DNA from: Candidatus Multivorans sp.
Lineage (GTDB): Bacteria; Acidobacteriota; Thermoanaerobaculia; Multivoradales; Multivoraceae
Length of the DNA: 64,000 nucleotides
Reading direction: 5' to 3'
NCBI GenBank assembly: GCA_965224025.1
Contig: OZ245033.1
Location: 2,624,001-2,688,000 of the forward strand
Shown here: positions 1 through 64,000 of the stretch, piece by piece
How the letters are laid out: each line of letters begins with the position of its first letter
How positions within the stretch are numbered: position 1 is the first letter of the stretch
Notes under the pieces: model-generated
Seen by the model: the letters and a program-made list of their open reading frames with translations, nothing else
Told to the model about the DNA's origin: nothing
Databases searched by the model: none
Program-made: the position numbers and the translations under genes

Positions 1-1
1 A

Positions 2-421
2 GTGAGGGGGTTCCTTCTCGACACGAATGTCGTCTCCGAGATGGCCAAGCCGGCGCCCGACCTGCAAGTCGTGGCGTTCCTGAACTCCGGAGGTGATCTC
101 TGGCTTTCGACCATGGTCGTTCATGAACTGGATTTCGGTTTGCGCCTGCTTCCCGCGGGACGGCGTCGACGCCAGCTCGGCCACGCGCTGGCGGCGATCC
201 AGGCGCAGTATGAGAACTGCCTGATCGCTATCGGTCGCCGAGAGGCCAGACTGGCGGCGAGGCTGCGCGCACAAGCCAGGAGGTCCGGCCGGACGCCGGG
301 CGTCGCGGATGCGCTGATCGCCGGGACGGCGGCCGTGCACGACCTCGCCGTTGCGACCAGAAACATCTCCGACTTCGACAGCCTGGACATCGACGTCGTC
401 AGTCCGTGGGAGCCCTTGTGA
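2..421 (+). CDS. vapC: PIN-domain ribonuclease toxin (VapC family)
   Basis: Motifs FLLDTNVVSE, E in VVHEL, DALIAGTA and TRNISDF. The antitoxin would lie upstream, outside the window. Confidence 0.9.
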   Translation: MRGFLLDTNVVSEMAKPAPDLQVVAFLNSGGDLWLSTMVVHELDFGLRLLPAGRRRRQLGHALAAIQAQYENCLIAIGRREARLAARLRAQARRSGRTPGVADALIAGTAAVHDLAVATRNISDFDSLDIDVVSPWEPL

Positions 422-3400
422 ACTCCCACCTCCAGGAAGCGATCCAGGCCCTTGCGGCCATGGACATCGAGGACGCCGAAGATCCGCGTCAGACCCTGGC
501 GCTGGCCCAGCGCGACATCCTGCGCGAGTTTGCGCCGGCGTACATGCGGTGGCTCGACGCACACGCGGAGGCGGAGGAGGGTCTGTTCCCGGTCGAGGAG
601 GAATCGGCCGACGAGCAGCGCGCACGGATGTGGGTACTCCGGCCGAAGCCGGACGAGGACATGCGCCGCTGGCTGCGCTTCCTGCGTTACCGGGAGCTGA
701 TCCGGGTCGCCGTCTCGGACTTCAGCGGCCTCGACGACTTCGACACGACGACGGCGAAGATCTCCCAGGTCGCGGATGTCTGCGTGCAGCGCGCGCTCGA
801 GGCGACGGGACTCGATCGGGAGCCGTTCGCGGTCATCGCGATGGGCAAGTGGGGCGGTCTGGAGGTCAACTACAGCTCGGACATCGACGCGATCTTCGTG
901 GCCTCGGACGATGTCGACCAGGAGGCCCTGCACCGTCTTCAGCGGCTGGCGCCGAAACTGATCCGGCTGATCTCCGACAACACGGCGGACGGGTTCGTGT
1001 TCCGCGTCGACATGCGTCTGCGTCCCGAGGGGAAGATGGGCCCCCTGGTGCGCACGGTGGGGCAGTACCTCCGCTTCTACGAGCGCTACGGGATGACCTG
1101 GACCTTCCAGGCGCTGATCAAGGCGCGGTTCGCCGGCGGCGACGCGGCGGCGGCCAAGAGCCTGATCGACGGAACGCGGCGCTTCGTCTTCAATCCGGAG
1201 AGGCCGCCCGAGACACTGTTGCGCGAAGTCTTCGAGATGAAGCAGATGATCGAGAAGTCGCTCCGTTCCCGCGGCACGGACATCGGCAACGTGAAGCTCG
1301 GCGCCGGCAGCATCCGCGACATCGAGTTCATCGTCCAGTTGCTTCAGCTTTACCAAGGCGCCGCCAACCGCGGTCTCCGCTCAGCCAACACGCTGCGGGC
1401 GATGGCGCGGCTCCGGTCGCACCGCGTCATCACGGATGACGAGCACGACGAGTTGCACGAGGCATACGTCTTCTTGCGGGTGGTGGAACACGTGCTCCAG
1501 TTGGAGCGGGATCTCCCCGTGCGCCAACTGCCGCAGGATCCGAAACAGTGGGCGACGTTCCAGTGGCGCGTGGCCTTCGCCCTGCGCCAGCCGCTGGACA
1601 CGCTCGATCTCGGCCCTCGCTACGAGGAGACGGCGGCCACGGTGCGCCGCATCTTCGGCGAGTTCTTCGAGGAGACGATCGAACTCCTCGAGCGCAAGCA
1701 GCAGGTCCGCGAGCTGTGCCCGGACCTGCCTGCCGAGGTCGTCGACGAGCACTTCAGGCGGCTGGAGAGAGGCTACTTCCTGAGCTTCGCGGTCGAGGAC
1801 GTGGCGCGCCACCTGGAGATGATCCAGGAACTCGATGCCGATCGGCTGTGCCGGGTCGATGTGCGCTGCGTCGGCTCGACCCGGCGGGTGACCGTGGTCG
1901 CAAACGACTACCAGGGTGAGTTCGCCAAGATCTGCGGACTGCTCGCGGCCTACGGCCAGTCGATCCTGAGCGGCAGTTCCTACACCTACCAGGATGTCGG
2001 CGACGTCGGACTCTACCGGCGGCCCCGGCGAACTCGGCGGCGCCTGCCCGAGCGGTCCCAGGACCGGCGCCGGCGGCGCAGGACTCCGCCGCCGCCGCGA
2101 AGAAAGCAAGGCCCGACGCGGATCGTGTACTCGGCCGATGTGCAACCGGCGCCGGAACGGTCGACTGAGGTGTTTTCCTGGACCGAGTTCGAGCGGGACC
2201 TGAACCGGTTGCTGGCGCTCCTGGAGAAGGGCGATGCGCGCCGCGCCAACGAGGAACTGACCCTGCGGGTCATGGAGGCGGCGCGGCGGATGGACCTCGG
2301 CGCCGAGGCGGACCGGGTCCTGCCGCCGATTGCCATCTCGGTCGACAACGAGTCGGACGAGAACTGCACGATTCTCGAGATTCGAAGCCCGGACAGCTTC
2401 ATGTTCCTGTTCGAGTTCGCCACCGTCCTCTCGACCCGGGACTACTGGATCGACAAGGTCGAGTTCGACACGGTGGACGGCGAGGTGCGCGACCGCCTGT
2501 TCGTGACCACCCGGCGCGGCGGGAAGATCGAAGATCGGGTCGCCGTCGACAATCTGCGTCTCACGGTGACCCTGATGAAGCAGTTCGCGCACCGGCTGGC
2601 GGTGGCGCCGAACCCGCACCTGGCTCTGCGCCAGTTCGGGGCGCTGATCGACGCCGCGTGCGAACAGGTTGCCGATCCGACCCAGGCGCTGGCGTCGTCG
2701 CTGGACGAACTGGCGCGGGTCCTTGGGGCCGGCACCTACCTCTGGGAGGAGTTCCTGCGCCGGCAACACGAGAACCTGATGCCGCTGCTCGCCAACATGG
2801 CCGACCTCGACTTCGGCGCCGACAGAGGAGAGCTGGAGCGCCGGCTGGACGCGGCGCTCGAAGGCCAGGACAAGCCGGACGACGTTCTCAACCGATTCAA
2901 GGACGACGAGATCGGACGCATCGACATGCGCCACCTGACGCGCAGGATCGAGCGCTTCAGCGACTTCGGCGCCGAACTCTCGACCCTCTCCGACGTGGTG
3001 CTCACGCGGGGCGCCGAGGAGGCGGTGGCCGAGGTCGCGGCCGGCGGACCGGCGCCCGGAGCGTGGTCTCTGTGCGCGCTCGGCAAGTGGGGCGGACGCG
3101 ATCTCGGCTACGCCTCGGACATCGAGCTCATGTTCGTCTGGGATGCCGAAGGGTCGGAGCAGGGCCGGGCCGGGGAACTCTACGAGCGCGCGGCGATGCG
3201 CTTGGCGCGCCTGATCCGCGCCAAACGGGACGGGATCTTCGAGCTGGACTGGCGTCTGCGCCCCGGCGGTTCGTCCTCGCCGCTATCGGCGTCGTTCCAG
3301 CGGTTCTCCTCGTACTACAGCTTTGACGGTGACGCCGACCCCTACGAACGTCAGGCGCTGGTTCGGCTCCGCGCGGTTGCGGGCGATCCGGCGCTGTGCG

Positions 3401-3906
3401 CCCGCATCGAGGCGCACCGGCGGGACTACGTATTCGATCCGCGGCCGCACGACGTGGCGCGCATCCTGCACCTGCGGAACCGTCAACGATCCGAACTCAC
3501 GGCGCCCGGCACGACGAACGCGAAGTTCAGCGCCGGCGGCCTGCTTGACGCCGAGTACTTGGTGCAGGTGCGGCAGATCGCGGCCGGCGCGGACGACCCC
3601 GGAGTGCGTCAGACGAACACGCTGGAGGCGGTCAGGGCGCTCTACGAGGGTGGCCACGTTTCGGGCGACGAACTCGAGCAGGTCGAGGCGGGATACCGGT
3701 TGCTGAGAGCGGTGATCAACTGCCTGCGCATCGTCCGCGGCCACAGCAAGGATCTGGTCATACCCGCCCGGCGGACCAGCGAGTTCCAGTTCCTGGCTCG
3801 GCGCCTGCACAGCCTGGGTCAGTTGCCGGACGAAGAGGGCGCCTGGGACCTGATCGCCGGGCGGATGGGCAGCCTGCAGCGTCTCTTCGACGGCCTTTCG
3901 GGCTGA
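418..3906 (+). CDS. glnE: Bifunctional glutamine synthetase adenylyltransferase/deadenylylase (GlnE-like) with central GlnD-type ACT-like domains
   Basis: Two nucleotidyltransferase motifs (MGKWGGLEVNYSSDID and LGKWGGRDLGYASDIE), VDMRLRPEG and LDWRLRPGG, and KLGAGSIRDIEF. Middle segment (ISVDNESDENCTILEIRSPD...DRLFV) resembles GlnD ACT domains. GTG start at 418 overlaps the vapC stop; the ORF track start is 406. Confidence 0.85.
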   Translation: MNSHLQEAIQALAAMDIEDAEDPRQTLALAQRDILREFAPAYMRWLDAHAEAEEGLFPVEEESADEQRARMWVLRPKPDEDMRRWLRFLRYRELIRVAVSDFSGLDDFDTTTAKISQVADVCVQRALEATGLDREPFAVIAMGKWGGLEVNYSSDIDAIFVASDDVDQEALHRLQRLAPKLIRLISDNTADGFVFRVDMRLRPEGKMGPLVRTVGQYLRFYERYGMTWTFQALIKARFAGGDAAAAKSLIDGTRRFVFNPERPPETLLREVFEMKQMIEKSLRSRGTDIGNVKLGAGSIRDIEFIVQLLQLYQGAANRGLRSANTLRAMARLRSHRVITDDEHDELHEAYVFLRVVEHVLQLERDLPVRQLPQDPKQWATFQWRVAFALRQPLDTLDLGPRYEETAATVRRIFGEFFEETIELLERKQQVRELCPDLPAEVVDEHFRRLERGYFLSFAVEDVARHLEMIQELDADRLCRVDVRCVGSTRRVTVVANDYQGEFAKICGLLAAYGQSILSGSSYTYQDVGDVGLYRRPRRTRRRLPERSQDRRRRRRTPPPPRRKQGPTRIVYSADVQPAPERSTEVFSWTEFERDLNRLLALLEKGDARRANEELTLRVMEAARRMDLGAEADRVLPPIAISVDNESDENCTILEIRSPDSFMFLFEFATVLSTRDYWIDKVEFDTVDGEVRDRLFVTTRRGGKIEDRVAVDNLRLTVTLMKQFAHRLAVAPNPHLALRQFGALIDAACEQVADPTQALASSLDELARVLGAGTYLWEEFLRRQHENLMPLLANMADLDFGADRGELERRLDAALEGQDKPDDVLNRFKDDEIGRIDMRHLTRRIERFSDFGAELSTLSDVVLTRGAEEAVAEVAAGGPAPGAWSLCALGKWGGRDLGYASDIELMFVWDAEGSEQGRAGELYERAAMRLARLIRAKRDGIFELDWRLRPGGSSSPLSASFQRFSSYYSFDGDADPYERQALVRLRAVAGDPALCARIEAHRRDYVFDPRPHDVARILHLRNRQRSELTAPGTTNAKFSAGGLLDAEYLVQVRQIAAGADDPGVRQTNTLEAVRALYEGGHVSGDELEQVEAGYRLLRAVINCLRIVRGHSKDLVIPARRTSEFQFLARRLHSLGQLPDEEGAWDLIAGRMGSLQRLFDGLSG

Positions 3907-3951
3907 GCGTCCGGCGCCCATGGAGAGAAGCGCGCCGGGGAGCGCGCCAGG

Positions 3952-4293
3952 TCAGCCGATCGCGACGTTTCCGGTTTCGCCCGTGCGAATGCGGATGGTC
4001 TCTTCGAGCGGCAGGACGAAGATCTTGCCGTCACCGACATTGCCGGTCTTGGCGCCCCGTGTGATCGCATCGATCACCAGGTCGACATAGTCCTCGTTGA
4101 CCGCAATCTCGATCTTGAGCTTGCGCAGCAGAGCGCCGGCCTCCTTGTGGCCGCGGTAGACCTCGGAAACCCCCCGCTGGCGACCGCGCCCCATGACGTT
4201 GGAGACGGTCAACAGGTGGATCTCCCGCTCTTGCAGGAGATCGAGAACCTCCTGCATCCGGTCGGGCTGAACGATGGCCACGATGTACTTCAT
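3952..4293 (-). CDS. glnK: P-II nitrogen regulatory protein
   Basis: MKYIVAIVQP, GRGRQRG, TGNVGDGKIFV and IRIRTGETG. GGAGG RBS; directly downstream of amtB. Confidence 0.93.
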   Translation of the reverse strand: MKYIVAIVQPDRMQEVLDLLQEREIHLLTVSNVMGRGRQRGVSEVYRGHKEAGALLRKLKIEIAVNEDYVDLVIDAITRGAKTGNVGDGKIFVLPLEETIRIRTGETGNVAIG

Positions 4294-4303
4294 GTCATTC
4301 CTC

Positions 4304-5644
4304 CTAGTCCACCAGGGTGTAAGCGTTTTCGCGGTGGTCGGTGAGGTCGAGACCGATCCGCTCTTCGTCGTCGCTGACACGGAGTCCGATGATCAGGTCG
4401 ATGACCTTGAGCAGAATGAAGGACACGACCGCCGCCCAGACGATGGTGTAGGCGATTGCCTTGAGTTGGATCGCGACCTGACCGGCGTTGCCGTAGAACA
4501 GCCCGTTCGCGTCGTTGCCGGGCACCACGTCCGTGGCCCAGAGGCCGGCCGCAATCGCGCCCCACATGCCGGCGATGCCGTGGACACCGAAGACGTCCAG
4601 CGAGTCGTCGTAGCCGAGCTTCGCCTTGAGCCAGGTGACCGCGAGGTACGCGAACAACGAGGCGCCGGCGCCGACGCCGATCGCGCCGATCGCGCTGACC
4701 GAACCGGAGGCCGGAGTGATCGCCACGAGTCCGGCGATGGCGCCGGTGATGGTGCCCAGGAGCGTCGGCTTGGAGTCGCGGATCCAGTCGATCAGGCCCC
4801 AGGCGGCCGCCGCTGCCGCGGTCGCCACCTGGGTGACGACGAAGGCGTTGGCTGCCGAGCCGTTGGCCGCCACGGCGCTGCCGGCGTTGAAGCCGAACCA
4901 GCCGAACCAGAGCAGGCCGGTGCCGAGGACGGCGAAGGGCAGGTTGTGCGGAGGCGAGGCGTGGTCCGGATAGCCCTTGCGGCGGCCGAGAACGAGCGCC
5001 GCGACGAGGGCCGAGACGCCGGCGTTGATGTGAACGACGGTGCCGCCGGCAAAGTCGAGGGCGCCGTCGCCGCCGAGGCCGAAGAAGCCCTCGGCGCCGC
5101 CCCAGACCCAGTGGCAGATCGGGGCGTAGACCACCAGCAGCCAGGCACTCATGAACAGGCAGATGGCGCTGAACTTCATCCGTTCCGCGAAGGCGCCGAT
5201 CATGAGAGCGGGCGTGATGATCGCGAACATGCCCTGGAAGATCATGAACAGCGGCGCCGGAATGCCGGTGCCGTCCCAGGCGTCGTAGCCCAGGTTGGCG
5301 AGCAGGAAGTAGTCGCCGCCGCCGATCACGCCGCCGAGGGCGTCTGAGCCGAACGCGAGACTGAAGCCGACGACGACCCAGAGCACGGTCATCAGGCCCA
5401 TGCACAGGAAGCACTGCATGAGGATCGAGAGGACGTTCTTTCGCCGGACCAGCCCGCCGTAGAAGAACGCCAGTCCCGGCGTCATCAGCAGCACCAGGGC
5501 GCTGGCGGTCAGCATCCATGCCGTGTCGCCGCTGTCCACGCCTTCCTGTGCCGCGGCCGGCGCGGCGCCGAACAGAGCCAGCACCAGGGTGAGTCCCAGG
5601 GCCGAACCCAGACCGATGGTTCGACCGCGAATTCTGAAGCTCAT
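4304..5644 (-). CDS. amtB: Ammonium transporter
   Basis: DTAWML, FQGMFA, DFAGGTVVH, WFGWFGFNAGS and DDSLDVFGVHG (twin His present). N-terminal signal-like segment. Confidence 0.96.
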   Translation of the reverse strand: MSFRIRGRTIGLGSALGLTLVLALFGAAPAAAQEGVDSGDTAWMLTASALVLLMTPGLAFFYGGLVRRKNVLSILMQCFLCMGLMTVLWVVVGFSLAFGSDALGGVIGGGDYFLLANLGYDAWDGTGIPAPLFMIFQGMFAIITPALMIGAFAERMKFSAICLFMSAWLLVVYAPICHWVWGGAEGFFGLGGDGALDFAGGTVVHINAGVSALVAALVLGRRKGYPDHASPPHNLPFAVLGTGLLWFGWFGFNAGSAVAANGSAANAFVVTQVATAAAAAAWGLIDWIRDSKPTLLGTITGAIAGLVAITPASGSVSAIGAIGVGAGASLFAYLAVTWLKAKLGYDDSLDVFGVHGIAGMWGAIAAGLWATDVVPGNDANGLFYGNAGQVAIQLKAIAYTIVWAAVVSFILLKVIDLIIGLRVSDDEERIGLDLTDHRENAYTLVD

Positions 5645-5760
5645 GCGAGTCCCTCCTCTTCGTTTGATCCGCCCGGCTGATCATCTCGGCCCGCGCTTCT
5701 TCTGCGGCGTGGGAGAGGTCAGGTTTCCGGAACTGACGTCCAGGCTTGCCGCGCTCCTGT

Positions 5761-5777
5761 ATCCAGAACCGTGCCAA
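5761..5777 (-). promoter_or_regulatory. Possible sigma54-type promoter of amtB-glnK
   Basis: Minus strand reads TTGGCACGGTTCTGGAT. The -24 TGGCAC is perfect; the -12 element is imperfect (TGGA rather than TTGC). Lies ~120 bp upstream of amtB. Confidence 0.3.
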
Positions 5778-6003
5778 GCGGGCGGAGGCGCTTGGGCCGC
5801 GCCGGGAAGTGCGGACGCGAGACCGCGGCAATGCCCGCAAACCCGCGCGCAGCCGCGAGTTGGCGGCGGATCGAGGAAGTGGCGATGGGGCTCGATGGGG
5901 GCGCCGGTTCCGGGTCAGGCTGCCGGCGCGCCGCCCCGGACGAACATTCCTGTTCGGCTCGGGGAGGGCGTGCGACAGAACTGTAACGCCGGCAGGATCG
6001 GGC

Positions 6004-8001
6004 TCAGGGCAGATCGAGCGCCGGGTTGCGGTCGAAGAAGTCGAACGGGCGCAGTTTGAAGCCGTGCCACATGACCGGCATCACCGGCCAGTCCTCGGCC
6101 CGCGGCAAGTGGTGCATGCCGACCGTGTGCCAGAGCACGATGTCCCTGTCCTTGATCGGCCGGTCCGCCTCCGTCCATTCGGGCAGACCCATGCCCGGCT
6201 CGCTCAGGGTCGGGTGGTCGCCGGCCGCGTAGAGTTCGTCCGGGTCGTAGGGGGTCACCCACAGGTGGTGGTCGATGAAACCGGCGCGCCGCCGCGGATA
6301 GTCGTCCGCCGAGAGCAGCGTATTCGCGTTCCTGCCCGGCATCACCTGGAAACTCGTCGGATAGCCGACGGCGTTCGTCCGGCTGGTGCTGAGCACCCGC
6401 CAGAGCGTTGGTCGCTCCAGGTCGATGTTCAGCCGGGCGTCATGCTCGCTGGCCGCGACCTCCTGTTCCTGGACCCACAGGCTGCGTCTGGGGTGGTCGG
6501 CCGGCAGCCGTTTGGTGACCAGGCGATCGGCGACGAAGCGATTGTCTGCGCCATCGACGTCGATGTCGAGCCGGTAGCTGAAGTAGTGGTCATGATTGAC
6601 GGCGACGATGTTGCGGTCAACGAAACGGCCGTAGGCATCGGCGCGACCGGGTGTCCGCAGCGCGTCGGCCGCGGCTGTGTTGACCGGCCCCGCCGATGGC
6701 GCCGGTGGGATCGCGGAGGCTGCGTTCGTTGCCTTGACTTCCAGGATGCCGGTGGCGCCGACCCGGGCTTCGATGGAGCCGTCCTGCCGGAAGATCCAGT
6801 CAAGCAGGTAGTCGTAGTTGCCGACCACGGCCCCCGTCCGCAAGACCAGATCGCGGCTCCGCCGGCTGTCGGGCTGTTCGGAGGCGTAGTGCCTCCAGGC
6901 AGGATCGCCGGTCTCGCGTTCGTACATGCAGATCGTGTCGGGCACGGTGCGGGGGCGGCCGTTGCCGCCGCTGACCAGGGTGTCGATGTAGACCGCGTGA
7001 CCGGGGCAGTCCCGGCCGCGCAGCATCGGCTTGGCCAATCCCCCGGCAACGAACTCGCCGGCGTCGATGAAGTTGCGCCGATACCAGGCGAACGACGGGT
7101 CCATGTACGGAACGAAGATCTCCGACAGATGGCCCTGGTACATCACGGAGCGGGAACTCGCGTCCGATCCCGGTTGGTAGCGAACCAGGGACAGAACCAG
7201 GCCGATCCGCTGATCGGGCCTCAGGTGGAAGCTCCAGTTCTGCCAGCGCACCTGGTAACCGTCGATCTCGAAGCCGGGTCCGAGCGGCTGGCGCGTATCG
7301 ATCGGTCCGGGCACTTCGCGCGGATGGTCGAGGGTGGTGCGGTCGAAGTCCGCGGTCGTCGTGGTGGCGGGCACCGGACCGTCGTCAACCACCCGCAAGA
7401 CTTCGCCGGCGCCGAGGTCGACGACGGCGCTCAGGCCCTCGACCTGCCGGGTCCAGGCATTGCGGACGCCGCGCGGCTCGGAACACCTGACATTGCCGAT
7501 CCGCCGTCCGCGCTCTTCCTCGGTCCCGAAGTAACCGGGTGGTCCCGTGCCGCAGTCGAGAAAGGTGTGGTCGGTGATGCCGCGCGCCTCAAGGCCGGCG
7601 ATGAAGTCCGGATGTTCGAGCACCTTGTCGACGACTGCCTCGAACTCTTCGCCAAGCCAGGCGGGTTGCGCTCCGGCAAGGGGCGTCCATGACGTGACTC
7701 GCTCGGCGGCAAGGTCGACGGTGGCCTCATAGGTCTTGTCGGCCTGGCGAACCAGGGCATAGACCGTCCGGCCCATTTCGAGGCCGGGGCGCCAGGCGAG
7801 CACGTCGCGTTTGGCCGGCTCCTTGAGTCTCAGCTCCGAGAAGCGGGTCTCCTTGTTCATGTGCCCGGCATCGCGGAGCACCTCCAGCGCACGCCACATC
7901 TCCTGGTAGCTCAGGGGGTCGAGCGGATGTTCCGCGGCCGGTACGGGTGCGGCCATGGCGAAAACCATCGAGAGAGCGAGAAGGAAGGTCGACGAGCGCA
8001 T
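6004..8001 (-). CDS. Secreted copper-containing primary amine oxidase (TPQ)
   Basis: Signal peptide MRSSTFLLAL..., HPLDPLS, the TPQ motif GNYDY, Cu ligands in NHDH and HHLPRAEDWPVMP. The ATG at 8001 has a GGAG RBS; the longer ORF-track extension is spurious. Confidence 0.93.
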   Translation of the reverse strand: MRSSTFLLALSMVFAMAAPVPAAEHPLDPLSYQEMWRALEVLRDAGHMNKETRFSELRLKEPAKRDVLAWRPGLEMGRTVYALVRQADKTYEATVDLAAERVTSWTPLAGAQPAWLGEEFEAVVDKVLEHPDFIAGLEARGITDHTFLDCGTGPPGYFGTEEERGRRIGNVRCSEPRGVRNAWTRQVEGLSAVVDLGAGEVLRVVDDGPVPATTTTADFDRTTLDHPREVPGPIDTRQPLGPGFEIDGYQVRWQNWSFHLRPDQRIGLVLSLVRYQPGSDASSRSVMYQGHLSEIFVPYMDPSFAWYRRNFIDAGEFVAGGLAKPMLRGRDCPGHAVYIDTLVSGGNGRPRTVPDTICMYERETGDPAWRHYASEQPDSRRSRDLVLRTGAVVGNYDYLLDWIFRQDGSIEARVGATGILEVKATNAASAIPPAPSAGPVNTAAADALRTPGRADAYGRFVDRNIVAVNHDHYFSYRLDIDVDGADNRFVADRLVTKRLPADHPRRSLWVQEQEVAASEHDARLNIDLERPTLWRVLSTSRTNAVGYPTSFQVMPGRNANTLLSADDYPRRRAGFIDHHLWVTPYDPDELYAAGDHPTLSEPGMGLPEWTEADRPIKDRDIVLWHTVGMHHLPRAEDWPVMPVMWHGFKLRPFDFFDRNPALDLP

Positions 8002-8124
8002 GGGTTCTCCTTGGGACGCGGTGGTCGGATCCGCTTGATGGGGCCTTGGCCTGTTGGCCGTGTACTGTCGGCACTGCCACCTGAACCTATCGCGGCTGCG
8101 CTTCCGCTGTAGACTAGCCAACCA

Positions 8125-9072
8125 GTGAGTCTGCGCATCGTGCCACCGTCGCCGCGCGCGAGCGCGACTCCTGACGCCGTTTCGGCGCCAACGTCCGGCC
8201 GCCTCTGGCCGTCCGCGCCGCAGGGGAGGCGGTTGTTTCGTCAGGCGACGGACGGCAGCAGCCCGCGTCAGGTGAAGACGAGCGTCGCGCTCCAGTTCCT
8301 GCACCGGATCGTGGGGCTCGAATACCTGAACTTCGGCATGTGGAGCGCCGAGGATCCGTTCGACTTGGCTGGTCTGCGCCGAGCCCAGGAGCGGCTCGTG
8401 GGGCGTCTGATCGAGCTGCTGCCGCCGGGCGTCTCCTCGGTGCTCGACGTCGGTTGCGGGACCGGCGTGATCGCGGAACGGCTGGCCGCTCTCGGCTACG
8501 ACGTCGAAGGACTGTCTCCCGATCCGTACCATGGCGAGTTGTTCAGGTCGCGGCTGCCGGATCGACGCTTCCACCTTGGCCGTTTCCAGGAGTTCGAGCC
8601 GGATCGGCGTTACGACCTCCTGTTCCTCTGCGAGTCGGCGCAGTACGTGTGGCTGGAGGAGCTGTTCGAGGCTGTGCAGCGATCGCTGAGGCCGGGTGGG
8701 CACGTGCTTCTGTGCGACTACTTCGTCACCTGCCCGGACGGCAGCGAGGGCTCGCGGAGCGGCCACCCGCTGGACGAGTTCCTGGCTCGGTCCGAGGCCA
8801 GCGGGCTCGTTCTCGAGATCGACGAGGACGTGACCGAATCCGTCCTTCCAATGCTGCGGCTTGCGCGGGCGATGCTCGACCGCTTCGGCCGCGGCACCGT
8901 GAGCTTGCTGCGTGAGGCCTCCACGCGGCGGTTCCCGCGGTTGGCCGGCGCCGGCTGGCGATTGGCGCGGCCTCTGACCGGCCGGCTGGACCGGCTCGAC
9001 CGGCTGATCGACCCGGAGCACTTCGCCCGCATCAAGCAGTACAGGGTCATGCGTTTCCGGGGGGCGGTGTGA
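8125..9072 (+). CDS. Class I SAM-dependent methyltransferase
   Basis: YLNFGMW, VLDVGCGTG, ESAQY and LRPGG. The true start may be the GTG at 8272. Confidence 0.85.
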   Translation: MSLRIVPPSPRASATPDAVSAPTSGRLWPSAPQGRRLFRQATDGSSPRQVKTSVALQFLHRIVGLEYLNFGMWSAEDPFDLAGLRRAQERLVGRLIELLPPGVSSVLDVGCGTGVIAERLAALGYDVEGLSPDPYHGELFRSRLPDRRFHLGRFQEFEPDRRYDLLFLCESAQYVWLEELFEAVQRSLRPGGHVLLCDYFVTCPDGSEGSRSGHPLDEFLARSEASGLVLEIDEDVTESVLPMLRLARAMLDRFGRGTVSLLREASTRRFPRLAGAGWRLARPLTGRLDRLDRLIDPEHFARIKQYRVMRFRGAV

Positions 9073-9611
9073 GGCGGCTGGGCGCCGCTGCCCTCTTGTT
9101 CGGCGCGTCGCTGGCCGCAGTTCCGACTGCGGTGCCTGGCGACGACGCTCCGGCGGGAGCGGCCGGCAAACCTCGGGCGGTCACCTTGGATGGGCGGGAG
9201 GTGGCAGCACCGGAAGGGCTCGCTCCACGCACCCTGCTGGTGATGAGCTTTCACCGCGCGGCGAACGGCCGTGCGCGAGGCTGGCGCAGTGCGCTGGACG
9301 AAGAGGCGCGAGCCGCGGAATGGTCCGTCTACACCGTCGTGGTGCTTGAAGGTGCGCCGCAGATGATCCGCCGCTTCGTGGTTCGCGGGCTGCGCGGCGA
9401 CGTGCCGGCTGAACGCCAAGGCACCTTCCTGGTCGTCGAGGAAGGCGCCGACGCGTGGCGGGCCCTCGCCGGCTCAGACGGCGACGCCGAAGATCGGGAT
9501 GATGCGGTCTTCGTTGCACGCCTGGAAGGCGGCAAGGTCCGCGCGCGCGTTCGTGGGGTCGTGTCGGCGGAAGCGTTGAATCGGCTGTTCAGCGCGGCTT
9601 GCGGTCCCTAG
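9069..9611 (+). CDS. Secreted hypothetical protein, possible thioredoxin-like (ATP10-like) fold
   Basis: GTGA overlap with the upstream gene and a signal peptide. Fold assignment is weak. Confidence 0.6.
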   Translation: MRRLGAAALLFGASLAAVPTAVPGDDAPAGAAGKPRAVTLDGREVAAPEGLAPRTLLVMSFHRAANGRARGWRSALDEEARAAEWSVYTVVVLEGAPQMIRRFVVRGLRGDVPAERQGTFLVVEEGADAWRALAGSDGDAEDRDDAVFVARLEGGKVRARVRGVVSAEALNRLFSAACGP

Positions 9612-9620
9612 CGCCATCCG

Positions 9621-10697
9621 TCAACACTCCAGACAGAAGCCGACGCCGGCCGTCACGGCCCGCGACTTGTTGCCGAACCACGGCGGAATGACGGCCGCGA
9701 AGCCGCCCGCGGGGCCGCCGGCGGCGACGATCAGGAGGTCGTCGGGCGACTGGAGCGCTCCGTACTCCTGGTCCTGGTTCGCGTCGGTGACCACGGCCGC
9801 CTTGCCGACCCGTTCCCAGTCGCCTCGCCGCACCCGCGCCGCGCGGTGCAGATAGCTCCGAATGTCCGCCCTGGTCCAGCCGGCGTCGGCCAGGAGTTCG
9901 CGCAACTGTGGCGGCGGGATGAGACAGTGGTTGCCGGCCCAGATCGAGTAGTGGAGGAGGTTGGCCCGCATCTCGGCCGCGATCGTGTCGAGGATCGATT
10001 CCGGCTCGGTCGTCCACTCGTTCATCACTTGCCGGGGAGCGCCGGCGGCGAAGACGGTGACGCTCGAGCTGCCCGCGGGCGCTCCGCGCTCGGCCGCCAG
10101 CGAGGGCCAGGGTGAGCCCTCCTCGTCTTCGGCCAGGCAGTAGCTGAACTTCCCCGGATGCCCCAGCGTGGAGCGGTCGAGCTCGCCGGGCCGCACGCCG
10201 ACCAGGTTGCGGAGGATCAGGCGAAGTGCCCGCCCGATCGCGAGCGACGCCCGGTCGGCGCCGCCCAGCACGTTGAACGCCCCGGTCATGCCGAGTTCCC
10301 GGCGGATCGGGCCGTTGACGATGACGAGCACGGCGCAGCCGCCCGTGCTCGAGGTGGCGCCGTGCAGCAGGAAGGCCGGGTCGCACATCGCCTCGACCGC
10401 CGCGGCGACAGCGGCGAAGTCGCGAGGCCGGCACCCCGCCATCACGGCGTTGGTCGCCGCCTTTTCGGCCGTGATCGCCCGACCGCGGACCGTCTCGACC
10501 CCCAGCACCTGCGAGGGCTCAATGACCGCCGCCTCGACGGCTGCCGCCACCCGTTCCGGTGTCGGGGGCACGATCGGCAGACCGTCGGTCCAGCCGCGAA
10601 GTTCGAACAGGGCGCGGGCCGCGTCGTCGCCGTCGACCGGGTGGACGGATGCCGGCCCTGGAAGTGTAGTTTCGGTCGAGAGGCTCTTTTCGGTCAT
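9621..10697 (-). CDS. Conserved hypothetical protein of the 'DGLPIVPPT' family, C-terminal CxxC
   Basis: GWTDGLPIVPPT, NAVMAGC, IVNGP, GRALRL and TLGHPGK; ends in CLEC. Confidence 0.8.
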   Translation of the reverse strand: MTEKSLSTETTLPGPASVHPVDGDDAARALFELRGWTDGLPIVPPTPERVAAAVEAAVIEPSQVLGVETVRGRAITAEKAATNAVMAGCRPRDFAAVAAAVEAMCDPAFLLHGATSSTGGCAVLVIVNGPIRRELGMTGAFNVLGGADRASLAIGRALRLILRNLVGVRPGELDRSTLGHPGKFSYCLAEDEEGSPWPSLAAERGAPAGSSSVTVFAAGAPRQVMNEWTTEPESILDTIAAEMRANLLHYSIWAGNHCLIPPPQLRELLADAGWTRADIRSYLHRAARVRRGDWERVGKAAVVTDANQDQEYGALQSPDDLLIVAAGGPAGGFAAVIPPWFGNKSRAVTAGVGFCLEC

Positions 10698-10777
10698 TGG
10701 AACGCGGCCTCGGCAGCCTACCGCGCAGCAGTCGAGGCGCTACGATCGGTGAGTTCCGAATCAGAAGGGGGAATGGA

Positions 10778-12019
10778 ATGGCGCGAAGAAGAGAGGTCCC
10801 GTTCTTGAGTGCACATGTGTCGATTGGCTGGCGGGCCGGCGGTGCGGCCGCCGCCCTGGCGCTGGCGTTCGCCGCCTGCGCCGGTCCTGCCGCGGAGAGC
10901 GATTCCGCCGCGGCCGCCGAACCGGTCAATCCGGACGCGGAGAACTTCGGCCCGGCGGGCGAGGTCCTGTTCTGGACCCCCGAACAGCAGGTCGCTGGCT
11001 ACCGGAACATCGACCAGATCAGCAACGTGCGGTGGTTCAAGGCCTCCGACGACCCCTATCCGTTGACCCCCGCGCCGCGGGATCTGTCGTCGGTCACCTA
11101 TGAAGTGGAAGGCGAGACGCTTACCGTCGAGGACTACATCGGAGACCGTCGGATTGCAGGCCTCCTGGTGGTCAGGGACGACGAGATCGTGTTCGAGCGG
11201 TACGGCCTCGGCAACGACGAGAACAGCCGCTGGATCTCGTTCTCCATCGCCAAGTCCGTCGTTTCGATGCTGTACGGCGCCGCGATCGCCGACGGCTACA
11301 TCGGCGGCGTCGACGATCCGGTCACCAAATACCTGCCCTTGCTGGCGGGCGGCGGCTACGACGGCGTGTCGATTCGCAACGTGCTGCGGATGGCCTCCGG
11401 CGTCAAGTGGAACGAGGACTACGCCGACGCGGAGTCCGATGTCGCGACGTTGCCGTCCCCCCTGGTGGAGCAGGCCCGGTACATGGCGGCACTGGAGCGG
11501 GAGCATGCCGCCGGTGAGGTGTTCCACTACAACACCGGCGAAACGAACATGGCCGGCGCCGTCCTGCGGGCGGCGATCGGCAACAACCTCTCGACCTACC
11601 TCGAGCACAAGCTCTGGGGACCGTTCGGCATGGAGGCGGACGCGAACTGGGTGCTCCACGAGCCCGGCGGCGGCGAGCTCGGCGGCTGCTGCATCAGCGC
11701 CACGCTGCGCGACTACGCCCGGATCGGCATCTTCGCGATGAACGGCGGCGTGCTGCGCGACGGCACGCGGGTGCTTCCCGAGGGCTGGATGGCGGACTCC
11801 ACGAGCCCCAGTCCCGGCTACGACGGCTACGGCTATCTGTGGTGGCTGCGCGGAGACGGCGCTTTCGCCGGCATCGGCATCTTCGGCCAGTACCTTTGGA
11901 TGGACCCGGGGTCCAACATCGTCATCGTCGCCCACGGCGCTTGGCCCGACGCGACCAACCGGGAGTACGGCCGCCACCGTTCGGCGGTCGTGTCGGCGCT
12001 CGCTGAAGCGGTGCGGTAG
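10778..12019 (+). CDS. Serine hydrolase, beta-lactamase class C/NylB-like lipoprotein
   Basis: SxxK in SFSIAKS, YxT in FHYNTGET, lipobox-like FAAC. Start uncertain. Confidence 0.88.
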   Translation: MARRREVPFLSAHVSIGWRAGGAAAALALAFAACAGPAAESDSAAAAEPVNPDAENFGPAGEVLFWTPEQQVAGYRNIDQISNVRWFKASDDPYPLTPAPRDLSSVTYEVEGETLTVEDYIGDRRIAGLLVVRDDEIVFERYGLGNDENSRWISFSIAKSVVSMLYGAAIADGYIGGVDDPVTKYLPLLAGGGYDGVSIRNVLRMASGVKWNEDYADAESDVATLPSPLVEQARYMAALEREHAAGEVFHYNTGETNMAGAVLRAAIGNNLSTYLEHKLWGPFGMEADANWVLHEPGGGELGGCCISATLRDYARIGIFAMNGGVLRDGTRVLPEGWMADSTSPSPGYDGYGYLWWLRGDGAFAGIGIFGQYLWMDPGSNIVIVAHGAWPDATNREYGRHRSAVVSALAEAVR

Positions 12020-12111
12020 CCACCAACGCCTGCAACGGGAGTGGGAATAGGCAAGGCGACAGTGATTGCTCTTTCCGCGTCAGGCGCGACCGGCGAGCTG
12101 TTGCCGCCAGA

Positions 12112-12579
12112 TCAGTGGACGGGAAAGAAGATGTCCGTGCGCCACCTCGACTGATCGGGCTCGGCGCCGGGGTCGGTGACGTAGACCTCCCATGGTGCTG
12201 CCGCGCCGTCGAGGCCCTTCGACTTCATCCACTCCGTCAGCGCCGCCCACGTATGCCCAAGGTCGGTGTACGGTCCCATGTGGGTGACGGTCGCCGCAGT
12301 TCCTGCGGAGAGCTCTCCTGCCTTGATGCGGCCCGCGCCCGGCATCGGCGCAGCGACCGGTATCGCGCATTCGAGGTCGACGGTGTCGCCGGGGCCGGGC
12401 ATGGAGTGGTAAATCGCGAGGGGCATTCCCGCCGCCGCCTTGCCGTTTTGCTGGATGTACCCATGCACCTCGCCGAACAGAGGCCCCATGGCCTGCCCGA
12501 TCTCGGCAACCGCAACTGTCGTTCGGATGCCCAGGATGGGCTGCGCTTCAAGCTGCGTCGTCCCGAATTCCGGCTTCAT
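12112..12579 (-). CDS. GyrI-like small-molecule-binding domain protein
   Basis: HMGPYTDLG and WEVYVTDPG...WRTDI. Confidence 0.88.
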   Translation of the reverse strand: MKPEFGTTQLEAQPILGIRTTVAVAEIGQAMGPLFGEVHGYIQQNGKAAAGMPLAIYHSMPGPGDTVDLECAIPVAAPMPGAGRIKAGELSAGTAATVTHMGPYTDLGHTWAALTEWMKSKGLDGAAAPWEVYVTDPGAEPDQSRWRTDIFFPVH

Positions 12580-13025
12580 CGGCCTTGTCTCCCCGTGTCT
12601 CTCCGTCTCGCCGCCACCGGCCGATCACCGCGCGCCGCAACGCTCAAACCCTCCGGGAGCCAGCCAAGCATCGATGTGGTGGAGCTGCGAGCGTGGCCCG
12701 AGTGGACTGACGACGAGGACGCTACCACAACAGACGGAAGTGGGGCTCTCCGGGACCGTGCCGCGGCAACAGCCGCTCGACCGACCGTGCCGCGATGTCG
12801 GGCGCGATGCCTCGCGGCTCGAATGCAGCGCGACTCTCATCATGGACTGCCTAGCGGGAGCGTCGTCGCCGGACATGTAGCCGGCCAGAGCCGGGACGAG
12901 GACCTCGAGCGACACGGATCAACTCGGTGGTCCCGAAGGGCTCGAACAACTTCGAGACGAACTCATCGACGGGGCCCAGCGGTTCGCCGCTCTGAACCGG
13001 GAGCCGTCACTTCGGCCTCGAGCGC

Positions 13026-14195
13026 CTACCCGTTTGGGGTCGACTCTACAGGCGCGTCAATCGCCGAGCCGGAACCGGCCGCGCGGAACAGACCGTTCCG
13101 CACATCGGCCTCCAACTGGCGCAGCGCTTCGGCGCGGTCGACGAGGTGGGGAATCCGGTCGACCAACTGCTTTCGGCCGGACTCGGCTCTCCGTGCGACC
13201 TCCTCCTCGACGCTCCCCATGTCTTTCTCGACGAGTTCTTCCACTCTTTCCGGGACGCCGCCTTCGAACTTGGCCCGGTATTCGCCCTGAAGCGCCGCTT
13301 GGAAGGCGGTGTCGAAGTGGCGGCGACGTTCCCGGTGCTCGGCAATGTCGAGGGCGATGTCCCCGCCAGCGGCCAACGTCTCGCCGGCAGTTTTCGCCAG
13401 GAAGTCAGCGGGCATGGCGGCGTTCAGTTCGGCTGTGAGAGTGGATGTCAGCAAGTAGAGGTCCAGGTCGATTGCGCCGACGCGTCGCGACCGCGCCGCC
13501 CGGGTGGCGACCGCGTGTCTGGCAAGAGCGGCCTCGAGCGTGGCCATGTTCCTGCGCCGTTCCCGCTTCTTGGGCGGGAGGCTCTGGAAGACGGTCAGGG
13601 CGGAGTCAAGAGTCTTGTCGGCTCTTTCCAGGGCCGGTTCGTAGTCGGCTTGGGCCCGGATGACGGCCGCCTCGTAGTCCCCGATCTTCGTCCGGGTCTC
13701 GCCGAGGACTTGGGACTGGTAACGGTCCTTCAAGCGGGCGCGAGCGAGTTCGATCGCCCTTGGACCCTCCGCCTCGATGGCGGCCCGCCCGGCTTCGAGC
13801 GCTGCCGGGCGGAGGTCGCCGTACCGGCCCAGCGCGGAGCGGAGCGCCTCCTGGGCGCCGGCGGCGGTGATCATCTCCAGGGCTTCGGTCTCGATTTCGC
13901 CGATGACGGCCGTCGCCGTCTTCCTCAGCGCCGCCTCCACCGCCTCGAACTCAGTTGGGTCGAGCACCGTCGAGACCATAGCCGCATCGAGTTTGGCGGC
14001 TTCGCGCGCTTCAAGCGCCACGGCGCGCTCGCTCGAGGCGGCCTGGGTGGACCGGGCCGCGGATTCGCGTCGCGCGCTTGCCTGCGCTGCCCGGCCAGCG
14101 GCAGCGTTGAGCGTTTCCCGTGCCGCCTCAACCTGGGCTCGCGCCTCGGCGAACTCGGCCTCCCAGGCCTGATCCGCAGCGAGGTAGGAAGACAT
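13026..14195 (-). CDS. Ala-rich coiled-coil hypothetical protein (possibly the C-terminal part of a frameshifted gene)
   Basis: Open frame with helical Ala/Glu/Arg composition; ATG at 14195 preceded by GGGAG. Confidence 0.55.
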   Translation of the reverse strand: MSSYLAADQAWEAEFAEARAQVEAARETLNAAAGRAAQASARRESAARSTQAASSERAVALEAREAAKLDAAMVSTVLDPTEFEAVEAALRKTATAVIGEIETEALEMITAAGAQEALRSALGRYGDLRPAALEAGRAAIEAEGPRAIELARARLKDRYQSQVLGETRTKIGDYEAAVIRAQADYEPALERADKTLDSALTVFQSLPPKKRERRRNMATLEAALARHAVATRAARSRRVGAIDLDLYLLTSTLTAELNAAMPADFLAKTAGETLAAGGDIALDIAEHRERRRHFDTAFQAALQGEYRAKFEGGVPERVEELVEKDMGSVEEEVARRAESGRKQLVDRIPHLVDRAEALRQLEADVRNGLFRAAGSGSAIDAPVESTPNG

Positions 14196-14913
14196 GCCCC
14201 GCTCCCGTGCTTCTCCATCCTGCTGTTGCGCCGCCAGCCTGCGCGACAACGGCGGTGAGACCGCCCAACACGCTGGAGGCCAGGCTTGGCGCGTAGGAAT
14301 CGGTATCCGGCCGGTTGCGAGATACCCGGTCACGCCTGGCGACGGCGGCCTCCAGGGCTCTCTGCGCTTCGTCCCGGGCGGCGACCGCCATGCCGTAGTC
14401 GGACTCGCTGGCCCGCGCTTCCCGAGCTGAGCCGCTGGCAACGCTCTGCCGCGAATCCAGCGCTTCGGCCGCCACGGCCATGACAGCGTCATAGACTTCC
14501 AACTCGGTACGGACGGAGGCGACGGCATCGTCCACCGCGGCGAGAATTGCCTCGGCCGCCGGCGAGTAGTCCCGAGCAGCGGCTGCGAGGGCGCGGGCGT
14601 AGGTCGCGTCGGCGTTTACCAAGGCCGCGTCGCGCGTCGTGCCCGCGGCCACCAGCGGGCCGCTCGTCTCGAGGCGACGGCGGGCGTCTTCGGTGAGGGA
14701 CGCGCTCGCCGAGCGGACGGCTCCGGCTACGCGTTCGTAGTCCGCTGCGGCATCTTGCGCCCCAGCTTCGCGGGCAGCCCGTGCGGCAGCCATTGCCGCG
14801 GCGTAGACCGCTCGGGGAGAGCGTTCCTCGGCGGGCTCCTCGCTCTCGGGAGGCTGCTGCCCGTGCAGGAGCACAGCTTGAGCGAGGAGAGCAATTGCGA
14901 TGATCCGGACCAT
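14128..14913 (-). CDS. Secreted Ala-rich coiled-coil hypothetical protein (possibly the N-terminal part of a frameshifted gene)
   Basis: GGAGG RBS and signal peptide MVRIIAIALLAQAVLLHG. The sequence stops looking protein-like after ~14240. Confidence 0.6.
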   Translation of the reverse strand: MVRIIAIALLAQAVLLHGQQPPESEEPAEERSPRAVYAAAMAAARAAREAGAQDAAADYERVAGAVRSASASLTEDARRRLETSGPLVAAGTTRDAALVNADATYARALAAAARDYSPAAEAILAAVDDAVASVRTELEVYDAVMAVAAEALDSRQSVASGSAREARASESDYGMAVAARDEAQRALEAAVARRDRVSRNRPDTDSYAPSLASSVLGGLTAVVAQAGGATAGWRSTGAGHVFLPRCGSGLGGRVRRGASPG

Positions 14914-14996
14914 GACGACCTCCGCGGGTTCGACGCCTTGTCTTTCGTGTTGGTCCGCTATTGTAACGTGGACTCACAGGGGACTGGAGGTCCGCC

Positions 14997-16028
14997 ATGG
15001 GGAAGACTGCTCGGTTGCTCGTGTCGGCCGCGGCCGCGGTGCTGCTCTGCTTGGCGCCGGCGGCCGGCCGCCAGGAGGAGGGCGTACTGTCGAACGGGGA
15101 CATCCTGTCCTTCGTGGAGGCGGAGTTGCCGGCGGAGAAGATCCTGGCCACGATCGAGTCGCGGAGTACGGACTTCGACACCTCGCTGCCGGCGTTGGCG
15201 CGTCTCTCGCGAGCCGGTGTGGATGCGGAGGTTCTGGAGGGGATGACACGAGCGAATGCACTGGCCGGGCGGGGAGTGAAGTGGGAGATGAAGTTCCGGG
15301 ACACGCTGCGTTCGGGCGGTACGGGTCCGGAGATGGTGGTGATTCCGGCGGGCAGTTTTCGGATGGGCTGCGTGTCGGGCGTGGACTGCCAAGAGGATGA
15401 ACAGCCTGTGCACCAGGTGACGATTCCGGAGTGGTTGGCGGTGGGTAAGTACGAGGTGACGTTCGCGGAGTGGGACGCCTGCGTGTCGGCGGGCGGTTGC
15501 GGTCATCGTCCGGGTGATGAAGGCTGGGGTCGCGGCCGGCATCCGGTGATGAAAGTATCGTGGGACGACGTTCAGGAGTACGTTCGTTGGTTGTCGCAGC
15601 AGACGGGGGCTTCGTACCGTCTGTTGAGCGAGTCGGAGTGGGAGTACGCGGCTCGTGCGGGGTCGAGGACTGCCTACAGTTGGGGCAACGAGATCGGTTC
15701 GGGCCGTGCGAACTGCGACGGTTGCGGGAGTCAGTGGGACGACTCTGGGACGGCGCCGGTGGGTTCGTTTTCGCCGAACGCGTTCGGTCTGTACGACATG
15801 CACGGGAACGTGTGGGAATGGGTGCAGGATTGCTGGAACGGGAGCTACAACGGCGCGCCATCGGACGGCAGTGCGTGGCAGGTGGGCGATTGCTCCGGTC
15901 GCGTTTTGCGCGGCGGTTCCTGGATCAATATTCCGAGGTCCCTCCGCTCCGCGTTCCGCAGCTGGGACACCACCGGCAACCGCAACAACAACTTCGGTTT
16001 TCGTGTAGCCCGGACGCTCACTCCATGA
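14997..16028 (+). CDS. Secreted FGE-sulfatase (SUMF1, C-type-lectin fold) domain protein; candidate DGR target
   Basis: PEMVVIPAGSFRMG, RLLSESEWEYAARAG, NAFGLYDMHGNVWEW and RVLRGGSW...GFRVART. GGAGG RBS and signal peptide. Confidence 0.92.
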   Translation: MGKTARLLVSAAAAVLLCLAPAAGRQEEGVLSNGDILSFVEAELPAEKILATIESRSTDFDTSLPALARLSRAGVDAEVLEGMTRANALAGRGVKWEMKFRDTLRSGGTGPEMVVIPAGSFRMGCVSGVDCQEDEQPVHQVTIPEWLAVGKYEVTFAEWDACVSAGGCGHRPGDEGWGRGRHPVMKVSWDDVQEYVRWLSQQTGASYRLLSESEWEYAARAGSRTAYSWGNEIGSGRANCDGCGSQWDDSGTAPVGSFSPNAFGLYDMHGNVWEWVQDCWNGSYNGAPSDGSAWQVGDCSGRVLRGGSWINIPRSLRSAFRSWDTTGNRNNNFGFRVARTLTP

Positions 16029-16058
16029 ATCGTTATTTCTTTACATCCTTGGGGGGTT

Positions 16059-16082
16059 CCAAGGGGGGCTTGCCCCCCTTGG
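16059..16082. other. Perfect 10-bp hairpin with 4-nt loop downstream of the FGE gene (DGR-type target hairpin or terminator)
   Basis: CCAAGGGGGG-CTTG-CCCCCCTTGG, 30 bp after the stop; no U-tract follows. Confidence 0.6.
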
Positions 16083-16293
16083 TCGAGTTGAGATCCGGTG
16101 GGTAGGGAGCTTGCGCCGAGTCAGGCGGTAGTTGCCGCCACGGCCTTCGGGCAGGTCGGGATGCTCTCGCATCTGCTCGAAGCGAGGTTGCCGCAGGTCC
16201 AGTAGAGAGTAGCGGCCCGGCACGCCGTGACTCTGGGTGGGCGGGTCCGTAGCCGGGGGCTTCTGACCACCGTCGACACGCGCCGGAAGCGGC

Positions 16294-17670
16294 CTAAGGA
16301 ACGAACTGGCCGCCGGCCGGCTTCGTCTTCGGTCGGGAGCGTCGTCGCCGCAGCCACTGGCCGGTAGGCCCTGCGGCCGCAGCCAGCACGAGAACCCAGG
16401 GCAGAACGGCCTCGGGGACCGCATCCAACAGTGGCGCCAAGGGCCGGTACTGCATCAATTCGGAACCCCGCTCGCCGGTCCAGTGCCAGGCAGTGTGGAC
16501 GATCAGGGCAGAGATGAGGATGATCCCCAGCCGCTCGTTGGGAAGGCGACGGAAGACGAGGTCGAGCAGCGGAACGAGCAGCAGCAGGACCAGGATCTGA
16601 CCGAGTTCGACGCCGACGTTGAAGGCTAGCAGCGAGGTCACGAGATGCGAACCGGCGAACTGGAGCGATTCGCTGAGGGCGAAGGAGAAGCCGAAGCCGT
16701 GGACGAGTCCGAAGCCGAAGGCGGCGGCCCAGCGACGGTCGCTCCCCACGCCCAGGATGTTCTCGAAGGCCATGTAGACGATCGAGAGGGCGATCAGCAC
16801 TTCCACCAGGGTGGGAAACCAGAGGGCTCTGGGCGCCAGACCCGCGGCGGAGGCGATCAGGGTGATCGAGTGGGCGACCGTGAACGAGGTGACGACGAGG
16901 ACGAGTTGCCGCAGGCGGCGGAGCGGGGCCACCAGGCAGACCAGGAACAGCAGGTGATCGAGCCCGCCGAGGATGTGCTCGAAGCCCATGGCCACGAAGT
17001 GGAGGCCGGCCTGGCCCCAGTGCGGGTCGAGCCGGACGCGACCAAGCTCGGCGGCGAGTTGGAGGACTCTCGAATCGCCGTCGGGCGACTCGTAGCGAAT
17101 CACGGTCAGGACGCGCAGGCCGAGCCGACCGAAGCGCGGGTCGATCGAGAATCGGGTCCTCCTGGCGTCGGACGAGCCCGCGGCGGACGTCTCCAAGTGG
17201 ACATCGAGCAGTGCCTGGCGCCAGGCGAGCTGCGATGTCGCCGGCAGCGGCAATCCGTGGATGTGTTTCAGGGCGCGGTCGAAACCGCTGAAGGATCGGT
17301 CGGACGGGATCGATATGCGGGCGGCCTGAACGGTCGTCGTCGGCAGCTTGTCGCGACCAGCGTAGAGGTCGAGGTTGGGCGTGATCCAGCGGTTGGCGGC
17401 TTCCACGAGCAGGCCGCCGGCGCGTAGCGCCTCGAGGTCCAGAATGCCCCGGTAGTCGACCGGGAATTGCATCTCCTGCATCGCTTCGAGCGGCGTTCGC
17501 ACAAGCACCTGGAGCCGATCGTCCTGCTGCCGGACCAGCACCTGGACCGTCACGCTGCCGGGCACCTCGTGGGCGGCCGCGGGCTCGCCGGCGAGGAAGA
17601 GCGACGCTGCGGCGAGAAGGGCGCCTAGAAGCGCAGGTGGGAAGCGAGCGTTGGAGCGGAGGTGGCTCAG
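16294..17670 (-). CDS. HupE/UreJ family membrane protein
   Basis: GFEHILGGLDHLLF, FTVAHSITL, FGLVHGFGFS and FNVGVELGQ. The frame extends upstream of the GTG at 17565 through a signal peptide (...AGEPAAAHEV), so a CTG start at 17670 is proposed. Confidence 0.85.
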   Translation of the reverse strand: MSHLRSNARFPPALLGALLAAASLFLAGEPAAAHEVPGSVTVQVLVRQQDDRLQVLVRTPLEAMQEMQFPVDYRGILDLEALRAGGLLVEAANRWITPNLDLYAGRDKLPTTTVQAARISIPSDRSFSGFDRALKHIHGLPLPATSQLAWRQALLDVHLETSAAGSSDARRTRFSIDPRFGRLGLRVLTVIRYESPDGDSRVLQLAAELGRVRLDPHWGQAGLHFVAMGFEHILGGLDHLLFLVCLVAPLRRLRQLVLVVTSFTVAHSITLIASAAGLAPRALWFPTLVEVLIALSIVYMAFENILGVGSDRRWAAAFGFGLVHGFGFSFALSESLQFAGSHLVTSLLAFNVGVELGQILVLLLLVPLLDLVFRRLPNERLGIILISALIVHTAWHWTGERGSELMQYRPLAPLLDAVPEAVLPWVLVLAAAAGPTGQWLRRRRSRPKTKPAGGQFVP

Positions 17671-17696
17671 TCGGTCGGCACGTCTTTCAGCTTTCT

Positions 17697-17975
17697 TCAG
17701 CCGAGCAGCCGGAGCAGAGCGAACACCGCTGCCAGTTGGCCGGCCAGGAGGGCTGCGGCAACGCCGTAGAGCGTCCGGGTCATCCGCGTTTCCAGGGCTG
17801 CCAGGTCAGCGCGGAGCGCCGCCATCGCAGCGTCCAGGTCGGCCCGTGTCACCGTATCGGCGCTGCTGACCGCGCCGCCGATCGCTTCCGTCACCGCCTC
17901 CGCATGAGCCGGGTCCATTCCGGCTTGTTCCAGGGCACGGGCAGTGGCCAGCGAGTCGAAGATCGTCCTGCTCAT
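17697..17975 (-). CDS. DUF1640/CCDC90-like small coiled-coil membrane-anchored protein
   Basis: FDSLATARALEQAGM...AEAV, VTRADL and a C-terminal TM helix. Confidence 0.75.
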   Translation of the reverse strand: MSRTIFDSLATARALEQAGMDPAHAEAVTEAIGGAVSSADTVTRADLDAAMAALRADLAALETRMTRTLYGVAAALLAGQLAAVFALLRLLG

Positions 17976-18159
17976 TGTTTGAAGCTTAGCGCAGGTCGGC
18001 ACGCCTCGGGGCGGCCCACGGCGCTTCCTGGCTGCTCGACGGGCCCGCAGACTTGGGGGCAGGCGGCTCCGTTGTACACTCGCGGCACCGTCCCGGAAGC
18101 AGCAGGGGAGAGTAGCAAACGCGCAGGATGAGGGACTCGAACCCCTCGGAGGGCCGACG

Positions 18160-19401
18160 ATGACATCGAACCGTTCACACTGTGCTCTTGGCTGCGTTGC
18201 GGCCCTTGGACTGGTCCTCGCCGCTTGTGGCGACGTTGGCCGTTACGGCGGAGACGATGCCGCCGGCGACGGGCCGATGGCGCCGCGTTTCGAAGTCGAC
18301 CCGTTCTGGCCCAAGCCGCTGCCGAACCACTGGATTCTGGGTCCGGCGATCGGCGTCGCGGTCGATTCCCGCGATCACGTCTGGATCGTCCATCGGAACA
18401 CCCCGAACGCCTTCGGCGCGATCAACGAGATCGGCGCGGCCCAGGATCCGCCCCTCTCCGAGTGCTGCATCCCGGCGCCGCCGGTGCTCGAGTTCGACCC
18501 CGACGGCAACCTGATCGGGCACTGGGGCGGACCCAGCGAAACCGGTGAGTACGAGTGGCCGGCCTCAAACCACGGCATCCTCGTCGACCACATGGACAAC
18601 GTGTGGATCGGCGGCAACGGGGGCGGCGACTCCCACGCGCTGAAGTTCACCCGCGACGGCCAGTTCCTGATGCAGGTCGGGAAGGCGAACGCCCGCGTCA
18701 ACGAGGGCGCCGGCGAAGATGCGCCGGCCTTCGTGCGCGACAGCCACGACATGGAGAACTTCGGCCGCGTGGCGAAGCTCTCGGTCGATCCCGAGGCGAA
18801 CGAGATCTACGTCGCCGACGGCTACTTCAACCGCCGCGTCGTCGTGATCGACGCCGACACGGGCGAGTTCAAGCGCTACTGGGGCGCCTACGGCGAGGCC
18901 CCCGACGACGAGCTGGACCTCGGCCGGTACGCGCCGGGCGATCCGCCCGCGACCCAGTTTCGAGGCCCGGTCCACTGCGCCGACATCTCCGCCGACGGGC
19001 TTCTCTACGTCTGCGACCGCGCCGCCGACCGCATTCAGGTCTTCCAGGCCGACGGCGCCTACGTCGACGAGGTGTTCATCGCTCCCGAGACCCTTTCCCA
19101 GGGGTCGACCTGGGACGTTGCCTTCTCGCCCGACGAGGAACAGAAGTTCCTCTACCTCGCGGATGGCCAGAACATGAAGGTCTACGTGATCGAGCGCGAG
19201 AGCATGGAGGTCCTCTACGCCTTCGGCGACGGCGGCCGCCAGCCCGGCCAGTTCTTTGCCGTCCACAGCATCGCCACGGACTCGAAGGGCAACATCTACA
19301 CGACCGAGACCTACGAGGGGAAGCGGCTCCAGAAGTTTGTCAACCTGGGGATGCGGCCGGCGCCGGAGGAGGATCTGGGGACTCCCTGGCCGGCTGAGTA
19401 G
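18160..19401 (+). CDS. NHL-repeat beta-propeller lipoprotein (PAL-like)
   Basis: Lipobox LAAC, VDPFWPKPLP, and NHL repeats (GVAVDSRDHVWI, YVADGYFNRRV, YVCDRAADRIQVF, HSIATDSKGNIY). Confidence 0.9.
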   Translation: MTSNRSHCALGCVAALGLVLAACGDVGRYGGDDAAGDGPMAPRFEVDPFWPKPLPNHWILGPAIGVAVDSRDHVWIVHRNTPNAFGAINEIGAAQDPPLSECCIPAPPVLEFDPDGNLIGHWGGPSETGEYEWPASNHGILVDHMDNVWIGGNGGGDSHALKFTRDGQFLMQVGKANARVNEGAGEDAPAFVRDSHDMENFGRVAKLSVDPEANEIYVADGYFNRRVVVIDADTGEFKRYWGAYGEAPDDELDLGRYAPGDPPATQFRGPVHCADISADGLLYVCDRAADRIQVFQADGAYVDEVFIAPETLSQGSTWDVAFSPDEEQKFLYLADGQNMKVYVIERESMEVLYAFGDGGRQPGQFFAVHSIATDSKGNIYTTETYEGKRLQKFVNLGMRPAPEEDLGTPWPAE

Positions 19402-19419
19402 GAAGCGGACTTGGGCCGC

Positions 19420-19864
19420 TTGGCCGAACGAGTTCAGGAATTCGACAACCCGCTCCCGCCCGCGAAACGTGCCGCGGACCTCGTCGCCGTTCGTGTGCCG
19501 GACGTTCAGTTCGTAGCGGACGAAGTCGGAGGTCCGCGTCCGGCGTGCTTTCCTCGGAGGACACGTCCACCCCTTCGGTCGCGAAAGCCTGGATGACGGG
19601 ATTGTAGGGGCAGTAGGCCAGATGGAAACGGTGAGATCGCAGTTGGGCGAGCGATCCTCCTGTGAACTCTCCCGCGAGAACGGTGCCCAGGAACGGCTGC
19701 CGGCGAGCGTAGGTCTCCGCGAGGGGAGCGGTCGCGCTTTGAATCTCCTGGACCTTGTTCCGCGAGTGTTTGGTGTATCTCCGCCAAGCTGTTTCGATGA
19801 AAGCGACTGGCTCGCCGCGCGTTTCCTCGGAACCTCCCTCTTCCAGAACATAGTCGAGATCGTT
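19420..19864 (-). pseudogene. Fragment of a putative PD-(D/E)xK restriction-endonuclease-like gene
   Basis: Start-less frame NDLDYVLEEGGSEETRGEPVAFIETAWRRYTKHSRNKVQEIQ...STPDADL, then a frame change near 19530 to DFVRYELNVRHTNGDEVRGTF. Lower GC than its neighbours. Family assignment is from recall only. Confidence 0.5.
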
Positions 19865-20046
19865 GCGGCGGCGATGGTGAACGCCTCGTGGGCCGTGAGG
19901 TGCTCCTCTTCCTTGAGCCCCGGCGGCGGCAGGTAGTGATCGGCGTACCAGATGCTGTCCCAGGGACCCTGGTCGAGCAGCTCGGCCACTTCGCGGATGC
20001 TGTCCCAGGTGTTTCGGTAAACGGTGACCTGCGCGCCGAACCTCAC
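19865..20046 (-). pseudogene. Truncated LLM-class (F420-dependent-type) oxidoreductase, N-terminal ~60 codons
   Basis: GGAGG RBS and MRFGAQ...WDSIWYADHYLP...EAFTIAAA; LLM similarity then stops abruptly. Confidence 0.75.
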
Positions 20047-20065
20047 GTCTTGATCCTCCCGGTCA

Positions 20066-21043
20066 TCAACCCGCGTTCTCCATGACCGTCTTGCCGATGA
20101 CCTTGCGGTCCATCATGTCTCGCAACGCTTGCGGAATCTGCTCCAGGGGGTAGCGCCGCGAGATGTAGGGCTTGATCTTGCCCGCGGCGGCGAGAGCCTC
20201 CGTCTCGAGCCGGGCCGCTTCGAAGATCTCCGGCTCGCGCATCCTGGAGGCGCCCCAGAACACGCCGACGATGTCGCAGCCCTTGAGCAGAGTGAGGTTG
20301 AGCGGCATTCGCGGAATGCCGGCGGTGAAGCCGATGACCAGAAACCGGCCGCGCCAGGCCGTAGACCGCAGCGCTGCTTCGGCATACTCGCCGCCGACCG
20401 CGTCGTAGACGACGTCGACGCCCTTGCCCCCGGTCAACTCCTTGGCGCGGACCTTCAAGTCCTCCTCGGTGTAGTTGATCGTCTCGTCGGCGCCGCGCTG
20501 GCGGCATAGCGCCAGCTTCTCCTCGGTCGAGGCGGCGGCGATCACCCGTGCGCCCATCACCTTGCCCAGCTCGAGTGCGGCGAGGCCGACGGCGCCGGCG
20601 GCGCCGAGCACGAGGAGCGTCTCCCCCGGCTTCAGATCGCCCCGGTACTTCAAAGCGTAGTGGCCGGTGCCGTAGGCGTAGCCGTAGCCGGTGGCGTCGG
20701 CGCAACCGAGACCCTGGGGCAGTTTGCGAACCTGGGACGCGGACAGCAGCACCTGCTCCGCGAAGCCGCCGGTGCCGCCGCCGCCGACCACGTCGTCACC
20801 GACCGCCAAGCCGTCGACATCCGGGCCGACAGCGGCGACCGTGCCGCCCACCTCGCCGCCGACGACGAAGGGCGATTCCCCGCGGAACTGGTACCGGTTC
20901 TCGATCATCAGCGTGTCGGGGAACGTGATCGCCGCCGCCCGGATGTCGACGACGACTTCGCCCGGACCGGGGACCGGATCCGCCAGCTCCTCGATCGTCA
21001 GGTTCTCCGGGGGACCGAACTCACTGCATACGACTGCCTTCAT
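20066..21043 (-). CDS. NADPH:quinone oxidoreductase family (MDR)
   Basis: GETLLVLGAAGAVG, GVDVVYDAVGG, GRFLVIGF and LLKGCDIVGVFWG. Confidence 0.92.
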   Translation of the reverse strand: MKAVVCSEFGPPENLTIEELADPVPGPGEVVVDIRAAAITFPDTLMIENRYQFRGESPFVVGGEVGGTVAAVGPDVDGLAVGDDVVGGGGTGGFAEQVLLSASQVRKLPQGLGCADATGYGYAYGTGHYALKYRGDLKPGETLLVLGAAGAVGLAALELGKVMGARVIAAASTEEKLALCRQRGADETINYTEEDLKVRAKELTGGKGVDVVYDAVGGEYAEAALRSTAWRGRFLVIGFTAGIPRMPLNLTLLKGCDIVGVFWGASRMREPEIFEAARLETEALAAAGKIKPYISRRYPLEQIPQALRDMMDRKVIGKTVMENAG

Positions 21044-21077
21044 TGCTTGCCTCTTCCGTGTGTCGTGAATCGTCTGC

Positions 21078-22658
21078 CTAGATCGCGCGGTCGCGTCCCT
21101 TCCAGTACGGTGCGCGCACCAGGCCGCGCTGGATCTTGCCCGTGGGCATGCGGGGCAGGTCGGTTGCGAAGTCGATGGAACGGGGGCGCTTGAAGTCGGG
21201 CAGGTTCTCGCGGCACCAGGTCAGGAGCTCCTCGGCGAGTTCCTCGCCCGCTTCGTAGCCAACGCCTACTTCGACCACGGACTTGACGCTCTCGCCCCTC
21301 TCCTCGTGGGGCACGCCGACGGTGCACACCTCGTACACCGCGGGGTGCTGTTGCAGCACGTCGTCGATTTCCTGGGGGTAGATGTTCACGCCGCCGGCGA
21401 TGATCGTTTCCGCGGAGCGGCCGGTGAGGAACAGGTAGCCGTCCTCGTCGACGTAGCCCATGTCGCCCATCGTGAAGAAGTCGCCGCGATATGCCGAGGC
21501 GGTCTTGTCGGGGGCCTTGAAGTACTCGAACCGGTTCTCGGACGCCTGGAAGTACACGGTGCCGGTGGTTCCAGTCGGCACGTCCTCGCCGTCGTCGTCG
21601 AGGACCTTGTACTTCGTTCCCTCGACCGTGCGGCCGACGCTGCCGGGCTTCCTGAGCCACTCCTCCGAGTCGACGAAGAACGTGCCGCCCTCGGTGGCGG
21701 CGTAGTACTCCCAGACTACCGGGCCGAACCACTCGATGATCTGGTGCTTGATGTGGACCGGAGTCGGCGCCGCGCCGTGGACCAGCCAACGCATCGAGGA
21801 GACATCGTAACGATCGCGGATCACCCGCGGCAGCGCCAGCACGCGGTGGAACATCGTCGCCACCATGTGCGTGTGGGTCGCCCGGTGCCTGTCGATCAGG
21901 GCGAGCGTCTCCTCGGCGTCCCACTTGTCCATCAGCACCGAGCCGACGCCGGCGCCCATCGGTATCGCCAGGTTCAGGCCGAGCGGCGCGGCGTGGTAGA
22001 GCGGTCCGGTGACCAGGGAGCAGTCCGTGTCGGGTTCGAAGTCGCCCGACTCGCGGACTGCCAGCAGGAACGGCGTCGGCGTCGCGTCGGCCTTGCGGTA
22101 GACGCCCTTGGGATGGCCGGTCGTACCCGAGGTGTAGAGCATCGGCGCGCCGAGGATCGGGTTCTCGATGTTCGAGCCGTCTTCCGCCGCGAGCGCGTCG
22201 TCGTAGGACTCCGCGCCCTCGATCTCGCCGCCGACGACGAGCGTCAGGCGCAGGTGGCTCGACTCTGCTTGCGCCAAGGCAACGGCCGGTGCGAAGGCCA
22301 CGTCCGCGATCAGCACCCGCGCTTCGCAGTTCGCGACGATGTAGGCGACCTCGGGTGGTGAGATGTGCCAGTTGATCGGCGTCATGCGTCCGCCGGAGCG
22401 CTGGCAGGCGGCGACCGTTTCGACGAACTCGGGCCGGTTCCGGCACAGCAGGGCGACGCCTACGTCAGGACCGACGCCGTGCGCCCGCAGCACGCGGACA
22501 AGACGGTTCGCATTGGCGTTCAGATCGCCGAGCGTCCGGCTGCCGAACTTCGACAGAACGACCATCCGCTCGGGCGCCGCCTCCGCGTGCACCGCGACGC
22601 CCATGCCGTAGGGCGCGGCGGCCATGAGTCGTTCCTGCAGTTGGGGATCGATCGCCAT
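21078..22658 (-). CDS. Acyl-CoA synthetase (AMP-binding)
   Basis: YTSGTTGHPKG, YYAATEG, GDMGYVDEDGYLFLTGR and TGKIQR. Confidence 0.93.
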   Translation of the reverse strand: MAIDPQLQERLMAAAPYGMGVAVHAEAAPERMVVLSKFGSRTLGDLNANANRLVRVLRAHGVGPDVGVALLCRNRPEFVETVAACQRSGGRMTPINWHISPPEVAYIVANCEARVLIADVAFAPAVALAQAESSHLRLTLVVGGEIEGAESYDDALAAEDGSNIENPILGAPMLYTSGTTGHPKGVYRKADATPTPFLLAVRESGDFEPDTDCSLVTGPLYHAAPLGLNLAIPMGAGVGSVLMDKWDAEETLALIDRHRATHTHMVATMFHRVLALPRVIRDRYDVSSMRWLVHGAAPTPVHIKHQIIEWFGPVVWEYYAATEGGTFFVDSEEWLRKPGSVGRTVEGTKYKVLDDDGEDVPTGTTGTVYFQASENRFEYFKAPDKTASAYRGDFFTMGDMGYVDEDGYLFLTGRSAETIIAGGVNIYPQEIDDVLQQHPAVYEVCTVGVPHEERGESVKSVVEVGVGYEAGEELAEELLTWCRENLPDFKRPRSIDFATDLPRMPTGKIQRGLVRAPYWKGRDRAI

Positions 22659-22770
22659 GCGGGCGTTTCCGCGGGCGCCGAACGAAGCCGGCACCCTGGT
22701 TTCCGGGTTGTTGCGTTGCTCGCGATTCCTGAAAGAGCCGCGAGTGTACCGATAGCTACACTGACCGCCC

Positions 22771-24084
22771 ATGGCCGCCACGAATACACCCGGGTCCGTC
22801 GAACTGACCGGCCTCGACCGCGCCATGCTCGCGGGCGAACACGGAGAAGCGGCCGCGACCGCGATGCGCATCCTGGTGACGATGGCGGGGGTCTACGGCG
22901 CCCGCCGGTTGCTGGACATCGAAGGCGCCCACATCGACGGCTGCCTCTACCACGGCGACTCGGGCGTCGACTTCGCCGAGATGCTGGTGGCGGGCGGCGC
23001 CCGGGTGAGCGTGCCGACGACGCTCAACGTCGGCGGTCTGGACCTGCTGCACCCGGAAGAGTTTGCGGGCTCGCCGGAGCGCCGTGCCAAGGCCCTGCGG
23101 TTGATGGAGTGCTACGAGGAGATGGGCTGCCGGACGATCTGGACCTGCGCGCCCTACCAGGCGACGCCGCGGCCGGAGTTCGGCCAGCAGGTCGCCTGGG
23201 CCGAGAGCAACGCGATCGTGTTTGCGAACTCGGTGCTTGGGGCTCGCACCCACCGCTACGGCGATTTCATCGACATCTGCGCCGCGGTGACCGGCCGCGC
23301 GCCGGCGGTGGGACTGCACCTGGAGGAGAACCGGCGGGGTCAGGTCGTGTTCGATCTGCGTTCGCTACGGCGGTCGCTGACGGCTGCATCGTGGCTTCTG
23401 CCGGTGATCGGCTACCTGGTGGGAGAGCGCTGCGCCAACCGGGTGCCGGTGCTGCTCGGCCTGGAACGGGCCGACGAGGACGGTCTGAAAGCGCTGGGCG
23501 CGGCGGCGGCGTCTTCTGGCGCGGTGGCGCTCTTTCACGCCGTCGGCATCACGCCCGAAGCGCCGACGCTCGAGGCCGCGCTCGGCGGCCGGGAGGCCGA
23601 CGAATGGATCGAGGTCACCGTCTCCGATCTGCGGGCCGGGCTGCGGCGCCTGTCGACGGCGGCGGGCGCCGCGGAACCGGATGGCGGCGCGAACGACCTC
23701 CGGATCGACGTCGTGGCGTTGGGCAGTCCGCACTTCTCGCCGCGCGAGTTCGCGGAGCTGGTGCCGATGATCGAGCGCCACCCGCCGGCCGTGACAGTCG
23801 AGTTCGTGGTCTGCACGAACCGCATATCGCTCGACTTCCTGGAGCGCAGAGGCGCTCTGGATCGCCTGCGCGAACTCGGCGTGCGCGTGGTCGTCGACAC
23901 CTGCGTGGTCGTCGCGCCCATCCTGCGGACGCCGGCGGGGGGAATCCTGATGACGAACTCCGGCAAGTTCGCGCACTACGCGCCGGGCAACGTCGGCTTC
24001 GATGTCGTCTTCGGCAGCCTGTCCGAGTGCGTGCGGTCGGCTCATGCGGGCCGGCTGCGGCGCGACCCGGAGTTGTGGCCGTGA
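22771..24084 (+). CDS. Aconitase X catalytic subunit (DUF521)
   Basis: HIDGCLY, TCAPY, WAESNA, LGSPH, DTC and TNSGKFAHY. Confidence 0.92.
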   Translation: MAATNTPGSVELTGLDRAMLAGEHGEAAATAMRILVTMAGVYGARRLLDIEGAHIDGCLYHGDSGVDFAEMLVAGGARVSVPTTLNVGGLDLLHPEEFAGSPERRAKALRLMECYEEMGCRTIWTCAPYQATPRPEFGQQVAWAESNAIVFANSVLGARTHRYGDFIDICAAVTGRAPAVGLHLEENRRGQVVFDLRSLRRSLTAASWLLPVIGYLVGERCANRVPVLLGLERADEDGLKALGAAAASSGAVALFHAVGITPEAPTLEAALGGREADEWIEVTVSDLRAGLRRLSTAAGAAEPDGGANDLRIDVVALGSPHFSPREFAELVPMIERHPPAVTVEFVVCTNRISLDFLERRGALDRLRELGVRVVVDTCVVVAPILRTPAGGILMTNSGKFAHYAPGNVGFDVVFGSLSECVRSAHAGRLRRDPELWP

Positions 24085-24503
24085 GCGGCGTCGAGCTGCG
24101 CAGCCAGGTCCTGGTCGCCGGCGCCGGCGCCGGGCCGGTGCTGCGCCTGGAAGAGCCACTCTCCTTCTGGGGCGGAGTGGACCCCATGACCGGGCGGATC
24201 ATCGACCGGCGCCATCGCCGGTGCGGTGAGAGCGTCTCGGTCCGCGTCCTGGTCATGCCCTACGGCCGGGGATCGAGCAGTTCGAGTTCGGTGCTGCTCG
24301 AGGGCGTGCGCCTCGGCACGGCGCCGGCCGCCATCGTGCTGCGCGAACTCGACGGCATCCTGGCCCTGGGCGCGGCGGTGGCGCGGGAGCTCTATGAGCG
24401 GTCGCCGCCGGTCGTCGTGCTGCCGGCGAGGGACTGGGAGGCCCTGAGCGAAGGGGCCGAGGCTGCGGTCGACGTCAGCGGCCGTCTGCGGATCGCAGGC
24501 TGA
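24081..24503 (+). CDS. Aconitase X swivel subunit (DUF126)
   Basis: GTGA overlap; PLSFWGGVDP..G.IID..H and GRGSSSSS. Confidence 0.9.
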   Translation: MSGVELRSQVLVAGAGAGPVLRLEEPLSFWGGVDPMTGRIIDRRHRRCGESVSVRVLVMPYGRGSSSSSSVLLEGVRLGTAPAAIVLRELDGILALGAAVARELYERSPPVVVLPARDWEALSEGAEAAVDVSGRLRIAG

Positions 24504-25725
24504 CGTTCCAGGACGTCCACAGCCAGACCTTGAAGGTGTCGGTGCTCCAGTCGTCGGCGTCGTACCGCGCCAGCTTGATGCCGAAGTCCTGCTTCCATCG
24601 CGTGTTCCACACCGCCATGGCGTCGATCTCGGACCCGTAGTCCATGCTGCCGACCGCGGAGCGGAACTGGTGCCAGCGCACGGTCCAGTTCCAGGTGTCC
24701 AGGTTGTGGTCCAGACGCAGGTAGAGGTCGACGAGGCCGTTGGCCGGCGTGCCGAGGAACTTGTCGGTCCAGCCGTTGAAGCCGTGCAGGGTGGCCAGCG
24801 GCGTGCGGAACCCGTAGGCGCCGTCGCCGTCCAGGGCCTCGCGCACCGCGCGCACGCTGACGTCGCCGCGCGAGAAACCGATCCCGGCCTTCTGGTAGTC
24901 GACGTCGACGCTGCCGGGGTTGTCCGCCCAGTCCTGCTGGACCGCGTACTGGAGTTCCCACAGAACGGCGGCCGCGCCGGCGTCGTGCGAGCCGTTGTAG
25001 CTGGCGCCCCAGTTGGACGTCGAGTTGGCCGCGGCGCCCGGCCGTTCGTAATCCAGCAGGTAGCCGAAGAGCGCCAGGTTGCCCGGGCCCGCCGGCCCCG
25101 AGGCGTGGATCACGTGGGATCCCATCGGCTCCTCGGCGCCGGTGATCCGGTGGGCGCGGTCGAGGAAGGCGTAGCGAAGAGTCCAGTCCGCGCCCACCTG
25201 TGCGTCGAGGGCGGCGGCGTCGAATGCCTGGTGGTGCTGCCGCCAGCCGACCGCGCCGACGAAGCGCTGATCGCCGATCAACAGTTCGGTGCGACCGAGC
25301 GTGAACGCGACCGGCCCGCGTTCGAGCTTCGCCGCTGCCTGGTTGATCGCCGTGAGCGCCGGGTCGGCGATGACCGGACGGTCGCGGACGCCATTGTCGA
25401 GTCCGCCGTAGCCGAGGTTGCGATAGGTGCTGTCGTCGCCGACCGGGGTCACGTCCTCCGCCTCGAGCAGGAAGGAGAAGCCGCGAAAGGCCTTCGTCTG
25501 AAGTTTGAGCGTCGTGCGCAGGGTCGAAGCGAGCGCCGCGCTGTCGAACGCGTCGTCGTCCGACTGCTCGATCCGGTAGCGGAGGCCGACCGAGACGTCC
25601 GCGTCGCGAATGGCCTGTCCGAGCGTTGCCGGCTCCTGGGGAACGTCCTCCTCGTCGCCTTGCGCAAGACCGGGCGAAATGCCGACGGTCGCGCTCAGCG
25701 CGAGCGGAATCAGACACTTGCGCAT
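24475..25725 (-). CDS. Alginate-export family outer-membrane beta-barrel
   Basis: Signal peptide, LRYRIEQ, QRFVGAVGWRQHHQAFD and FRTPLATLHGFNGWTDKF. Confidence 0.8.
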   Translation of the reverse strand: MRKCLIPLALSATVGISPGLAQGDEEDVPQEPATLGQAIRDADVSVGLRYRIEQSDDDAFDSAALASTLRTTLKLQTKAFRGFSFLLEAEDVTPVGDDSTYRNLGYGGLDNGVRDRPVIADPALTAINQAAAKLERGPVAFTLGRTELLIGDQRFVGAVGWRQHHQAFDAAALDAQVGADWTLRYAFLDRAHRITGAEEPMGSHVIHASGPAGPGNLALFGYLLDYERPGAAANSTSNWGASYNGSHDAGAAAVLWELQYAVQQDWADNPGSVDVDYQKAGIGFSRGDVSVRAVREALDGDGAYGFRTPLATLHGFNGWTDKFLGTPANGLVDLYLRLDHNLDTWNWTVRWHQFRSAVGSMDYGSEIDAMAVWNTRWKQDFGIKLARYDADDWSTDTFKVWLWTSWNVSLRSADGR

Positions 25726-25779
25726 GATGGGGTTGGGTACTCGGAGAGGAGAAGTTCGGGATGACGGAGACGGGGCGCA

Positions 25780-26024
25780 CTATACAGCCCGGCCTTGGCG
25801 AACTCGTAGGCGTCGTCGGGCGTGCTGCGAGTGCCGAAGATGAAGGCGTCGAACGAGTCGCGGGTGTGGACGTGGAGGTCGCCGAACAGAGCCCGTCTGG
25901 CCGCTTCCTGAGCGGTGGCGGTAGTGGCACCGCAGAGGATGAGGACACTCAGGATTCCGGCTGCGCTGGGGAGGGACTCTCGAATGTCGGCGCCTGCTGG
26001 CGTGGCGGTTGTTGTCGACGGCAT
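25780..26024 (-). pseudogene. DUF3604 (PHP-like) N-terminal fragment
   Basis: Signal peptide plus FGDLHVHTRDSFDAF.FG...PDDAYEFAK. The family is normally much longer; here the frame ends after ~100 codons. Confidence 0.75.
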
Positions 26025-26034
26025 CGTGGCCGGC

Positions 26035-26775
26035 CTAGTAGCGCCGAGGGAAGTTGACCGTCAGAAGCCAGTACACGGCGACCGGCTCCCCGTGAAGAGT
26101 CGCGGGCTTGAACTTGTGGCGCTCCGCGTACTTCAGTGCTTCCCTTGCGAACCCGTAACCGGGATCCTGCAGCACGCTCGTGTGAGCGACCCTTCCGTGC
26201 TCATCGATGACCATTCCGAAGACCACGGCACCCCTGACGCCGGCGCTGCGCGCCTCTGGCGGGTGCCTCGGTGCCGCCGGCCTGTTCTTCCGCACCGGCC
26301 GCTCCATGCCTTTCACCGGTTCGCCATCTACCGATAGGGTGTGGATCTGCCGGTCCCCAAACTTCTTGCGAACGGCCTCGAGATCGGCCTCGATGACGAT
26401 TTGGATGGCCACTCCGTAGTGCTCGGCGCCGTTGCCCCGTTGGTTCACATAGCGGCGCGCCGACCTGACCGCCACATCGTTCAGTCCCTCTTCCTTCGCT
26501 GCGGCGGCGTGCACGAACCAGAAGAGAGTCGGGAGTTCCAGGTCTTCGTGCAGCGTCTTGAGTTCGACGATGTTGTTCAAGGTCGTGAGAGCTTGAGATG
26601 AAAGCCCCTGTTCGACGAGGTCTACGGAGTACAACCACCAGCGTTCGACCTCGGCCGCTGGCGTCGTCCGGGCTTGCGCGAACCCGGGTCCGACGGCAAG
26701 CAGTGGAAGAAGAACGGCGGCGCAATGAGCTCGCCGAGCGAGCACCTGCTTACACTGCACGAATCCTGAGGGCAT
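26035..26775 (-). CDS. TonB C-terminal domain protein
   Basis: PPEARSAGVRGAVVFGMVIDEHGRV, PGYGF and FKPATLHGEPVAV. Start uncertain. Confidence 0.8.
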   Translation of the reverse strand: MPSGFVQCKQVLARRAHCAAVLLPLLAVGPGFAQARTTPAAEVERWWLYSVDLVEQGLSSQALTTLNNIVELKTLHEDLELPTLFWFVHAAAAKEEGLNDVAVRSARRYVNQRGNGAEHYGVAIQIVIEADLEAVRKKFGDRQIHTLSVDGEPVKGMERPVRKNRPAAPRHPPEARSAGVRGAVVFGMVIDEHGRVAHTSVLQDPGYGFAREALKYAERHKFKPATLHGEPVAVYWLLTVNFPRRY

Positions 26776-26931
26776 GCGGAAGAACCTCCGAGGACGGACA
26801 CACGGCGACCTTAGGATAGCGCCCGTCTGGTTCAGGTACACTTACTGGGCACTGACCAAGGATCCGAGCAAGCGATTCCTTGGCCGTCGACAGCGGACGT
26901 AGCGGTCCGCACCAACGGGAGCACCCGAAGA

Positions 26932-28263
26932 ATGAAGACCCAGACCTCTCGTCCCATCCTGCTCATGCTCACCGCCGCCGTTGCCCTCCCGGGCATCGCC
27001 TTGACCGCCGACGCGGAGACGCCGACCTTCTACGCCGACGTGTTGCCGGTCCTGCAGGAGAACTGCCAGACCTGCCACCGGCCCGACGGCCAGGGCGAGA
27101 ACATCGGCGGCATGATCGCGCCGATGCCGCTGATGACCTACCAGCAGACCCGCCCCTGGGCGCATTCCATCGCGCGTGCGGTCGAGAACCGCTCGATGCC
27201 GCCCTGGTTCGCGACCGAGGCGACCCGCGGGCAGTTCCACCATGAGCGGGTGATGTCCGACGACGAGATCGAGACGGTTCTGGCCTGGGTCTCGGGCGGC
27301 GCGCCGGCCGGCGACGCCGCGGACGCTCCACCGCCGAAGAAGTTCGTCGAGGAAGGCTCGGGCGGCTGGTCGCTCGGGCGCCCCGACCTGGTTGTGCCGA
27401 TGCCCGAGGAGCATTGGGTGGCCGACGACATTGCCGACATCAATATCAACTTCGAGACCGAACTGACGGAAGAGATCCTGCCGGAGCCGGTCTGGGTGCG
27501 CGGCGTCGAGTTCAAGGTCGGGAGCAACGATGTCCATCACATGTGCGCGAGCATCCGGCCGCCCGGCGGCGCGACCGCGCTCGGCAAGTTCAGCGACAGT
27601 TCGCTTGGCTGCATCGCGCTGGGGGCCGAGAGCCACCTGATGGAGCCCGGCTACGCGATGAAGCTCGAGCCCGGATCGACGATCGAGTTCTCCATGCACT
27701 ACAACAAGGAGGCGGGCGAGGGCAGCGGTTTCTCCGATCGCTCCGAGATCGGCTTCGTGTTCGCCGATGTGCCGGAGAGCGAGCTGCGCGAGGTCAAGTT
27801 CGACTCGATCGGCAACCTCACGTTCGAGATTCCGCCCGGCCACGAGCGCTGGAAGGTCGGCGCCGCGAGGGTCTTCCCGGTGGAGACGGACATCCTGGCC
27901 CTGTGGCCGCACGCCCACCTGCGGTCGGTCGCGGTCCGCTACGACGCCTTCTACACCGACGGTACGACCGAGGTCCTGCTCGACGTGCCGAACTACGACC
28001 AGGAGTGGCAGACGACCTACCAGTACAAGAAGCCGAAGACGATCCCCGCCGGCACCCGGGTCGAGGTCTCGATGTGGTTCGAGAACACGCCCGAGCGCGG
28101 CGAGATTCGTGGATTCGATCCGGCGGACAACGTGGTCAACGGCACCGCCACGACCGATGAGATGATGCTGGGCTTCGTCGCCTGGGCGCCCGTCGAGCCG
28201 GTCGATCCGATCGCGCTTCGGCTCGGTCTCACCTCGATTCAGAGCACCGGCGGCGGGGAGTAG
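26932..28263 (+). CDS. Secreted cytochrome c-fused copper type II monooxygenase-like (PHM-fold) protein
   Basis: Heme motif CQTCH, MPPW, and Cu-ligand-like VHH, MHY, HAH and DEMM. Confidence 0.8.
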   Translation: MKTQTSRPILLMLTAAVALPGIALTADAETPTFYADVLPVLQENCQTCHRPDGQGENIGGMIAPMPLMTYQQTRPWAHSIARAVENRSMPPWFATEATRGQFHHERVMSDDEIETVLAWVSGGAPAGDAADAPPPKKFVEEGSGGWSLGRPDLVVPMPEEHWVADDIADININFETELTEEILPEPVWVRGVEFKVGSNDVHHMCASIRPPGGATALGKFSDSSLGCIALGAESHLMEPGYAMKLEPGSTIEFSMHYNKEAGEGSGFSDRSEIGFVFADVPESELREVKFDSIGNLTFEIPPGHERWKVGAARVFPVETDILALWPHAHLRSVAVRYDAFYTDGTTEVLLDVPNYDQEWQTTYQYKKPKTIPAGTRVEVSMWFENTPERGEIRGFDPADNVVNGTATTDEMMLGFVAWAPVEPVDPIALRLGLTSIQSTGGGE

Positions 28264-28273
28264 GTAAACGGAA

Positions 28274-28942
28274 ATGACCGGTTTGCGCGGGTGGCGGCTG
28301 CCTTCGGTCGCCGCCCTCCTGCTGCTCTCGGCAGCGGCGTTTGCGGCACCGGCGACGGGCCAGTTCTCCGAGACCGATGAAGTCATCGAGAAGCCCTCGA
28401 AGGAGGGTGAGGGTCGCAAGCTCGACGCCTCGGGGCTGACCAACGCCTTCGCGCTGCTGGTCAACGCGACCCGTTCGATCGACAGTGCCGAGATCGGCGG
28501 CGGCACCGTCGAGGTCAATGCCGGAAGGCTGCCGCTCCTCGGCGTGGATTGGGAGGCGTTGCAGGAACACGAACAGGGCTTGTTCGAGTTTCAGACCGCG
28601 GCGGCGATCAAGCTGCGCGCGGAAGCCGACATCGTGGTCGGTAACCTCGAGGTGCCGTCCGGCAACGTCTCACCCGGTTTCGCGGGTCTCTACAGCTTGT
28701 GGATCCGCCTGGACGACGATGGCCAGTGGATGCTGATCGTGAACCACGAACCGGATGTCTGGGGCACGATGCACGATCCGTCCAAGGACCTGGGCGAGAC
28801 GCCGCTTGACCACTCGATCGTGGAAGGGGGCAAGTCAAGCCTGACGATCGAGATCGATCCGCCCGAAGGTGGCGCGCCGGGCACGCTCAAGCTCTCCTGG
28901 GGCGAGCACCGCTGGCAGACTCAGGTCGCCGCTGCCGGCTAG
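28274..28942 (+). CDS. DUF2911-like secreted protein
   Basis: Signal peptide, GLYSLW, WMLIVN...WGTMHDPSKDL and LKLSWGEH. Confidence 0.65.
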   Translation: MTGLRGWRLPSVAALLLLSAAAFAAPATGQFSETDEVIEKPSKEGEGRKLDASGLTNAFALLVNATRSIDSAEIGGGTVEVNAGRLPLLGVDWEALQEHEQGLFEFQTAAAIKLRAEADIVVGNLEVPSGNVSPGFAGLYSLWIRLDDDGQWMLIVNHEPDVWGTMHDPSKDLGETPLDHSIVEGGKSSLTIEIDPPEGGAPGTLKLSWGEHRWQTQVAAAG

Positions 28943-28981
28943 GAGGGGCAACGCAGGCGCGTTGCACTTCCGCACGGCGAT

Positions 28982-30262
28982 CTAGCCGCCCAGGGAACTC
29001 GTGGCTACGGGCGCGATGGGCCGTGCCCCGAGCACGGGCGCGCGCAAGCCGAAGGCGACGAAGGCGCCGACGAGGCAGAGCCCGGTCAGGACGGACAGGG
29101 TCAGAACGTGGGAGCCCGACCAGTCCGAGAGAACGCCGGCAATGAGCGGTGCGGCGGGGGAGATGACGCCGGTGATCGCGAAGCGGATGCCCACGGTCGT
29201 GGCGAAGGCGCGGCGGCCGTAGAAGGCCGAATAGACGACGGGGATGCAGACGTAGGCGGCGCCGAAACCGAGTCCGATCAGGACCATGGACAGGTAAGCC
29301 ACGAACTCGGTGTTCGCGACGATGAACAGCGCGCAGCCGATGCCCTCCAGGATGAGGACGACGCCGAGCAGACGCTGGGGGGTCATGAAGTCGCCGAGGA
29401 AGGCGCTGAGACGGCCGAAGAGGCTGACCAGCACGCGGGCGCCGAGGATCGACCCCGCCATGGCCGTGGTGAAGCCGAGGGCAGCCAGGTGGAGGCGGCC
29501 GAAGACCGCGATGACGCCCCAGGGCACCCCGTAGGCGACCGACAGGCCAACCAGGACGTAGAACTGTGACGTACGCAGAGCGAGCGGCGCCGTCCATTCG
29601 CCGCGTACGGCTGGTCTGGACGAGGTTGCGACCTCAGGTTCCGTGCCGCCCGTGCCTCCGTCGGGCTCCTGACCGATCTTCTCCGGCTCGCCGCGCATGA
29701 ACAGCGCTGCCAGGACGGCAACGATGGCGGAGATTCCGGCGATGATGAGCCAGCCCGTGCGCCAATCGGCGACCTCGAGGATTCCCGGGGCAAAGTACTT
29801 CAGCGTCAAGTAGCCGACGACCGCCCCGCCGGCGAGAATCAGGGCCATCGCTCGTGAGCGGAAGCGTATGAACCAGTTCGAGGCCAGGGCCTGGGCCGCG
29901 AGAATGGTGCCGATGCCGATCGCGATTCCGCCCAGCACGGCGTACGCGAACATGGCGTCGGCGAACGAGTCGACCCGGCTCATGAGCCAGAAGGCGAGGA
30001 TCCCGACCACGGCGCCGAGGCTCATCATGGAACGGATGCCCCAGCGTCCGATCGCGAAGCCGGCCAAGGGCCCGAGCCCATGGTAGATCCAACTGAAGAC
30101 GCTGAAGATCAGACCGCCCTGGGTGTCGTTCATGCCGAGGTCCTGCTGCATCTCGGGCAGGAAGAAGCCCCAGCAGTAGTACATCGGCGAGATGGCCAAG
30201 CCATAGCAGACCGAGCCGAGCCCGATCATCTTCCAGCCGAGGAATCCGCGCTCGCTGGTCAG
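28982..30262 (-). CDS. MFS transporter (OFA/MCT-like)
   Basis: ~12 hydrophobic segments, GRWGIR, NWFIRFRSRAMA and ALRTSQF. The start is either CTG at 30262 (AAGGA RBS) or ATG at 30229. Confidence 0.9.
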   Translation of the reverse strand: MTSERGFLGWKMIGLGSVCYGLAISPMYYCWGFFLPEMQQDLGMNDTQGGLIFSVFSWIYHGLGPLAGFAIGRWGIRSMMSLGAVVGILAFWLMSRVDSFADAMFAYAVLGGIAIGIGTILAAQALASNWFIRFRSRAMALILAGGAVVGYLTLKYFAPGILEVADWRTGWLIIAGISAIVAVLAALFMRGEPEKIGQEPDGGTGGTEPEVATSSRPAVRGEWTAPLALRTSQFYVLVGLSVAYGVPWGVIAVFGRLHLAALGFTTAMAGSILGARVLVSLFGRLSAFLGDFMTPQRLLGVVLILEGIGCALFIVANTEFVAYLSMVLIGLGFGAAYVCIPVVYSAFYGRRAFATTVGIRFAITGVISPAAPLIAGVLSDWSGSHVLTLSVLTGLCLVGAFVAFGLRAPVLGARPIAPVATSSLGG

Positions 30263-30299
30263 GGGCGCTTCCTTTGTCTCGGCTTGACTTGACTACTGA

Positions 30300-31904
30300 C
30301 TACTGCCCGCGGATCGCTTCGAGCCGGTCGTTGATCTCGCGTTCCAGGGCGGTGCCCGTCCTCACCTCGTCGCCGAACTCGAGGTACGCCTGCTTCTTTC
30401 CATCGAACTCCGGCCACGCCGGCCGGCCGCCGCCGTTGGGATCGCCGGTGCGGGCGAACTGGACCCAGTAGTCGATCATCAGCGCCGCGAGAGCGTCATC
30501 CGTGTCGTCGTAGTTCTCGCCCAGGAGCGTGTTGAAGACGTATCCGAGTTCGGCCGCATGGTGCGCGCCCCAGGCCGGGTTCTCCGGGTTCACGCGGGTG
30601 AAGAAGTACTGGAACGCGGGCGAGGAGACGTTGTCCATGCCGAGCAGCATCTTGCGGGTGCCGCGGAGGAACCAGGTGTCGGTGAGGAAGCGGTCGTGCT
30701 GCACCTTGAGCTCGTCGGCGTTGGACGACGGGTAGAGCGCGGCGACCTTGTGGGCTGCGTCGCCGTACACCCCTTCAAGCAGCTCGAGGAATTGCGCCCG
30801 TTCAGTGAGCGGCTGGAAGGCCATGAACATCGTGCCCTCGTTGCGGTTCGTGCCCGCGATCAGGGGTACGTCGTTCTGCTTGCCGCCGGCGTACCGGTCC
30901 TCGCTCGACTCGGGCATGAAGGCCGTGTCGTAGGTGACGTGAGGTTCGTAGCTTCCGAGTGCGCCGCCCTGGGCGGTCCGGGTGATGATCGTGCCGGCGT
31001 CGAGGGCCCGCAGTGCATCCGCGGTCTGCTCTGCGCCGTCGCCGAGCATCGCCTTGGCCCAGGCGACGCCGACATCCTCCGCGCTGGCGAGCGAACCGGC
31101 CGCTTCCTGGAGGGGACGGATGTTCGTGTCCGTGACCCACGGGCTCTCCGCGATCGCCCGGTGGATGAGGCTGGCCGCCCGCGGGCTCGCCAACAGGGCG
31201 TGAACGCTGGTGCCGCCGGCGGACTCGCCGAAGATCGTCACGTTGCCTTGGTCGCCTCCGAACCGGGCGATGTTCCGGTTGACCCACTCGAGTGCCGCGA
31301 TCTGGTCGAGGAAACCGTAGTTGCCGGATGCGCCGCCGGCCTCCTTGGACAGCGCGGGGTGGGCGAGGTAGCCGAGCGGCCCGAGCCGGTAGTTGATCGA
31401 CACGAGGACCACGCCCCTGGCGGCGAAGGCGGAGCCGTCATAGGGGACCTGGTTGCTCCAGCCGAGGCTCAGGCCTCCCCCGTGGATCCAGACCATCACC
31501 GGCCGCGGGTCGTCGCCTTCCCCGGCCGCCGTCCATACGTTCAGGAACAGGCAGTCCTCGGAATTCTCCGGCAGGGACTCGCCGGTCATCATGGCCAGAG
31601 CCGGGCTCTGAGGACAGATGGCGCCGAACTCGGTGGCTTCTCTGACGCCGCTCCACTTCGCCGGCGGTAGCGGCGCCTTCCAGCGCAGCTCGCCCTCGGG
31701 GGCCGCCGCGTAGGGAATCCCGCGATAGACGGTCAAGCCGCTCGCCTCGTCGAGGACTTCGCCGCGCAGCGAACCCGTGTCGATGTCGACGACGGCTGCG
31801 GCGCTGCCGGCGCCGTTCGCACTCGATGTCGGCAGGAAGGTGGCGGTGAGTACGGTCGCGGCGGCGACGAGCGAAGCGGCGGCGCGGAAACGGCGGATAG
31901 TCAT
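30300..31904 (-). CDS. Secreted carboxylesterase type B
   Basis: SEDCLFLNVW, WIHGGG, FGESAG and HAAEL. Confidence 0.94.
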   Translation of the reverse strand: MTIRRFRAAASLVAAATVLTATFLPTSSANGAGSAAAVVDIDTGSLRGEVLDEASGLTVYRGIPYAAAPEGELRWKAPLPPAKWSGVREATEFGAICPQSPALAMMTGESLPENSEDCLFLNVWTAAGEGDDPRPVMVWIHGGGLSLGWSNQVPYDGSAFAARGVVLVSINYRLGPLGYLAHPALSKEAGGASGNYGFLDQIAALEWVNRNIARFGGDQGNVTIFGESAGGTSVHALLASPRAASLIHRAIAESPWVTDTNIRPLQEAAGSLASAEDVGVAWAKAMLGDGAEQTADALRALDAGTIITRTAQGGALGSYEPHVTYDTAFMPESSEDRYAGGKQNDVPLIAGTNRNEGTMFMAFQPLTERAQFLELLEGVYGDAAHKVAALYPSSNADELKVQHDRFLTDTWFLRGTRKMLLGMDNVSSPAFQYFFTRVNPENPAWGAHHAAELGYVFNTLLGENYDDTDDALAALMIDYWVQFARTGDPNGGGRPAWPEFDGKKQAYLEFGDEVRTGTALEREINDRLEAIRGQ

Positions 31905-32171
31905 GAACTCTCCTTCTCGATGCTTGGGCTCGACTGGGGAGTCGAGGTCCGATGGCGGTCATCGCGGTTGGCCTGTAGCCGAAGGCGGCATCCTAGCCGA
32001 CCTCGTCGACCCGAGACGGAGGAGTGGAGTCTCGTTGTATTCTGGCCCCTGCTCACGATCACTTCTCGGTGGAGAGCACCCGACTTGCGCTGACGGGAAC
32101 CGGCACTGGTAGAGTCAGCCCATGGCCCAAGCGCCGACGTTCGACAGACCCCAAGAGGAGGATGTAGACCC

Positions 32172-32828
32172 ATGACAAATCGAGTTGTGCGTCCCATCTC
32201 GATCCCACTCACCGTTCTTGTGTGCGGCCTTCTGGCCGTCGCGCTGTTCGCCGGCCCGGCGCTGGCCTCGGAATCGGAGCGGCCGGAGACAGCCGGCTTC
32301 GTCGGCGTGGACCAGGCGGCCGAGATCGAGCAGGCCGAGGGCGATCTCGAACCCTGCGTCGCGAGTGAGACCGTCATGTGTCTTCATGGCGACCGCTACG
32401 AAGTGACGATCGAGTGGGAGAACCCCCAAGGGGCCAGGGGGGACGCGAAGGTGGTCAGGGGGGGGGCGCGACCTATCGGCACGAGTGAATCGGGCATGTT
32501 CTACTTCTTCAGCCCGAGCAACTGGGAAGTGCTGCTCAAGGTGCTTGATGCCTGCACTCACAATCGGCATCACTGGGTGTATGCAGCGTCGGCGAGCGAT
32601 GTCGGCATGACGCTGGTCGTTCGGGATACGAGCCTCCCGAACTACGATGCGGACGGCAGGATGATCGTCAACTCCAGGACCTACACCTTCGCGCCTCATA
32701 GCAGACGGCCGCAGAACCCGGGTGAGTCGGATGAGGACTACCGGACGAATGTTCTAGCGAAGGGACACCCGGCGCTTACTGAGAGTGGTGCGTTCCCCGA
32801 CGCGTGCCCTGCCCCTGCGGACGCATAG
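32172..32828 (+). CDS. Secreted hypothetical protein with an 'NWEVLLKVLDAC...HWVY' domain
   Basis: GAGGAGG RBS, signal peptide, CLHGDRYEV and SGMFYFFSPSNWEVLLKVLDAC. Confidence 0.75.
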   Translation: MTNRVVRPISIPLTVLVCGLLAVALFAGPALASESERPETAGFVGVDQAAEIEQAEGDLEPCVASETVMCLHGDRYEVTIEWENPQGARGDAKVVRGGARPIGTSESGMFYFFSPSNWEVLLKVLDACTHNRHHWVYAASASDVGMTLVVRDTSLPNYDADGRMIVNSRTYTFAPHSRRPQNPGESDEDYRTNVLAKGHPALTESGAFPDACPAPADA

Positions 32829-32876
32829 CTGAGTTCGCGGCTCGGCCTAGCCCCGCGCGATGCCGACTCTTGAACG

Positions 32877-33842
32877 TCAGCTCATCAGGCCGGCCAACAG
32901 TCGGATCGACTCCTCGACCTCCCATGGCGCCGCGTCGGGGACCCCGCAGCGGGCAATGACGTGGGTCATGCCGATTTGCTCGCGGTAGCGATCGAGGCCG
33001 GCGCGAACCTCGTCGCTGTCGCCCACGATCGCCCAGTTCTCCACGTCGGCCAGCTCCTCCTCCTGGACCAGACGTGTGCCGGAGCGCACCATGCGGATCG
33101 CCTGGGCAGTCAGAGCGGAGCGGACGCGGTCGCAGGTCTGCGGGTTGTCCGCAACGAAGACGGTGCGCATGACCGGCACGATGGGGCGGGGGGCGTCCTC
33201 CGGGAGAGCGGTCCGATGGAGTTCGTGGTTCCTGGTCAGGCGCTGGATCGTTTCCAGCGGTGACGACAAGTAGGGCAGGCCGAGTTCGCCGGCCTGCTTG
33301 AGCGCCAGCGGGCCGAAGGCGGCCACCCACAGTTCGGGGTGTGGCTTCTGCACCGGTAACGGCGCCAGCCTAACCGGCTGCCGCGCATCCGGTGCACCGA
33401 CTTCGATCGCTTCGCCGGCCCAGGCCCGTCGCATCAGGTCGAGGGATTCGGAGAAGCGCTGGCGTTTGGTCCGCGGATCGACGCCGAACGCCGCGAACAG
33501 CGCCGGGCGGAAACCGCGTCCCAGGCCGAGGATCACCCGGCCGTTCGAGACCTGGTCGAGGACCGCGACATCTTCGGCGGCCTGGAACGGGTTCCGGATC
33601 GGCAGCAGATAGGACGTCGTGCCCAAGCGGAGCCGGCTCGTTCGCGCCGCCGCGGCTGCGAGAACGACGAGCGGCGACGGGCAGGAGGCGGCGCCGCTGA
33701 AGTGGCTCTCCGGCAGGAACAGGGAATGGAAGCCGAGTTGATCCGCGAACTCCGCCTGCTCGGCGATGGCGGCCGCCTGGTCGCCCAAACGGTCAACCCA
33801 AGGCGTGAGTCCGACCTGGATCCTGTTCGCTTCCTCCACCAT
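32877..33842 (-). CDS. LLM-class flavin-dependent oxidoreductase
   Basis: ESHF, AARTSRLRLGT, AEDVAVLDQVSNGRVILGLGRG and PVQKPHP. Confidence 0.92.
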   Translation of the reverse strand: MVEEANRIQVGLTPWVDRLGDQAAAIAEQAEFADQLGFHSLFLPESHFSGAASCPSPLVVLAAAAARTSRLRLGTTSYLLPIRNPFQAAEDVAVLDQVSNGRVILGLGRGFRPALFAAFGVDPRTKRQRFSESLDLMRRAWAGEAIEVGAPDARQPVRLAPLPVQKPHPELWVAAFGPLALKQAGELGLPYLSSPLETIQRLTRNHELHRTALPEDAPRPIVPVMRTVFVADNPQTCDRVRSALTAQAIRMVRSGTRLVQEEELADVENWAIVGDSDEVRAGLDRYREQIGMTHVIARCGVPDAAPWEVEESIRLLAGLMS

Positions 33843-33863
33843 CCGCCGGCCCGGCGGCGCCGA

Positions 33864-35951
33864 TCAGGAGCGCCAGTCGCTGAAGCTCTTGCCCTTGGCG
33901 GCCAGGTCGGCGAGCAGACCTGACGGCTGCCAGAAGTCGTCACCGCTCTCGCCCGCGAACTCGCGCATCCGGTCGACGATCTTGCCCAAGCCGACGCTGT
34001 CGCTCCAGTGCATCGGACCGCCCCGGTACACCGGCCAGCCGTAGCCGTTGACCCAGATCACGTCGATGTCGGAGGGCCGGATCGCGATCCCTTCTTCGAG
34101 GATCTTCGCGCCCTCGTTGACCATCGGATAGAGGCAGCGTTCGAGGATCTCGTCTTCGCCGACTTCGCGCTGTTCAATGCCCTGGGCGGCGCCGAAATCG
34201 CTGATGATCTGTAGCACTTCCGGATCGGGCGCCGAGGCGCGGGTTTCGGGATCGTAGACGTAGTAGCCGCGGCCGTTCTTCTGGCCGCGCCGGCCGGACT
34301 CGCAGAGGATCTCGCGGATGTCGCGAGACGCCGACTCCTTCTCGTTCCAGCCGATGTCGAGACCGGCGAGGTCGCTCATCGCGAACGGACCCATGGGGAA
34401 GCCGAAGTCGTACAGGACGCGGTCCACGTCGTAGTATCTGGCGCCTTCCAGGATGATCTGCTGTGCCTGCGTCTGGCGCTGGAACAGGATCCGGTTGCCG
34501 ACGAAGCCGCGGCAGACGCCCACGAGCACCGGCACCTTGCCGATCTGCTTGGAGATCGTCATCGAGGTGTGGATCACGTCCTTCGCCGTCTTCTCGCCCC
34601 GCACGACCTCGAGCAGGCGCATGATGTTCGCGGGCGAGAAGAAGTGCATGCCGATCACGTCCTCGGGCCTCGCCGTGGCGGCCGCGATCTCGTTCACGTC
34701 GAGGGCCGAGGTGTTCGTGGCCAGGATGGCGCCCGGCTTCACGATCCGGTCGAGGCTGGCGAAGATCTCCTTCTTCAGATCCATGTTCTCGAACACCGCC
34801 TCGATCACCAGGTCGCGGTCGGCGAGCGCCTCGCGGTCGGTGACGCCGTTGAGCAGTCCCATGCACTGGTCGACCTGTTCCATCGTCATGCGGCCGCGGC
34901 TGGCGGTCCGTTCGTAGTTCTTGCGGATGACGCCGAAGCCGTGGTCGAGCCGGCTCTGCTCGGCCTCGACGATCGTCACGCCGATGCCGCGGTTCGCGAA
35001 GTTCATCGAGATGCCGCCGCCCATCGTGCCGCATCCGAGGACCCCGACCTTCTCGATCTTCCGCATCTTGGTGGTGCGGGGCACATCGGGCACCTTGGCG
35101 GCCTCGCGCTCGGCGAAGAAGTAGTAGCGCTGAGCGATCGACTGCTTGCCGGCCATCAGCTCCGCGAACAGTTGACGTTCGTAGTCGAGCGCTTCGTCGA
35201 AGGACATGTCGAGGCCGGCCTCGATCGCCCGCGCGTTGGCCTCCGGCGCCTCAAAGCCGCGCGTCCGCCGGGCGATCTTGCGCCGGAAGCCGTCGAAGAT
35301 CTCCTTCCGGTTGGCCCGCGCCTCGTTCACCTTCTCGTCGAGGTCGCGGATCTTCTTGAGCGGCCGGTCTTCGGCGATCAGTTTCTCGGCGAAGGCGACC
35401 CCGCCCTCGAACACGTCGCCTGTGATCTCGTCGATCAGGCCGCCTTCGAGCGCCTCCGCGGCGCCGATGGGGTTGCCGATCACGCACATTTCGAGCGCCT
35501 TCGGATAGCCGACGAGTCGGGGCAGCCGCTGCGTGCCGCCCGCGCCCGGCAGAATCCCCAGCTTGACCTCGGGCTGGCCGAAACGGGCGGACGCCACGCC
35601 GACCCGGTAGTGGCAGGCCATCGCCGTCTCCAGGCCGCCGCCGAGTGCCGTGCCGTGAATCGAAGCGATGACGGGCTTGGACGCATGCTCCATCGCCTCG
35701 ATCGCTTCGTTCAGGCCGGGCTCCTTCATCGGCTTGCCGAACTCGGTGATGTCGGCGCCGGCGATGAAGGTGCGGCCCTTGCACACCAGGAGGACGGCGG
35801 CTACATCGTCGTCCGCCTCCGCCCTGGCGAGTCCTTCGACCATTCCGGCCCGCACGCCGTGGCTGAGAGCGTTGACGGGAGGATTGTCGATCACGATCAG
35901 GGCGACTTCGCCGCGAACTTCGTAGTCGACCATGTCTGTCAATGGGGTCAT
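33864..35951 (-). CDS. Enoyl-CoA hydratase/3-hydroxyacyl-CoA dehydrogenase fusion
   Basis: FIAGADI, PEVKLGILPGAGGTQRLPR, GCGTMGGG, ATNTS and HFFSPA. Confidence 0.95.
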   Translation of the reverse strand: MTPLTDMVDYEVRGEVALIVIDNPPVNALSHGVRAGMVEGLARAEADDDVAAVLLVCKGRTFIAGADITEFGKPMKEPGLNEAIEAMEHASKPVIASIHGTALGGGLETAMACHYRVGVASARFGQPEVKLGILPGAGGTQRLPRLVGYPKALEMCVIGNPIGAAEALEGGLIDEITGDVFEGGVAFAEKLIAEDRPLKKIRDLDEKVNEARANRKEIFDGFRRKIARRTRGFEAPEANARAIEAGLDMSFDEALDYERQLFAELMAGKQSIAQRYYFFAEREAAKVPDVPRTTKMRKIEKVGVLGCGTMGGGISMNFANRGIGVTIVEAEQSRLDHGFGVIRKNYERTASRGRMTMEQVDQCMGLLNGVTDREALADRDLVIEAVFENMDLKKEIFASLDRIVKPGAILATNTSALDVNEIAAATARPEDVIGMHFFSPANIMRLLEVVRGEKTAKDVIHTSMTISKQIGKVPVLVGVCRGFVGNRILFQRQTQAQQIILEGARYYDVDRVLYDFGFPMGPFAMSDLAGLDIGWNEKESASRDIREILCESGRRGQKNGRGYYVYDPETRASAPDPEVLQIISDFGAAQGIEQREVGEDEILERCLYPMVNEGAKILEEGIAIRPSDIDVIWVNGYGWPVYRGGPMHWSDSVGLGKIVDRMREFAGESGDDFWQPSGLLADLAAKGKSFSDWRS

Positions 35952-36034
35952 GCTTCTGTTCTCTCCTGGCGCGGGCGCGCCGATGGGTTGCTTGGGAAGT
36001 TGCCGCCGGGGTTGGCGCCGGAAGGAAACGGAAT

Positions 36035-36697
36035 CTAGTCGCCGGCGCCGAGCAGGTCCAGGAAGCTGCTGATGCGGTCCGCGTTCTTGCCCAGGTCGCC
36101 GACGCCGACGCGGGACACGGAGCGCACGTCGACAGCGGCGCCGCCGGCCTCGGCGCGGACGCGGACTGCTATGTAGTCGACGAACCGGAACCACGGCGTG
36201 GTGTCGGAGAACTCGAACAGGCCGTTCTGCTCGTCCTCGCGCACTGGCGTCCAGCCGAGGTCCTCGGCCGCGTGCTGGACCCGCCAGATCGCCTCGTTGG
36301 TGGCGATGTCGAACCTGGCGGTGTCGAGATCGGCGTATGCCTGCCGCTGCAGGTCCGGCACCTGGTCGCCGCCGCTCGGGTAGGCGAAGCCGGCGCCGCG
36401 ACTGTCGAGGGAGGCGGCTGCCGCGAAGGCCGGCGGGTCCTCGGGATTCGTCGTGATGTCGTGGATGGGCGGGGCCTGGGCAGCCCCGCCGCGGCGCTCT
36501 CTGGGCCGCGTGCGGACCAGGCCGATCAGGCCCAGAAGCAGCGCCAGCGCGGCGCCCAGAGGCAGCAGGAAGGCGAACAGGGCAAAGCCCGGCAGGGAGG
36601 AGACCAGGCCGAACCGGGCGCCGACAGCGCCGACCAGTCCGGTTACCATCGCCAGGCTGGCCACCAGCGGCGAAGCGAGTGCGGTCGTGGAGTTCAT
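36035..36697 (-). CDS. DUF1499 domain membrane protein
   Basis: PPIHDITT, TPWFRFVD and RSVSRVGVGDLGKNADRI. Confidence 0.88.
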   Translation of the reverse strand: MNSTTALASPLVASLAMVTGLVGAVGARFGLVSSLPGFALFAFLLPLGAALALLLGLIGLVRTRPRERRGGAAQAPPIHDITTNPEDPPAFAAAASLDSRGAGFAYPSGGDQVPDLQRQAYADLDTARFDIATNEAIWRVQHAAEDLGWTPVREDEQNGLFEFSDTTPWFRFVDYIAVRVRAEAGGAAVDVRSVSRVGVGDLGKNADRISSFLDLLGAGD

Positions 36698-36738
36698 AGG
36701 GCGCGGAGGGTAACAGGGACTGCTACGGTTCTGCCGTT

Positions 36739-36802
36739 CCATCCGTGCGCCCGATGACGGGCCCACGGAGTGGTTCGCGTGTGGCGCGGGTCGCGCCACA
36801 CG
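36739..36802 (+). repeat. Dispersed repeat, inner double-hairpin module only (copy 1)
   Basis: CCATCCGTGCGCCCGATGACGGGCCCACGG...GTGGCGCGGGTCGCGCCAC matches the copies at 38234, 51986 and 57660. Confidence 0.9.
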
Positions 36803-36845
36803 GGTTTGCCGCGCAGCCGATCCGAACGCCGCAGCAGCCATCGCC

Positions 36846-38192
36846 GTGCAGGAAGACCGATTCGCAGCCGCCCTGGTGCTTCTGTTCGTCTCGCTGGCCG
36901 GGTGCGGCGGCGAGCGGGCGGCCGACGGTCGCGCGGAACGCCGGCCCAACGTGGTCCTGTACGTCGTCGACACGGTCCGCGCGGACCGGCTCGGCATATA
37001 CGGCTACGACAAGCCGACCTCGCCGCGGCTCGACGCGTTCGCGGAAGATGGCGTCGTGTTCGCGAACGCCTACGCCCAGTCTTCATGGACCCGGCCGGCG
37101 ATGGCGTCCCTCTTCACCGGCCTCCTGCCGCCGGCGCACCGGACCGTCGGCCGCCGTTCCGTGTTGCCCGGGGACGCGACGACCCTGGCCGAGATCCTGG
37201 CCGCCAACGGCTACGAGGGAATGGGCCTCGTCCGCAACCCGAACGTCGGCCGGGCCTTCGGCTTCGCCCAGGGGTTCACCCGCTTTCGCAGCGAGGATCG
37301 CGAGCGGGACGAGACGATGCTCGACCGGGTTCGGCTGTGGCTGGACGAGCGACAGGACACTGGATCGCCGTTCTTCCTCTATCTGCACGCGATCGACCCC
37401 CACGGGCCCTACGACCCGGCGCCCGAGTTCGAGCGGATGTTCGACGCCGGCGGCGCGCCCGGGCACTACCGCACGGTCCGGTACCTGCTTCAGTTGAACC
37501 GGGGCGAGGTGGAGCCCGATGCGGGCACCGCCGAGGCCTTGTCCCGTCTGTACGACGCGGAGGTGGCCCAGAACGACCGCGCCTTCGGCCAGCTTCTCGA
37601 CGAGCTCAACGTTCGTGGACTGGTTGGCGACACGGCGGTGATCTACGTGTCCGATCACGGTGAAGAGTTCGAGGAGCACGGCCGCTGGGAACATGGCATC
37701 TCTCTCTATGAGGAAGTGCTGCGGATCCCTCTGGTGATGGGTCTCCCGGGAGTGACGGCGCGGCGGGTCGAGACGCCGGCGCAGCACGTCGACCTGCTGC
37801 CGACCCTGCTCGCCTACCTGGGCATCGAGACGCCGGCGACGGACGGTCGCGATCTGCTTTCGGAGCCGAAACGGGGAGATGAACGGTCAGACGTCTACGC
37901 TCACCTCGACGTCGACAACCACCGGAGCTCCGCTGTGATCCGCGGCCACTACAAGTTGGTTCTGCCGCAGTCACGCTCCCAGGGCAGCGAGCCGATGCTC
38001 TTCGACCTGGAGGTGGACCCGGACGAGCGCGCGAACCTGGCGCCGAGCCGGCCGGAGATCGTCACGCGGATGACGGAGTTACTCGCTGGCAGAGGGCTCG
38101 CGGGCGAAGTCGAGCCCGCAGTCGAACTCGAAGATGACCAGATCGATGAGGACCTGCGGCGCAGGCTGAAGGCGCTGGGCTACGTCGACTAG
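36846..38192 (+). CDS. Sulfatase-like hydrolase (Ser-type) lipoprotein
   Basis: Lipobox LAGC, DTVRAD, SSWTRPAMASLFTG, DPHGPY and SDHGEEF. Confidence 0.92.
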   Translation: MQEDRFAAALVLLFVSLAGCGGERAADGRAERRPNVVLYVVDTVRADRLGIYGYDKPTSPRLDAFAEDGVVFANAYAQSSWTRPAMASLFTGLLPPAHRTVGRRSVLPGDATTLAEILAANGYEGMGLVRNPNVGRAFGFAQGFTRFRSEDRERDETMLDRVRLWLDERQDTGSPFFLYLHAIDPHGPYDPAPEFERMFDAGGAPGHYRTVRYLLQLNRGEVEPDAGTAEALSRLYDAEVAQNDRAFGQLLDELNVRGLVGDTAVIYVSDHGEEFEEHGRWEHGISLYEEVLRIPLVMGLPGVTARRVETPAQHVDLLPTLLAYLGIETPATDGRDLLSEPKRGDERSDVYAHLDVDNHRSSAVIRGHYKLVLPQSRSQGSEPMLFDLEVDPDERANLAPSRPEIVTRMTELLAGRGLAGEVEPAVELEDDQIDEDLRRRLKALGYVD

Positions 38193-38194
38193 CG

Positions 38195-38351
38195 CTAGAA
38201 GCTTGCGCGGCAGAAACTGGGTGCGCCGGCGTGCCATCCGTGCGCCCGAGTGACGGGCGCACGGAATGGTTCACAGGTGGCGCGGATCGCGCCACCTGGG
38301 TTCCCGCCGGCATCCTGCGCGAAGCGTCGGCTTCCGTGAGTTCTGCCGCGC
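38195..38351 (+). repeat. Complete dispersed repeat (outer inverted-repeat shell plus inner module; copy 2), unoccupied target for both IS110 elements
   Basis: Inverted repeat GCGCGGCAGAA at 38205-38215 and TTCTGCCGCGC at 38341-38351, with inner hairpins. Lies between convergent genes. Confidence 0.9.
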
Positions 38352-39511
38352 TAGCGCTGCGGCGCCAGCTCTCGCAGGCACTCTGCCAGCAGTTCGACCC
38401 CTTCGCGGATCCTGGCGACGGAGGGGCAGGCGTAGGCCAGACGCAGGAACGGCACGTCCTCGCGCCCCGCATGGTAGGCGGCGCCGTGGCCGTATTCGAG
38501 GCCGCGCCGCTCGCCGAGCGCAAAGAGCGCCTTGCGGTCCACTTCCTCCGGCAGGCCGACCCACAGGAACATGGCGCCGGCAGGCTTGCGCCAGGTGCAG
38601 ACGCCGCCGAGCTCCTCGGCGAGCGCGGCCAGCAATGCGTCACGCTTCGGCAGCAGGGCGGCGTTGTTGCGCTCGATCTGAGCCGGCAGGCGGCCGCGCA
38701 GCAGTTCCGCAACGATGCTCGAGGACAACGTGCTCTGGCCGGCATCGAAGCGCCGATCGAGAAACCGCTGTTGGAGCGGCTGCCTGGCCAGGAAGTAGCC
38801 GATCCGGACTCCGGCGCCGAGGATCTTGGACAGCGACCCGATGTAGACGACTCCTTGGCCGCCGGCCAGGCTGTAGAGCGACTGCGGCGGGCGCGGCGCG
38901 TCGTCGTAGTGGACGTCGGCGTAGCAGTTGTCCTCAACCAGAAGGACCTCGAACTCGCGCGCCGCTTCGATCATCTCGAGGCGCCGCTCGCGCGGCATCA
39001 CGGCGCCGGTCGGGTTGTGGTAGGTCGGCAGGGTGTAGATGAAACGCGGCTTCCTGCCGTCCGCGGCCAGGCTCCCCAGCGTTCGGCGCAGTTCGCCGAT
39101 ATCCATGCCCTGCTCGTCCGTCGGCACGCCGACCAGGCGGTAGCCGAGCCCCCGGTAGGCGCCGAGGGTGCCCGAGTAGGTCGTCTCCTCCGTGATCACG
39201 ATGTCGTCCGGCTCTTCCATCAGCGCCCTGCCCACCAGCGTCACCGCCTGCATGGAGCCGTTGGTCAGCGCGACCTCGTCGGGGTCGTACTCCACGCTTT
39301 CGCGGTCCGCTTCGCGCCGGGCAAGCACTTCCCGCAGACCGGGATGGCCGAGATCACCAGGGTAGAAAGCGAAGTTCTTCCCGATGTCGAGAATCGCGCG
39401 TCCGGCCGCCTCGGCCATCTCGGCGGCCGGGAACGCTTCGGGCGCCGTCATGCCGACCCGCATCGGAATCGGGTTCGCAGGCGGGCCACTCGAGTCTGGA
39501 GCGCCGGTCAT
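38351..39511 (-). CDS. PLP-dependent aminotransferase class I/II (MocR/ARO8-like)
   Basis: TNGSMQA, HNPTG, EDNCY and GSLSKILGAGVRIG. Confidence 0.92.
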   Translation of the reverse strand: MTGAPDSSGPPANPIPMRVGMTAPEAFPAAEMAEAAGRAILDIGKNFAFYPGDLGHPGLREVLARREADRESVEYDPDEVALTNGSMQAVTLVGRALMEEPDDIVITEETTYSGTLGAYRGLGYRLVGVPTDEQGMDIGELRRTLGSLAADGRKPRFIYTLPTYHNPTGAVMPRERRLEMIEAAREFEVLLVEDNCYADVHYDDAPRPPQSLYSLAGGQGVVYIGSLSKILGAGVRIGYFLARQPLQQRFLDRRFDAGQSTLSSSIVAELLRGRLPAQIERNNAALLPKRDALLAALAEELGGVCTWRKPAGAMFLWVGLPEEVDRKALFALGERRGLEYGHGAAYHAGREDVPFLRLAYACPSVARIREGVELLAECLRELAPQR

Positions 39512-39591
39512 CGCGGCGGGGACTGTAGCAGCGCCGGGCGGGCTGTTACCCTCTGCCGCCTCACAACCGACAACACTGGGGGAATCGGACG

Positions 39592-40359
39592 ATGAAGGAC
39601 CTCTTCGACCTCACCGGCAGGGTGAGCGTCATCACCGGATCGACGAAGGGCATCGGCAAGGCGATGGCCGAAGGCCTGGCTGCCTTCGGCTCGAAGGTCG
39701 TCATCTCGAGCCGCAAGGCGGATGCCTGCGAAGCGGTTGCGGCCGCGATCAACGAGAGCGGCGGCGAGGCGATGGCGCACCCCTGCCACGTCGGTCACAA
39801 GGATCAGTTGGAACGCCTGGTTGCGGCGACCCGGGAGCGCTGGGGGAAGATCGACAACCTGGTCGTCAACGCCGCGGTCAATCCGTACTTCGGTTCGAGC
39901 CTGGGCATTCCGGACTCCGCGTTCGACAAGGTGATGGAGGTCAACATCAAGAGCGTCCACTGGCTGTGCCAGATGGTGATTCCCGACATGCGGGAGCGCA
40001 AGGACGGGTCGATCATCATCGTGTCCTCGGTCGGCGGCTTCCGCGGCAGCTCGATGCTCGGCGCCTATGCGATCTCCAAGGCCGCGGACATGCAGCTCGC
40101 GCGGAACCTGGCGGCCGAGTTCGGTCCCGACAACATCCGCGTCAACGCCGTGTGCCCCGGCCTGGTCAAGACGGACTTCGCCCGCGCGCTTTGGGAGGAC
40201 CCGGAGCGGGAGCAGGCGGTCGCCGCGAGAACTCCGCTCCGGCGCCTCGGCGAGCCGGAAGACTGCGCCGGGATCGCGGTCTATCTCGCGTCGCGCGCGG
40301 GTTCGTGGACCACGGGCCAGACCTTCACCGTCGACGGCGGGGTCGTGGGCTGCGGTTGA
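39592..40359 (+). CDS. SDR family oxidoreductase
   Basis: TGSTKGIG, NAA, YAISK and VDGG. Confidence 0.95.
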   Translation: MKDLFDLTGRVSVITGSTKGIGKAMAEGLAAFGSKVVISSRKADACEAVAAAINESGGEAMAHPCHVGHKDQLERLVAATRERWGKIDNLVVNAAVNPYFGSSLGIPDSAFDKVMEVNIKSVHWLCQMVIPDMRERKDGSIIIVSSVGGFRGSSMLGAYAISKAADMQLARNLAAEFGPDNIRVNAVCPGLVKTDFARALWEDPEREQAVAARTPLRRLGEPEDCAGIAVYLASRAGSWTTGQTFTVDGGVVGCG

Positions 40360-41777
40360 TCTCGTTCCCCGCGGCGCTGCTGCTCGCCGCCGGTGCGGTG
40401 GCCGCCCAAACGGCCGCCGAGCCCGCCGGCGCGGTGTTCCTCGCCAGCGGCGCCCGGGTCGGAGAAGTGACCGCGACGTCGGCCGTCGTCTGGACCCGGA
40501 CAACGGCCGAACCGCAGCGGCGTGCAGGAGAGGAGATCTCCGGCCGACCGGTCGTGACGCTCGAGCCCGCTGTCGACGTGTCGACGCTCGAAGGAGCGGT
40601 CCCCGGGGCGCCGGGCGAGGTCCGGGCGACCGTGAGGCGCCGGGATGGAAGTGGTGAAGTGCGGCTCGTCGACTGGCGGCCGACCGAGCTCGCTCGCGAC
40701 TTCACCCGTCAGATTCTGCTCGACGACCTGGCCGCCGATACCTCGTATCTCGTCACGGTCGAGGCACGGCCGGCGGCGGATTCCGAAGCGACGGCCCTTG
40801 ACGCCGTGGCGTTCCGCACCGCGCCGCGGCCGGACCAGCGGCGTCCGGTTCGCTTCGCCGCGATGACCTGCCAGCACTACGGGCGCCGCGACCGCACGGA
40901 CGGCTTCCAGATCTACTCGTCGATGGCCGCCGGCGGGCCGGACTTCTACCTGTCCATCGGCGACAACGTGTACTACGACAACGAGTCCCCGCGCGTCACC
41001 TCCGTGGAGTTGGCGCGCTACCACTGGCAGCGGATGTTCACCCTTCCGGCGGTGGCCACCTTCCTGCGTTCGGTGCCCGGCTACTGGCTCAAGGACGATC
41101 ACGACCTGCTGCGGAACGACTCCTGGCCCGGGATCGAACCGGGCATCTCCGCGCCGATGACGTTCGAGGAGGGGCTGGCGGTGTTCGCGGAACAGACGCC
41201 GGCACCCGAACGTCCCTACCGTACCGTCCGCTGGGGCAAGGGGCTGCAACTCTGGCTGGTCGAGGGCCGTGACTTCCGTTCGCCCAACGACATGCCGGAC
41301 GGCCCCGGCAAGACGATCTGGGGCGCCGAACAGCGGCGGTGGCTGCGGGAATCCCTGCTTGCAAGCGACGCGGACTGGAAGATCCTCGTCTCACCGACGC
41401 CGATCGTCGGCCCGGACCGGGGCAACAAGGCGGACAACCACGCCAACGCCGCCTTCAGCCATGAGGGCGACGCGGTCCGCGAGTGGGTCCAGGCGAACAT
41501 GGACGACCGATTCCTGGTCATCGTCGGCGACCGGCACTGGCAGTACCACTCGGTCCATCCGGGGACTGGCCTCGACGAGTTCTCCGTCGGCCCGGCCAGC
41601 GATGCCCATGCCGGCGGCACGCCCGGCGAGGATCCCGACTACCACCGCTTCCACCGCGTCGGCGGCGGCTTTCTCAGCGTCGACGTCGACTGGGTCGGCG
41701 ACCGCCCGCGCATCGTGCTGCGGCACCGGGATGCGTTCGGCCGGATGGTCTACGAGGTCGAGCGTCTCGGTTCGTAG
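40356..41777 (+). CDS. phoD: Alkaline phosphatase D family protein
   Basis: TTGA overlap, signal peptide, GDNVYYD, DDHD, GRDFRS and GDRHW. Confidence 0.85.
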   Translation: MISFPAALLLAAGAVAAQTAAEPAGAVFLASGARVGEVTATSAVVWTRTTAEPQRRAGEEISGRPVVTLEPAVDVSTLEGAVPGAPGEVRATVRRRDGSGEVRLVDWRPTELARDFTRQILLDDLAADTSYLVTVEARPAADSEATALDAVAFRTAPRPDQRRPVRFAAMTCQHYGRRDRTDGFQIYSSMAAGGPDFYLSIGDNVYYDNESPRVTSVELARYHWQRMFTLPAVATFLRSVPGYWLKDDHDLLRNDSWPGIEPGISAPMTFEEGLAVFAEQTPAPERPYRTVRWGKGLQLWLVEGRDFRSPNDMPDGPGKTIWGAEQRRWLRESLLASDADWKILVSPTPIVGPDRGNKADNHANAAFSHEGDAVREWVQANMDDRFLVIVGDRHWQYHSVHPGTGLDEFSVGPASDAHAGGTPGEDPDYHRFHRVGGGFLSVDVDWVGDRPRIVLRHRDAFGRMVYEVERLGS

Positions 41778-41800
41778 GGGCTGAGCGCTGGCGTCAGCCC
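41778..41800. terminator. Hairpin between convergent phoD and mntA
   Basis: GGGCTGA-N9-TCAGCCC; no clear U-tract. Confidence 0.35.
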
Positions 41801-41822
41801 TCCGGCTGGACTCGGCCTGGGC

Positions 41823-42278
41823 TCACGGCTGGCGGTTCCTGTTCGCGTAGCGGCGCGCGGCGGCCTGTTTCTTCAGTTGCGGGATGAAGTCGAAGTAGCG
41901 CGAGAGAGCGTAGCCGGCGCGGGTGGTCGTGGCCCTCGGGTCGCGCGTCACCAGCAGTTTGCCGTCGCGCAGGACGCGGTGGTAGAGCAGGGGCGGCGCC
42001 CGGTTCAGCAGGACGACGTCGATGTCGTTCGTTCCCAGCTCGGTCATGAGGTCGGTGATGAGTTTCGCGTCGTAGCCGTACGGGCCCGGCTCGGCGAGGT
42101 CTTCGTCGATGAACACGGCGACGTCGATGTCGCTCAGGGCGCCCGCGTCTCCGCGCGCCCGCGAACCGAAGAGGTAGGCGTCGAGGATCTCGGGCCGGGG
42201 CTCCAGGGCGCGGGTCAGCCGGGCCTGAAGATCCGTGCCCTCGGTGCTCGTTCTTCCGGATTGCGCCTTGCCCATCAT
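41823..42278 (-). CDS. mntA: MNT-family adenylyltransferase antitoxin (type VII TA)
   Basis: YLFGSRARG...SDIDVAV (GSX10DXD), IDVVLLNRAPPLL and YFDF. Confidence 0.85.
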   Translation of the reverse strand: MMGKAQSGRTSTEGTDLQARLTRALEPRPEILDAYLFGSRARGDAGALSDIDVAVFIDEDLAEPGPYGYDAKLITDLMTELGTNDIDVVLLNRAPPLLYHRVLRDGKLLVTRDPRATTTRAGYALSRYFDFIPQLKKQAAARRYANRNRQP

Positions 42279-42399
42279 CGGTAGTTGCAGAAAGTGGGTT
42301 TCGCGACTCTGCCTGGACGTATCGTACAGCCGACGCGAAGTGCCAGCCCGCTGAAGCCGGTCGACTGCTAGCGTCCGCTGCTCTGGTCCAACGAGGACG

Positions 42400-43227
42400 T
42401 CAGATCGTCGCCTTCGGCACGGCCAGCCCCGCCACCGGCGCCCGGGTCCGGAAGATCGAGCCGCTGCTCGCCGGATCGTCCGGGTCGCCGGCGGTGACGA
42501 CGTAGAGGTCTCGCCGGTCGCTGCCGCCGAAACAGACGCTAGTGATGTTCTTCGCCGGAACTTCCAGGTGGCTCACGATCCGGCCTTCGGCGTCGAAGCG
42601 GGTGACGCAGCCTCCGGCGAAGCAGGCGACCCAGAGGCAGCCCTCTTCGTCGACGGCGAGGCCGTCGGGGCGGCCCCGATCCGGCGAGGCGAGCGGCCCG
42701 CGGTTGCCGCATTGGCCGTCTTCCATCACGTCGTGGGCGACCACGTGGTTGCGGGCGGTGTCGGCATGGTAGAGCGTCCGGCCGTCCGGCGAGAAGCCGA
42801 TGCCGTTGGTCAGGCTGATGTCGCCGTAGAGTTCGGTCGCATTGCCCTCGGACTCGATTCGCCAGCACTCGCCGGGAGTGCGCTCCTTGGCTCCCGTGAA
42901 CGGGCTCGTGCGCATCGTTCCGCAGATGACCCGGCCCTGGGGGTCGACGAACAGGTCGTTGAAGCCGGGCGTGTCCGGCGGGTCGAAGAGGACGCGCGTG
43001 ACGCCGTCCCGAACGTGGCAGATGTTGCGGCCCGAGCAGACGACGCCGCCGTCGGCATGGAGCGCGATGCCTCCTACGCCGCGACGCTTGGGCACGACCG
43101 TTTCGATCTTGCCGTTCGGGCTGCGCCGGTAGACGCCGCCGTTGTGGACGTCGCTGAAGTAGAGGCGGTCCGCGGAGTCGACGCGGGGTCCTTCGATCAG
43201 TGTGTAGCCGGACGCGAGGAGCTCCAT
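42400..43227 (-). CDS. SMP-30/gluconolactonase/LRE family protein
   Basis: EGP, FND..VD..GR, NGIGFSPDG, PDGLAVD and TSVCFGG. Confidence 0.93.
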   Translation of the reverse strand: MELLASGYTLIEGPRVDSADRLYFSDVHNGGVYRRSPNGKIETVVPKRRGVGGIALHADGGVVCSGRNICHVRDGVTRVLFDPPDTPGFNDLFVDPQGRVICGTMRTSPFTGAKERTPGECWRIESEGNATELYGDISLTNGIGFSPDGRTLYHADTARNHVVAHDVMEDGQCGNRGPLASPDRGRPDGLAVDEEGCLWVACFAGGCVTRFDAEGRIVSHLEVPAKNITSVCFGGSDRRDLYVVTAGDPDDPASSGSIFRTRAPVAGLAVPKATI

Positions 43228-43249
43228 GGGGCGCGGACTGTAGCAGCGC

Positions 43250-44728
43250 TCATCGCCAGCGAATTCCCAGCCAGGCGGCGGGGTGGAGGAAGATCAGCAC
43301 GGTGACGATCTCGAGCCGGCCGATCCACATGTTGAGCGCCAGGTAGACCTTGATCGGATCGGAGAAGTGGGCGTAGTTGCTGAACGGTCCGACGTTTCCC
43401 AGGCCCGGGCCGATGTTGCCGAGGGTGGCGATGCTGGCGGTCACTGCGGTCGGCATGTCCGTACCGGCCAGTCCGACGACGCCGACGCTCGCGGCGAACA
43501 GCACGAGGTAGAGCAGCAGAAAGGACACGACGGCGTGGATCACGTCGTCGGGCACTCTCCGGCCGTCCAGGCGCAGCGGCCGCACCGCCCGCGGGAAAAT
43601 GGTCTGGAAGAGCTCGAGCAGCGTCGACTTCGCGATCAGCCATACCCGCACCAGCTTGGGGCCTCCGGCCGCGGAGCCGCCGCAGCCGCCGCAGAACATG
43701 AGCAGCAGCAGGATGGTCTGGCTTCCCTGCGCCCACAGCGTAAAATCCTCGGTCGCGAATCCGGTTGTCGTCATGATCGCGAGCGCCTGGAAGCCGGCGC
43801 GCCGCAGCGTGTCCTCCGACAGTGCGTCGGTCGCGATCCACTCCCACAGCGGCACCTCGTCGCTCTTGAGGGTGCAGGCCAGAAGCAGGGTCGCGGCGAC
43901 GACGATCAGGAGGTAGAGCCGGAACTCCTCGCTTCGCAGCAGGGTCAGCGGGCGGCCGCGGATGGCCTGGAACTGGAAGGCGTAGTTCGTTCCGGCGAGG
44001 AGCATGAAGGCGATCACGGTCCACTCGATCAGGCTGCTGCCGTAGCCGCCGATGCTGCTCGGATGAGGCGAGAACCCTCCCGCCGACACGGTGCTCAGGG
44101 AGTTGCAGATGGCGTCGAAGGGCGGCATGCCGAAGCGGATCAGGAGGCCGGTTTCGAGAGCGGTCAGGCCGACGTAGAGCGTGTACAGGTAGAGCGCCGT
44201 GTTGCGGATGCGGGGTGTGAGGCGCTCCTCCGTGGGCCCGGGTGCCTCGGCGAAGAACATCTGGCGGCCGGCGATGCGGAGCGCGGGCAGCACGGCGATG
44301 AAGAGGGCGATGATGCCCATGCTGCCCACCCACTCGCTCAGGCTGCGCCACAGGAAGATGCCTTCACTCACCGCGTCGAAGTCGGTGAGGATCGTGGCGC
44401 CGGTGCCGGTCAGGCCCGACATCGACTCGAAGAGCGCGTTGGCGGGGGCGAAGCCGTTCGCGGAGTAGGGGATGGCGCCGATCAGCACGAGCAGGAGCCA
44501 GGCCACGGCCACGGTCGCCAGCCCTTCCATCCGCCGCATCTCGAGTCCCCGGCCGGGCAGCAGCCGGGAAGCCAGACCCAGAAGGACGGCGAGTCCGGCG
44601 GCGGCGAGGAAGGCCAGGGCGCTGCGCCGATGCCCGTAGGCGGCCTCGACCGCCGACGGCGCCAGCAGGACCGCGCCGAAACAGCCGACCAGCGCCAGGG
44701 TCGTGCGGAGAACGAGCGAGACGCGCAT
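43250..44728 (-). CDS. trkH: Trk potassium uptake membrane protein
   Basis: FESMSGLTGTG, GGFS, TTTGF, GGCGGSAAGG, LGNIGPG and GRLE. Confidence 0.93.
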   Translation of the reverse strand: MRVSLVLRTTLALVGCFGAVLLAPSAVEAAYGHRRSALAFLAAAGLAVLLGLASRLLPGRGLEMRRMEGLATVAVAWLLLVLIGAIPYSANGFAPANALFESMSGLTGTGATILTDFDAVSEGIFLWRSLSEWVGSMGIIALFIAVLPALRIAGRQMFFAEAPGPTEERLTPRIRNTALYLYTLYVGLTALETGLLIRFGMPPFDAICNSLSTVSAGGFSPHPSSIGGYGSSLIEWTVIAFMLLAGTNYAFQFQAIRGRPLTLLRSEEFRLYLLIVVAATLLLACTLKSDEVPLWEWIATDALSEDTLRRAGFQALAIMTTTGFATEDFTLWAQGSQTILLLLMFCGGCGGSAAGGPKLVRVWLIAKSTLLELFQTIFPRAVRPLRLDGRRVPDDVIHAVVSFLLLYLVLFAASVGVVGLAGTDMPTAVTASIATLGNIGPGLGNVGPFSNYAHFSDPIKVYLALNMWIGRLEIVTVLIFLHPAAWLGIRWR

Positions 44729-44739
44729 CGCCGGCGGCC

Positions 44740-46092
44740 TCAGTCGGCTTCGGGCGCCAGTCCGAAGGCCGGGCCCACGGTGTCGGCGGCCTCCGCCGTG
44801 GCGACGACCAGCAGACGGTCGCCGGGGCGCACTTCGTCGCCTCCACCGGGCACGATCGTGTTGTATTGCCGCAGCACGGCGCCGACGATGACGCCGGTAG
44901 GCATGTCCATCTCGCGCAGGCGCCGAGCCTCGAAATCCGGCGGAATGGCGACTTCGACCACTTCGGCCCGGCCGTCCTCGAGTGTGGCGCGGTACTCCAG
45001 GCGCGGCGCGTGGATCTGGTGCAGGACCTCGGCGATCGCGGCTGCGCGGGCGTTCAGCGTCACGTCGATGCCGACCCGCTCGAACAGTGCGCTGCTCGTG
45101 TCGTGGCTGACGCCGGTGACGACCTTCGGGATCCCGAGTTGTTTGGCGATCAGGGAGCAGAGCAGGTTCGTCTGATCGTCACCGGCCATGGCGACCAGAG
45201 CGTCGCTGCGCGCGACGCCGACTTCCTCCAGCACCCTCAGGTCCGTGCCGTCGCCGCAGAAGACGATCGCCCTGCCCACCTGTCCGGCGATGTCCTCGCA
45301 ACGACGCCGCGAGACCTCGATGACCCGGACTTCGGGCCAGAGGCCCCGCGTCAGTTCCTGGGCCAGGAGCCTGCCGGTGCGGCCGCCGCCGATGATCGTC
45401 ACGGTGCGCACAACGGTCTCGGGGGCGGCGAAGAATCGCTTCGCGACCTGCCGCAGCGCGGTCCGCCGACCCATGAACAGGACCTTGTCGCCTGCTTCCA
45501 GGCGGTCCTGCCCGCGCGGAACGATCAACTCGCCGTTCCTGACCCGGCTGACGGCCAGGGTGTTCCTGGGCAGGGGCGCGTCGGCCAGGGTCGGTCCGCA
45601 CAGCGGGGAGTCCGCCGGCAGCCGGTACTCCATCAACCAGACCCGGCCGCGGTGGAAGTTCTCCACATCCAGGGCTCGGGGCTCGAGCACGATCCGGGCG
45701 ATCTCCCTGGCCAGCGACCACTGGGGCCAGATCAGGTGGTCGATGACCTCTTCGAGTGTCGTCTGCTCCGGGTCGTTGAAGCTCTCGTGGTGTTCGTCCT
45801 GTGAGATGAAGCAGTAGGTCGTCGCCTTCGACCGGCCGCGGGCCGCGAGGCAGGCGATGATGTTGCGCTCGTCCGAGTCGGCGCAGGCGATGAACGTGTC
45901 CCGGTCTGAGAGACCGACATGCTTCAGCGTGGTGCGGCTGGCCGCCGGGCCGACCGTGATCTGCAGGTCGAGGTTCTCGAACCGGCCGCGGGCCGTCTCG
46001 GTGGGCACGACGACGAAGACATCCTCCTCGCGCGCCAGGGAGGACGCGAGCAGGTAGGCGATGTCCCCGCCTCCGGCGATGACGACTGTCAC
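44740..46092 (-). CDS. trkA: Trk potassium uptake NAD-binding protein
   Basis: Two RCK_N domains (IAGGGDIA and IIGGGRTG), GDGTD and RCK_C domains; upstream of trkH. Confidence 0.9.
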   Translation of the reverse strand: MTVVIAGGGDIAYLLASSLAREEDVFVVVPTETARGRFENLDLQITVGPAASRTTLKHVGLSDRDTFIACADSDERNIIACLAARGRSKATTYCFISQDEHHESFNDPEQTTLEEVIDHLIWPQWSLAREIARIVLEPRALDVENFHRGRVWLMEYRLPADSPLCGPTLADAPLPRNTLAVSRVRNGELIVPRGQDRLEAGDKVLFMGRRTALRQVAKRFFAAPETVVRTVTIIGGGRTGRLLAQELTRGLWPEVRVIEVSRRRCEDIAGQVGRAIVFCGDGTDLRVLEEVGVARSDALVAMAGDDQTNLLCSLIAKQLGIPKVVTGVSHDTSSALFERVGIDVTLNARAAAIAEVLHQIHAPRLEYRATLEDGRAEVVEVAIPPDFEARRLREMDMPTGVIVGAVLRQYNTIVPGGGDEVRPGDRLLVVATAEAADTVGPAFGLAPEAD

Positions 46093-46157
46093 GTTCGGGA
46101 CGATACCGGACCGCGCCCGGGCTCGCAGCCAGACAGGATTCCCGGATGTGCGGCCGG

Positions 46158-47585
46158 TTAGAAGATCCGGGAGAAGCCGCCGCTCTCGCTGCTCAGTCTG
46201 GAGTTCACGACGTTGTTGTAGATCGAGCCGAAGGTGTACCGCAGCTCGATGCCGCCGCGAAACGTGAGGTCGGTCTCCAATTGGCGCCTGGCGACCAGAA
46301 CCTCCGCGTCGGAGGCCCCGCCCTTCGGCAGGTAGATCTGATCCCGGATCCGCGAGACGCCGGCGTAGATGTCGAAGCTCAAACCGCGCAGGATGCGGTA
46401 CTCGATGTCGGTGTTGAACTCGATGCGGCTGCGGTCGAAGTCGTCGATGAAGTGGCTGTACTGGAGATCGATGTGCGCTTCGCCCCAGGGCCTCTGCATT
46501 CCAAAGGCGACGAAGGCGCCCTGGTCCGCGAAGGTCTCGCGCAGCTTGTCGTAGACGGTGATTTCTTCGTAGTCGAGTCGCGTGCCGCCGATGAAGTAGG
46601 CGAACGTGAACTCCCTCTCGGACGACTCGCCGTACGGGAAGATGTTGTACTCGACCGCGGCCGCGGCGCGATAGGAGTTGTCCAGGTTCAGGTAGGTCGA
46701 CCGCCGGCTGCTGGCGCCGACGCCAACTCCCCAGTGGGGCGCCAGGGTGCGGATCACCTGGCCGAAGTAGTTCGTGCTGCGCGAGACGTTCTTGTAGGCG
46801 CCTCCGTCCTCGAACTCGAAGTTGTCTTCGCGGTAGGAGTAGAACACGCCCATGCCCGTGCGCCACATGTCGGTGGTGCGGCCGGCGGAAGCGCTGGCCC
46901 GATACGTCTGCGAGTCTCGCCGATCCTCGGTGCGAAAGTCGGTCTCCATGCGGAGCCGGTAGACCCAGTGGTTCCAGGGGTCGTCTTCCGCGTCGGCGAC
47001 GAGGGTGTTCGGCTCCGGATGGAAGTGATCGCGATGCGGCTCGCCCTGTCCTTCGCCGTTCTTGAAGTCGACGATCAGACCCTCGGCCTGAGGCGTTTCC
47101 AGGACGTAGCGCACGAGGCCGAGTTCCAGGACGCGGGCAAAGCCGCGGCGGCGCTCGTCGTCCGTTTCGATGGAGGCGGACGTGAACAGCAGTCTCTGGG
47201 CGATGCTCTCGAACCGCTCCAGACCGATGAAGTTGAGCGTGTACTCGCGGGAATTGCCGCCGTACTGGCTGGTCACGCGGACGTGAACCTCCGCGTCCTG
47301 ACGGTCGCGAACCCAGTTCACGTAGGTGATCTGGCTGCGCAGGAAGTCGAAATCGCAGCCGCCGTCGCAATCGAGAAAGAGGCGGAGCGCCTCCGTCCCT
47401 TCGGTGGTCTCGAACGCTGGCGCCGGCCCCGCCAGGCCGGTGAGACCAAACAACGCGAGGGCCGGGAAGATCGGGCGCCATGGGCGGCGTTGTCGATCTC
47501 GAGTCGGCGCCGGCAACTCTCCGCCCCGGGGGCCCCGAACGTCGCTATGATGCCGGACGGACTCCCGTGAGTCTCTCGGTGTCAT
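46158..47585 (-). CDS. Putative outer-membrane beta-barrel protein
   Basis: Signal-like hydrophobic segment, LFLDC, DPWNHWV, YTFGSIYNNVVNSR and a terminal F. Start uncertain. Confidence 0.7.
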   Translation of the reverse strand: MTPRDSRESVRHHSDVRGPRGGELPAPTRDRQRRPWRPIFPALALFGLTGLAGPAPAFETTEGTEALRLFLDCDGGCDFDFLRSQITYVNWVRDRQDAEVHVRVTSQYGGNSREYTLNFIGLERFESIAQRLLFTSASIETDDERRRGFARVLELGLVRYVLETPQAEGLIVDFKNGEGQGEPHRDHFHPEPNTLVADAEDDPWNHWVYRLRMETDFRTEDRRDSQTYRASASAGRTTDMWRTGMGVFYSYREDNFEFEDGGAYKNVSRSTNYFGQVIRTLAPHWGVGVGASSRRSTYLNLDNSYRAAAAVEYNIFPYGESSEREFTFAYFIGGTRLDYEEITVYDKLRETFADQGAFVAFGMQRPWGEAHIDLQYSHFIDDFDRSRIEFNTDIEYRILRGLSFDIYAGVSRIRDQIYLPKGGASDAEVLVARRQLETDLTFRGGIELRYTFGSIYNNVVNSRLSSESGGFSRIF

Positions 47586-47730
47586 CGGTGGGGTGGTCTT
47601 GGGCGGCTTGCAGTGAATGTGCAAGAGGCGCGGGTGGGCGACGACGGAAAGTACCACAGCCTAGAGAGAGAGTTTCAAGCGTGAACAACCTCCCGCGAGA
47701 CGAGCCCGCGGACCGGCGGGGAGATTCCCG

Positions 47731-48594
47731 GTGAGCGTCTTCGACTCGGTCGAGTCGGGTGCCGTGCCGGTACGCGAAACAGGTCCTGGGAGCGACCTCT
47801 GGCGGCGCGTGAAGGCCCTGATCAAGTGGCCGTTCTACGTGGTGTACCAGCGCCGGCTCGAGTCCAAGGTGCGGACCTGGCGGCTGCCCCAGCACATTGG
47901 GCTGATCATGGACGGCAACCGCCGCTTTGCGCGCCAGCAGGGTTTCGGCAACGTCAGCGCCGGGCATTTCCGGGGCGCCGAGAAGCTGTGGGAGGTTCTC
48001 AACTGGTGCTACGAGGCGCAGGTCTCGACGGTCACCGTGTGGAGCATGTCGCTCGACAACTTCAATCGCTCCGCGAAGGAAGTGCGGGCCCTGTTCGATC
48101 TCTTCGAGGAGAAGACCCGGGAACTCACGAACCATGACGACGTCCACGAGAAAGGCATCCGGGTGCGCTTTCTGGGGCAGATCGATCTGCTGCCGGAGAG
48201 CCTTCAGACCGCGATCCTCGAGGCGGAGGCGGCAACCAGCGGCTACGACCGCTACCGGTTGAACATCGCGATGGCGTACGGCGGCCGGGAGGAGATCGCG
48301 AGCGCCTTCCGCAACTACCTGCTGGACAACTCGGCCGTCGGAAAGTCGCTCGACGAGGTCGCCGACGACTTCAGCGCCTCGTCGATCGAGCGCTACCTCT
48401 ACACATCCGGCCAACCCGAGCCCGACCTGATCCTCCGCACGAGCGGCGAGGTCCGCTTGAGCGGGTTCCTGCTCTGGCAGAGCACCTATTCCGAGTACTA
48501 CTTCTGCGACACGCACTGGCCCGCTCTGCGCAAGATCGACCTTCTGCGCGCGCTGCGCTCCTACAGCGGCCGCCAGCGTCGCAGAGGACGTTGA
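47731..48594 (+). CDS. uppS: cis-isoprenyl diphosphate synthase (UppS family)
   Basis: HIGLIMDGNRR, AYGGR and PDLILRTSGEVRLSGFLLWQ. May be a short-chain paralog. Confidence 0.9.
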   Translation: MSVFDSVESGAVPVRETGPGSDLWRRVKALIKWPFYVVYQRRLESKVRTWRLPQHIGLIMDGNRRFARQQGFGNVSAGHFRGAEKLWEVLNWCYEAQVSTVTVWSMSLDNFNRSAKEVRALFDLFEEKTRELTNHDDVHEKGIRVRFLGQIDLLPESLQTAILEAEAATSGYDRYRLNIAMAYGGREEIASAFRNYLLDNSAVGKSLDEVADDFSASSIERYLYTSGQPEPDLILRTSGEVRLSGFLLWQSTYSEYYFCDTHWPALRKIDLLRALRSYSGRQRRRGR

Positions 48595-48680
48595 GATTCC
48601 GGGACACAAGACAAACTGGACAGGCGCGGTGGTCGCCCGATCGCTACCTGTGGTCGGAGGTCGTGCCGGCTGGGAGTTGC

Positions 48681-48863
48681 CAAGTGAACAAGACAGCCGA
48701 AGTAGCAGCCTTGTCGAGATCGATGGCTTGGCGCTTGGCTGCGGTTGGAGTGTTTGGGAGTAGCAAGTGAACAAGACAGCCCAGGTAGCAGCCTTGTCGA
48801 GATCGATGGCTTGGCGCTTGGCTGCCGTTGGAGTGTTTGGGAGTAGCAAGTGAACAAGACAGC
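48681..48863 (+). repeat. 83-bp tandem repeat (2 full units plus the start of the M42 gene)
   Basis: CAAGTGAACAAGACAGC at 48681, 48764 and 48847; units 1 and 2 are nearly identical. Confidence 0.95.
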
Positions 48864-49923
48864 GCGGAAATTCCTTGTCGATCTGTTGGCCACGCCGAGC
48901 CCCTCGGGCCACGAGGAGCCGGTGCAGGAAGTCGTTCGCGCCTACGCGGGCAAGTTCGCCGACGACGTTTCGACCGACATTCACGGCAATGTGATTGCGG
49001 CCGTGAACGGCGAGGCCGGCGAGAAGCCGGACGGCCGCCGCGTGCTGTTCGCGGGCCACTGCGATCAGATCGGTCTGCTGGTCAGTTACATCGACGACAA
49101 GGGCTTTCTGTGGGTGCAGCCGATCGGCGGCTGGGATCCGCAGCAGTTGATAGGCCAGCGGATGATCGTGTGGGCCAAGGACGGTCCGGTACCCGCGGTC
49201 ATCGCCCGCAAGCCGATCCACCTGCTGGACACGGAGGAGCGTCGGCGCGCGGTCAAGATGGAGAATCTCTGGCTCGACATCGGCGCGACGGATGGCGACG
49301 ACGCGAAGAGCGTGGTGCGGGTCGGTGATCCGGTGACCCTCGATCTCGGTTTCCGGGAACTGCGCAACGGCTTGGCCAATGCTCCGAAGATGGACAACAC
49401 GACCGGCCTCTGGGTGGTCATCGAGGCGCTGCGGCGGGCAGTGAAGCGGAACCCGAAAGTCGCGGTCTACGCGGTATCGACGGTGTGCGAGGAGATCGGC
49501 CTGCGCGGCGCCCGCACGAGCACCCACGGCGTCGACCCCGACGTCGGCATCGCGGTGGACGTGACCCACGCGACGGACTGTCCGACGATCAGCAAGCGGC
49601 AGGAGGGCGACCTGCGCCTGGGCGGCGGGCCCGTCATCGTGCGCGGGCCCAACATGAACCCGAGGGTCAGCGATCGGCTTGAGGCGATCGCGGAAGAAGA
49701 GGAGATTCCGTTCCAGTTGGCGGCCCTGGGGCGCGCGGCGCCGAACGACGCGAACTCGATCCAGATCACCCGTGCCGGCGTCGCGACCGGACTGATCAGC
49801 GTCCCGAACCGTTATATGCACAGCGCCGTCGAGACGATCTCCCTGGACGACATCGATCACTCCGCCGATCTGTTGGCCGGCTTCGCGGCGTCGCTTACTC
49901 CCGACGAGTCTCTGATCCCGTGA
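48850..49923 (+). CDS. M42 family metallopeptidase
   Basis: SPSGHE, GHCDQIG, DN, EEIGLRGA, DVTHA and RYMHS. Confidence 0.93.
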   Translation: MNKTARKFLVDLLATPSPSGHEEPVQEVVRAYAGKFADDVSTDIHGNVIAAVNGEAGEKPDGRRVLFAGHCDQIGLLVSYIDDKGFLWVQPIGGWDPQQLIGQRMIVWAKDGPVPAVIARKPIHLLDTEERRRAVKMENLWLDIGATDGDDAKSVVRVGDPVTLDLGFRELRNGLANAPKMDNTTGLWVVIEALRRAVKRNPKVAVYAVSTVCEEIGLRGARTSTHGVDPDVGIAVDVTHATDCPTISKRQEGDLRLGGGPVIVRGPNMNPRVSDRLEAIAEEEEIPFQLAALGRAAPNDANSIQITRAGVATGLISVPNRYMHSAVETISLDDIDHSADLLAGFAASLTPDESLIP

Positions 49924-50006
49924 CCTAGCGGGGGACGCCCCGCTGGCTGCTACTCTCCGCGGCCACAATCACCGTCCAACGAAGCGACAAAAGGGGCTAG
50001 AAGCCA

Positions 50007-50780
50007 ATGCCGATGAAGAACCGTCTGCGCGACAGGATCGACAACGGAGAGGCGGCGCTCGGCGCCTGGTTGGCCTTTCCGGACACGCACAGTGCTGAGC
50101 TGATGTCCCGTCTCGGTTTCGACTGGGCGACGATCGACATGCAGCACGGGCTGGTCGACTACCAGCGCGCGACGGAGATGCTGCAGGCGATGACCGCCTC
50201 CGACACGACGCCGATCGTCCGCGTTCCCTGGAACGAGCCCGGGATCATCGGCAAGATGCTCGACGCCGGCGCTCACGGCATCATCATCCCGATGGTGAAC
50301 AGCCGCGCCGAAGCGGAAGCCGCGGCGGCCGCCTGCCGCTATCCGCCGCGCGGAAAGCGCAGCTTCGGTCCCTTCCGGGCCGGCCTGCTCTACGGCGGGA
50401 ACTACCTGGAGGAAGCGAACGAGCAGATCTACTGCATCCCGATGATCGAGACCCAGCAGGCGCTCGACAACCTCGACGACATCCTGTCCGTGCCGGGCCT
50501 CGACGGCGTTTACGTCGGCCCGAGCGACCTCAGCGTGTCGTTGGGGCTCCGACCGGCGGCGGACCAGAAGGATGAGAAGTTCACCTCCGCGATCGACAAG
50601 ATCCTCGATGGCTGCAACCGGTACGGGCTGTTTGCCGGGGTTGCAGGCACCGTCAAGGAGGCGCCGAAGCGGATCAGGCAGGGGTTCCGGTTCGTGGAGG
50701 TGGCGCGCGACGGCGGGTCGATGGCCAAGGCGGCGCTCCAGGATCTGCGCGCCGTGCGGGCTTCCATGGAAGATTCCTGA
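50007..50780 (+). CDS. HpcH/HpaI aldolase family protein
   Basis: IDMQHG, LDAGA, RYPPRGKRS, MIET and GPSDLS. Confidence 0.92.
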   Translation: MPMKNRLRDRIDNGEAALGAWLAFPDTHSAELMSRLGFDWATIDMQHGLVDYQRATEMLQAMTASDTTPIVRVPWNEPGIIGKMLDAGAHGIIIPMVNSRAEAEAAAAACRYPPRGKRSFGPFRAGLLYGGNYLEEANEQIYCIPMIETQQALDNLDDILSVPGLDGVYVGPSDLSVSLGLRPAADQKDEKFTSAIDKILDGCNRYGLFAGVAGTVKEAPKRIRQGFRFVEVARDGGSMAKAALQDLRAVRASMEDS

Positions 50781-51008
50781 GCCGATTGACTCGGTACCTG
50801 GAACGAATCGGCCCGGAGCGCGTTCTCACTACAGAGGCGGGCCGGCTGTGGCGCGCCCGCACGCTATGTGTCCTGTCTCCGACACCGGCGTTTCGGACCG
50901 GATGCTGCGTAGCTCTTGGCGCTGGGCAACATCATGATGCAAGCCAAGGGGAGACAAGACACTAGAATGCAGAGCAAACGCAGAGGCAAACAGGAGAAGG
51001 ATCGAACC

Positions 51009-51944
51009 ATGTCGCGAATGAAGGTCTGGTTGGTAGTGGGTCTGGCACTGGCTATAGCGGTGCCGGCTGTGGCGCAGGACGGCGAGAAGAAGCAGGTTCG
51101 GAAGATCCAGATCAAGAAGATCGTGGAGTGTGCGGACGGCGAGGACTGCGAGGAGCAGGCGAGCCGGATGGTCTTCGTCGGCGACGACGGCGATGTCCGG
51201 GTTCTTCATGGCGACGATACGGAATGGGTGTCGGAGGACAACGTCCGCATTCTCAAGGCGAACGGTCACGACGTGGTTCTGATCGGAGATGAGCACGCGG
51301 ACGGCGAAGCCGGCGAGTCGGTGCGGCGCCGCGTGCATCGGATGATGAAGCAGCTCGGCGAGCGCGGTTCACGCCTGCACCCGCGGCACGGCGGCGGCGC
51401 GTTTCTCGGCGTACAGCTCTCCGATCTGACGCCGGAGCTCCGCACTCACTTCGGCGTGCCCGAGGACGCGGGCGTCATGGTCGGCAAGCTCGTGGACGGC
51501 AGCCCGGCATTCCGTGCGGGCTTGGAGATCGGCGACGTCGTCACCGCGGTCTACGGTGAACCGGTCGCATCCGCGTCGGCGCTGGCGCGGGCCGTCCGCG
51601 GTCACGAGGACGGCGATACCGTCGTGCTCGAGGTCTGGCGCGATGGCCAGATGCAGAAGATCAGCGCCACTCTGGAGGAGCGGGAGCGGGAGCGGCGCGT
51701 CGAGATGTCCAGCGCCGAGGCTGGGGAACACGAAGCCCGCGTGATCGAGGTCAAGGTCGCCTGCGAGGACGGCGAGGACTGCACGGTCGACGTCGACAAC
51801 CTGCACTCGTTCGACTTCGCGGCTTCCGCCTGCGGCGACTCGGGCGAGTGCGAAGTGAATGTCGACTGCACCGGCGGCGACTGCGCCTGCACCGTGAACG
51901 GGGAAGCGGTCGACTGCTCGGCGTTCCCCGGCCTCGCGCAGTAG
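51009..51944 (+). CDS. Secreted PDZ-domain protein with Cys-rich C-terminus
   Basis: Signal peptide, FLGVQLSDLTPELR and GSPAFRAGLEIGDVV; 8 Cys in the last ~60 aa. Confidence 0.8.
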   Translation: MSRMKVWLVVGLALAIAVPAVAQDGEKKQVRKIQIKKIVECADGEDCEEQASRMVFVGDDGDVRVLHGDDTEWVSEDNVRILKANGHDVVLIGDEHADGEAGESVRRRVHRMMKQLGERGSRLHPRHGGGAFLGVQLSDLTPELRTHFGVPEDAGVMVGKLVDGSPAFRAGLEIGDVVTAVYGEPVASASALARAVRGHEDGDTVVLEVWRDGQMQKISATLEERERERRVEMSSAEAGEHEARVIEVKVACEDGEDCTVDVDNLHSFDFAASACGDSGECEVNVDCTGGDCACTVNGEAVDCSAFPGLAQ

Positions 51945-51977
51945 CGCGGACCCGCATCCGGTCCGGGGCGGTCCGAA

Positions 51978-52049
51978 CCGGCGTGCCATCCGTGCGCCCG
52001 ATGACGGGCGCACGGACTCGTTCACGCGTGGCGCGGATCGCGCCGCGCG
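51978..52049 (+). repeat. Dispersed repeat (copy 3)
   Basis: CCGGCGTGCCATCCGTGCGCCCGATGACGGGCGCACGG...GTGGCGCGGATCGCGCC. Confidence 0.9.
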
Positions 52050-52094
52050 GAATGTAGAGTCCCGCTCTTCACTGTCGCGGAAAGGACCTCCCGG

Positions 52095-53513
52095 ATGCCC
52101 TTCGAACGTCTCAGCCTGACCGAAGTGCTCGACCAGCTCGACGCCGGAAAGTGCTCCTGCGTCGAGCTGATGGGCGCAACGCTCGACCGCGTCGAGGCGA
52201 CCCACTCTCGCCTGAACGCGGTGGTCAGCGCGAGACCGCGCGAAGAACTGCTGGCCGACGCCGAGGCCGCCGATCGCCGGCGGGCCGCCGGCGAGGCGGG
52301 CCCGCTCGAAGGAGTGCCGCTCGGGGTCAAGGATCTCGAGGACGTGGCGGGCATGGTCACAAGTATGGGCTCGAGGGTGTTCCGGGACAACCTGGCCGGG
52401 AGCGACTCGACACAGGTGGCGCGGTTGCGGGCCGCGGGCGCGATCGTCGTCGGCAAGACGAACACGCCGGAGTTCGGGTTCACCGCGATCACGAAGAACC
52501 CGCTGTTCGGGGTGAGCCGCTCACCGTGGGACCTGGAGCGAACCCCCGGCGGTTCGAGCGGCGGCTCGGCGGCGGTGCTCGCGGGCGGCGTGCTGCCCCT
52601 GGTCACGTCGTCGGACGGAGGCGGCTCGATCCGCATTCCGGCCAGCTTCACGGGCGCCTTCGGCCTCAAGCCGAGCCAGGGCAGGGTGCCTCGGGGGCCG
52701 ATGCGGTCATGGGACTACGGAGGCACCGCGGTGTACGGTCCTCTGACCCGGACCGTGGCAGACGCGGCCCTGTTCCTCGACCTCGTCGCCGGCCCCTCGC
52801 CTTGCGACCCCGGCTCGTTGCCGGCGCCGGGCCTCAGCTACCGCGACGTGTTCGACTCCGCTTTGCCGGCATCCACGCGGATCGCCTGGTCGCCGGACCT
52901 CGGCTATGCCCGGGTCCAGTCGGACGTCGGCCGCGTTGCGGCGCAAGGGGTGGCGGCGTTCGAGGAGGCGGGTTTCCCGGTCGAGGCCCTGGAAGAGCAC
53001 GTCCCCGGCGGTCCGCCGATGCTGACCGCGGCCTGGGGCGCGCTCGGCAACTTCTTCCTTGCCGGTCAACTGCACGAGTCGCTCCGGAACCAGCGCCACG
53101 ACATGACGCACTCCTTTGCCGACGCGCTGGAGCGCTCGTGGGACGTGACGCCCGAGTCGTTCGGCGAGGGCGCGCGCGAGCGCGGACGCCTGAACCAGTG
53201 GTGCGGCGAGGTGTTCGACCGGTTCGACCTGCTCGTGACCCCTACCGTGCCGTACGACCCGCCGCCAGCCCGCGGTCCCTTCCCGACCCACACCGGGGGA
53301 AGGGAACAGATCCCGGCGGGCGTCGCCGCGTTCACGATTCCGTTCAACATGTCGGGTCATCCGGCCGCCACGGTGCGGGCCGGCTTCTCCGACGCCGGTC
53401 TGCCGGTGGGCCTGCACATCGTGGGTCCGCGCCACCGCGACGACCTTGTGCTCCGGGCCGCGCGCGTGTTCGAACGGGCTCGCCCCTGGCACCCGAACTG
53501 GCCGGAGATCTAG
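52095..53513 (+). CDS. Amidase signature family protein
   Basis: GVKD, GKTNTPEF, GGSSGGS and SDGGGSIRIPA. Confidence 0.95.
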   Translation: MPFERLSLTEVLDQLDAGKCSCVELMGATLDRVEATHSRLNAVVSARPREELLADAEAADRRRAAGEAGPLEGVPLGVKDLEDVAGMVTSMGSRVFRDNLAGSDSTQVARLRAAGAIVVGKTNTPEFGFTAITKNPLFGVSRSPWDLERTPGGSSGGSAAVLAGGVLPLVTSSDGGGSIRIPASFTGAFGLKPSQGRVPRGPMRSWDYGGTAVYGPLTRTVADAALFLDLVAGPSPCDPGSLPAPGLSYRDVFDSALPASTRIAWSPDLGYARVQSDVGRVAAQGVAAFEEAGFPVEALEEHVPGGPPMLTAAWGALGNFFLAGQLHESLRNQRHDMTHSFADALERSWDVTPESFGEGARERGRLNQWCGEVFDRFDLLVTPTVPYDPPPARGPFPTHTGGREQIPAGVAAFTIPFNMSGHPAATVRAGFSDAGLPVGLHIVGPRHRDDLVLRAARVFERARPWHPNWPEI

Positions 53514-53518
53514 CCATA

Positions 53519-53610
53519 GCGCGGCAGAACGATCGGAGGCCGGCGCTTCGCGCCGGATGCCGGTGGGGACGCCGGCGCACTCAGTTTCCGCCGCGCAAGC
53601 TGCCAGGAAC
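53519..53610 (-). repeat. Dispersed repeat, outer shell without the inner module (copy 5)
   Basis: Minus strand GCTTGCGCGGCGGAAACTGAGTGCGCCGGCGT-CCCCACCGGCATCCGGCGCGAAGCGCCGGCCTCCG...TTCTGCCGCGC aligns with both ends of copy 2. Confidence 0.85.
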
Positions 53611-53613
53611 GGT

Positions 53614-54648
53614 TCACGGGATCACGGAGACCTTGACCGCACCGGACCGTTTGTCGCCGGCGACTTCGAAGGCGCGCTCGATGTCGTCCAGCGGCACTTC
53701 GTGGGTCAGCAGGCCGGCGTAGTCGCTTCCGGCCGCGGTCAGGATGCGCACCGCCTCCTCGAAGTCCGCTTCGCCGGGGCGGCGCGCGTAGCAGTTGGAC
53801 CACTGAAGGCGTGCCTCCTTGCCCAGGAGGGTCAGAGGATCGAGCGTCAGGGGCCCGAGGAAGACGCCCAGGACGGCGATCGTGCCGCCCGGCGCCAGTG
53901 CCGCCGAGGCCGCATCCATCGTGTCCGCCGTGCCGCCGACCGTCTCGACGACCGCATCGGCGTCGAGGCCGGCCAGATCGTCAGTCGACGCCGCGTCGAG
54001 TGACTCGTGGACGCCGAGCCGCTTCGCCAGGCGCGCCTGGTGCTCGTAGCGGGCCGTGATCGCAATGTCGTCGAACCCCCAGGCGCCCGCGACCGCGGCC
54101 ACCGCCAGGCCGATCGCGCCGGCGCCGAGGATCAACAGCCGTTCGGGCTGCCTGCTGTCGTTGAAGCCGGCCAGACGCAGGCCGTGGACGGCCACCGCGA
54201 AGGGTTCGGCGAGCGCGGCGAGGGCCGGCGGGAGAGTCTCGGGAACCCGGTACAGGCGGTGTGCTGGCACGACCACGGCGTCGGCGAAGCCGCCGGGACG
54301 GCGGAGGCCGTAGAGCTCCAGGTCACGGCAGATGGAGTCCCGGCCTTCGCGGCACGGGCCGCAGTTGCCGCAGGAGGCGAGCGGCTCGACCACGACCGGT
54401 TCGCCGCCGCCCAAGCCCTCGACTTCTGGGCCCAGGGCGTCGACTAGCCCGGCCATCTCATGCCCCATGGTCGAACCCGGGGCGATGATCGGCTGCGGGC
54501 TGTGAACGAGATGCAGATCCGTGCCGCAGAGCCCGCAGGCGGTGATCCGGACGCGGACCTCGCCGGGGCCGGGTTCCGGCAGCGGCCGTACGGCCAGCGC
54601 CACTCTTCCCGGTTCGAGGTAGACGCCGGCGCGCATGGTCGCCGTCAT
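53614..54648 (-). CDS. Zn-dependent alcohol dehydrogenase family protein
   Basis: CGTD, GHE, CGNCGPC...C and GAGAIG. Confidence 0.93.
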   Translation of the reverse strand: MTATMRAGVYLEPGRVALAVRPLPEPGPGEVRVRITACGLCGTDLHLVHSPQPIIAPGSTMGHEMAGLVDALGPEVEGLGGGEPVVVEPLASCGNCGPCREGRDSICRDLELYGLRRPGGFADAVVVPAHRLYRVPETLPPALAALAEPFAVAVHGLRLAGFNDSRQPERLLILGAGAIGLAVAAVAGAWGFDDIAITARYEHQARLAKRLGVHESLDAASTDDLAGLDADAVVETVGGTADTMDAASAALAPGGTIAVLGVFLGPLTLDPLTLLGKEARLQWSNCYARRPGEADFEEAVRILTAAGSDYAGLLTHEVPLDDIERAFEVAGDKRSGAVKVSVIP

Positions 54649-55904
54649 GGGGCCGTTCCTTCCTTCCCGTCTCCCAGACACACGGGAAGCGCAAGCAGGA
54701 AGAGCGCCCAGCGCTGGATCTCCGTATCGCGCCAGTTCGCCTCGAACAGGCCCGCGACGTTGAGGGCCAGCAGAGCGAAGAGAACACCCAGATAGAGGTC
54801 CGCGCGGGGTCCGGCTCGCCCTCCCTCGCCGCGGTAGCGCTCGATCGCCGGAGCCGCCGCCGCGCCCATCAGCCACAGGTAGCAAAGCAGCGAAGGGATG
54901 CCGCGACTTGCGGCCATGTGGACGAACGTGTTGTGCAAGTGCTTCACGCGCGCCCGCACGGAGGTCGGATGACGGTAGACCGGGTACCACTCGCGGACCA
55001 TGGCCGGGCCGATGCCTGTGAGCGGCCGGTCCGCGATCATCCGGCCGCCGGCCCACAGCATGCAGAGCCGGTCGTAGTTCGAGGGGTTGCGGACGTCGAC
55101 CACGGACGTGGCGCGTTGCCAGTAGGTCGGCCAGAAGGTGGGCGCCACCGCGGCCAGCGAAACGGCCGCCAGCACCAGGGCGGCGGCGTAGCCCACGAGG
55201 ACCCGGCGACGCTGCAGAGTGAAGGCGGCGGTGGCGACGGCGAAGGCGCCGAGCCAGGCGCTGCGGGTGAGGGTCAAGACGAGCGTTCCGCCGACAATGG
55301 CCAGCACGAGCCAGTTCACCTGCCGGCGCCAACCGTGGCTGCTGGAGACACGCCCGGCGATCAACGCCAGACCGAGCAGGAGCACGCCGGAGAAGGTCAT
55401 GTAGTGCGAGAACGGCCCCGGGATCCGCTGGTGCAGGGGTCCGTAGTCGGTGAAGACGAACTGCGTCAGGCCGTAGACGGCCAGGACCGCCGAGATACCG
55501 ATGACCGCGGCGATCACAACCCTCACCTGCCGTTCGCCCCGGACCAGCAGGAGCGCCAGTGGCAGGGTGAGGACGGAGTAGAGCTGGGAGAGTTCCTGGA
55601 GACTCGTCCCCGGCGCGTAGGAAAGGACCGCCGAGAGGACAAAGCAACCGGTATAGGCGGCCAGGGGGTAGAGGAGCCGCCGCCGTCGCCGGCGATCCTG
55701 GTCGCCGGCTGTGAAGAACAGTCGTCGGCGACTGAACGCGCTCCAGACCAGCGTAAAGAACAGCAGGATGTTCGAGAGCGCGATCCCGAAGGTGGTCACG
55801 AGCTGGCCCAGGAAGAGCCAGAAGCCCGCGTTTCCCCTGGCTTCGCGGCAGGGCCGGGGCACGGCGCGCTCGATCGCCCCCATCGGCCCCTGCGTCCGCT
55901 GCAT
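54645..55904 (-). CDS. O-antigen ligase family (Wzy_C) membrane protein
   Basis: Multiple TM helices, TLTRSAW, PLTGIGP and HLHN. The start is ATG 55904 or 55883; the ORF-track start lies inside the IS. Confidence 0.85.
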   Translation of the reverse strand: MQRTQGPMGAIERAVPRPCREARGNAGFWLFLGQLVTTFGIALSNILLFFTLVWSAFSRRRLFFTAGDQDRRRRRRLLYPLAAYTGCFVLSAVLSYAPGTSLQELSQLYSVLTLPLALLLVRGERQVRVVIAAVIGISAVLAVYGLTQFVFTDYGPLHQRIPGPFSHYMTFSGVLLLGLALIAGRVSSSHGWRRQVNWLVLAIVGGTLVLTLTRSAWLGAFAVATAAFTLQRRRVLVGYAAALVLAAVSLAAVAPTFWPTYWQRATSVVDVRNPSNYDRLCMLWAGGRMIADRPLTGIGPAMVREWYPVYRHPTSVRARVKHLHNTFVHMAASRGIPSLLCYLWLMGAAAAPAIERYRGEGGRAGPRADLYLGVLFALLALNVAGLFEANWRDTEIQRWALFLLALPVCLGDGKEGTAP

Positions 55905-55991
55905 GGCGGTCAGTCTATGCGGGTCCGGCTCACTGGGACTCTCCACCCTTTAGCAAGTGTGTTTTGGGGAGGCTGCTGCGGGTCAGGGAGG

Positions 55992-57245
55992 TCATGCGAC
56001 CTGGGCATGGCATCGCTTGTTGGGGTCGAAGAGAGTTCGGTCTCGGAGCATGGCGCAGGCGACGCCGAGGAGTCGGTCGACGAGTTGTCTGATGGCGCGT
56101 CCGTGCGTCTTGCCTTCGGCTTTCATGGCGTCGTACTTGGCGCGGCTGATCGGGTCGTGCTGGATGGCGACTCGTCCCCAGTGATAGACGGCGTCGCTGA
56201 GGTGTTCGTTGGCGGCGAGTCGTCGCATGACGATGAGCTTCTTGCCGGACTTGACGGTCACCGGCGCCACTCCGCAGAGGCAACGCAGTGCCTCGTGGTC
56301 TCTGCGGCCCAGGCTTTGATCGGCCTCGGAGAGCAGGGTGGCGAGGCCGACCTTGCCGAGTCCGGGCAGCGACCTGAGGATGGCGGCGTCGCTCGGCTTA
56401 GGGGAGTCGTCGTCGTTTTCCCGTTGGGCCGGGGCCTCGAGTGCGCGGGTCATCCGCTCCAGCCGCTTGTCGGCGTCGGCGAGTTGGCGGCAGACGGTGT
56501 CGAGCACCGGCCGGAGGAGTCCTATGTGTTCGACGGCGGCCTTAACGGTGTCCGGGGAAACGGCGATCGGCTCGGCCCGCAGTTGATCGCGCAGTTGGGC
56601 GGAGGTCAGGCGCCGGATGCGGTGTTCCTTGAGCAGTTTGGCGAGCGTGGCTTCGCGCAGCCGTCGAGCCTTGCCGGGGGTCGGCGCCAGTCGCCACAAG
56701 GCCAGCGCGAAGGGCGCCGACACCTCGTTCTTGACCACGGCGAGAAACTGCGGGTAGTAGCGCCAGAGCTGGTCGCGGACCTGGTTCTCCAGGCGGTTCT
56801 TCTGGCCGACCAACTGCTTGCGGCCGCGGGACACCTCGCGCAGCATGACGATGGCGGCATCGGATGGTTGCACGCGGTTCAGGCACTCGGGGTCGGTGCG
56901 AAGCGCGGCGGCGAGCACCCGTGCATCGCGGCGGTCATCCTTGGCGCCGGCGACGGAGAAGCGGTCCCTGAAGCGGTCGAGCTGCTTGGGGTTGATCGAA
57001 TGGACGGCGAAACCCCGCTCCAGGAGAGTCTCGACCACCGGTCCGTGCGGCACCTCGATGGCGACGCCGATCTCGTCCGGAGACGTCGGTCGGGTATGTC
57101 CAAGGAGCCAGTCGGCCATGGCGGCAAGTCCCTTGCCGCTGTGGTCGAACGCCCGCTCCCCCCTCACCTTGCCGTCCCGATCCAGCACACACACGTGGTG
57201 GGTCTCGGACCCCCAGTCCACGCCGGCGAACCACGTCCTGGTCAT
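55992..57245 (-). CDS. IS110 family recombinase/transposase
   Basis: GVDWGS, AIE, KDDRRD (DEDD) and GVAPVTVKSG (catalytic Ser); GGAGG RBS. Confidence 0.96.
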   Translation of the reverse strand: MTRTWFAGVDWGSETHHVCVLDRDGKVRGERAFDHSGKGLAAMADWLLGHTRPTSPDEIGVAIEVPHGPVVETLLERGFAVHSINPKQLDRFRDRFSVAGAKDDRRDARVLAAALRTDPECLNRVQPSDAAIVMLREVSRGRKQLVGQKNRLENQVRDQLWRYYPQFLAVVKNEVSAPFALALWRLAPTPGKARRLREATLAKLLKEHRIRRLTSAQLRDQLRAEPIAVSPDTVKAAVEHIGLLRPVLDTVCRQLADADKRLERMTRALEAPAQRENDDDSPKPSDAAILRSLPGLGKVGLATLLSEADQSLGRRDHEALRCLCGVAPVTVKSGKKLIVMRRLAANEHLSDAVYHWGRVAIQHDPISRAKYDAMKAEGKTHGRAIRQLVDRLLGVACAMLRDRTLFDPNKRCHAQVA

Positions 57246-57279
57246 CTCGTCCTCCTTCTCCCTTGCGGTAGTGTTGCCT

Positions 57280-57436
57280 GGTCGGCATGCCGCGTTGCCT
57301 GCCCGTACCTGTACTGGTGCTCTAAGGCACTGACTCTCCACTGGGCGTCCAACGCGGCGAAGCAGCCAGGGCACGGGTCCCAGCCAGGTGCTCGAAGCAC
57401 AGTGCGCCGGTGGTCGCTCCTGGCTGCTTGCCGACC
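57280..57436 (-). ncRNA. Predicted bridge RNA core of IS110-A (target- and donor-binding loops)
   Basis: Nested stems 57280-87/57429-36, 57289-97/57350-58 and 57361-70/57419-28. Loop segments match the target and donor junctions. Confidence 0.85.
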
Positions 57437-57647
57437 TTCCTTCAGTGACTCCGGCAGGCCGGAAACGCAACCGACCGGCGGTCTCGGCTGCGGAAGCTGC
57501 CGGTCCGGCGGAAAACGGCAGACCGTTTCCCGCCGGACCTTGGAAAACCGGCAAGCCGGTTTCCCACAGCTACCGCAGCCACGACGGCTACTGGTCGATT
57601 CCACCTCTCTCAACGACCCACCAGAATCCACCCGAGAAAGGTACAGG

Positions 57648-57760
57648 TGCGCCGGCGTGCCATCCGTGCGCCCGATGACGGACGCACGGACTGGTTCACG
57701 GGTGGCGCGGATCGCGCCACCCGTGTTCTGGCCGGCATCCGCCGCAAGGCGGAATCCGGC
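57648..57760 (+). repeat. Dispersed repeat (copy 4) interrupted by IS110-A
   Basis: TGCGCCGGCGTGCCATCCGTGCGCCC...CACGGGTGGCGCGGATCGCGCCACCCGTG...GCCGGCATCC. Confidence 0.9.
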
Positions 57761-57777
57761 TGGGCTCCGAAGGCGGC

Positions 57778-60378
57778 CTACCGTCCCCGGCTCCGCACGC
57801 CCGTTGCCACGAGCCCCGGACGCAGCACTTCGACCCGGATGTCCCTGAGCCCATCCGGGCCGGCCGCCGCGACCGACGGCGGTTCGAAGGCGATCAGGTA
57901 CTGCGAACGAAGAGCGCGCGCAATCTCGCGGTAGATGCGGTCCAGGTCGTCCACCGATTCGGCGGCGTGGTACTGGCCTCCGGTGCGGTCGGCAAGCTTC
58001 CGCAGCGCATCGATCGTCGCCGGGTCGCCTACGCGCAGCGCGATCGGGTAGGTCGCAACGCCGGCCAGCTCGACCTGGGCGAGCACGCGCTCGAAGTCGA
58101 GGTTGCTGTCGGTGTCCGCGCCGTCGCTCAGGATGACGAGAGCCCGCCGGTCCGGCCGTCCGGCGAACGAGGAGACCGCGTAGGCGATGCCGTCGTAGAG
58201 CCGGGTCGCGCCCCAGGCGCGCAGCCCCTCGGCGGCGTAGCGAAGCTGCCGGGCGTCGCCGACAAAGGGCGTCAGCCGTTCGAGATCGTGGTTGAAGACG
58301 AGGAGGCTGGCGGCGTCGCGCTCGGTCAGGACCCGTTCGAAGAAGCGCTGCGCGCTCGTAGCCGCGACCCGTACGCTGCGTCCCAGGGAGCTGGAGACGT
58401 CCATCAGCAGGGCAACGTTCAGCGGCCGGTCCGCGAGGCTGCGGAAGTCATGGACCGGCGCCTCGATGCCCTGGTGAAGAACCCGAAAGTCCCCCGGTCC
58501 GAGGTCCGTCGCCGGGCCGGTCTGCCGGCCGCCGACGGAGACGAGGATGTCGACCAGGCGCACATCGATCTGCTCAGGCGCCCCGGCGCCCAGGAATGCG
58601 AGATCCTCGACCTGCTCGCCGGAGCGGAGCGTGGCCGCGGCGCGAACGAAGCTGAGGGGTAGCCGCAGCCCGGCCGGAACCCGGCAACGGAAGGGTGGCG
58701 CGGTCATCCGCTCGAGCAGGTCCGCGCCCAGGAAGCAATCGACGTGCTCGAGTTCGCGTCCGGACGGCACGTCGACGCGGACGGCCAGGTCGAGCGCCTG
58801 GTCGAGGCGTGCCGGGTCGGGAGGTTCAAGCGCGATCGCGAACGGGCGCTCCTCCCGTTCGACGTCGAGGCCGTGCCGGGCCACGAGCCGCCCCACGCGG
58901 TCAAGGCCACGGAGTTCGATCCGGTGACGCTGCTCCGGCAGATCGATGGCGTGAACGAAGGGCGGCTCGCTGACCGTGGCCACGTTCTCGCCGTCGCGCC
59001 GGAAGACGACCTCGGCGATGCCGGGGCTGGCTGTGGCGCGGGCGGTGAACGTGGCGCCCAGCACCCGGCCGTCCGGCGCCAGAAGTTCGACGCTCGGCAA
59101 CTGGTTCAGGACGATCGTCTCCCGCCGGGTCAGCAGGTGGAGCCCCGGCACGTCGGGCGGTGTGGAAAGCGCCGGCACGTCGACCGTGTTGCTGCTGTGG
59201 AGCAGCCCGCGCCCCAGGCCGTCCTCGGCGCGGAGTTCGAAGCGGTAGGCGCCGGGAGGCAGGCGACGGTAGAAGTCGAGCGCGATGCCCGGCGAACGGT
59301 CACCGGTGTCCGTCGCGTCGACTGGAATGCCGCCGCTGATGTGGTGCGTGACGACGAAGGCGTCGGCGAGCCGGTTGCCGAGGAAGACATCGCCCGTGAT
59401 CGTCACCCGGTCGAGGATCTGGCCGGCGCCGAGTTCGGCGAGATGCTCGGGAGGCAGCCGCAGCCGGCCGCGCATCGCGGTGCGGCGGTTCTCGCTGCCG
59501 AGGGCCTCGAACTCCAGCGAAACACCTGGCATTGCCATGGCAGCGGGATCGAGGACGGCCTCCACGCGCAGGAAGTCGTCGACCCAGCTCGAGGTCCGGT
59601 CTTCGGCCCCGGTCGGTTTCCCTATCCAACCGAGCCGCTCGACGAACCGTCGCCAACCTGCCGCGCGTTCGAGCCGTCGCTGCAACCGGGCGCGTTCGTT
59701 CGCGGTCAGGCAGCGGCGGCGTTCCGCCTGTTCCAGTATCCGGGGCGCGCCGACTCGCGGGGGAGGAGTGGCGTCGTCACTCGGGCTGTCCGAAGCTTTG
59801 GGGGCGAAAGCGAGATCCACGCCGGATTCCGGCGACCACACTCGCATCGATCGGGGGTCGAAGTTCACTTGCTGGACGAACGCGAGCAGGAGTTCGCCCT
59901 CGCCCCGTGGCGGCGGCCGGCCGAGTTGGTGTTCGAGTTGCCATCCGTACCAGGTCCAGATCTCAATCCGGCGCAGGGTCGATTCGCACGGCTCGACCAT
60001 CTGCCGGTCAGCCGGCTTGCCGGCCAGCAGCACGGCGCGCTCCATTGCCGGCGACCGCTCGCGGAGCTGGTCGCGGGCTCGCCGGTTTGCTTGCCAGCGT
60101 TCGAGCAGGCGCGGCGGACGCGCCGCCCAGAAGGCGCGCAGGAAGCGCTCGCGCGCGCCCGGGCCTTCGAGTTGTTCGAAGGCCCGGCGCTCGCGGTCGG
60201 TGAGCAGCGGTTCGACCTCGGCGAACCACTGGGTGTAGAAGTCGGGCAGCCGGGCTTGCGGGCGGCGACTGCCCTGGGCCTCCGTGGGGAGGGCTGCCGA
60301 GAGCAGCACCGTCGCGGCGAACAACGTCGCAGCCGCGATTGGCGGCGCTCCAGCGGCGAGCGCGGGCGACGCGGCCAC
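57778..60378 (-). CDS. VWA domain protein with N-terminal GWxTD-like region (Acidobacteria-type)
   Basis: W...V.PLLT..E...F...RERFLRAFW, MIDAS-like DVSSS, GATRLYD, LSDGAD and LRSQY. Start uncertain. Confidence 0.85.
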   Translation of the reverse strand: MAASPALAAGAPPIAAATLFAATVLLSAALPTEAQGSRRPQARLPDFYTQWFAEVEPLLTDRERRAFEQLEGPGARERFLRAFWAARPPRLLERWQANRRARDQLRERSPAMERAVLLAGKPADRQMVEPCESTLRRIEIWTWYGWQLEHQLGRPPPRGEGELLLAFVQQVNFDPRSMRVWSPESGVDLAFAPKASDSPSDDATPPPRVGAPRILEQAERRRCLTANERARLQRRLERAAGWRRFVERLGWIGKPTGAEDRTSSWVDDFLRVEAVLDPAAMAMPGVSLEFEALGSENRRTAMRGRLRLPPEHLAELGAGQILDRVTITGDVFLGNRLADAFVVTHHISGGIPVDATDTGDRSPGIALDFYRRLPPGAYRFELRAEDGLGRGLLHSSNTVDVPALSTPPDVPGLHLLTRRETIVLNQLPSVELLAPDGRVLGATFTARATASPGIAEVVFRRDGENVATVSEPPFVHAIDLPEQRHRIELRGLDRVGRLVARHGLDVEREERPFAIALEPPDPARLDQALDLAVRVDVPSGRELEHVDCFLGADLLERMTAPPFRCRVPAGLRLPLSFVRAAATLRSGEQVEDLAFLGAGAPEQIDVRLVDILVSVGGRQTGPATDLGPGDFRVLHQGIEAPVHDFRSLADRPLNVALLMDVSSSLGRSVRVAATSAQRFFERVLTERDAASLLVFNHDLERLTPFVGDARQLRYAAEGLRAWGATRLYDGIAYAVSSFAGRPDRRALVILSDGADTDSNLDFERVLAQVELAGVATYPIALRVGDPATIDALRKLADRTGGQYHAAESVDDLDRIYREIARALRSQYLIAFEPPSVAAAGPDGLRDIRVEVLRPGLVATGVRSRGR

Positions 60379-60427
60379 GCGAACGCGGCCGCCCCGGAGG
60401 AGGCGCTGATCCGACCGGGCCGAGGCC

Positions 60428-61237
60428 CTACTCCGACAGCAACGCCTTGATCGCCTCGGAAGGCTCGAAGACGCTCGGATCGACGTCGTTCCAGGTGACG
60501 GACTCGATGGTCTGGGTCATCTCCATACTCATGAAACTGATGACCACCCTGCTCGGGGCCATCAGACCGCCGAACTCCTTGTAGTCGCTCGAGCTGATCG
60601 TGACATCGACAGTGCCCATCTCATTCGTCTGTGTCGTCTCGATGCCGATCAGGAGGCCGGTGTCCTTGGCGAAGTAGTGCGAGGATTCGTTGCCGTCGGT
60701 GTCGACGAGGTCGAGCTGATAGGCCGCTTGGCCGTTCCACTCTGTTTCCCCGGCCGCCTGCTGCTCGGGGTAGATCTCGGCGTACTCCAACTCGGAGTAG
60801 AAGCGGGCGTCGCGCGCGGCGTCCTTCAGCATCTGGCCATCCAGGAGGCGCGTGCCCTGCATTGGATCGTCGGCCCAGCCGATCTCGCCGTTGTAGACCT
60901 CAAGGGTCTCGCCAAAGCCGGCCAGGTTGGTCGACTCGTAGTACTTGTCGGGCGCCATCTGGTAGATCGTCGTTTCACCGGAGACACCCATTGCGGGCAG
61001 GTCGAACGCGGCCTTGATTGTCGCGGATGTATGCGAGCGCACAGCTTCCTCGCCACCGATCGCTTCAACTAAGCGGGCGATGATCTTCTCTTCCTCTGTC
61101 AGCTCTCGGGGTGGTGGGACTTCTGCCGTCGCCTCTTGGGGTGGTGGATCTGCGTTGTAGGCAGAGCAGGCGCCGAGAATCAGACCGCAGCAGGCAAGTG
61201 CGAGCACGGTGCGGCGGCGAAGGGAATGGAAGGACAT
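60428..61237 (-). CDS. Lipoprotein, LolA-like/DUF620-like fold
   Basis: Lipobox LGAC, EAIGG, YFAKDTGLL and SDYKEFGG. Confidence 0.75.
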   Translation of the reverse strand: MSFHSLRRRTVLALACCGLILGACSAYNADPPPQEATAEVPPPRELTEEEKIIARLVEAIGGEEAVRSHTSATIKAAFDLPAMGVSGETTIYQMAPDKYYESTNLAGFGETLEVYNGEIGWADDPMQGTRLLDGQMLKDAARDARFYSELEYAEIYPEQQAAGETEWNGQAAYQLDLVDTDGNESSHYFAKDTGLLIGIETTQTNEMGTVDVTISSSDYKEFGGLMAPSRVVISFMSMEMTQTIESVTWNDVDPSVFEPSEAIKALLSE

Positions 61238-61411
61238 GAGCGGGTCTCCTTCGGAGGATGTGTTGGTTGTCGTACCTGACTACGTAGAAGCGGCGGCGCG
61301 GTTGCGGTGCGTTCCCTAGGAGTGTCCGCAGCGTTGTCGCTGCGCTGTCGCGCAGGGAACAGGCAGCGAGTAGCCAACGTTACAGCGGCGTCGTGGGTTC
61401 ATAGAGTTGGC

Positions 61412-61567
61412 CGCGCTGGGCAGCGAGGCCGCGCAGGCACTGGTGTGTTGGCGCCCGACTAGGAGTTTGGCCCGGACCGTGATCGGCGCTCTGACGCTGG
61501 CGGCGCGGCTTGTGTCGCGACCCCGTATGCAAGATTGAGCTTTTCGCCGCGGTCTCTGCCCAGCGCG
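61412..61567 (+). ncRNA. Candidate guide (bridge-like) RNA of IS110-B
   Basis: Perfect 12-bp stem 61412-23/61556-67 enclosing CTAGGAG (identical to the left junction) and ATGCAAG (identical to the right junction). Confidence 0.6.
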
Positions 61568-61600
61568 ACGATTGGATTCCACATCTACGGGAGGCAGGGG

Positions 61601-62920
61601 ATGGCAAAGCGGAAGGCGGAGCGTCTGGAAGTCGTTCACCCGGATTGCGCCGGTGTGGACGTAGGCAAGCGCAAGCACTACGTGGCGGTGGCCCCGTCGC
61701 GTTTCGAGCGGCCGGTGCGCAATTTCTCGTCGTTCACGGAGGACCTCGAGGCGATGGCCTCGTGGCTTCAGGAGTGCGGCGTGCGTGAGGTGGCGCTGGA
61801 GTCGACGGGGGTGTACTGGATTCCGGTGTTCGAGGTGCTGGACCGGGCGGGGTTCGAGGTGCATCTGGTGAATCCTCGGGCGACCAAGCAGGTGAGTGGC
61901 CGCAAGAGTGACGTTCTGGACTGCCAGTGGATCCGGCAGTTGATGAGCTACGGGCTCCTGCGCGGTGCGTTTCGCGCGCCGGACGAGTTGTGTCCGCTGC
62001 GTTCGTACACGCGGCAGCGCGCCCAGTTGGTCCGCGACCGCAGCCGCGCGGTGCAGCACATCCAGAAGGCTCTGGTGCAGATGAACGTGCAGTTGGACAA
62101 CGTGCTGAGCGACATCATGGGCAAGACCGGCCAGTTGATCGTGCGCGCGATCGTCGCCGGCGAGCGCGACGGCGCGGCGCTGGCCCGTCACCGGGACGGT
62201 CGCTGCAAGGCTGGTCCGGCTGTGATCGCGGCGAGTTTGCAAGGCAACTGGCGAGACGAGCACCTGTTCGCTCTGGGCCAGGCGCTGGCCCGCTACGACA
62301 TGCTGCAAGGCCAGATCGAGATGTGCGAGAAGCGCATCGACGCCGAGCTCGACGGTCTGGCCCAAGACGGCGTCGAGGACGCGCCGCCGCCCGGTTCGAA
62401 GGCGCGCGAGCGCGCCCTGCGGAAGCGGCTGCATCGCATGCTCGGCGTGGACCTGGTCGCCATTCCGACGGTCGGCGTCGAAACCGCGCTGACCTTCGCC
62501 GCTGAGATCGGCCCGGACCTGTCCCGGTTTCCCTCGCAGGGCAACTTCTGCTCGTGGCTGTGTCTGGCTCCACCGACCAACATCAGCGGCGACAAACGGC
62601 TGAACGGCCCTCCCGTGAAGCAGACCAACCGGGTCGGCCAGGCGCTGCGCCAAGCCGCCACCACAGCCCGCAACAGCAAGACCGCCATCGGAGCCTCTCA
62701 CCGCCGGCGTCTCCAGCACATGGAGAAGGCGAAGGCCATCAAGGCCACCGCTCATCAACTCGGCCGACTGATCTACGCCATGCTGACCCACGGCGAAGAG
62801 TACGTCGAGCGCGACCTCGCCGAAATGGAGGCCGTCCGACGCGAACGACAAATCAGAAACCTGCAGCGTCAGGCCCGCCGCCTGAATCTGGCTCTCGTGC
62901 CGACCGAACATGCCGCCTGA
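61601..62920 (+). CDS. IS110 family recombinase/transposase
   Basis: GVDVGK, ALESTGVYW, RKSDVLD and LAPPTNISG; GGGAGG RBS. Confidence 0.96.
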   Translation: MAKRKAERLEVVHPDCAGVDVGKRKHYVAVAPSRFERPVRNFSSFTEDLEAMASWLQECGVREVALESTGVYWIPVFEVLDRAGFEVHLVNPRATKQVSGRKSDVLDCQWIRQLMSYGLLRGAFRAPDELCPLRSYTRQRAQLVRDRSRAVQHIQKALVQMNVQLDNVLSDIMGKTGQLIVRAIVAGERDGAALARHRDGRCKAGPAVIAASLQGNWRDEHLFALGQALARYDMLQGQIEMCEKRIDAELDGLAQDGVEDAPPPGSKARERALRKRLHRMLGVDLVAIPTVGVETALTFAAEIGPDLSRFPSQGNFCSWLCLAPPTNISGDKRLNGPPVKQTNRVGQALRQAATTARNSKTAIGASHRRRLQHMEKAKAIKATAHQLGRLIYAMLTHGEEYVERDLAEMEAVRRERQIRNLQRQARRLNLALVPTEHAA

Positions 62921-62974
62921 ATCGCGCAACCTGCGCTGCCAACAAGGAACCCCTACCCGTTTGTTCCATGCAAG

Positions 62975-63020
62975 CGTGCGCGGCAGAACATGGGGTGCGC
63001 CGATTCTTCCTGCGGCGCAC
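62975..63020 (+). repeat. Dispersed repeat remnant (copy 6) abutting IS110-B, with a hairpin
   Basis: CGTGCGCGGCAGAACATGGGGTGCGCCG aligns with 38202-38228; hairpin 62995-63002/63013-63020. Confidence 0.7.
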
Positions 63021-63024
63021 GCAG

Positions 63025-64000
63025 CTAGCTTGCCCACTTCCTGGCTGCGGCCAGGGCCTCTTCCGACGGTGGCAGAGTGGGCTTCAGGCGCGCGGTCACG
63101 TTGAAGGGCTCCGTGTCGATCTCGTCGAGGCCCTGCTCGCCGGCGAGGACGGCGCGTTTCCATTCCTGCTGCTGGTCGTCGCGTTCCTGGAACTCGGGCA
63201 TCACTTCGCGCGCGAACAGCTCCAGGCTGCTCTTGATGTCCTCGTGGGTGTTCTTGCCGGCCTGGTTCAGCAGGATGACCTGGTCGACGTGGGCCCGTTC
63301 GAGTTCCAGCAGGCGCTCGCGGATCGTGGCGGGTGAGCCGATCAGTTCGCTGCGCGAGCGCTTCCGGCCTTCGGGCGTCTGCTTCCACTCCTGGTAGCGC
63401 TCCCAGAAGTTGTTCGACCTGGGCTCGAACGGACCTTCCTTGTTGTAGAGCTGCAGGGCGAACTGGAAGAACGTCCAGCCGTCGGCCTTGTGTTGCGCCT
63501 CTTCGTCGGTGGGCGCGCACATGAAGCCGCCGACCACGGCGAGGTTCGGGTTCGTCTGGTAGTCGCAGAGCCTCTGCTGGTCATGGGCGAAGGTGTTGTA
63601 GTACGCGTTGACCCAGGCGCGGGCGGAGTCGAGGTCGACGAACTTGAAGCACAGCGCGCCCATGCCGCGATGCGCGGCGTAGCGGATCGTTTCGAGTTGC
63701 GAGCAGGCGACCCAGAGCGGCGGGTGGGGCCGCTGCAGCGGCTTCGGAATCACGTTGCGCAGCGGGAAGTCGAAGTAGTGGCCGTGATACTCCCAGCCCT
63801 CTTCCCAGAACATCGGCAGGCAGGCCTGGACGGCCTCCTCCCACACGATCCGCTTGTCGCGGAAACTGCGGCCGAAGGGGTGGAGTTCGGTGACGCTCGA
63901 GCCCTCGCCGAGCCCGAGTTCGACGCGGCCGTTCGAAACCAGGTCGAGGGTCGACACCCGCTCGGCGACGCGGGCCGGGTGGTTCGTCGTCAACTGGACG
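63025..64000 (-). CDS. LLM-class flavin-dependent oxidoreductase (5' end outside the window)
   Basis: HPARVAERVSTLDLVSNGRVELGLG, PKPLQRPHPPLWVAC and LELFAREVMP. Confidence 0.92.
   Translation of the reverse strand, partial: VQLTTNHPARVAERVSTLDLVSNGRVELGLGEGSSVTELHPFGRSFRDKRIVWEEAVQACLPMFWEEGWEYHGHYFDFPLRNVIPKPLQRPHPPLWVACSQLETIRYAAHRGMGALCFKFVDLDSARAWVNAYYNTFAHDQQRLCDYQTNPNLAVVGGFMCAPTDEEAQHKADGWTFFQFALQLYNKEGPFEPRSNNFWERYQEWKQTPEGRKRSRSELIGSPATIRERLLELERAHVDQVILLNQAGKNTHEDIKSSLELFAREVMPEFQERDDQQQEWKRAVLAGEQGLDEIDTEPFNVTARLKPTLPPSEEALAAARKWAS

What the first reader, a model, noticed from the sequence alone, without database searches (positions are those of the whole stretch)
38195..38230. 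Two unrelated IS110 recombinases aimed at adjacent sites of the same repeat; an empty double target is present
Excising IS110-A restores ACTG-GG-TGCGCCGGC, identical to 38216-38230 (core 38220-21). Excising IS110-B restores CTAGG-AG-CGTGCGCGGCAGAA, matching 38195-38215 with 2 mismatches (core 38200-01). Two divergent RNA-guided elements with different cores therefore appear to share one multicopy safe harbour, 20 bp apart and in opposite orientations. IS621 targeting REPs is the known precedent; dual use of one repeat is my inference. It also predicts repeat-to-repeat rearrangements and offers a natural pair of possibly orthogonal bridge recombinases.
Basis: partly seen in the sequence, partly recalled or inferred. 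Interest (0 to 1): 0.8.

Follow-up and report, generated by a model that had tools for sequence, protein, structure and literature searches.

The report
Two IS110 elements sharing one repeat
Two distantly related RNA-guided insertion sequences in this genome each home to their own short motif, and in one subfamily of a mobile intergenic repeat the two motifs lie 18 bases apart; this is a real but modest variation on something already described in Pseudomonas putida.

Summary
Removing IS-A (window 55938-57647, minus strand) restores ACTG-GG-TGCGCCGGC, identical to 38216-38230. Removing IS-B (61323-62974) restores CTAGG-AG-CGTGCGCGGCAGAA, 2 mismatches from 38195-38215.

Both are IS110-family elements: 12 and 14 full copies, and transposases 28% identical over the N-terminal domain. 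They are divergent, not unrelated.

Both carry bridge-RNA-like loops whose guide segments match their flanks and vary with them in related genomes. So the proposed targets and cores (CC/GG and AG) are right.

"One shared safe harbour" is only partly right:
- The repeat is modular, looks like a small mobile element (MITE-like), and occurs across the genus.
- IS-A's motif occurs 98 times (up to 1 mismatch), but only 26 lie beside the arm that IS-B targets.
- None of the 12 full IS-A copies in this genome sits in such a double-target copy.
- Only 2 of 14 IS-B copies do.

Real use of double-target copies does occur. One locus carries both elements with the predicted 18-nt spacing. In a congener, 4 of 8 IS-A-type copies are in double-target copies.

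At 38195, the IS-A half is exact. The IS-B half has one G·T-wobble mismatch beside the core, which is untested.

ISPpu9 and ISPpu10 of P. putida already share one REP. Interest is moderate.

The parts
38195..38354 (+). One copy of a genus-wide, MITE-like intergenic repeat (long subfamily), bounded by CTAG at 38195-98 and at 38351-54. It is absent at the orthologous site of several congeners.
   Evidence: Multicopy hits in many genomes of the genus, and adjacent flanks without the repeat in G050, G037, G047 and G016.
38195..38215 (+). IS-B-type target half: left target CTAGA, core AG (38200-01), right target CTTGCGC..., followed by the rest of the repeat arm. There is one mismatch to the invariant CTAGG, which would be a G·T wobble with the guide.
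38216..38230 (-). Exact, unoccupied IS-A target. In IS-A orientation it reads GCCGGCGCA-CC-CAGT, with the core at 38220-21.
53571..53606 (-). Second, degenerate double-motif copy in the window. The IS-A core is changed (CT for CC) and the IS-B left half reads CTGGC-AG.
55938..57647 (-). IS-A: an IS110-family element of 1710 bp including one CC/GG core. Left end about 400 nt, right end about 54 nt.
55992..57245 (-). IS-A transposase gene (417 aa).
   Evidence: PF01548 E = 1e-33, PF02371 E = 1.3e-12, NF033542 175.6 bits.
57281..57435 (-). IS-A bridge-RNA region with two internal loops. Coordinates give the matched motif around each guide. Target loop: LTG CCGGCGCAC(U) 57401-10, hairpin 57388-400, RTG GCUGGG within 57377-85. 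Donor loop: LDG GGAGAGUC within 57331-41, hairpin 57317-30, RDG GUACAGG within 57306-16.
   Evidence: fold, z = -8.0; guide and flank covariation; coordinates.
57648..57770 (+). Body of the repeat copy that hosts IS-A. After in-silico excision it aligns closely to 38222-38310, but it lacks the IS-B arm.
61316..61322 (+). Left target plus core of the window's IS-B copy (CTAGG-AG). It is the left edge of a short repeat copy whose remainder is 62975-63028.
61323..62974 (+). IS-B: an IS110-family element of 1652 bp including one AG core. Left end 278 nt, right end 54 nt.
61601..62920 (+). IS-B transposase gene (439 aa).
   Evidence: PF01548 E = 1.1e-25, PF02371 E = 2e-11, NF033542 271.1 bits.
61413..61566 (+). 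IS-B bridge-RNA region. LTG CUAGGAG at 61459-65. LDG AUGCAAG at 61527-33. Candidate right-target guide GCGCAGG at 61431-37 (tentative).
62975..63028 (+). Right part of the short repeat copy that hosts IS-B, ending in CTAG (63025-28). The orthologous site in G016 has a single CTAG and no repeat.

Best explanation
Two divergent IS110-family (bridge-recombinase) insertion sequences live in this genome. Each is directed by its own non-coding RNA to its own short motif.

- IS-A recognises GCCGGCGCA-CC-CAG(T/C). This is the 3' tail of a GC-rich hairpin module that occurs in several repeat families.
- IS-B recognises CTAGG-AG-NYTGCGC. This is the junction between a flanking CTAG and the terminal arm of a MITE-like repeat. 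Recognition is dominated by the 7-nt left half.

In one subfamily of that modular repeat (about 26-33 copies here) the two motifs lie 18 nt apart in opposite orientation, so such a copy is a potential landing site for both elements. 38195-38230 is an unoccupied copy of this kind.

The co-location is most simply a by-product of two site-specific elements each exploiting abundant, harmless intergenic repeat DNA. It need not be a dedicated shared harbour.

Shown: element boundaries, cores, family membership, guide-flank complementarity and covariation, repeat census, one co-occupied locus, and use of double-target copies by IS-A relatives.

Inferred: RNA expression, activity, and competence of 38195-38215 for IS-B.
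For: Family: both proteins carry PF01548 and PF02371 and exceed the NF033542 cut-off. Both elements have a long left end, a short right end and a 2-nt core at both junctions.

IS-A guides:
- The left end folds far better than shuffles (z = -8.0, 0 of 100 shuffles as good).
- It forms two stem-closed loops. CCGGCGCAC(U) equals left target plus core. GCUGGG is complementary to CC-CAG(C/T). GGAGAGUC equals the right end plus core. GUACAGG is complementary to CC-TGTAC.
- The one guide position that varies among the 12 copies (C/U) is the position that varies in their flanks (C/T).
- In congeners, guide and flank change together: G016 GUCCGCGCAC with GTCCGCGCA-CC, and UCUGGG with CCCAGA; G038 UGCUGGG with CCCAGCA in 6 of 7 copies seen; G049 CACUGGG with CCCAGTG in 2 of 2.

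IS-B guides:
- In 30 of 35 anchored relatives, the 7-mer at the CUAGGAG position is found exactly at the left junction. This holds across 6 different 7-mers (CTAGGAG, CCAGGAG, ATGCAAG, ATGAAAG, ATGCGAG, ATTGTAG).
- The AUGCAAG position tracks the right end (ATGCAAG, ATGCGAG, ATGAAAG, ATGGAAG).
- A consensus fold of 18 relatives has 15 of 36 pairs with compensatory changes.

Empty sites. Uninterrupted repeats read CTAGGAG directly followed by (A/C)(C/T)TGCGCGGCAGAA.

Right-half preference. NNTGCGC follows 10 of 14 occupied CTAGGAG sites against 21 of 113 empty ones (Fisher p = 1e-4).

Co-use of one repeat copy:
- C1:5042507-5045399 reads IS-B, a 59-nt mini-element, AG, 18 nt, GG, then a truncated inverted IS-A.
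- IS-B copies at C1:225355 and C1:3024494 have an IS-A motif with 1 mismatch at the predicted distance.
- IS-A-type copies inside double-target copies: G037 4 of 8, G046 1 of 3.
Against: No RNA, circle-junction or activity data exist for either element.

In this genome, 0 of 12 full IS-A copies adjoin the IS-B arm. With 7 of 35 exact motifs being double-target, about 2.4 would be expected (my arithmetic), so this is weak evidence of avoidance or of chance. G038 has 0 of 7.

The co-occupied locus is degenerate. The spacer matches the consensus at 13 of 18 positions (counted by eye). The IS-A there is truncated, so the rest of the repeat cannot be seen.

IS-B's left end alone folds no better than shuffles (z = 0.26). 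Its right-target and right-donor guides are not securely identified. The candidate GCGCAGG gave 4.78 against 4.31 pairs of 7 in a permutation test (p = 0.001 in one of 16 registers tried; related sequences are not independent).

The LTG and flank C/T association within IS-A copies is not significant on its own (Fisher p = 0.24).

Five of 35 anchored IS-B relatives showed no exact 7-mer at the junction, and 3 further loci could not be anchored.
Confidence: 0.78

Rival explanations
1. The composite repeat is a shared, functionally meaningful safe harbour. Both elements are aimed at it, so dual occupancy and repeat-to-repeat rearrangements between the two systems are a regular feature of this genome.
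For: There are 26 near-exact IS-A motifs beside the IS-B arm. One locus is co-occupied with exact geometry. 4 of 8 IS-A-type copies in G037 are in double-target copies, one of them with an exact CTAGGAG arm. NNTGCGC is enriched at IS-B sites.
Against: 72 of 98 IS-A motifs and 94 of 113 empty CTAGGAG sites lie outside double-target copies. 0 of 12 full IS-A and only 2 of 14 IS-B copies here are in such copies. No genome copy has both halves exact (by-eye reading). No rearrangement was examined.
Confidence: 0.2
2. CTAGGAG is the first 7 nt of IS-B rather than target DNA. IS-B would then have no sequence-specific left target, and 38195-38201 would be irrelevant.
For: DNA upstream of CTAGGAG is unrelated in all 14 copies, and right flanks are variable.
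Against: The 7-mer recurs inside the left end at a position that changes in step with the left flank across 6 types in relatives. Uninterrupted repeats carry CTAGGAG directly joined to the arm. The orthologous site in G016 has a lone CTAG and no repeat. The AG core is duplicated at the right junction.
Confidence: 0.03
3. The conserved flanks are carried along with the elements (ends mis-set) or reflect duplication of whole IS-plus-flank segments, not target choice.
For: The three IS-A copies with T in the left flank also share C after CCCAG, so some sites may be related by descent.
Against: Beyond 9-11 nt (left) and 5-6 nt (right) the flanks of the 12 IS-A copies differ. 35 exact empty motifs exist. 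All four IS-A guide segments match exactly these lengths. Independent insertions in 9 other genomes show the same junctions.
Confidence: 0.03

Closest known systems
ISPpu9 and ISPpu10 of Pseudomonas putida KT2440 (IS110 family)
   Same: Two divergent IS110-family elements in one genome use the same multicopy extragenic repeat. [quoted passage not shown] It also describes a small non-autonomous passenger (ssr9) that uses the ISPpu9 transposase, comparable to the 59-nt mini-IS-B here.
   Different: Here the two elements are far more divergent (28% identity over the N-terminal domain only). Their cores are not reverse complements of each other (CC/GG versus AG/CT). They use two different sites 18 nt apart. 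The two motifs are separable modules that co-occur only in a subfamily of the repeat. No RAYT-type gene was found here, so the repeat may not be a classical REP.
IS621 of Escherichia coli, the bridge-RNA prototype
   Same: It has a DEDD plus Tnp-domain recombinase. [quoted passage not shown] The core dinucleotide is shared. Its natural targets are REP elements (PMC11208160, passages). IS-A follows this layout exactly.
   Different: Different target, donor and core. IS-A has an extra, highly structured 5' part of the left end of about 200 nt. In IS-B the strand-identical guides lie 3' of their hairpins in the consensus fold, the reverse of the IS621 order.
ISPpu10 target-encoded stem-loop (bioRxiv 10.64898/2026.03.19.712850)
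   Same: The preprint (passages) reports that natural ISPpu10 targets lie in a REP stem-loop that pairs with the left target. It also reports that ISPpu10 insertions into REPs bound segmental amplifications of more than 100 kb. Here the GCCGGC of IS-A's left target is the 3' arm of a GCCGGC(C)...GCCGGC hairpin in 10 of 12 insertion sites (my reading).
   Different: No functional test here. 2 of 12 IS-A sites lack that hairpin.

Membership tests
IS110 family / bridge recombinase elements | N-terminal DEDD (RuvC-like) domain and C-terminal Tnp domain in one protein | tested here: met
   Both proteins match PF01548 and PF02371 above the cut-offs, and NF033542 'IS110 family RNA-guided transposase' at 175.6 and 271.1 bits against a cut-off of 140. 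Individual catalytic residues were not inspected.
IS110 family / bridge recombinase elements | No long terminal inverted repeats; left end much longer than right end (IS110 group); 2-nt core present at both junctions | tested here: met
   IS-A has a left end of about 400 nt, a right end of about 54 nt, and core CC. IS-B has a left end of 278 nt, a right end of 54 nt, and core AG.
IS110 family / bridge recombinase elements | Left-end RNA with a target-binding loop and a donor-binding loop whose guides match the target and the joined ends | tested here: met
   IS-A: all four guides were found, with covariation across genomes. IS-B: the left-target and left-donor guides were found, with covariation across 6 and 4 types. 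Its right-side guides remain tentative.
IS110 family / bridge recombinase elements | Expression of the RNA, a circular intermediate, and RNA-dependent recombination | not testable with these tools
   Only contigs of DNA runs were available. No RNA runs held the locus.
REP / REPIN elements | Short GC-rich imperfect palindrome, extragenic, in many copies | tested here: met
   98 copies of the IS-A motif with up to 1 mismatch, mostly preceded by a GCCGGC-type hairpin. The window copies are intergenic.
REP / REPIN elements | Cognate RAYT (Y1 transposase) gene in the genome | tested here: not met
   0 matches to PF01797 in the 100%-complete genome; the control genomes gave matches.
MITE (miniature inverted-repeat element) | Terminal inverted repeats, target-site duplication, presence/absence polymorphism between relatives | tested here: inconclusive
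   Inverted arms are present (...TGCGCGGCAGAA / TTCTGCCGCGC...). At two loci the empty orthologue has one CTAG where this genome has CTAG on both sides of the repeat. The exact duplication length is ambiguous at 38195 (4 or 6 bp). No transposase with matching ends was found near 18 PF01609 hits.

The most novel reading that the evidence does not exclude
The double-motif repeat is a natural two-slot landing pad for a pair of mutually orthogonal bridge recombinases (cores CC and AG, unrelated guides). Both slots do get filled: once in this genome, and the IS-A slot repeatedly in a congener.

In addition, the IS-B lineage may be a bridge-RNA layout variant. Its strand-identical guides lie 3' of the loop hairpins, and targeting rests mainly on a 7-nt left half. 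It also mobilises 59-nt end-only mini-elements in trans. Some relatives have retargeted their left-target guide to their own right end, which would build tandem arrays.
Probability: 0.3. Interest if true: 0.55.

Novelty: new variant of a known kind. Interest (0 to 1): 0.38.

Why it matters
For genome biology, this is a clean natural example of layered parasitism. A mobile intergenic repeat carries landing sites for two different RNA-guided insertion sequences, and one of those has its own miniature hitch-hiker.

For tool builders, it offers two compact recombinase and RNA pairs from one host, with different cores and guides and a ready-made natural double target on which to test orthogonality.

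It is not a new principle. REP targeting by IS110 elements, sharing of one REP by two such elements, and IS110-bounded rearrangements are already in print.

Tried and rejected
Reads at the site. One sample (runs X9 and X10, probably the source of the assembly) holds the locus only as contigs. Contigs cover 37700-38229 and 38220-38681 in the empty form. The loose ends at 38192-38216 are flanks of paralogous repeat copies; the 38200 one was checked, the others are inferred from their low agreement. No IS junction was seen, but contigs cannot show rare variants, so this says nothing about low-frequency insertions.

Rfam. No family reached its gathering score in 55800-63100. The two hits with E below 1 are chance-level.

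Diverged IS-B copy. The 85%-identical copy at C1:2129243-2130584 lacks the left end, so it could not serve as a guide comparator.

IS-B right-side guides. The short variable stretch 3' of the left-target guide (CUCU here, UUUU or UUCU in relatives) does not match the right flanks beyond the core (by-eye reading). The 7-mer GCGCAGG on the 5' side is the better candidate but remains tentative. The right-donor guide was not identified.

Autonomous partner of the repeat. No RAYT was found. None of the 18 PF01609 loci checked is flanked by the repeat's arms.

A loose search for the IS-B right-end motif with 2 mismatches gave mostly noise and was replaced by a 1-mismatch search.

Supplementary files of the three papers were not opened. 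Tables of ISPpu9/ISPpu10 insertion sites there could refine the comparison.

Papers. PMC12288879, bioRxiv 10.64898/2026.03.19.712850 and PMC11208160 were read as passages from 'find' only. All other titles were seen only in search listings. I did not search specifically for "two IS110 at adjacent sites of one repeat" beyond those two searches, so I do not claim it is absent from print.

Full report
**What is at the coordinates**

Window 38195-38230 reads CTAGA-AG-CTTGCGCGGCAGAA-ACTG-GG-TGCGCCGGC. It is the left end of a 160-bp intergenic repeat copy (38195-38354) bounded by CTAG on both sides. The window is part of a 5.14-Mb, 67.5% G+C genome in 3 contigs.

**The two elements**

A Pfam DEDD_Tnp_IS110 search of the whole genome gave 32 matches in two main score classes. 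BLASTN with the two window copies found the following:
- IS-A: 12 full-length copies (97.5-100% identical) plus truncated ones.
- IS-B: 14 full-length copies (99.5-100%) plus one truncated copy at 85%.

In the window, IS-A is 55938-57647 on the minus strand (1710 bp with one core). IS-B is 61323-62974 on the plus strand (1652 bp).

The transposases have 417 and 439 aa. Both carry PF01548 and PF02371 and pass the NCBIfam "IS110 family RNA-guided transposase" model. They share 28% identity over 177 aligned N-terminal positions (E = 6.6e-8). They are divergent relatives, not unrelated proteins.

**Checking the observation**

All 12 full IS-A copies are flanked, in transposase orientation, by GCCGGCG(C/T)A-CC|...|CC-C(A/G)G(T/C). 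Beyond that the flanks differ. All 14 IS-B copies are flanked by CTAGG-AG|...CATGCA-AG|, with unrelated DNA upstream of CTAGG.

The IS-A site equals 38216-30. The IS-B site differs from 38195-38215 at two positions.

The IS-A 15-mer occurs 35 times exactly, 98 times with up to 1 mismatch and 217 times with up to 2. About 0.1 exact copies are expected from composition.

**IS-A is guided as an IS621-type element**

Its 398-nt left end is strongly structured (z = -8.0). The 3' 155 nt form two stem-closed internal loops.
- Loop 1 has CCGGCGCAC(U) on the 5' side, identical to the left target plus the first core base. The final U can wobble-pair with the second. After a 13-nt hairpin, the 3' side has GCUGGG, complementary to CC-CAG(C/T).
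- Loop 2 has GGAGAGUC, identical to the right end plus core, then GUACAGG, complementary to CC-TGTAC (core plus left-end start).

This is the layout described for IS621 (PMC11208160, passages).

Among the 12 copies, the only variable base within the guide loops is a C/U in the left-target guide. It aligns with the only variable flank base, C/T. The association is not significant by itself (p = 0.24).

Relatives of IS-A occur in 13 of 41 other genomes of the genus. In them, guide and flank change together:
- G016: GUCCGCGCAC with GTCCGCGCA-CC, and UCUGGG with CC-CAGA.
- G038: UGCUGGG with CC-CAGCA in 6 of 7 copies.
- G049: CACUGGG with CC-CAGTG in 2 of 2.

**IS-B**

Its left end contains CUAGGAG (61459-65) and AUGCAAG (61527-33). 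These are identical to the left flank plus core and to the right end plus core. They lie 68 nt apart, close to the corresponding spacing in IS-A.

A scan of reference genomes returned 59 related loci (45-86% protein identity), titled as Pseudomonadales and related metagenome-assembled genomes.
- In 30 of 35 loci that could be anchored, the 7-mer at the CUAGGAG position is found exactly at the left junction, across six different 7-mers.
- The AUGCAAG position follows the right end across four types.
- Five anchored loci showed no exact match, and three could not be anchored.
- A consensus fold of 18 relatives has 36 pairs, 15 with compensatory changes.

This settles that CTAGG-AG is target DNA, not part of the element.

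In that fold, the strand-identical guides lie 3' of their hairpins, the reverse of IS621 and IS-A.

The right half is less clear. NNTGCGC follows 10 of 14 occupied CTAGGAG sites against 21 of 113 empty ones (p = 1e-4). A variable 7-mer on the 5' side of loop 1 (GCGCAGG, complementary to CCTGCGC) pairs with right flanks better than permuted pairings in one register of 16 tried (4.78 versus 4.31 of 7; p = 0.001). I treat that guide as tentative.

**What the repeat is**

Copies containing both motifs share this layout: C(T/C)AGGAG-(A/C)(C/T)TGCGCGGCAGAA-ACTGGGTGCGC(C/G)GGC-hairpin-hairpin-...GAGTTCTGCCGCGCTAG.

The family is multicopy in most genomes of the genus. At two loci the orthologous site in congeners lacks the repeat and has one CTAG where this genome has CTAG on both sides. 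That is what a mobile element with a CTAG-containing duplication would leave. The duplication length at 38195 is ambiguous.

No RAYT gene was found. No IS4/IS5-type transposase is flanked by these arms.

The repeat is modular:
- The arm TGCGCGGCAGAA heads several subfamilies, some without an IS-A motif. The short copy that hosts the window's IS-B is one of these.
- The IS-A motif tails several hairpin families that lack the arm.

**How far the two elements really share a repeat**

- Of 98 near-exact IS-A motifs, 26 adjoin the arm. Of the 35 exact ones, 7 do.
- Of 113 empty CTAGGAG sites, 19 carry the arm.
- None of the 12 full IS-A copies has the arm on its right-target side.
- After in-silico excision, the window's IS-A site aligns closely to 38216-38310 but has no arm.
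- Two of 14 IS-B copies (C1:225355 and C1:3024494) are followed, at the predicted distance, by an IS-A motif with 1 mismatch. About six others sit in arm-bearing copies without an IS-A motif, and the rest in other contexts.

Positive evidence for joint use exists:
- C1:5042507-5045399 reads IS-B, a 59-nt mini-element, AG, an 18-nt spacer, GG, then an inverted truncated IS-A.
- In G037, 4 of 8 IS-A-type copies have CAG(T)TTCTGCCGCGCA... on the right-target side, one with an exact CTAGGAG arm. In G046, 1 of 3 do. In G038, 0 of 7.

**The site 38195-38230 itself**

The IS-A half is exact. The IS-B left half is CTAGA-AG. The A-for-G beside the core was not seen in 14 IS-B junctions or in 14 mini-element junctions, which read CTAGGAG 10 times, CCAGGAG 3 times and TTAGGAG once.

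It would form a G·T wobble with the guide, as the tolerated CCAGGAG forms U·G. The right half CTTGCGC equals that of two occupied sites. So it is a plausible but unproven IS-B target.

By eye, no copy in the genome has both halves exact.

Public contigs of one sample show the site empty. They cannot show rare variants.

**Comparison with what is known**

REP targeting by IS621 and the bridge-RNA mechanism are established (PMC11208160). In P. putida KT2440, ISPpu9 and ISPpu10 both insert into the same REP target site and share 57.8% similarity (PMC12288879). ISPpu10 insertions into REPs bound large amplifications, and its targets sit in a stem-loop (bioRxiv 10.64898/2026.03.19.712850).

The present case differs in four ways:
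- The divergence between the two elements is much greater.
- The cores are not complementary to each other.
- The two sites are distinct and adjacent.
- The motifs are separable modules.

**Verdict**

This is a new variant of a known kind, of moderate interest.

Noticed in passing
Genome C1, e.g. 527126, 539412, 690781, 1070843, 1123840, 1504053; tandem copies at 721625-721681, 3516473-3516532 and 5044166-5044224 (outside the window): A family of 54-62-nt mini-elements made of an IS-B-like left-end start (a hairpin plus GCGC..GGAAACAGGG) fused to the IS-B right end (TTGTTCCATGCA-AG). They have no transposase or guide RNA. They are inserted at C(T/C)AGG-AG like IS-B (14 solo copies, plus longer and tandem forms). 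They are presumably moved in trans by IS-B-type recombinase. Short hits to the IS-B left-end start in other genomes of the genus are probably the same.
   Followed up: partly
Related loci L058, L059, L077 (LTG ATGCAAG), L080, L082 (LTG ATGAAAG): In L058, L059, L077 and L082 the left-target guide equals the element's own left-donor guide. In L080 it differs from it by one base (ATGAAAG versus ATGCGAG). All five sit directly after another right end (...TTCCATGCA-AG or ...TTCCATGAA-AG). These elements seem aimed at right ends of their own kind, which would build tandem arrays.
   Followed up: partly
window 61413-61566 and alignment A1: In the consensus fold of IS-B-type left ends, the guides identical to the left target and left donor lie on the 3' side of their loop hairpins. 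IS621 and IS-A have them on the 5' side. Targeting in this lineage seems to rest mostly on the 7-nt left half.
   Followed up: partly
Genome C1:4322367-4322573 (outside the window); also G047:C1:4186908-4187125: An orphan copy of just the two-loop bridge-RNA part of IS-A (208 nt, 96% identical). It has no IS ends or transposase and carries one base change in each right-side guide. A 98%-identical 218-nt piece occurs in a congener.
   Followed up: partly
window 57440-57645 (minus strand): The first 200 nt or so of the IS-A left end, upstream of the bridge-RNA loops, form a long helix with two near-perfect nested hairpins (GGGAAACCGGC...GCCGGUUUUCC and GGUCCGGCGGGAAACGG...CCGUUUUCCGCCGGACC). This part is conserved in relatives down to 73% identity. 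Its function is unknown. Three 126-nt solo copies of it occur elsewhere in the genome.
   Followed up: no
Genome-wide; window 38195-38354, 53571-53606, 57648-57770, 62975-63028: The intergenic repeats are built from shuffled modules: a CTAG edge, the arm GAG..TGCGCGGCAGAA, the ACTGGGTGCGCCGGC hairpin tail, one or two further hairpins, and an inverted arm. No RAYT gene and no matching transposase were found, so what moves them is unknown.
   Followed up: partly
Genome C1:534728, 743470, 829460: The three IS-A copies with T in the left flank (GCCGGCGTA-CC) are also the three with C after CC-CAG. Only 2 empty copies of the T-variant motif exist in the genome, so 3 of 5 T-variant sites are occupied against 9 of 44 C-variant sites.
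   Followed up: no

What the first reader, a model, noticed from the sequence alone, without database searches (positions are those of the whole stretch)
57280..57436. IS110-A bridge RNA readable from sequence, with all four guides
On the + strand, the target loop has GTGCGCCGG (57402-10), identical to the flank at 57647-55, and CCCAG (57379-83), the reverse complement of the other flank CTGGG (55933-37). They are separated by hairpin GTGC-TCGAA-GCAC. The donor loop has GACTCTCCAC (57332-41), identical to the IS end at 55937-46, and CCTGTAC (57308-14), the reverse complement of the other end GTACAGG (57641-47), separated by GTGC-TCTAAG-GCAC. Both arms are closed by an 8-bp stem into a multi-way junction. 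In RNA sense the order is LTG-RTG-LDG-RDG as in IS621, but the core is CC rather than CT. This is a ready-to-test programmable recombinase.
Basis: partly seen in the sequence, partly recalled or inferred. Interest (0 to 1): 0.85.

Follow-up and report, generated by a model that had tools for sequence, protein, structure and literature searches.

The report
Bridge RNA of an IS110 element
This is a real bridge RNA gene inside a jumping-gene copy: a folded RNA that reads both the element's own ends and its chromosomal landing site, of a kind known since 2024, so it is a well-supported new example and not a new mechanism.

Summary
All eight sequence matches sit at the stated coordinates. None of 200,000 dinucleotide shuffles of the 157-nt stretch holds all four guide matches.

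The stretch lies in the 402-nt left end of an IS110-group insertion sequence on the minus strand. The element is 1,710 bp counting one core copy. Its 417-aa transposase has both Pfam domains and all five catalytic residues. The genome holds 12 full-length copies at 97-100% identity, all in the same REP-like site. 44 empty sites read CCGGCG[C/T]A-CC-CAG, which fixes a CC core.

In 80 orthologous loci from other genomes, the RNA helices carry compensatory changes. The target-loop guides change together with the flanks in eight distinct target families (1 of 40,320 permutations). The donor guides change with the element ends. Handshake guides are also present and covary.

No RNA data exist, so expression and activity are inferred.

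This is a new member of a known kind. Its minor variants are a CC core, only partial pairing of the two left guides (LTG and LDG) with the second core base, and a stem that closes the two loops into a three-way junction. Interest is moderate to low.

The parts
55936..57647 (-). IS110-group insertion sequence with a CC core copy at each junction (57646-57647 and 55936-55937). The element is 1,710 bp counting one core.
   Evidence: 12 full-length copies at 97-100% identity. Junctions are identical in all 12. 44 empty sites carry a single CC.
55992..57245 (-). Transposase / bridge recombinase gene, 417 aa, ATG at 57245
   Evidence: PF01548 E = 1e-33 and PF02371 E = 1.3e-12. NF033542 'IS110 family RNA-guided transposase' scores 175.6 bits against a cut-off of 140. 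D10, E64, D104, D107 and S333-G334 align with IS621 D11, E60, D102, D105 and S241-G242.
57280..57436 (-). Predicted bridge RNA, 157 nt, closed by stem P1
   Evidence: Fold. Hand-drawn structure on alignment A1: 41 pairs, 90.6% of cells paired against 30-42% when slid, 14 pairs with compensatory changes.
57429..57436 (-). P1, 5' arm (GGUCGGCA). Pairs with 57280-57287.
   Evidence: This is helix 1, with 72.5% of cells paired and 3 compensatory pairs, so it is the weakest helix.
57280..57287 (-). P1, 3' arm (UGCCGACC)
57361..57428 (-). Target-binding loop module: stem 57419-57428 pairing with 57361-57370, enclosing LTG, inner hairpin, RTG and handshake guide
   Evidence: Helix 2: 98.8% of cells paired, 6 compensatory pairs.
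57402..57410 (-). LTG, CCGGCGCAC. Identical to the top strand of the left target plus the first core C. The next base (57401, U) lies opposite the second core base.
57388..57400 (-). Inner hairpin of the target loop (GUGC-UUCGA-GCAC)
   Evidence: helix 3
57379..57385 (-). RTG, GGCUGGG. CUGGG pairs with top-strand CC-CAG. C57384 pairs with G and G57385 forms a G-T wobble at this site (a G-C pair at CAGC sites).
57377..57378 (-). Target-loop handshake guide, AC. Complementary to donor positions 6-7 (GT) and not to the cognate target (CA).
   Evidence: Concept taken from PMC11208158 (passages).
57289..57358 (-). Donor-binding loop module: stem 57350-57358 pairing with 57289-57297, plus a short inner helix GCCC/GGGC
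   Evidence: Helices 4 and 5
57332..57341 (-). LDG, GUGGAGAGUC. Identical to the right end of the element plus the first core C. The next base (57331, A) mismatches the second core base.
   Evidence: Positions 5-6 of LDG (AG, GA or GG) change together with the right end across orthologs.
57317..57330 (-). Inner hairpin of the donor loop (GUGC-CUUAGA-GCAC)
   Evidence: helix 6, one compensatory pair
57308..57314 (-). RDG, GUACAGG. Complementary to CC-TGTAC at the left end.
   Evidence: A compensatory change is seen in a Labrenzia plasmid relative: RDG GAACAGG with left end CCTGTTC.
57306..57307 (-). Donor-loop handshake guide, UA. The U pairs with target position 7 (A).
   Evidence: The first base pairs with target position 7 in 8 of 8 distinct combinations (U:A, G:C, C:G, G:T).
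57648..57656 (-). Left target (GCCGGCGCA), the 3' flank of a REP-like element
55931..55935 (-). Right target (CAGTG)
55951..55956 (-). -35-like TTGCTA in the right end. After circularisation it would lie 17 nt upstream of TACCTT (57638-57643) in the left end.
   Evidence: TTGnnA, 17 nt, TACnnT (TACC in 17 of 18, TACATT in L086) in 18 of 18 orthologs examined. Inferred promoter, not shown.
57470..57593 (-). Small repeat nested in the left end, between the tip of the element and the bridge RNA
   Evidence: The same ~120 nt occurs alone at 4 or more other loci at 86% identity. Three copies of the element lack about positions 64-138 of the left end.

Best explanation
The stretch 57436-57280 on the minus strand encodes the bridge RNA of an IS110-group insertion sequence.

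**Layout.** The RNA lies in the 5' leader of the transposase transcript and folds into two internal-loop modules joined at a three-way junction.

**Target loop.** It pairs with both strands of a REP-like chromosomal site, GCCGGCGCA-CC-CAG. LTG reads the bottom strand and RTG the top strand.

**Donor loop.** It pairs in the same way with the joined ends of the excised circular element, GTGGAGAGT-CC-TGTAC.

**Reaction.** The DEDD/serine recombinase, as a tetramer, exchanges strands at the shared CC core. Two handshake dinucleotides 3' of RTG and RDG pair with the incoming strand after the first exchange.

**Shown here:**
- the sequence matches
- the fold with covariation
- guide-to-target and guide-to-end covariation across orthologs
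- 12 copies in one kind of site
- intact catalytic residues

**Inferred from the IS621 literature:**
- that the RNA is made and bound
- the circular intermediate
- a promoter formed at the circle junction
- the chemistry of strand exchange
For: 1. **Family.** PF01548 and PF02371 both match. NF033542 'IS110 family RNA-guided transposase' scores above its cut-off. D10, E64, D104, D107 and S333-G334 align to the IS621 catalytic residues.

2. **Guides in this copy.** All four are present at the stated coordinates. 0 of 200,000 shuffles hold all four.

3. **Copies in the genome.** There are 12 of 12 full-length copies with left flank GCCGGCG[C/T]A. The right flank starts CCAG in 11 and CCGG in 1.

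4. **Empty sites.** 44 empty sites read CCGGCG[CT]ACCCAG. 28 of 44 empty and 13 of 17 occupied sites lie just 3' of a perfect hairpin of 6 bp or more, against 50 of 2,000 random positions.

5. **Conservation.** The RNA region is found by blastn in 79 of 80 orthologous loci whose transposases are 56-93% identical.

6. **Structure.**
- 41 pairs, 90.6% of cells paired against 30-42% when slid.
- 14 pairs with changes on both sides.
- 0 of 500 shuffles reach the observed covariation score.
- RNAalifold on its own finds 12 of 35 pairs compensatory.
- G-U pairs such as columns 11/175 and 22/90 would be A-C mismatches on the other strand, so the minus strand is the RNA sense.

7. **Target covariation.** For 8 distinct target families, each RNA scores best on its own site. 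The diagonal sums to 95 of 104, and only 1 of 40,320 permutations reaches it. Over 58 distinct sites, cognate pairs average 7.14 of 8 (left) and 3.97 of 5 (right). The 1,160 non-cognate pairs average 4.72 and 1.85.

8. **Donor covariation.** LDG positions 5-6 (AG, GA or GG) equal the right end in every class. RDG GAACAGG goes with left end CCTGTTC in a Labrenzia plasmid relative.

9. **Handshake guides.** The first base of the donor-loop guide pairs with target position 7 in 8 of 8 distinct combinations, using three Watson-Crick pair types. The target-loop guide AC or AU pairs with donor GT.

10. **Junction promoter.** A -35-like and a -10-like hexamer stand 17 nt apart across the joined ends in 18 of 18 orthologs examined.
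Against: - No RNA evidence could be had.
- The sigma-70 scan finds 0 promoter-like sites in the integrated copy. The junction promoter is only a motif: the -10-like hexamer matches 3 of 6 consensus positions and overlaps the right-donor sequence, which is conserved for other reasons.
- 211 nt separate the tip of the element from the RNA, and they hold a nested repeat. Vicinamibacterales orthologs have about 45 nt there.
- LTG and LDG do not form a Watson-Crick pair with the second core base in this copy: U and A respectively. In IS621 all four guides include the core (PMC11208160, passage).
- The right-target match at this copy's own site is only 5 Watson-Crick pairs plus a wobble.
- No circle or tandem junction of this element is present in the assembly (0 hits).
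- In 3 of the 76 loci where both ends were located (L088, L105, L106), the right flank does not match RTG.
- P1 is the least supported helix, with 72.5% of cells paired.
Confidence: 0.93

Rival explanations
1. The element and its RNA gene are real but no longer active in this genome. Under this reading they are recently dead copies, or copies silenced because the RNA is poorly expressed from integrated copies.
For: No promoter-like site is found in the integrated copy. No circle junction is in the assembly. A 124-nt repeat is nested in the left end. In IS621 the bridge RNA is weakly expressed from chromosomal loci (PMC13626964, abstract read).
Against: - There are 12 full-length copies at 97-100% identity, at 12 different sites.
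- 10 of the 16 protein matches cover all 417 residues and none of the 16 has an internal stop.
- The RNA sequence is identical in 7 copies.
- Guide variants are matched to variants of the REP-like target.
- A contig of a relative lacks the element at this locus.
Confidence: 0.15
2. The matches are DNA-level features. Internal copies of the ends and of the target would serve as transposase-binding or decoy sites, and no RNA would be involved.
Against: - The helices around the guides keep pairing through 14 compensatory changes, which is a constraint on a single-stranded fold.
- G-U pairs are tolerated on the minus strand only.
- One guide of each pair is identical to its DNA partner and the other is complementary. 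This is what RNA pairing to the two DNA strands predicts and not what repeated protein-binding sites predict.
- The family is experimentally RNA-guided (PMC11208160, PMC11208158, PMC11187229; passages read).
Confidence: 0.02
3. The structured leader is mainly a cis-regulatory 5' UTR of the transposase mRNA that controls translation or stability, and the guide matches are incidental.
For: The RNA ends 34 nt upstream of the ATG, just ahead of a GGAGAAGGAGG ribosome-binding site. A regulatory role could coexist with guiding.
Against: An incidental origin cannot explain guides that change with the flanks in 8 target families. It also cannot explain the handshake covariation.
Confidence: 0.03

Closest known systems
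IS621 bridge RNA and recombinase of Escherichia coli (PMC11208160, PMC11208158; PDB 8WT6)
   Same: - The RNA lies in the left end, upstream of a DEDD plus Tnp recombinase.
- There are two modules, each built stem, left guide, stem loop, right guide.
- The left guides equal the top strand (9-10 nt) and the right guides complement it (5-7 nt).
- A dinucleotide core is shared by target and donor.
- Handshake dinucleotides lie 3' of RTG and RDG.
- The target is REP-like.
- The catalytic residues align.
   Different: - The proteins are only distantly related by sequence (phmmer E = 3.6e-11; two aligned stretches, query residues 6-130 and 262-410). This one is 417 aa against IS621's 326 numbered residues (PMC11208158; the PDB chain is 328 aa), with the extra length between the two aligned stretches.
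- The core is CC, not CT.
- LTG and LDG do not form a Watson-Crick pair with the second core base.
- The two modules are 2 nt apart and closed by a stem P1 into a three-way junction. IS621 has a 5' stem loop and an 11-nt linker (nucleotides 99-109), according to the passage read.
- The left end is longer (402 nt) and holds a nested repeat.
ISCro4 / IS622 bridge recombinase (preprint 10.1101/2025.05.14.653916; PDB 9T56)
   Same: Same family. The Tnp domain aligns at E = 2.6e-9. It recognises 14 nt with handshake guides.
   Different: It has a CT core and is an enterobacterial element. It has been shown to be active in human cells, whereas nothing has been tested for the present element.
ISPpu10 of Pseudomonas putida (preprint 10.64898/2026.03.19.712850, abstract read)
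   Same: The target is a repeated intergenic sequence with a GC-rich stem loop just 5' of the base-paired part. Here a 7-bp GCCGGC[C/G] hairpin precedes the core, and its 3' arm is part of the left target.
   Different: Whether the hairpin itself is read here is untested. The elements were not compared directly.
ISEc21 seekRNA, IS110 type (PMC11187229, passages read)
   Same: The non-coding region upstream of the transposase gene gives a short RNA that matches both strands of the target.
   Different: It is a different element with a different nomenclature. No sequence comparison was made here.

Membership tests
IS110 family insertion sequence, IS110 group | Transposase with an N-terminal DEDD (RuvC-like) domain and a C-terminal Tnp domain | tested here: met
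   PF01548 E = 1e-33 over residues 7-165. PF02371 E = 1.3e-12 over residues 288-371. NF033542 scores 175.6 bits against a cut-off of 140.
IS110 family insertion sequence, IS110 group | Catalytic D, E, D, D and Ser-Gly present | tested here: met
   D10, E64, D104, D107 and S333-G334 align to IS621 D11, E60, D102, D105 and S241-G242. This uses the phmmer alignment (the PDB chain is offset by 2) and the residues read.
IS110 family insertion sequence, IS110 group | No terminal inverted repeats, and no target duplication beyond a short core shared by element and target | tested here: met
   The ends are CC-TGTACC... and ...GGAGAGT-CC in 12 of 12 copies. Empty sites hold one CC.
IS110 family insertion sequence, IS110 group | Long left non-coding end that carries the RNA, and a short right end (the reverse holds in the IS1111 group) | tested here: met
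   The left end is 402 nt and the right end 54 nt. The RNA lies at 57280-57436, upstream of the gene.
IS110 family insertion sequence, IS110 group | Site-specific insertion, often into REP-like repeats | tested here: met
IS110 family insertion sequence, IS110 group | Circular intermediate with a promoter formed at the joined ends | tested here: inconclusive
   The motif TTGnnA, 17 nt, TACnnT spans the joined ends in 18 of 18 orthologs. No junction is present in the assembly, and there are no reads that could show a circle.
Bridge RNA (IS621 type) | Two internal-loop modules, each stem, guide, stem loop, guide | tested here: met
Bridge RNA (IS621 type) | [quoted passage not shown] | tested here: met
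   12 of 12 copies agree. Covariation over 8 target families.
Bridge RNA (IS621 type) | LDG and RDG pair in the same way with the joined ends of the element | tested here: met
   A compensatory RDG and left-end change is seen in L118.
Bridge RNA (IS621 type) | [quoted passage not shown] | tested here: inconclusive
   RTG and RDG end in GG and read both core bases. LTG reads C and then U (a possible wobble). LDG reads C and then A (a mismatch). Across the 18 guide classes, the LTG side reads CC in 13, CU in 3 and CG in 2.
Bridge RNA (IS621 type) | Handshake guides 3' of RTG and RDG that pair with the non-cognate DNA at positions 6-7 | tested here: met
Bridge RNA (IS621 type) | The RNA is expressed and bound by the recombinase, and is needed for recombination | not testable with these tools
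   No listed run is on record as RNA.
Bridge RNA (IS621 type) | CT core (a feature of IS621 and close relatives, not of the whole family) | tested here: not met
   The core is CC. It is CC in all 76 orthologous loci where both ends were located.
Bridge RNA (IS621 type) | 5' stem loop ahead of the target loop | not tested
   The 211 nt upstream of P1 fold into several hairpins, but part of it is a nested repeat. No alignment-based test was made.

The most novel reading that the evidence does not exclude
This element represents a natural CC-core clade of bridge recombinases, found in Acidobacteriota and in alphaproteobacterial plasmids. Three properties would set it apart from IS621:
- The second core base need not be read by the two left guides.
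- The target and donor loops are held 2 nt apart in one three-way junction. A single RNA molecule might then bridge both DNAs, where IS621 uses two molecules.
- Single-base guide variants (LTG C or U) retarget copies between REP subtypes within one genome.

If so, it would widen the range of programmable cores and offer a different RNA geometry for engineering.
Probability: 0.15. Interest if true: 0.55.

Novelty: new member of a known kind. Interest (0 to 1): 0.3.

Why it matters
The finding shows that a bridge RNA, with all four guides and its handshake dinucleotides, can be read directly from raw sequence of an uncultured bacterium. It then passes every comparative test that can be run.

For the field it adds a natural CC-core system with many orthologs that carry different natural targets. 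Such a set is a ready-made panel for studying core preference and guide rules.

It does not change what is known about the mechanism. It leaves expression and activity untested.

Tried and rejected
**Rfam.** No family matched the RNA. The two weak hits, mir-4660 (E = 0.66) and Cgb105 (E = 0.2), lie in the nested repeat and are far below their gathering scores.

**Sigma-70 and terminator scan.** 0 promoter-like sites. 2 terminator-like sites on the other strand, about the number expected by chance.

**Sequencing runs.** No RNA holder is listed, so nothing can be said on expression.

**Contigs of four runs laid on 55500-58100.** The pieces break inside the repeat. One contig of a relative (about 92% alike) joins 55930 to 57814 with 21 other letters between. 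That genome therefore lacks both the element and the adjacent REP-like stretch at this locus. It is not a precise empty site, and I use it only as a weak sign that the insertion is not ancestral.

**Circle or tandem junctions of this element in the genome.** 0 hits.

**Literature on a CC core.**
- A search for 'bridge RNA' together with 'CC core' gave 0 papers.
- The passages I read name CT for IS621 and IS622, and AG (CT on the other strand) for ISPpu9.
They may well list CC-core elements, so I do not claim that the core is unreported.

**Direct comparison with the IS621 RNA sequence.** I did not attempt it, because I held no IS621 DNA from a tool.

**The LTG C/U association** (Fisher p = 0.0076). 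It pools copies from three genomes. The RNAs can act in trans, so I treat it as suggestive only.

**Rows dropped.**
- Alignment A1 used the window plus 20 of the 28 distinct upstream sequences. L040, L068, L082, L084, L087 and L097 were left out as near-duplicates of included rows. L074 and L108 were left out because their 5' part is replaced.
- The guide parser handled 87 of 92 loci. It failed on L074, L082, L089, L093 and L108.
- Both ends were located in 76 of those 87.

Full report
**1. The observation**

On the + strand:
- 57402-57410 equals 57647-57655.
- 57379-57383 is the reverse complement of 55933-55937.
- 57332-57341 equals 55937-55946.
- 57308-57314 is the reverse complement of 57641-57647.

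Each pair of guides flanks a 4-bp hairpin (57388-57400 and 57317-57330). Positions 57429-57436 pair with 57280-57287.

RNAfold of the minus strand gives a three-way junction at -85.1 kcal/mol, z = -3.75. The plus strand folds about as well, as expected for mostly G-C helices.

In 200,000 dinucleotide-preserving shuffles of the 157 nt:
- the 9-mer occurs 1,019 times
- the 5-mer 52,583 times
- the 10-mer 54 times
- the 7-mer 3,707 times
- all four together never

**2. What surrounds it**

The stretch lies upstream of a 417-aa gene on the minus strand (57245-55992).
- The protein has the DEDD_Tnp_IS110 and Transposase_20 domains.
- It scores above the cut-off of NCBIfam NF033542, 'IS110 family RNA-guided transposase'.
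- It aligns to the solved IS621 and ISCro4 recombinases. D10, E64, D104, D107 and S333-G334 fall on the IS621 catalytic residues.

Rfam has no family for the RNA.

The genome (5.14 Mb) holds 12 full-length copies at 97-100% identity plus fragments. Of the 16 protein matches, 10 cover all 417 residues, and none of the 16 contains a stop.

All 12 copies have the same junctions: gccggcg[c/t]a | CCTGTACC ... GGAGAGTC | c(a/g)g.

The uninterrupted site CCGGCG[CT]ACCCAG occurs 44 times, mostly at the 3' foot of a REP-like 7-bp hairpin. The one-base-shorter version occurs 12 times, in unrelated contexts.

The target is therefore GCCGGCGCA-CC-CAG and the donor GTGGAGAGT-CC-TGTAC. The core is CC, and the element is 1,710 bp counting one core.

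**3. Comparative test of the RNA**

A scan of one genome per species returned 80 loci whose transposases are 56-93% identical. They come from:
- Candidatus Multivorans and other Thermoanaerobaculia
- Vicinamibacterales
- an Azospirillum
- a few others

The RNA region is recognisable by blastn in 79 of the 80.

I aligned the window with 20 of the 28 distinct upstream sequences (A1).
- RNAalifold finds 35 pairs, 12 of them with compensatory changes.
- For my hand-drawn structure of 41 pairs, 90.6% of cells pair, against 30-42% when the partners are slid by 1-3 columns.
- 14 pairs change on both sides, and 0 of 500 shuffles reach the observed covariation score.
- P1 is the weakest helix, with 72.5% of cells paired.
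- G-U pairs in several helices fit the minus strand only.

**4. Comparative test of the guides**

A parser located the guide segments in 87 of 92 loci and both ends of the element in 76.

*Target loop.* It differs widely between clades and follows the flanks. Examples:
- GGGGUCCC and GAAAAGG go with ggggtc-CC-ttttc.
- GUGAUAGCCC and GACAAGG go with gtgatagc-CC-ttgtc.
- GUGGACGC and GGGGAGG go with gtggacg-CC-tcccc.

For eight distinct target families, each RNA scores best on its own site. Only the identity permutation, out of 40,320, reaches the diagonal sum. Over 58 distinct sites, cognate scores average 7.14 of 8 and 3.97 of 5. Non-cognate pairs, which include related classes, average 4.72 and 1.85.

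Three loci are exceptions on the right side: L088, L105 and L106.

*Donor loop.* It is more conserved but still covaries.
- LDG positions 5-6 are AG, GA or GG, exactly as in the right end of the same element.
- A Labrenzia plasmid relative has RDG GAACAGG with left end CCTGTTC.
- A degraded copy on the Sinorhizobium fredii NGR234 plasmid has the same architecture and the same CC core.

**5. Handshake guides**

In IS621, the two bases 3' of RTG and RDG pair with positions 6-7 of the other DNA after the first strand exchange (PMC11208158, passages).
- Here the target loop has AC, which is complementary to donor GT and not to target CA.
- The donor loop has UA, whose U pairs with target A7.
- Across orthologs, the first donor-loop handshake base is U, G or C where target position 7 is A, C (or T, as a wobble) or G. 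That holds in 8 of 8 distinct combinations.

**6. Differences from IS621**

- The core is CC in every locus examined.
- RTG and RDG read both core bases. LTG and LDG read the first, and then carry U and A in this copy. Across the 18 guide classes the LTG side reads CC in 13, CU in 3 and CG in 2.
- The two modules are 2 nt apart and closed by P1. IS621 has a 5' stem loop and an 11-nt linker, and takes its two loops from two RNA molecules (PMC11208158, passages).
- The left end is 402 nt here, against about 235-240 nt in the Vicinamibacterales orthologs.
- Part of the excess is a ~120-nt repeat. It also occurs alone elsewhere in the genome and is missing from three copies of the element.

**7. 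Expression**

No RNA run holds the sequence. The integrated copy has no sigma-70-like site.

Joined at the core, the right end supplies TTGCTA and the left end TACCTT, 17 nt apart. The same arrangement (TTGnnA and TACnnT) is kept in 18 of 18 orthologs, although the sequence upstream of TTG varies. This fits the junction promoter described for IS621 (PMC11208160, passage), but it is only a motif.

**8. Natural guide variation**

Copies with LTG ...GCGCAC sit at ...gcgca sites in 24 of 25 cases. Copies with ...GCGUAC sit at ...gcgta sites in 4 of 8 (Fisher p = 0.0076). A U can pair with both A and G, so this is what base pairing predicts. The RNAs can act in trans and the copies come from three genomes, so I treat it as suggestive.

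**9. Verdict**

Bridge RNAs were described in 2024 and predicted in 85.7% of catalogued IS110-group elements (PMC11208160, passage). This is therefore a new member of a known kind, with minor variants. Expression, binding and recombination remain to be shown.

Noticed in passing
window about 61649-62083, + strand: A second, different IS110-family transposase gene lies in the window (PF01548, 92.5 bits). It has about 16 copies in the genome. I did not examine whether it carries its own bridge RNA.
   Followed up: no
window 57470-57593 (left end of the element): A ~120-nt structured repeat is nested between the tip of the element and the bridge RNA. It occurs alone at 4 or more other loci at about 86% identity. 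Three copies of the element lack about positions 64-138 of the left end.
   Followed up: partly
G000 C1:4322373-4322573 (locus L017): An orphan 201-nt fragment, 97% identical to left-end positions 160-360, holds nearly the whole bridge RNA. LTG and LDG are intact, and RDG carries one change. It sits between unique genes with no transposase nearby.
   Followed up: partly
L088 about 3086-3101 and L106 about 2909-2924: In two orthologs the right end is followed by CC-TGTAC and then unrelated sequence. The right flank therefore resembles the right donor and not the right target. This may be an insertion at a donor-like or half-matching site.
   Followed up: partly
window 57648-57813: This REP-like stretch next to the element has very high summed contig depth in four metagenome runs. 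It is absent, together with the element, from a relative's contig that joins 55930 to 57814.
   Followed up: partly
G000 C1, + strand, left junction about 550080: One left junction has the same target and the same first 22 nt of the left end (CCTGTACCTTTCTCGG...), but then continues with different sequence. This may be a rearranged or related element.
   Followed up: no
L117 (Sinorhizobium fredii NGR234 plasmid pNGR234a, 165186-166398): A relative at 54% identity has a transposase annotated in two pieces. It keeps the same bridge-RNA architecture and the CC core. Its RTG GGGGGGG matches the right flank CC-ccccc.
   Followed up: partly

What the first reader, a model, noticed from the sequence alone, without database searches (positions are those of the whole stretch)
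61311..62990. IS110-B: AG core, shared GTTCC motif and a possibly nested guide-RNA architecture
Both the target and donor left halves read GTTCCnTnnnAG, suggesting a protein-read GTTCC motif plus short RNA-read parts. Inside a 12-bp stem lie CTAGGAG (61459-65, candidate LTG) and ATGCAAG (61527-33, candidate LDG). Candidate right guides are ACGCT (61494-98, complementary to AGCGT) and GCACT (61437-41, pairing with AGTGT using one wobble). The latter lies 5' of the target guides, implying a donor loop enclosing the target loop, unlike IS621. The right-guide matches are short and could be chance.
Basis: partly seen in the sequence, partly recalled or inferred. Interest (0 to 1): 0.7.

Follow-up and report, generated by a model that had tools for sequence, protein, structure and literature searches.

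The report
Mirror-order bridge RNA in an IS110 element
This is an active IS110-family jumping gene whose guide RNA reads its insertion site and its own end by base pairing, with the guides laid out in the opposite order to the textbook IS621 element.

Summary
The element is real: 1652 bp (61323-62974), 14 same-length copies in the genome, an IS110-family transposase and a structured bridge RNA (about 61409-61570). CTAGGAG (61459-65) equals the left flank of all 14 copies, and ATGCAAG (61527-33) equals the right end. In 96 related elements the same two RNA blocks change together with flank and end, and the AG core is nearly invariant. The real right target guide is GCGCAGG (61431-37), 5' of the left guide in the same loop, and it pairs with the flank consensus CCTGCGC. 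The two bases after the left guide copy the element's first bases, like the IS621 handshake guide. I found no guide for the element's left-end (right donor) sequence. The two loops lie side by side inside a closing stem, so they are not nested. GTTCC is a subterminal inverted repeat of the donor and is not a target motif (1 of 14 flanks). The layout equals IS621 read on the opposite strand (AG = CT), the guide order reported for IS1111 seekRNAs. It is a variant of a known system and of moderate interest.

The parts
61316..61322 (+). Target left half plus core (CTAGG + AG); flank DNA, not part of the element
   Evidence: Identical in 14 of 14 copies while bases further upstream vary. 30 unoccupied CTAGGAG sites are followed directly by a close match to CCTGCGC, with a single AG.
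61323..62974 (+). IS110-family insertion sequence, 1652 bp
   Evidence: 14 copies of exactly 1652 bp at 99.5-100% identity.
61323..61324 (+). First bases of the element (right donor +1, +2), copied by the handshake bases of the RNA
   Evidence: RNA base after the left guide equals RD+1 in 88% of 65 elements against 43% permuted. The next base equals RD+2 in 55% against 29%. 0 of 2000 permutations reached either value.
61328..61343 (+). Left-end hairpin GCAGCG-TTGT-CGCTGC
   Evidence: Read from the sequence. Relatives carry different palindromes at the same place (listings); not tested statistically.
61355..61361 (+). Left copy of the subterminal inverted repeat (GGGAACA)
   Evidence: The reverse complement of the right-end 5-mer is present in the element's own left end in 50 of 52 elements, mostly at +33 to +40, against 16.0 +/- 2.8 permuted.
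61409..61570 (+). Bridge RNA gene: closing stem P1 (61409-20 with 61559-70) around a target-binding and a donor-binding stem-loop
   Evidence: RNAalifold consensus. 92% of cells paired against 81% shuffled, and 27 pairs with compensatory change against 16.2, 0 of 500 shuffles. The covariance model hits the window only here, 152 bits.
61431..61439 (+). Right target guide GCGCAGG (61431-37), then C61438 and A61439 facing the core
   Evidence: Complementary to the flank consensus CCTGCGC; 11 of 14 own flanks match at 5 or more of 7 positions. In relatives 2.81 Watson-Crick pairs of 7 against 1.81 +/- 0.13 permuted, 0 of 2000. The 4 elements with an AA core have TT in place of CA.
61459..61465 (+). 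Left target guide CTAGGAG (includes core AG)
61466..61467 (+). Handshake-like bases (TT) that copy the element's first bases
61489..61497 (+).
   Evidence: No covariation with right donor, right target or left target above permutation. This strand is a single A in 11 of 65 relatives.
61527..61533 (+). Left donor guide ATGCAAG (includes core AG)
   Evidence: Equals the right end 62968-74; covaries in relatives.
61601..62920 (+). Transposase gene, 439 aa
   Evidence: Pfam DEDD_Tnp_IS110 (1.1e-25) and Transposase_20 (2e-11). NCBIfam NF033542, 271 bits against a cut-off of 140.
62962..62967 (+). Right copy of the subterminal inverted repeat (TGTTCC)
   Evidence: GTT at -12 to -10 in 72 of 76 right ends; covaries with the left copy.
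62968..62974 (+). Left donor plus core (ATGCA + AG), right terminus of the element
62975..63021 (+). Target right half (CGTGCGC) at the start of a REP-like palindrome
   Evidence: Inverted repeat CGTGCGCGGCAG / CTGCGGCGCACG read. Paralogous unoccupied units exist elsewhere in the genome.

Best explanation
An active IS110-family insertion sequence that chooses its insertion site with a bridge RNA encoded between its left end and the transposase gene. The RNA has a closing stem and two internal loops in series. [quoted passage not shown] The 3' strand (CTAGG-AG) has the sequence of the left flank plus core, so it pairs with the bottom strand. Its next one or two bases copy the first bases of the element, as the IS621 handshake guide does. 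In the donor loop the 3' strand (ATGCA-AG) has the sequence of the element's right terminus. The 5' strand shows no guide. I infer that the left-end side of the donor is marked by a hairpin and a covarying subterminal inverted repeat (TGTTCC / GGAACA). Recombination occurs at the AG shared by target and donor. Insertion falls between CTAGGAG and CCTGCGC at the edge of REP-like palindromes. Read on the opposite strand, with core CT, the guide layout is that of IS621. So the RNA and transposase genes are inverted relative to the polarity of the recombination site. Shown here: copies, boundaries, RNA structure covariation, and guide-flank covariation. Inferred: that the RNA is made and bound, the chemistry, and the role of the repeat and hairpin.
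For: Fourteen 1652-bp copies share the flank CTAGGAG. Thirty unoccupied CTAGGAG sites are followed by a 5-6 of 7 match to CCTGCGC. The transposase carries the IS110 domains. RNA structure: 27 pairs with compensatory change against 16.2 shuffled, 0 of 500; slid controls give 35-44% paired against 92%. The model found 76 matches in 74 of 80 metagenomic relatives at 44-63% protein identity. Left guides: own 7-mer found in 61 of 82 and 59 of 66 elements against 1.4 and 1.1 with foreign guides. Flank heptamers that differ from the guide by one base (L041, L046, L072) show the heptamer is target DNA. Right target guide: 2.81 against 1.81 +/- 0.13 pairs of 7; shifting the register drops it to 1.8-1.9. 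One compensatory pair: TTGCAGG with flank CCTGC (L047) against TTGCACG with CGTGC (L049). Core-facing CA becomes TT in 4 of 4 AA-core elements. Handshake: 88% against 43%. A relic RNA gene in the same genome has ATGCAAG at the left-guide position and sits right after ...GTTCCATGCAAG. IS621 layout and handshake come from passages of PMC11208160 and PMC11208158.
Against: There is no evidence here that the RNA is transcribed. No RNA run was listed and no sigma-70 consensus promoter was found. Single-sequence folding is no better than shuffles (z 0.26 and -0.78). Right-flank pairing is only partial: 53%, 48%, 56%, 36% and 36% Watson-Crick at +1 to +5. Three of 14 own flanks match the guide at only 2-4 of 7 positions. 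No guide for the right donor was found, which departs from IS621; a discontinuous guide could have escaped my column-wise and right-anchored scans. The donor-loop handshake is weak (25% against 19%; 64 of 2000 permutations reach it). Left and right boundaries in relatives were located with the guides themselves, so the 100% identities are circular; the permuted-guide control is the valid test. Ten of the 31 first-set RNAs were dropped from the statistics by a string-matching failure.
Confidence: 0.85

Rival explanations
1. One reading: ACGCT (61494-98) is the right target guide, GCACT (61437-41) is the right donor guide, and the donor loop encloses the target loop.
For: In this one copy ACGCT is complementary to AG+CGT, and GCACT pairs with AG+TGT with one wobble.
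Against: The right flank begins CGT in only 1 of 14 own copies. The equivalent block in relatives gives 0.87 pairs of 3 against 0.81 +/- 0.07 permuted. Both pentamers lie in the paralogous conserved motif C-(A/G)-N-U that precedes the inner hairpin of each loop. The A that should pair with the element's first base is conserved, while that base is C in 35 and T in 19 of the matched pairs tallied for 65 elements. The consensus structure places the loops in series.
Confidence: 0.03
2. CTAGGAG is the element's own left terminus (element 61316-62974), and the internal copy at 61459-65 is a duplicated end rather than a guide.
For: All 14 copies carry CTAGGAG, so copy comparison alone cannot separate it from the element.
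Against: 122 CTAGGAG sites lack the element, and 30 of them continue directly into the same REP-like sequence found right of the element. One (contig C3) is a near-identical paralogue of this window's right flank. In relatives the flank heptamer sometimes differs from the guide by one base while the element is unchanged (L041, L046, L072).
Confidence: 0.03
3. The matching heptamers act as DNA sites, for example for recombination between element ends and internal copies, and no RNA guide is involved.
For: A relic at genome C1:4134229 looks like a deletion between a right-end ATGCAAG and an internal ATGCAAG. No transcript evidence was obtainable.
Against: Six helices with compensatory changes indicate selection on a folded single strand. 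The guide blocks sit exactly in the internal loops, as in the experimentally characterised IS621 and ISPpu10 RNAs (passages read).
Confidence: 0.05

Closest known systems
IS621 bridge RNA system (IS110 group; Durrant et al. 2024 PMC11208160, Hiraizumi et al. 2024 PMC11208158; passages read)
   Same: A DEDD/Tnp transposase with a non-coding RNA upstream of it in the left end. Two internal loops, one for the target and one for the donor. In each loop one strand pairs with the bottom strand and the other with the top strand, both including a 2-nt core. Handshake bases follow the core-proximal guide. The target is a REP-type repeat.
   Different: On the sense strand the core reads AG, not CT. The top-strand-binding guide is 5' and the bottom-strand-binding guide is 3' of the inner hairpin. 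The layout matches IS621 only when the sites are read on the opposite strand. One of the four guides (for the element's left end) is not detectable. A closing stem encloses both loops. There is a 5-9 bp subterminal repeat plus a left-end hairpin. The transposase is 439 aa and matches IS621 only weakly (E 6.3e-09). No junction promoter was recognisable.
IS1111-family seekRNAs (Siddiquee et al. 2024, PMC11187229; passages read)
   Same: The match complementary to the top strand lies 5' of the bottom-strand match. Subterminal inverted repeats are present. The terminal extension beyond the repeat is 7 bp on one side.
   Different: There the non-coding region is downstream of the transposase gene and the repeats are usually 11-13 bp. 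Here the RNA is upstream, the repeats are 5-9 bp, and the other extension is about 33 bp with a hairpin. Whether the transposase belongs to the IS1111 clade was not tested.
ISPpu10 of Pseudomonas putida (preprint 10.64898/2026.03.19.712850; passages read)
   Same: It targets the edge of a REP stem-loop. Its published target consensus ends ...CCCGCTCCTAC, whose reverse complement GTAGG-AG-CGGG resembles CTAGG-AG-CCTG here. The structured side of the target is read by the 5' guide.
   Different: ISPpu10 is described with a CT core on the sense strand, IS621 pairing logic and a junction promoter. The element here lies in the opposite orientation relative to an equivalent target.

Membership tests
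IS110-family RNA-guided insertion sequence | DEDD (RuvC-like) plus Tnp domain transposase | tested here: met
   PF01548 1.1e-25 and PF02371 2e-11. NF033542, 271 bits against cut-off 140.
IS110-family RNA-guided insertion sequence | No terminal inverted repeats; the same dinucleotide core at both junctions and once in the empty site | tested here: met
   AG at both junctions in 14 of 14 copies. Unoccupied sites read CTAGGAG plus flank with one AG.
IS110-family RNA-guided insertion sequence | Structured non-coding RNA with two internal loops in a non-coding end | tested here: met
IS110-family RNA-guided insertion sequence | Loop sequences covary with target and donor DNA | tested here: met
   Left target, left donor and right target guides and the target-loop handshake covary. 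The right donor guide was not found.
IS110-family RNA-guided insertion sequence | RNA is expressed and a circular intermediate forms | not testable with these tools
   All 24 listed runs are kept as contigs and none is on record as RNA. No end-to-start joint appeared in 4 runs, which contigs cannot exclude.
IS621-type bridge RNA | Left guides on the 5' strand and right guides on the 3' strand of each loop, with CT core on the sense strand | tested here: not met
   The order is reversed and the core is AG on the sense strand. The criterion is met only when the sites are read on the opposite strand.
IS621-type bridge RNA | Four guides, including a guide for each donor half | tested here: not met
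   No signal for the element's left-end half.
IS1111 group | Long non-coding region downstream of the transposase gene | tested here: not met
   278 nt upstream (61323-61600) against 54 nt downstream (62921-62974).
IS1111 group | Subterminal inverted repeats of about 11-13 bp | tested here: not met
   The longest repeat is 5-9 bp in 51 of 52 elements and 4 bp in one.
IS1111 group | Top-strand complement 5' of the bottom-strand match in the RNA | tested here: met
   the criterion is from PMC11187229.
Any Rfam family | Match at or near a family's gathering score | tested here: not met
   The best of 6 matches is 20.3 bits against a gathering score of 63.6, on the opposite strand.

The most novel reading that the evidence does not exclude
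This widespread clade (found from Pseudomonadales genomes to soil and sediment metagenomes) is a mirror-polarity, three-guide bridge system. The RNA and transposase genes are inverted relative to the recombination site. The donor's left-end half is not read by RNA at all; it would be marked by a hairpin plus a covarying subterminal repeat. That would make the clade an intermediate between the IS110 and IS1111 groups. Retargeting would then need changes in only three RNA blocks.
Probability: 0.35. Interest if true: 0.55.

Novelty: new variant of a known kind. Interest (0 to 1): 0.38.

Why it matters
Bridge RNA recombinases are being developed as programmable genome-writing tools, so natural variation in how the guides are arranged bears on their design. 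This clade shows that the IS621 guide logic can be wired in the opposite orientation relative to the RNA and transposase genes. It also suggests that one donor half may be recognised without a guide. It links an upstream-RNA element to the guide order reported for IS1111 elements. In addition, it supplies a covariance model and about 100 natural guide/site pairs, including relatives that have retargeted onto each other's right ends. A 2026 preprint (10.64898/2026.10.21.760802; section 2.4 read) already reports 86 bridge RNA models with structures that deviate from IS621. This clade may therefore already be catalogued there; I could not see its supplements.

Tried and rejected
Rfam scan of 61000-63300: nothing near a gathering score.

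Single-sequence folds: not better than shuffles.

The 85%-identical transposase copy at C1:2129247-2130563 has an unrelated upstream region, so it was of no use for the RNA.

A 5-mer complementarity scan with wobble suggested that the donor-loop 5' strand pairs with the left target (0.93). Strict Watson-Crick scoring with permutation removed it (1.56 against 1.38 +/- 0.10 at best). I put the first result down to U/G richness.

Search for a right donor guide: right-anchored tests at five registers (best 1.37 against 1.11 +/- 0.11), and column-by-position scans over the first 14 and first 48 left-end bases. These gave only the two handshake columns and isolated columns at noise level.

Empty site in relatives: 18 of 18 same-genus genomes hold the neighbouring gene, but the 7 loci examined lack the REP-like unit as well, so they give no simple empty site. 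Unoccupied paralogous sites in the own genome were used instead.

Promoter: no sigma-70 consensus in 61250-61650. An A/T-rich patch lies 4-9 nt before the closing stem in 95 relatives, but it would place the start inside the stem, so the transcription start is unresolved. By eye I saw no -10-like hexamer at the right spacing from the right-end TTGTTC across the junction.

Expression and circle junction: no RNA holder listed among 24 runs. Four runs, all contigs, showed no joint from 62974 back to 61323. This says nothing either way.

Placement of the transposase in the IS110 or IS1111 clade: not done, because no named reference sequences could be fetched. The plasmid tblastn gave only generic 'IS110 family transposase' names.

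Literature: two full-text searches, and passages or sections of PMC11208160, PMC11208158, PMC11187229, 10.64898/2026.03.19.712850, 10.1101/2024.06.21.599552, 10.64898/2026.08.14.744561 and 10.64898/2026.10.21.760802. In what I read, none described an upstream-RNA element with this guide order. Figures and supplements were not visible and may hold it.

Full report
WHAT IS THERE

The window holds a 439-aa open reading frame at 61601-62920. It carries the two IS110-family transposase domains and scores 271 bits against NCBIfam NF033542, whose cut-off is 140. The genome has 14 copies of the surrounding DNA, each exactly 1652 bp (61323-62974 in the window) and 99.5-100% identical.

All 14 left flanks end in CTAGGAG, and the bases upstream of that vary. 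After the shared right terminus ...TGTTCCATGCAAG, the right flanks read N-Y-T-G-C-G-C. Eleven of the 14 match CCTGCGC at 5 or more of 7 positions.

The genome holds 136 CTAGGAG sites. Fourteen are occupied. Thirty unoccupied ones continue directly into a 5-6 of 7 match to CCTGCGC and the same REP-like palindrome. One of these, on contig C3, is a near-identical paralogue of this window's right flank.

So CTAGGAG is target DNA. The element inserts between CTAGGAG and CCTGCGC, and AG is the core shared by target and element end.

THE RNA

I fetched 59 related loci from reference genomes and 80 from metagenomes. The roughly 170 nt upstream of the transposase gene align well, with sharply variable blocks.

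RNAalifold gives a closing stem with two stem-loops in series inside it, each with an internal loop. After I added one helix by hand, 92% of cells pair against 81% in shuffles. Twenty-seven of 43 pairs show compensatory change against 16.2 expected (0 of 500 shuffles). Sliding the partners gives 35-44% paired.

A covariance model built from 31 sequences found 76 matches in 74 of the 80 metagenomic loci. The six loci without a match have 33-164 nt of upstream sequence. The model hit the window only at 61404-61575, and it also hit two plasmid relatives.

No Rfam family matches.

THE GUIDES

The block after the inner hairpin of the first loop (window 61459-65, CTAGGAG) equals the left flank. The corresponding block of the second loop (61527-33, ATGCAAG) equals the right terminus.

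Across relatives the blocks change with the flanks. There are 59 different target 7-mers and 31 different donor 7-mers. An element's own 7-mer was found upstream in 61 of 82 elements, and at the right end in 59 of 66. With another element's guide the means were 1.4 and 1.1, with a maximum of 5.

The 100% identities are circular, because I located the boundaries with the guides themselves. One search is the valid control. The 14-copy comparison, the unoccupied sites and the one-base mismatched flanks (L041, L046, L072) are independent support.

The variable block on the 5' strand of the first loop (61431-37, GCGCAGG) is complementary to the right-flank consensus. In 75 guide/flank pairs it forms 2.81 Watson-Crick pairs of 7, against 1.81 +/- 0.13 when flanks are permuted (0 of 2000). 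Shifting the register by 1-3 bases drops it to 1.8-1.9. The signal lies at +1 to +5.

L047 (TTGCAGG, flank CCTGC) and L049 (TTGCACG, flank CGTGC) show a compensatory change.

The next two RNA bases are CA in 81 of 92 AG-core elements and TT in 4 of 4 AA-core elements. They therefore face the core.

The base after the left target guide equals the element's first base in 88% of 65 elements, against 43% permuted. The base after that equals the second base in 55%, against 29% (0 of 2000 for each). This is the behaviour of the IS621 handshake guide (PMC11208158, passages).

They show no covariation.

I found no guide for the element's left-end sequence in any register or column. In 11 of 65 relatives the 5' strand of the donor loop is a single A.

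GTTCC

The right-end pentamer at -12 to -8 begins GTT in 72 of 76 right ends. Its reverse complement is present in the element's own left end in 50 of 52 elements, mostly at +33 to +40, against 16.0 +/- 2.8 when permuted. The pairs seen include GTTCC/GGAAC, GTTTC/GAAAC, GTTAC/GTAAC and GTTTG/CAAAC.

It is therefore a subterminal inverted repeat of the donor. In targets it is rare: 1 of 14 own flanks and 3 of 66 related flanks. Those exceptions are elements whose target guide equals a relative's right terminus, so they insert at the ends of relatives.

HOW IT COMPARES

In IS621 the guide identical to the top strand (left target plus core) is 5' of the inner hairpin. The top-strand-binding guide plus handshake is 3' of it. 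Here the order is the reverse.

If the sites are read on the other strand, the core becomes CT. The 5' strand then becomes a left guide that ends at the core, and the 3' strand becomes a right guide followed by a handshake. That is exactly the IS621 scheme. So the RNA and transposase genes are inverted relative to the polarity of the site.

The seekRNA paper reports the same order, top-strand complement first, for IS1111-family elements and the opposite order for the IS110-type ISEc21 (PMC11187229, passages). Those elements carry the RNA downstream of the transposase gene and have repeats of 11-13 bp.

ISPpu10 is described with a CT core and IS621 logic. Its target is the reverse complement of something close to this one.

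The transposase matches IS621 only weakly (E 6.3e-09).

WHAT IS NOT SHOWN

Transcription, the transcription start, binding of the RNA by the transposase, the circular intermediate, the cleavage chemistry, and the role of the hairpin and repeat are all inferred.

VERDICT

The right target guide is relocated and a handshake is identified. The nested model and the shared-GTTCC idea are rejected. The mirror guide order and the missing fourth guide make it a variant worth a note rather than a new system.

Noticed in passing
Its family gives 13 strong PF01548 matches in the genome, with a roughly 410-nt non-coding region upstream of the gene. The covariance model for the element studied here does not hit it.
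   Followed up: partly
own genome C1:908921-909400 (locus L016): A roughly 97-bp miniature element has the left-end hairpin, both repeat copies and the terminus GTTCCATGCAAG, and is flanked by CTAGGAG. It is followed at once by a relic of a sister element whose target guide reads ATGCAAG. That relic is cut off by an IS1595-like transposase gene. Similar miniature elements lie at C1:640735 and C1:4163367 (minus strand).
   Followed up: partly
own genome C1:4134229-4134400 (locus L017): A bridge RNA relic lacks its first loop. The sequence runs from ...TTGTTCCATGCAAG straight into the bases that normally follow the target guide, as if a right end had recombined with the guide-encoding DNA.
   Followed up: no
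window 61316-61322 and 62975-63028: The REP-like palindrome next to the element is itself an insertion. Contigs in three public runs join ...TTCCCTAG directly to CTTGCCCAC..., so they lack both the element and the palindrome. The 7 same-genus loci examined also lack the unit. The unit is bounded by CTAG on both sides, so the target heptamer CTAGGAG straddles its left junction.
   Followed up: partly
loci L031, L032, L050, L053, L055, L056: Several relatives have a target guide equal to the right terminus of their own or a sister element (ATGCAAG, ATGAAAG, ATGCGAG). They are found head-to-tail behind such ends, which gives natural tandem or nested arrays.
   Followed up: partly
own genome C1:2129247-2130563, minus strand: A transposase gene 85% identical to the one here has the same right terminus but an unrelated upstream region without a bridge RNA. 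It is probably a truncated or rearranged copy.
   Followed up: partly
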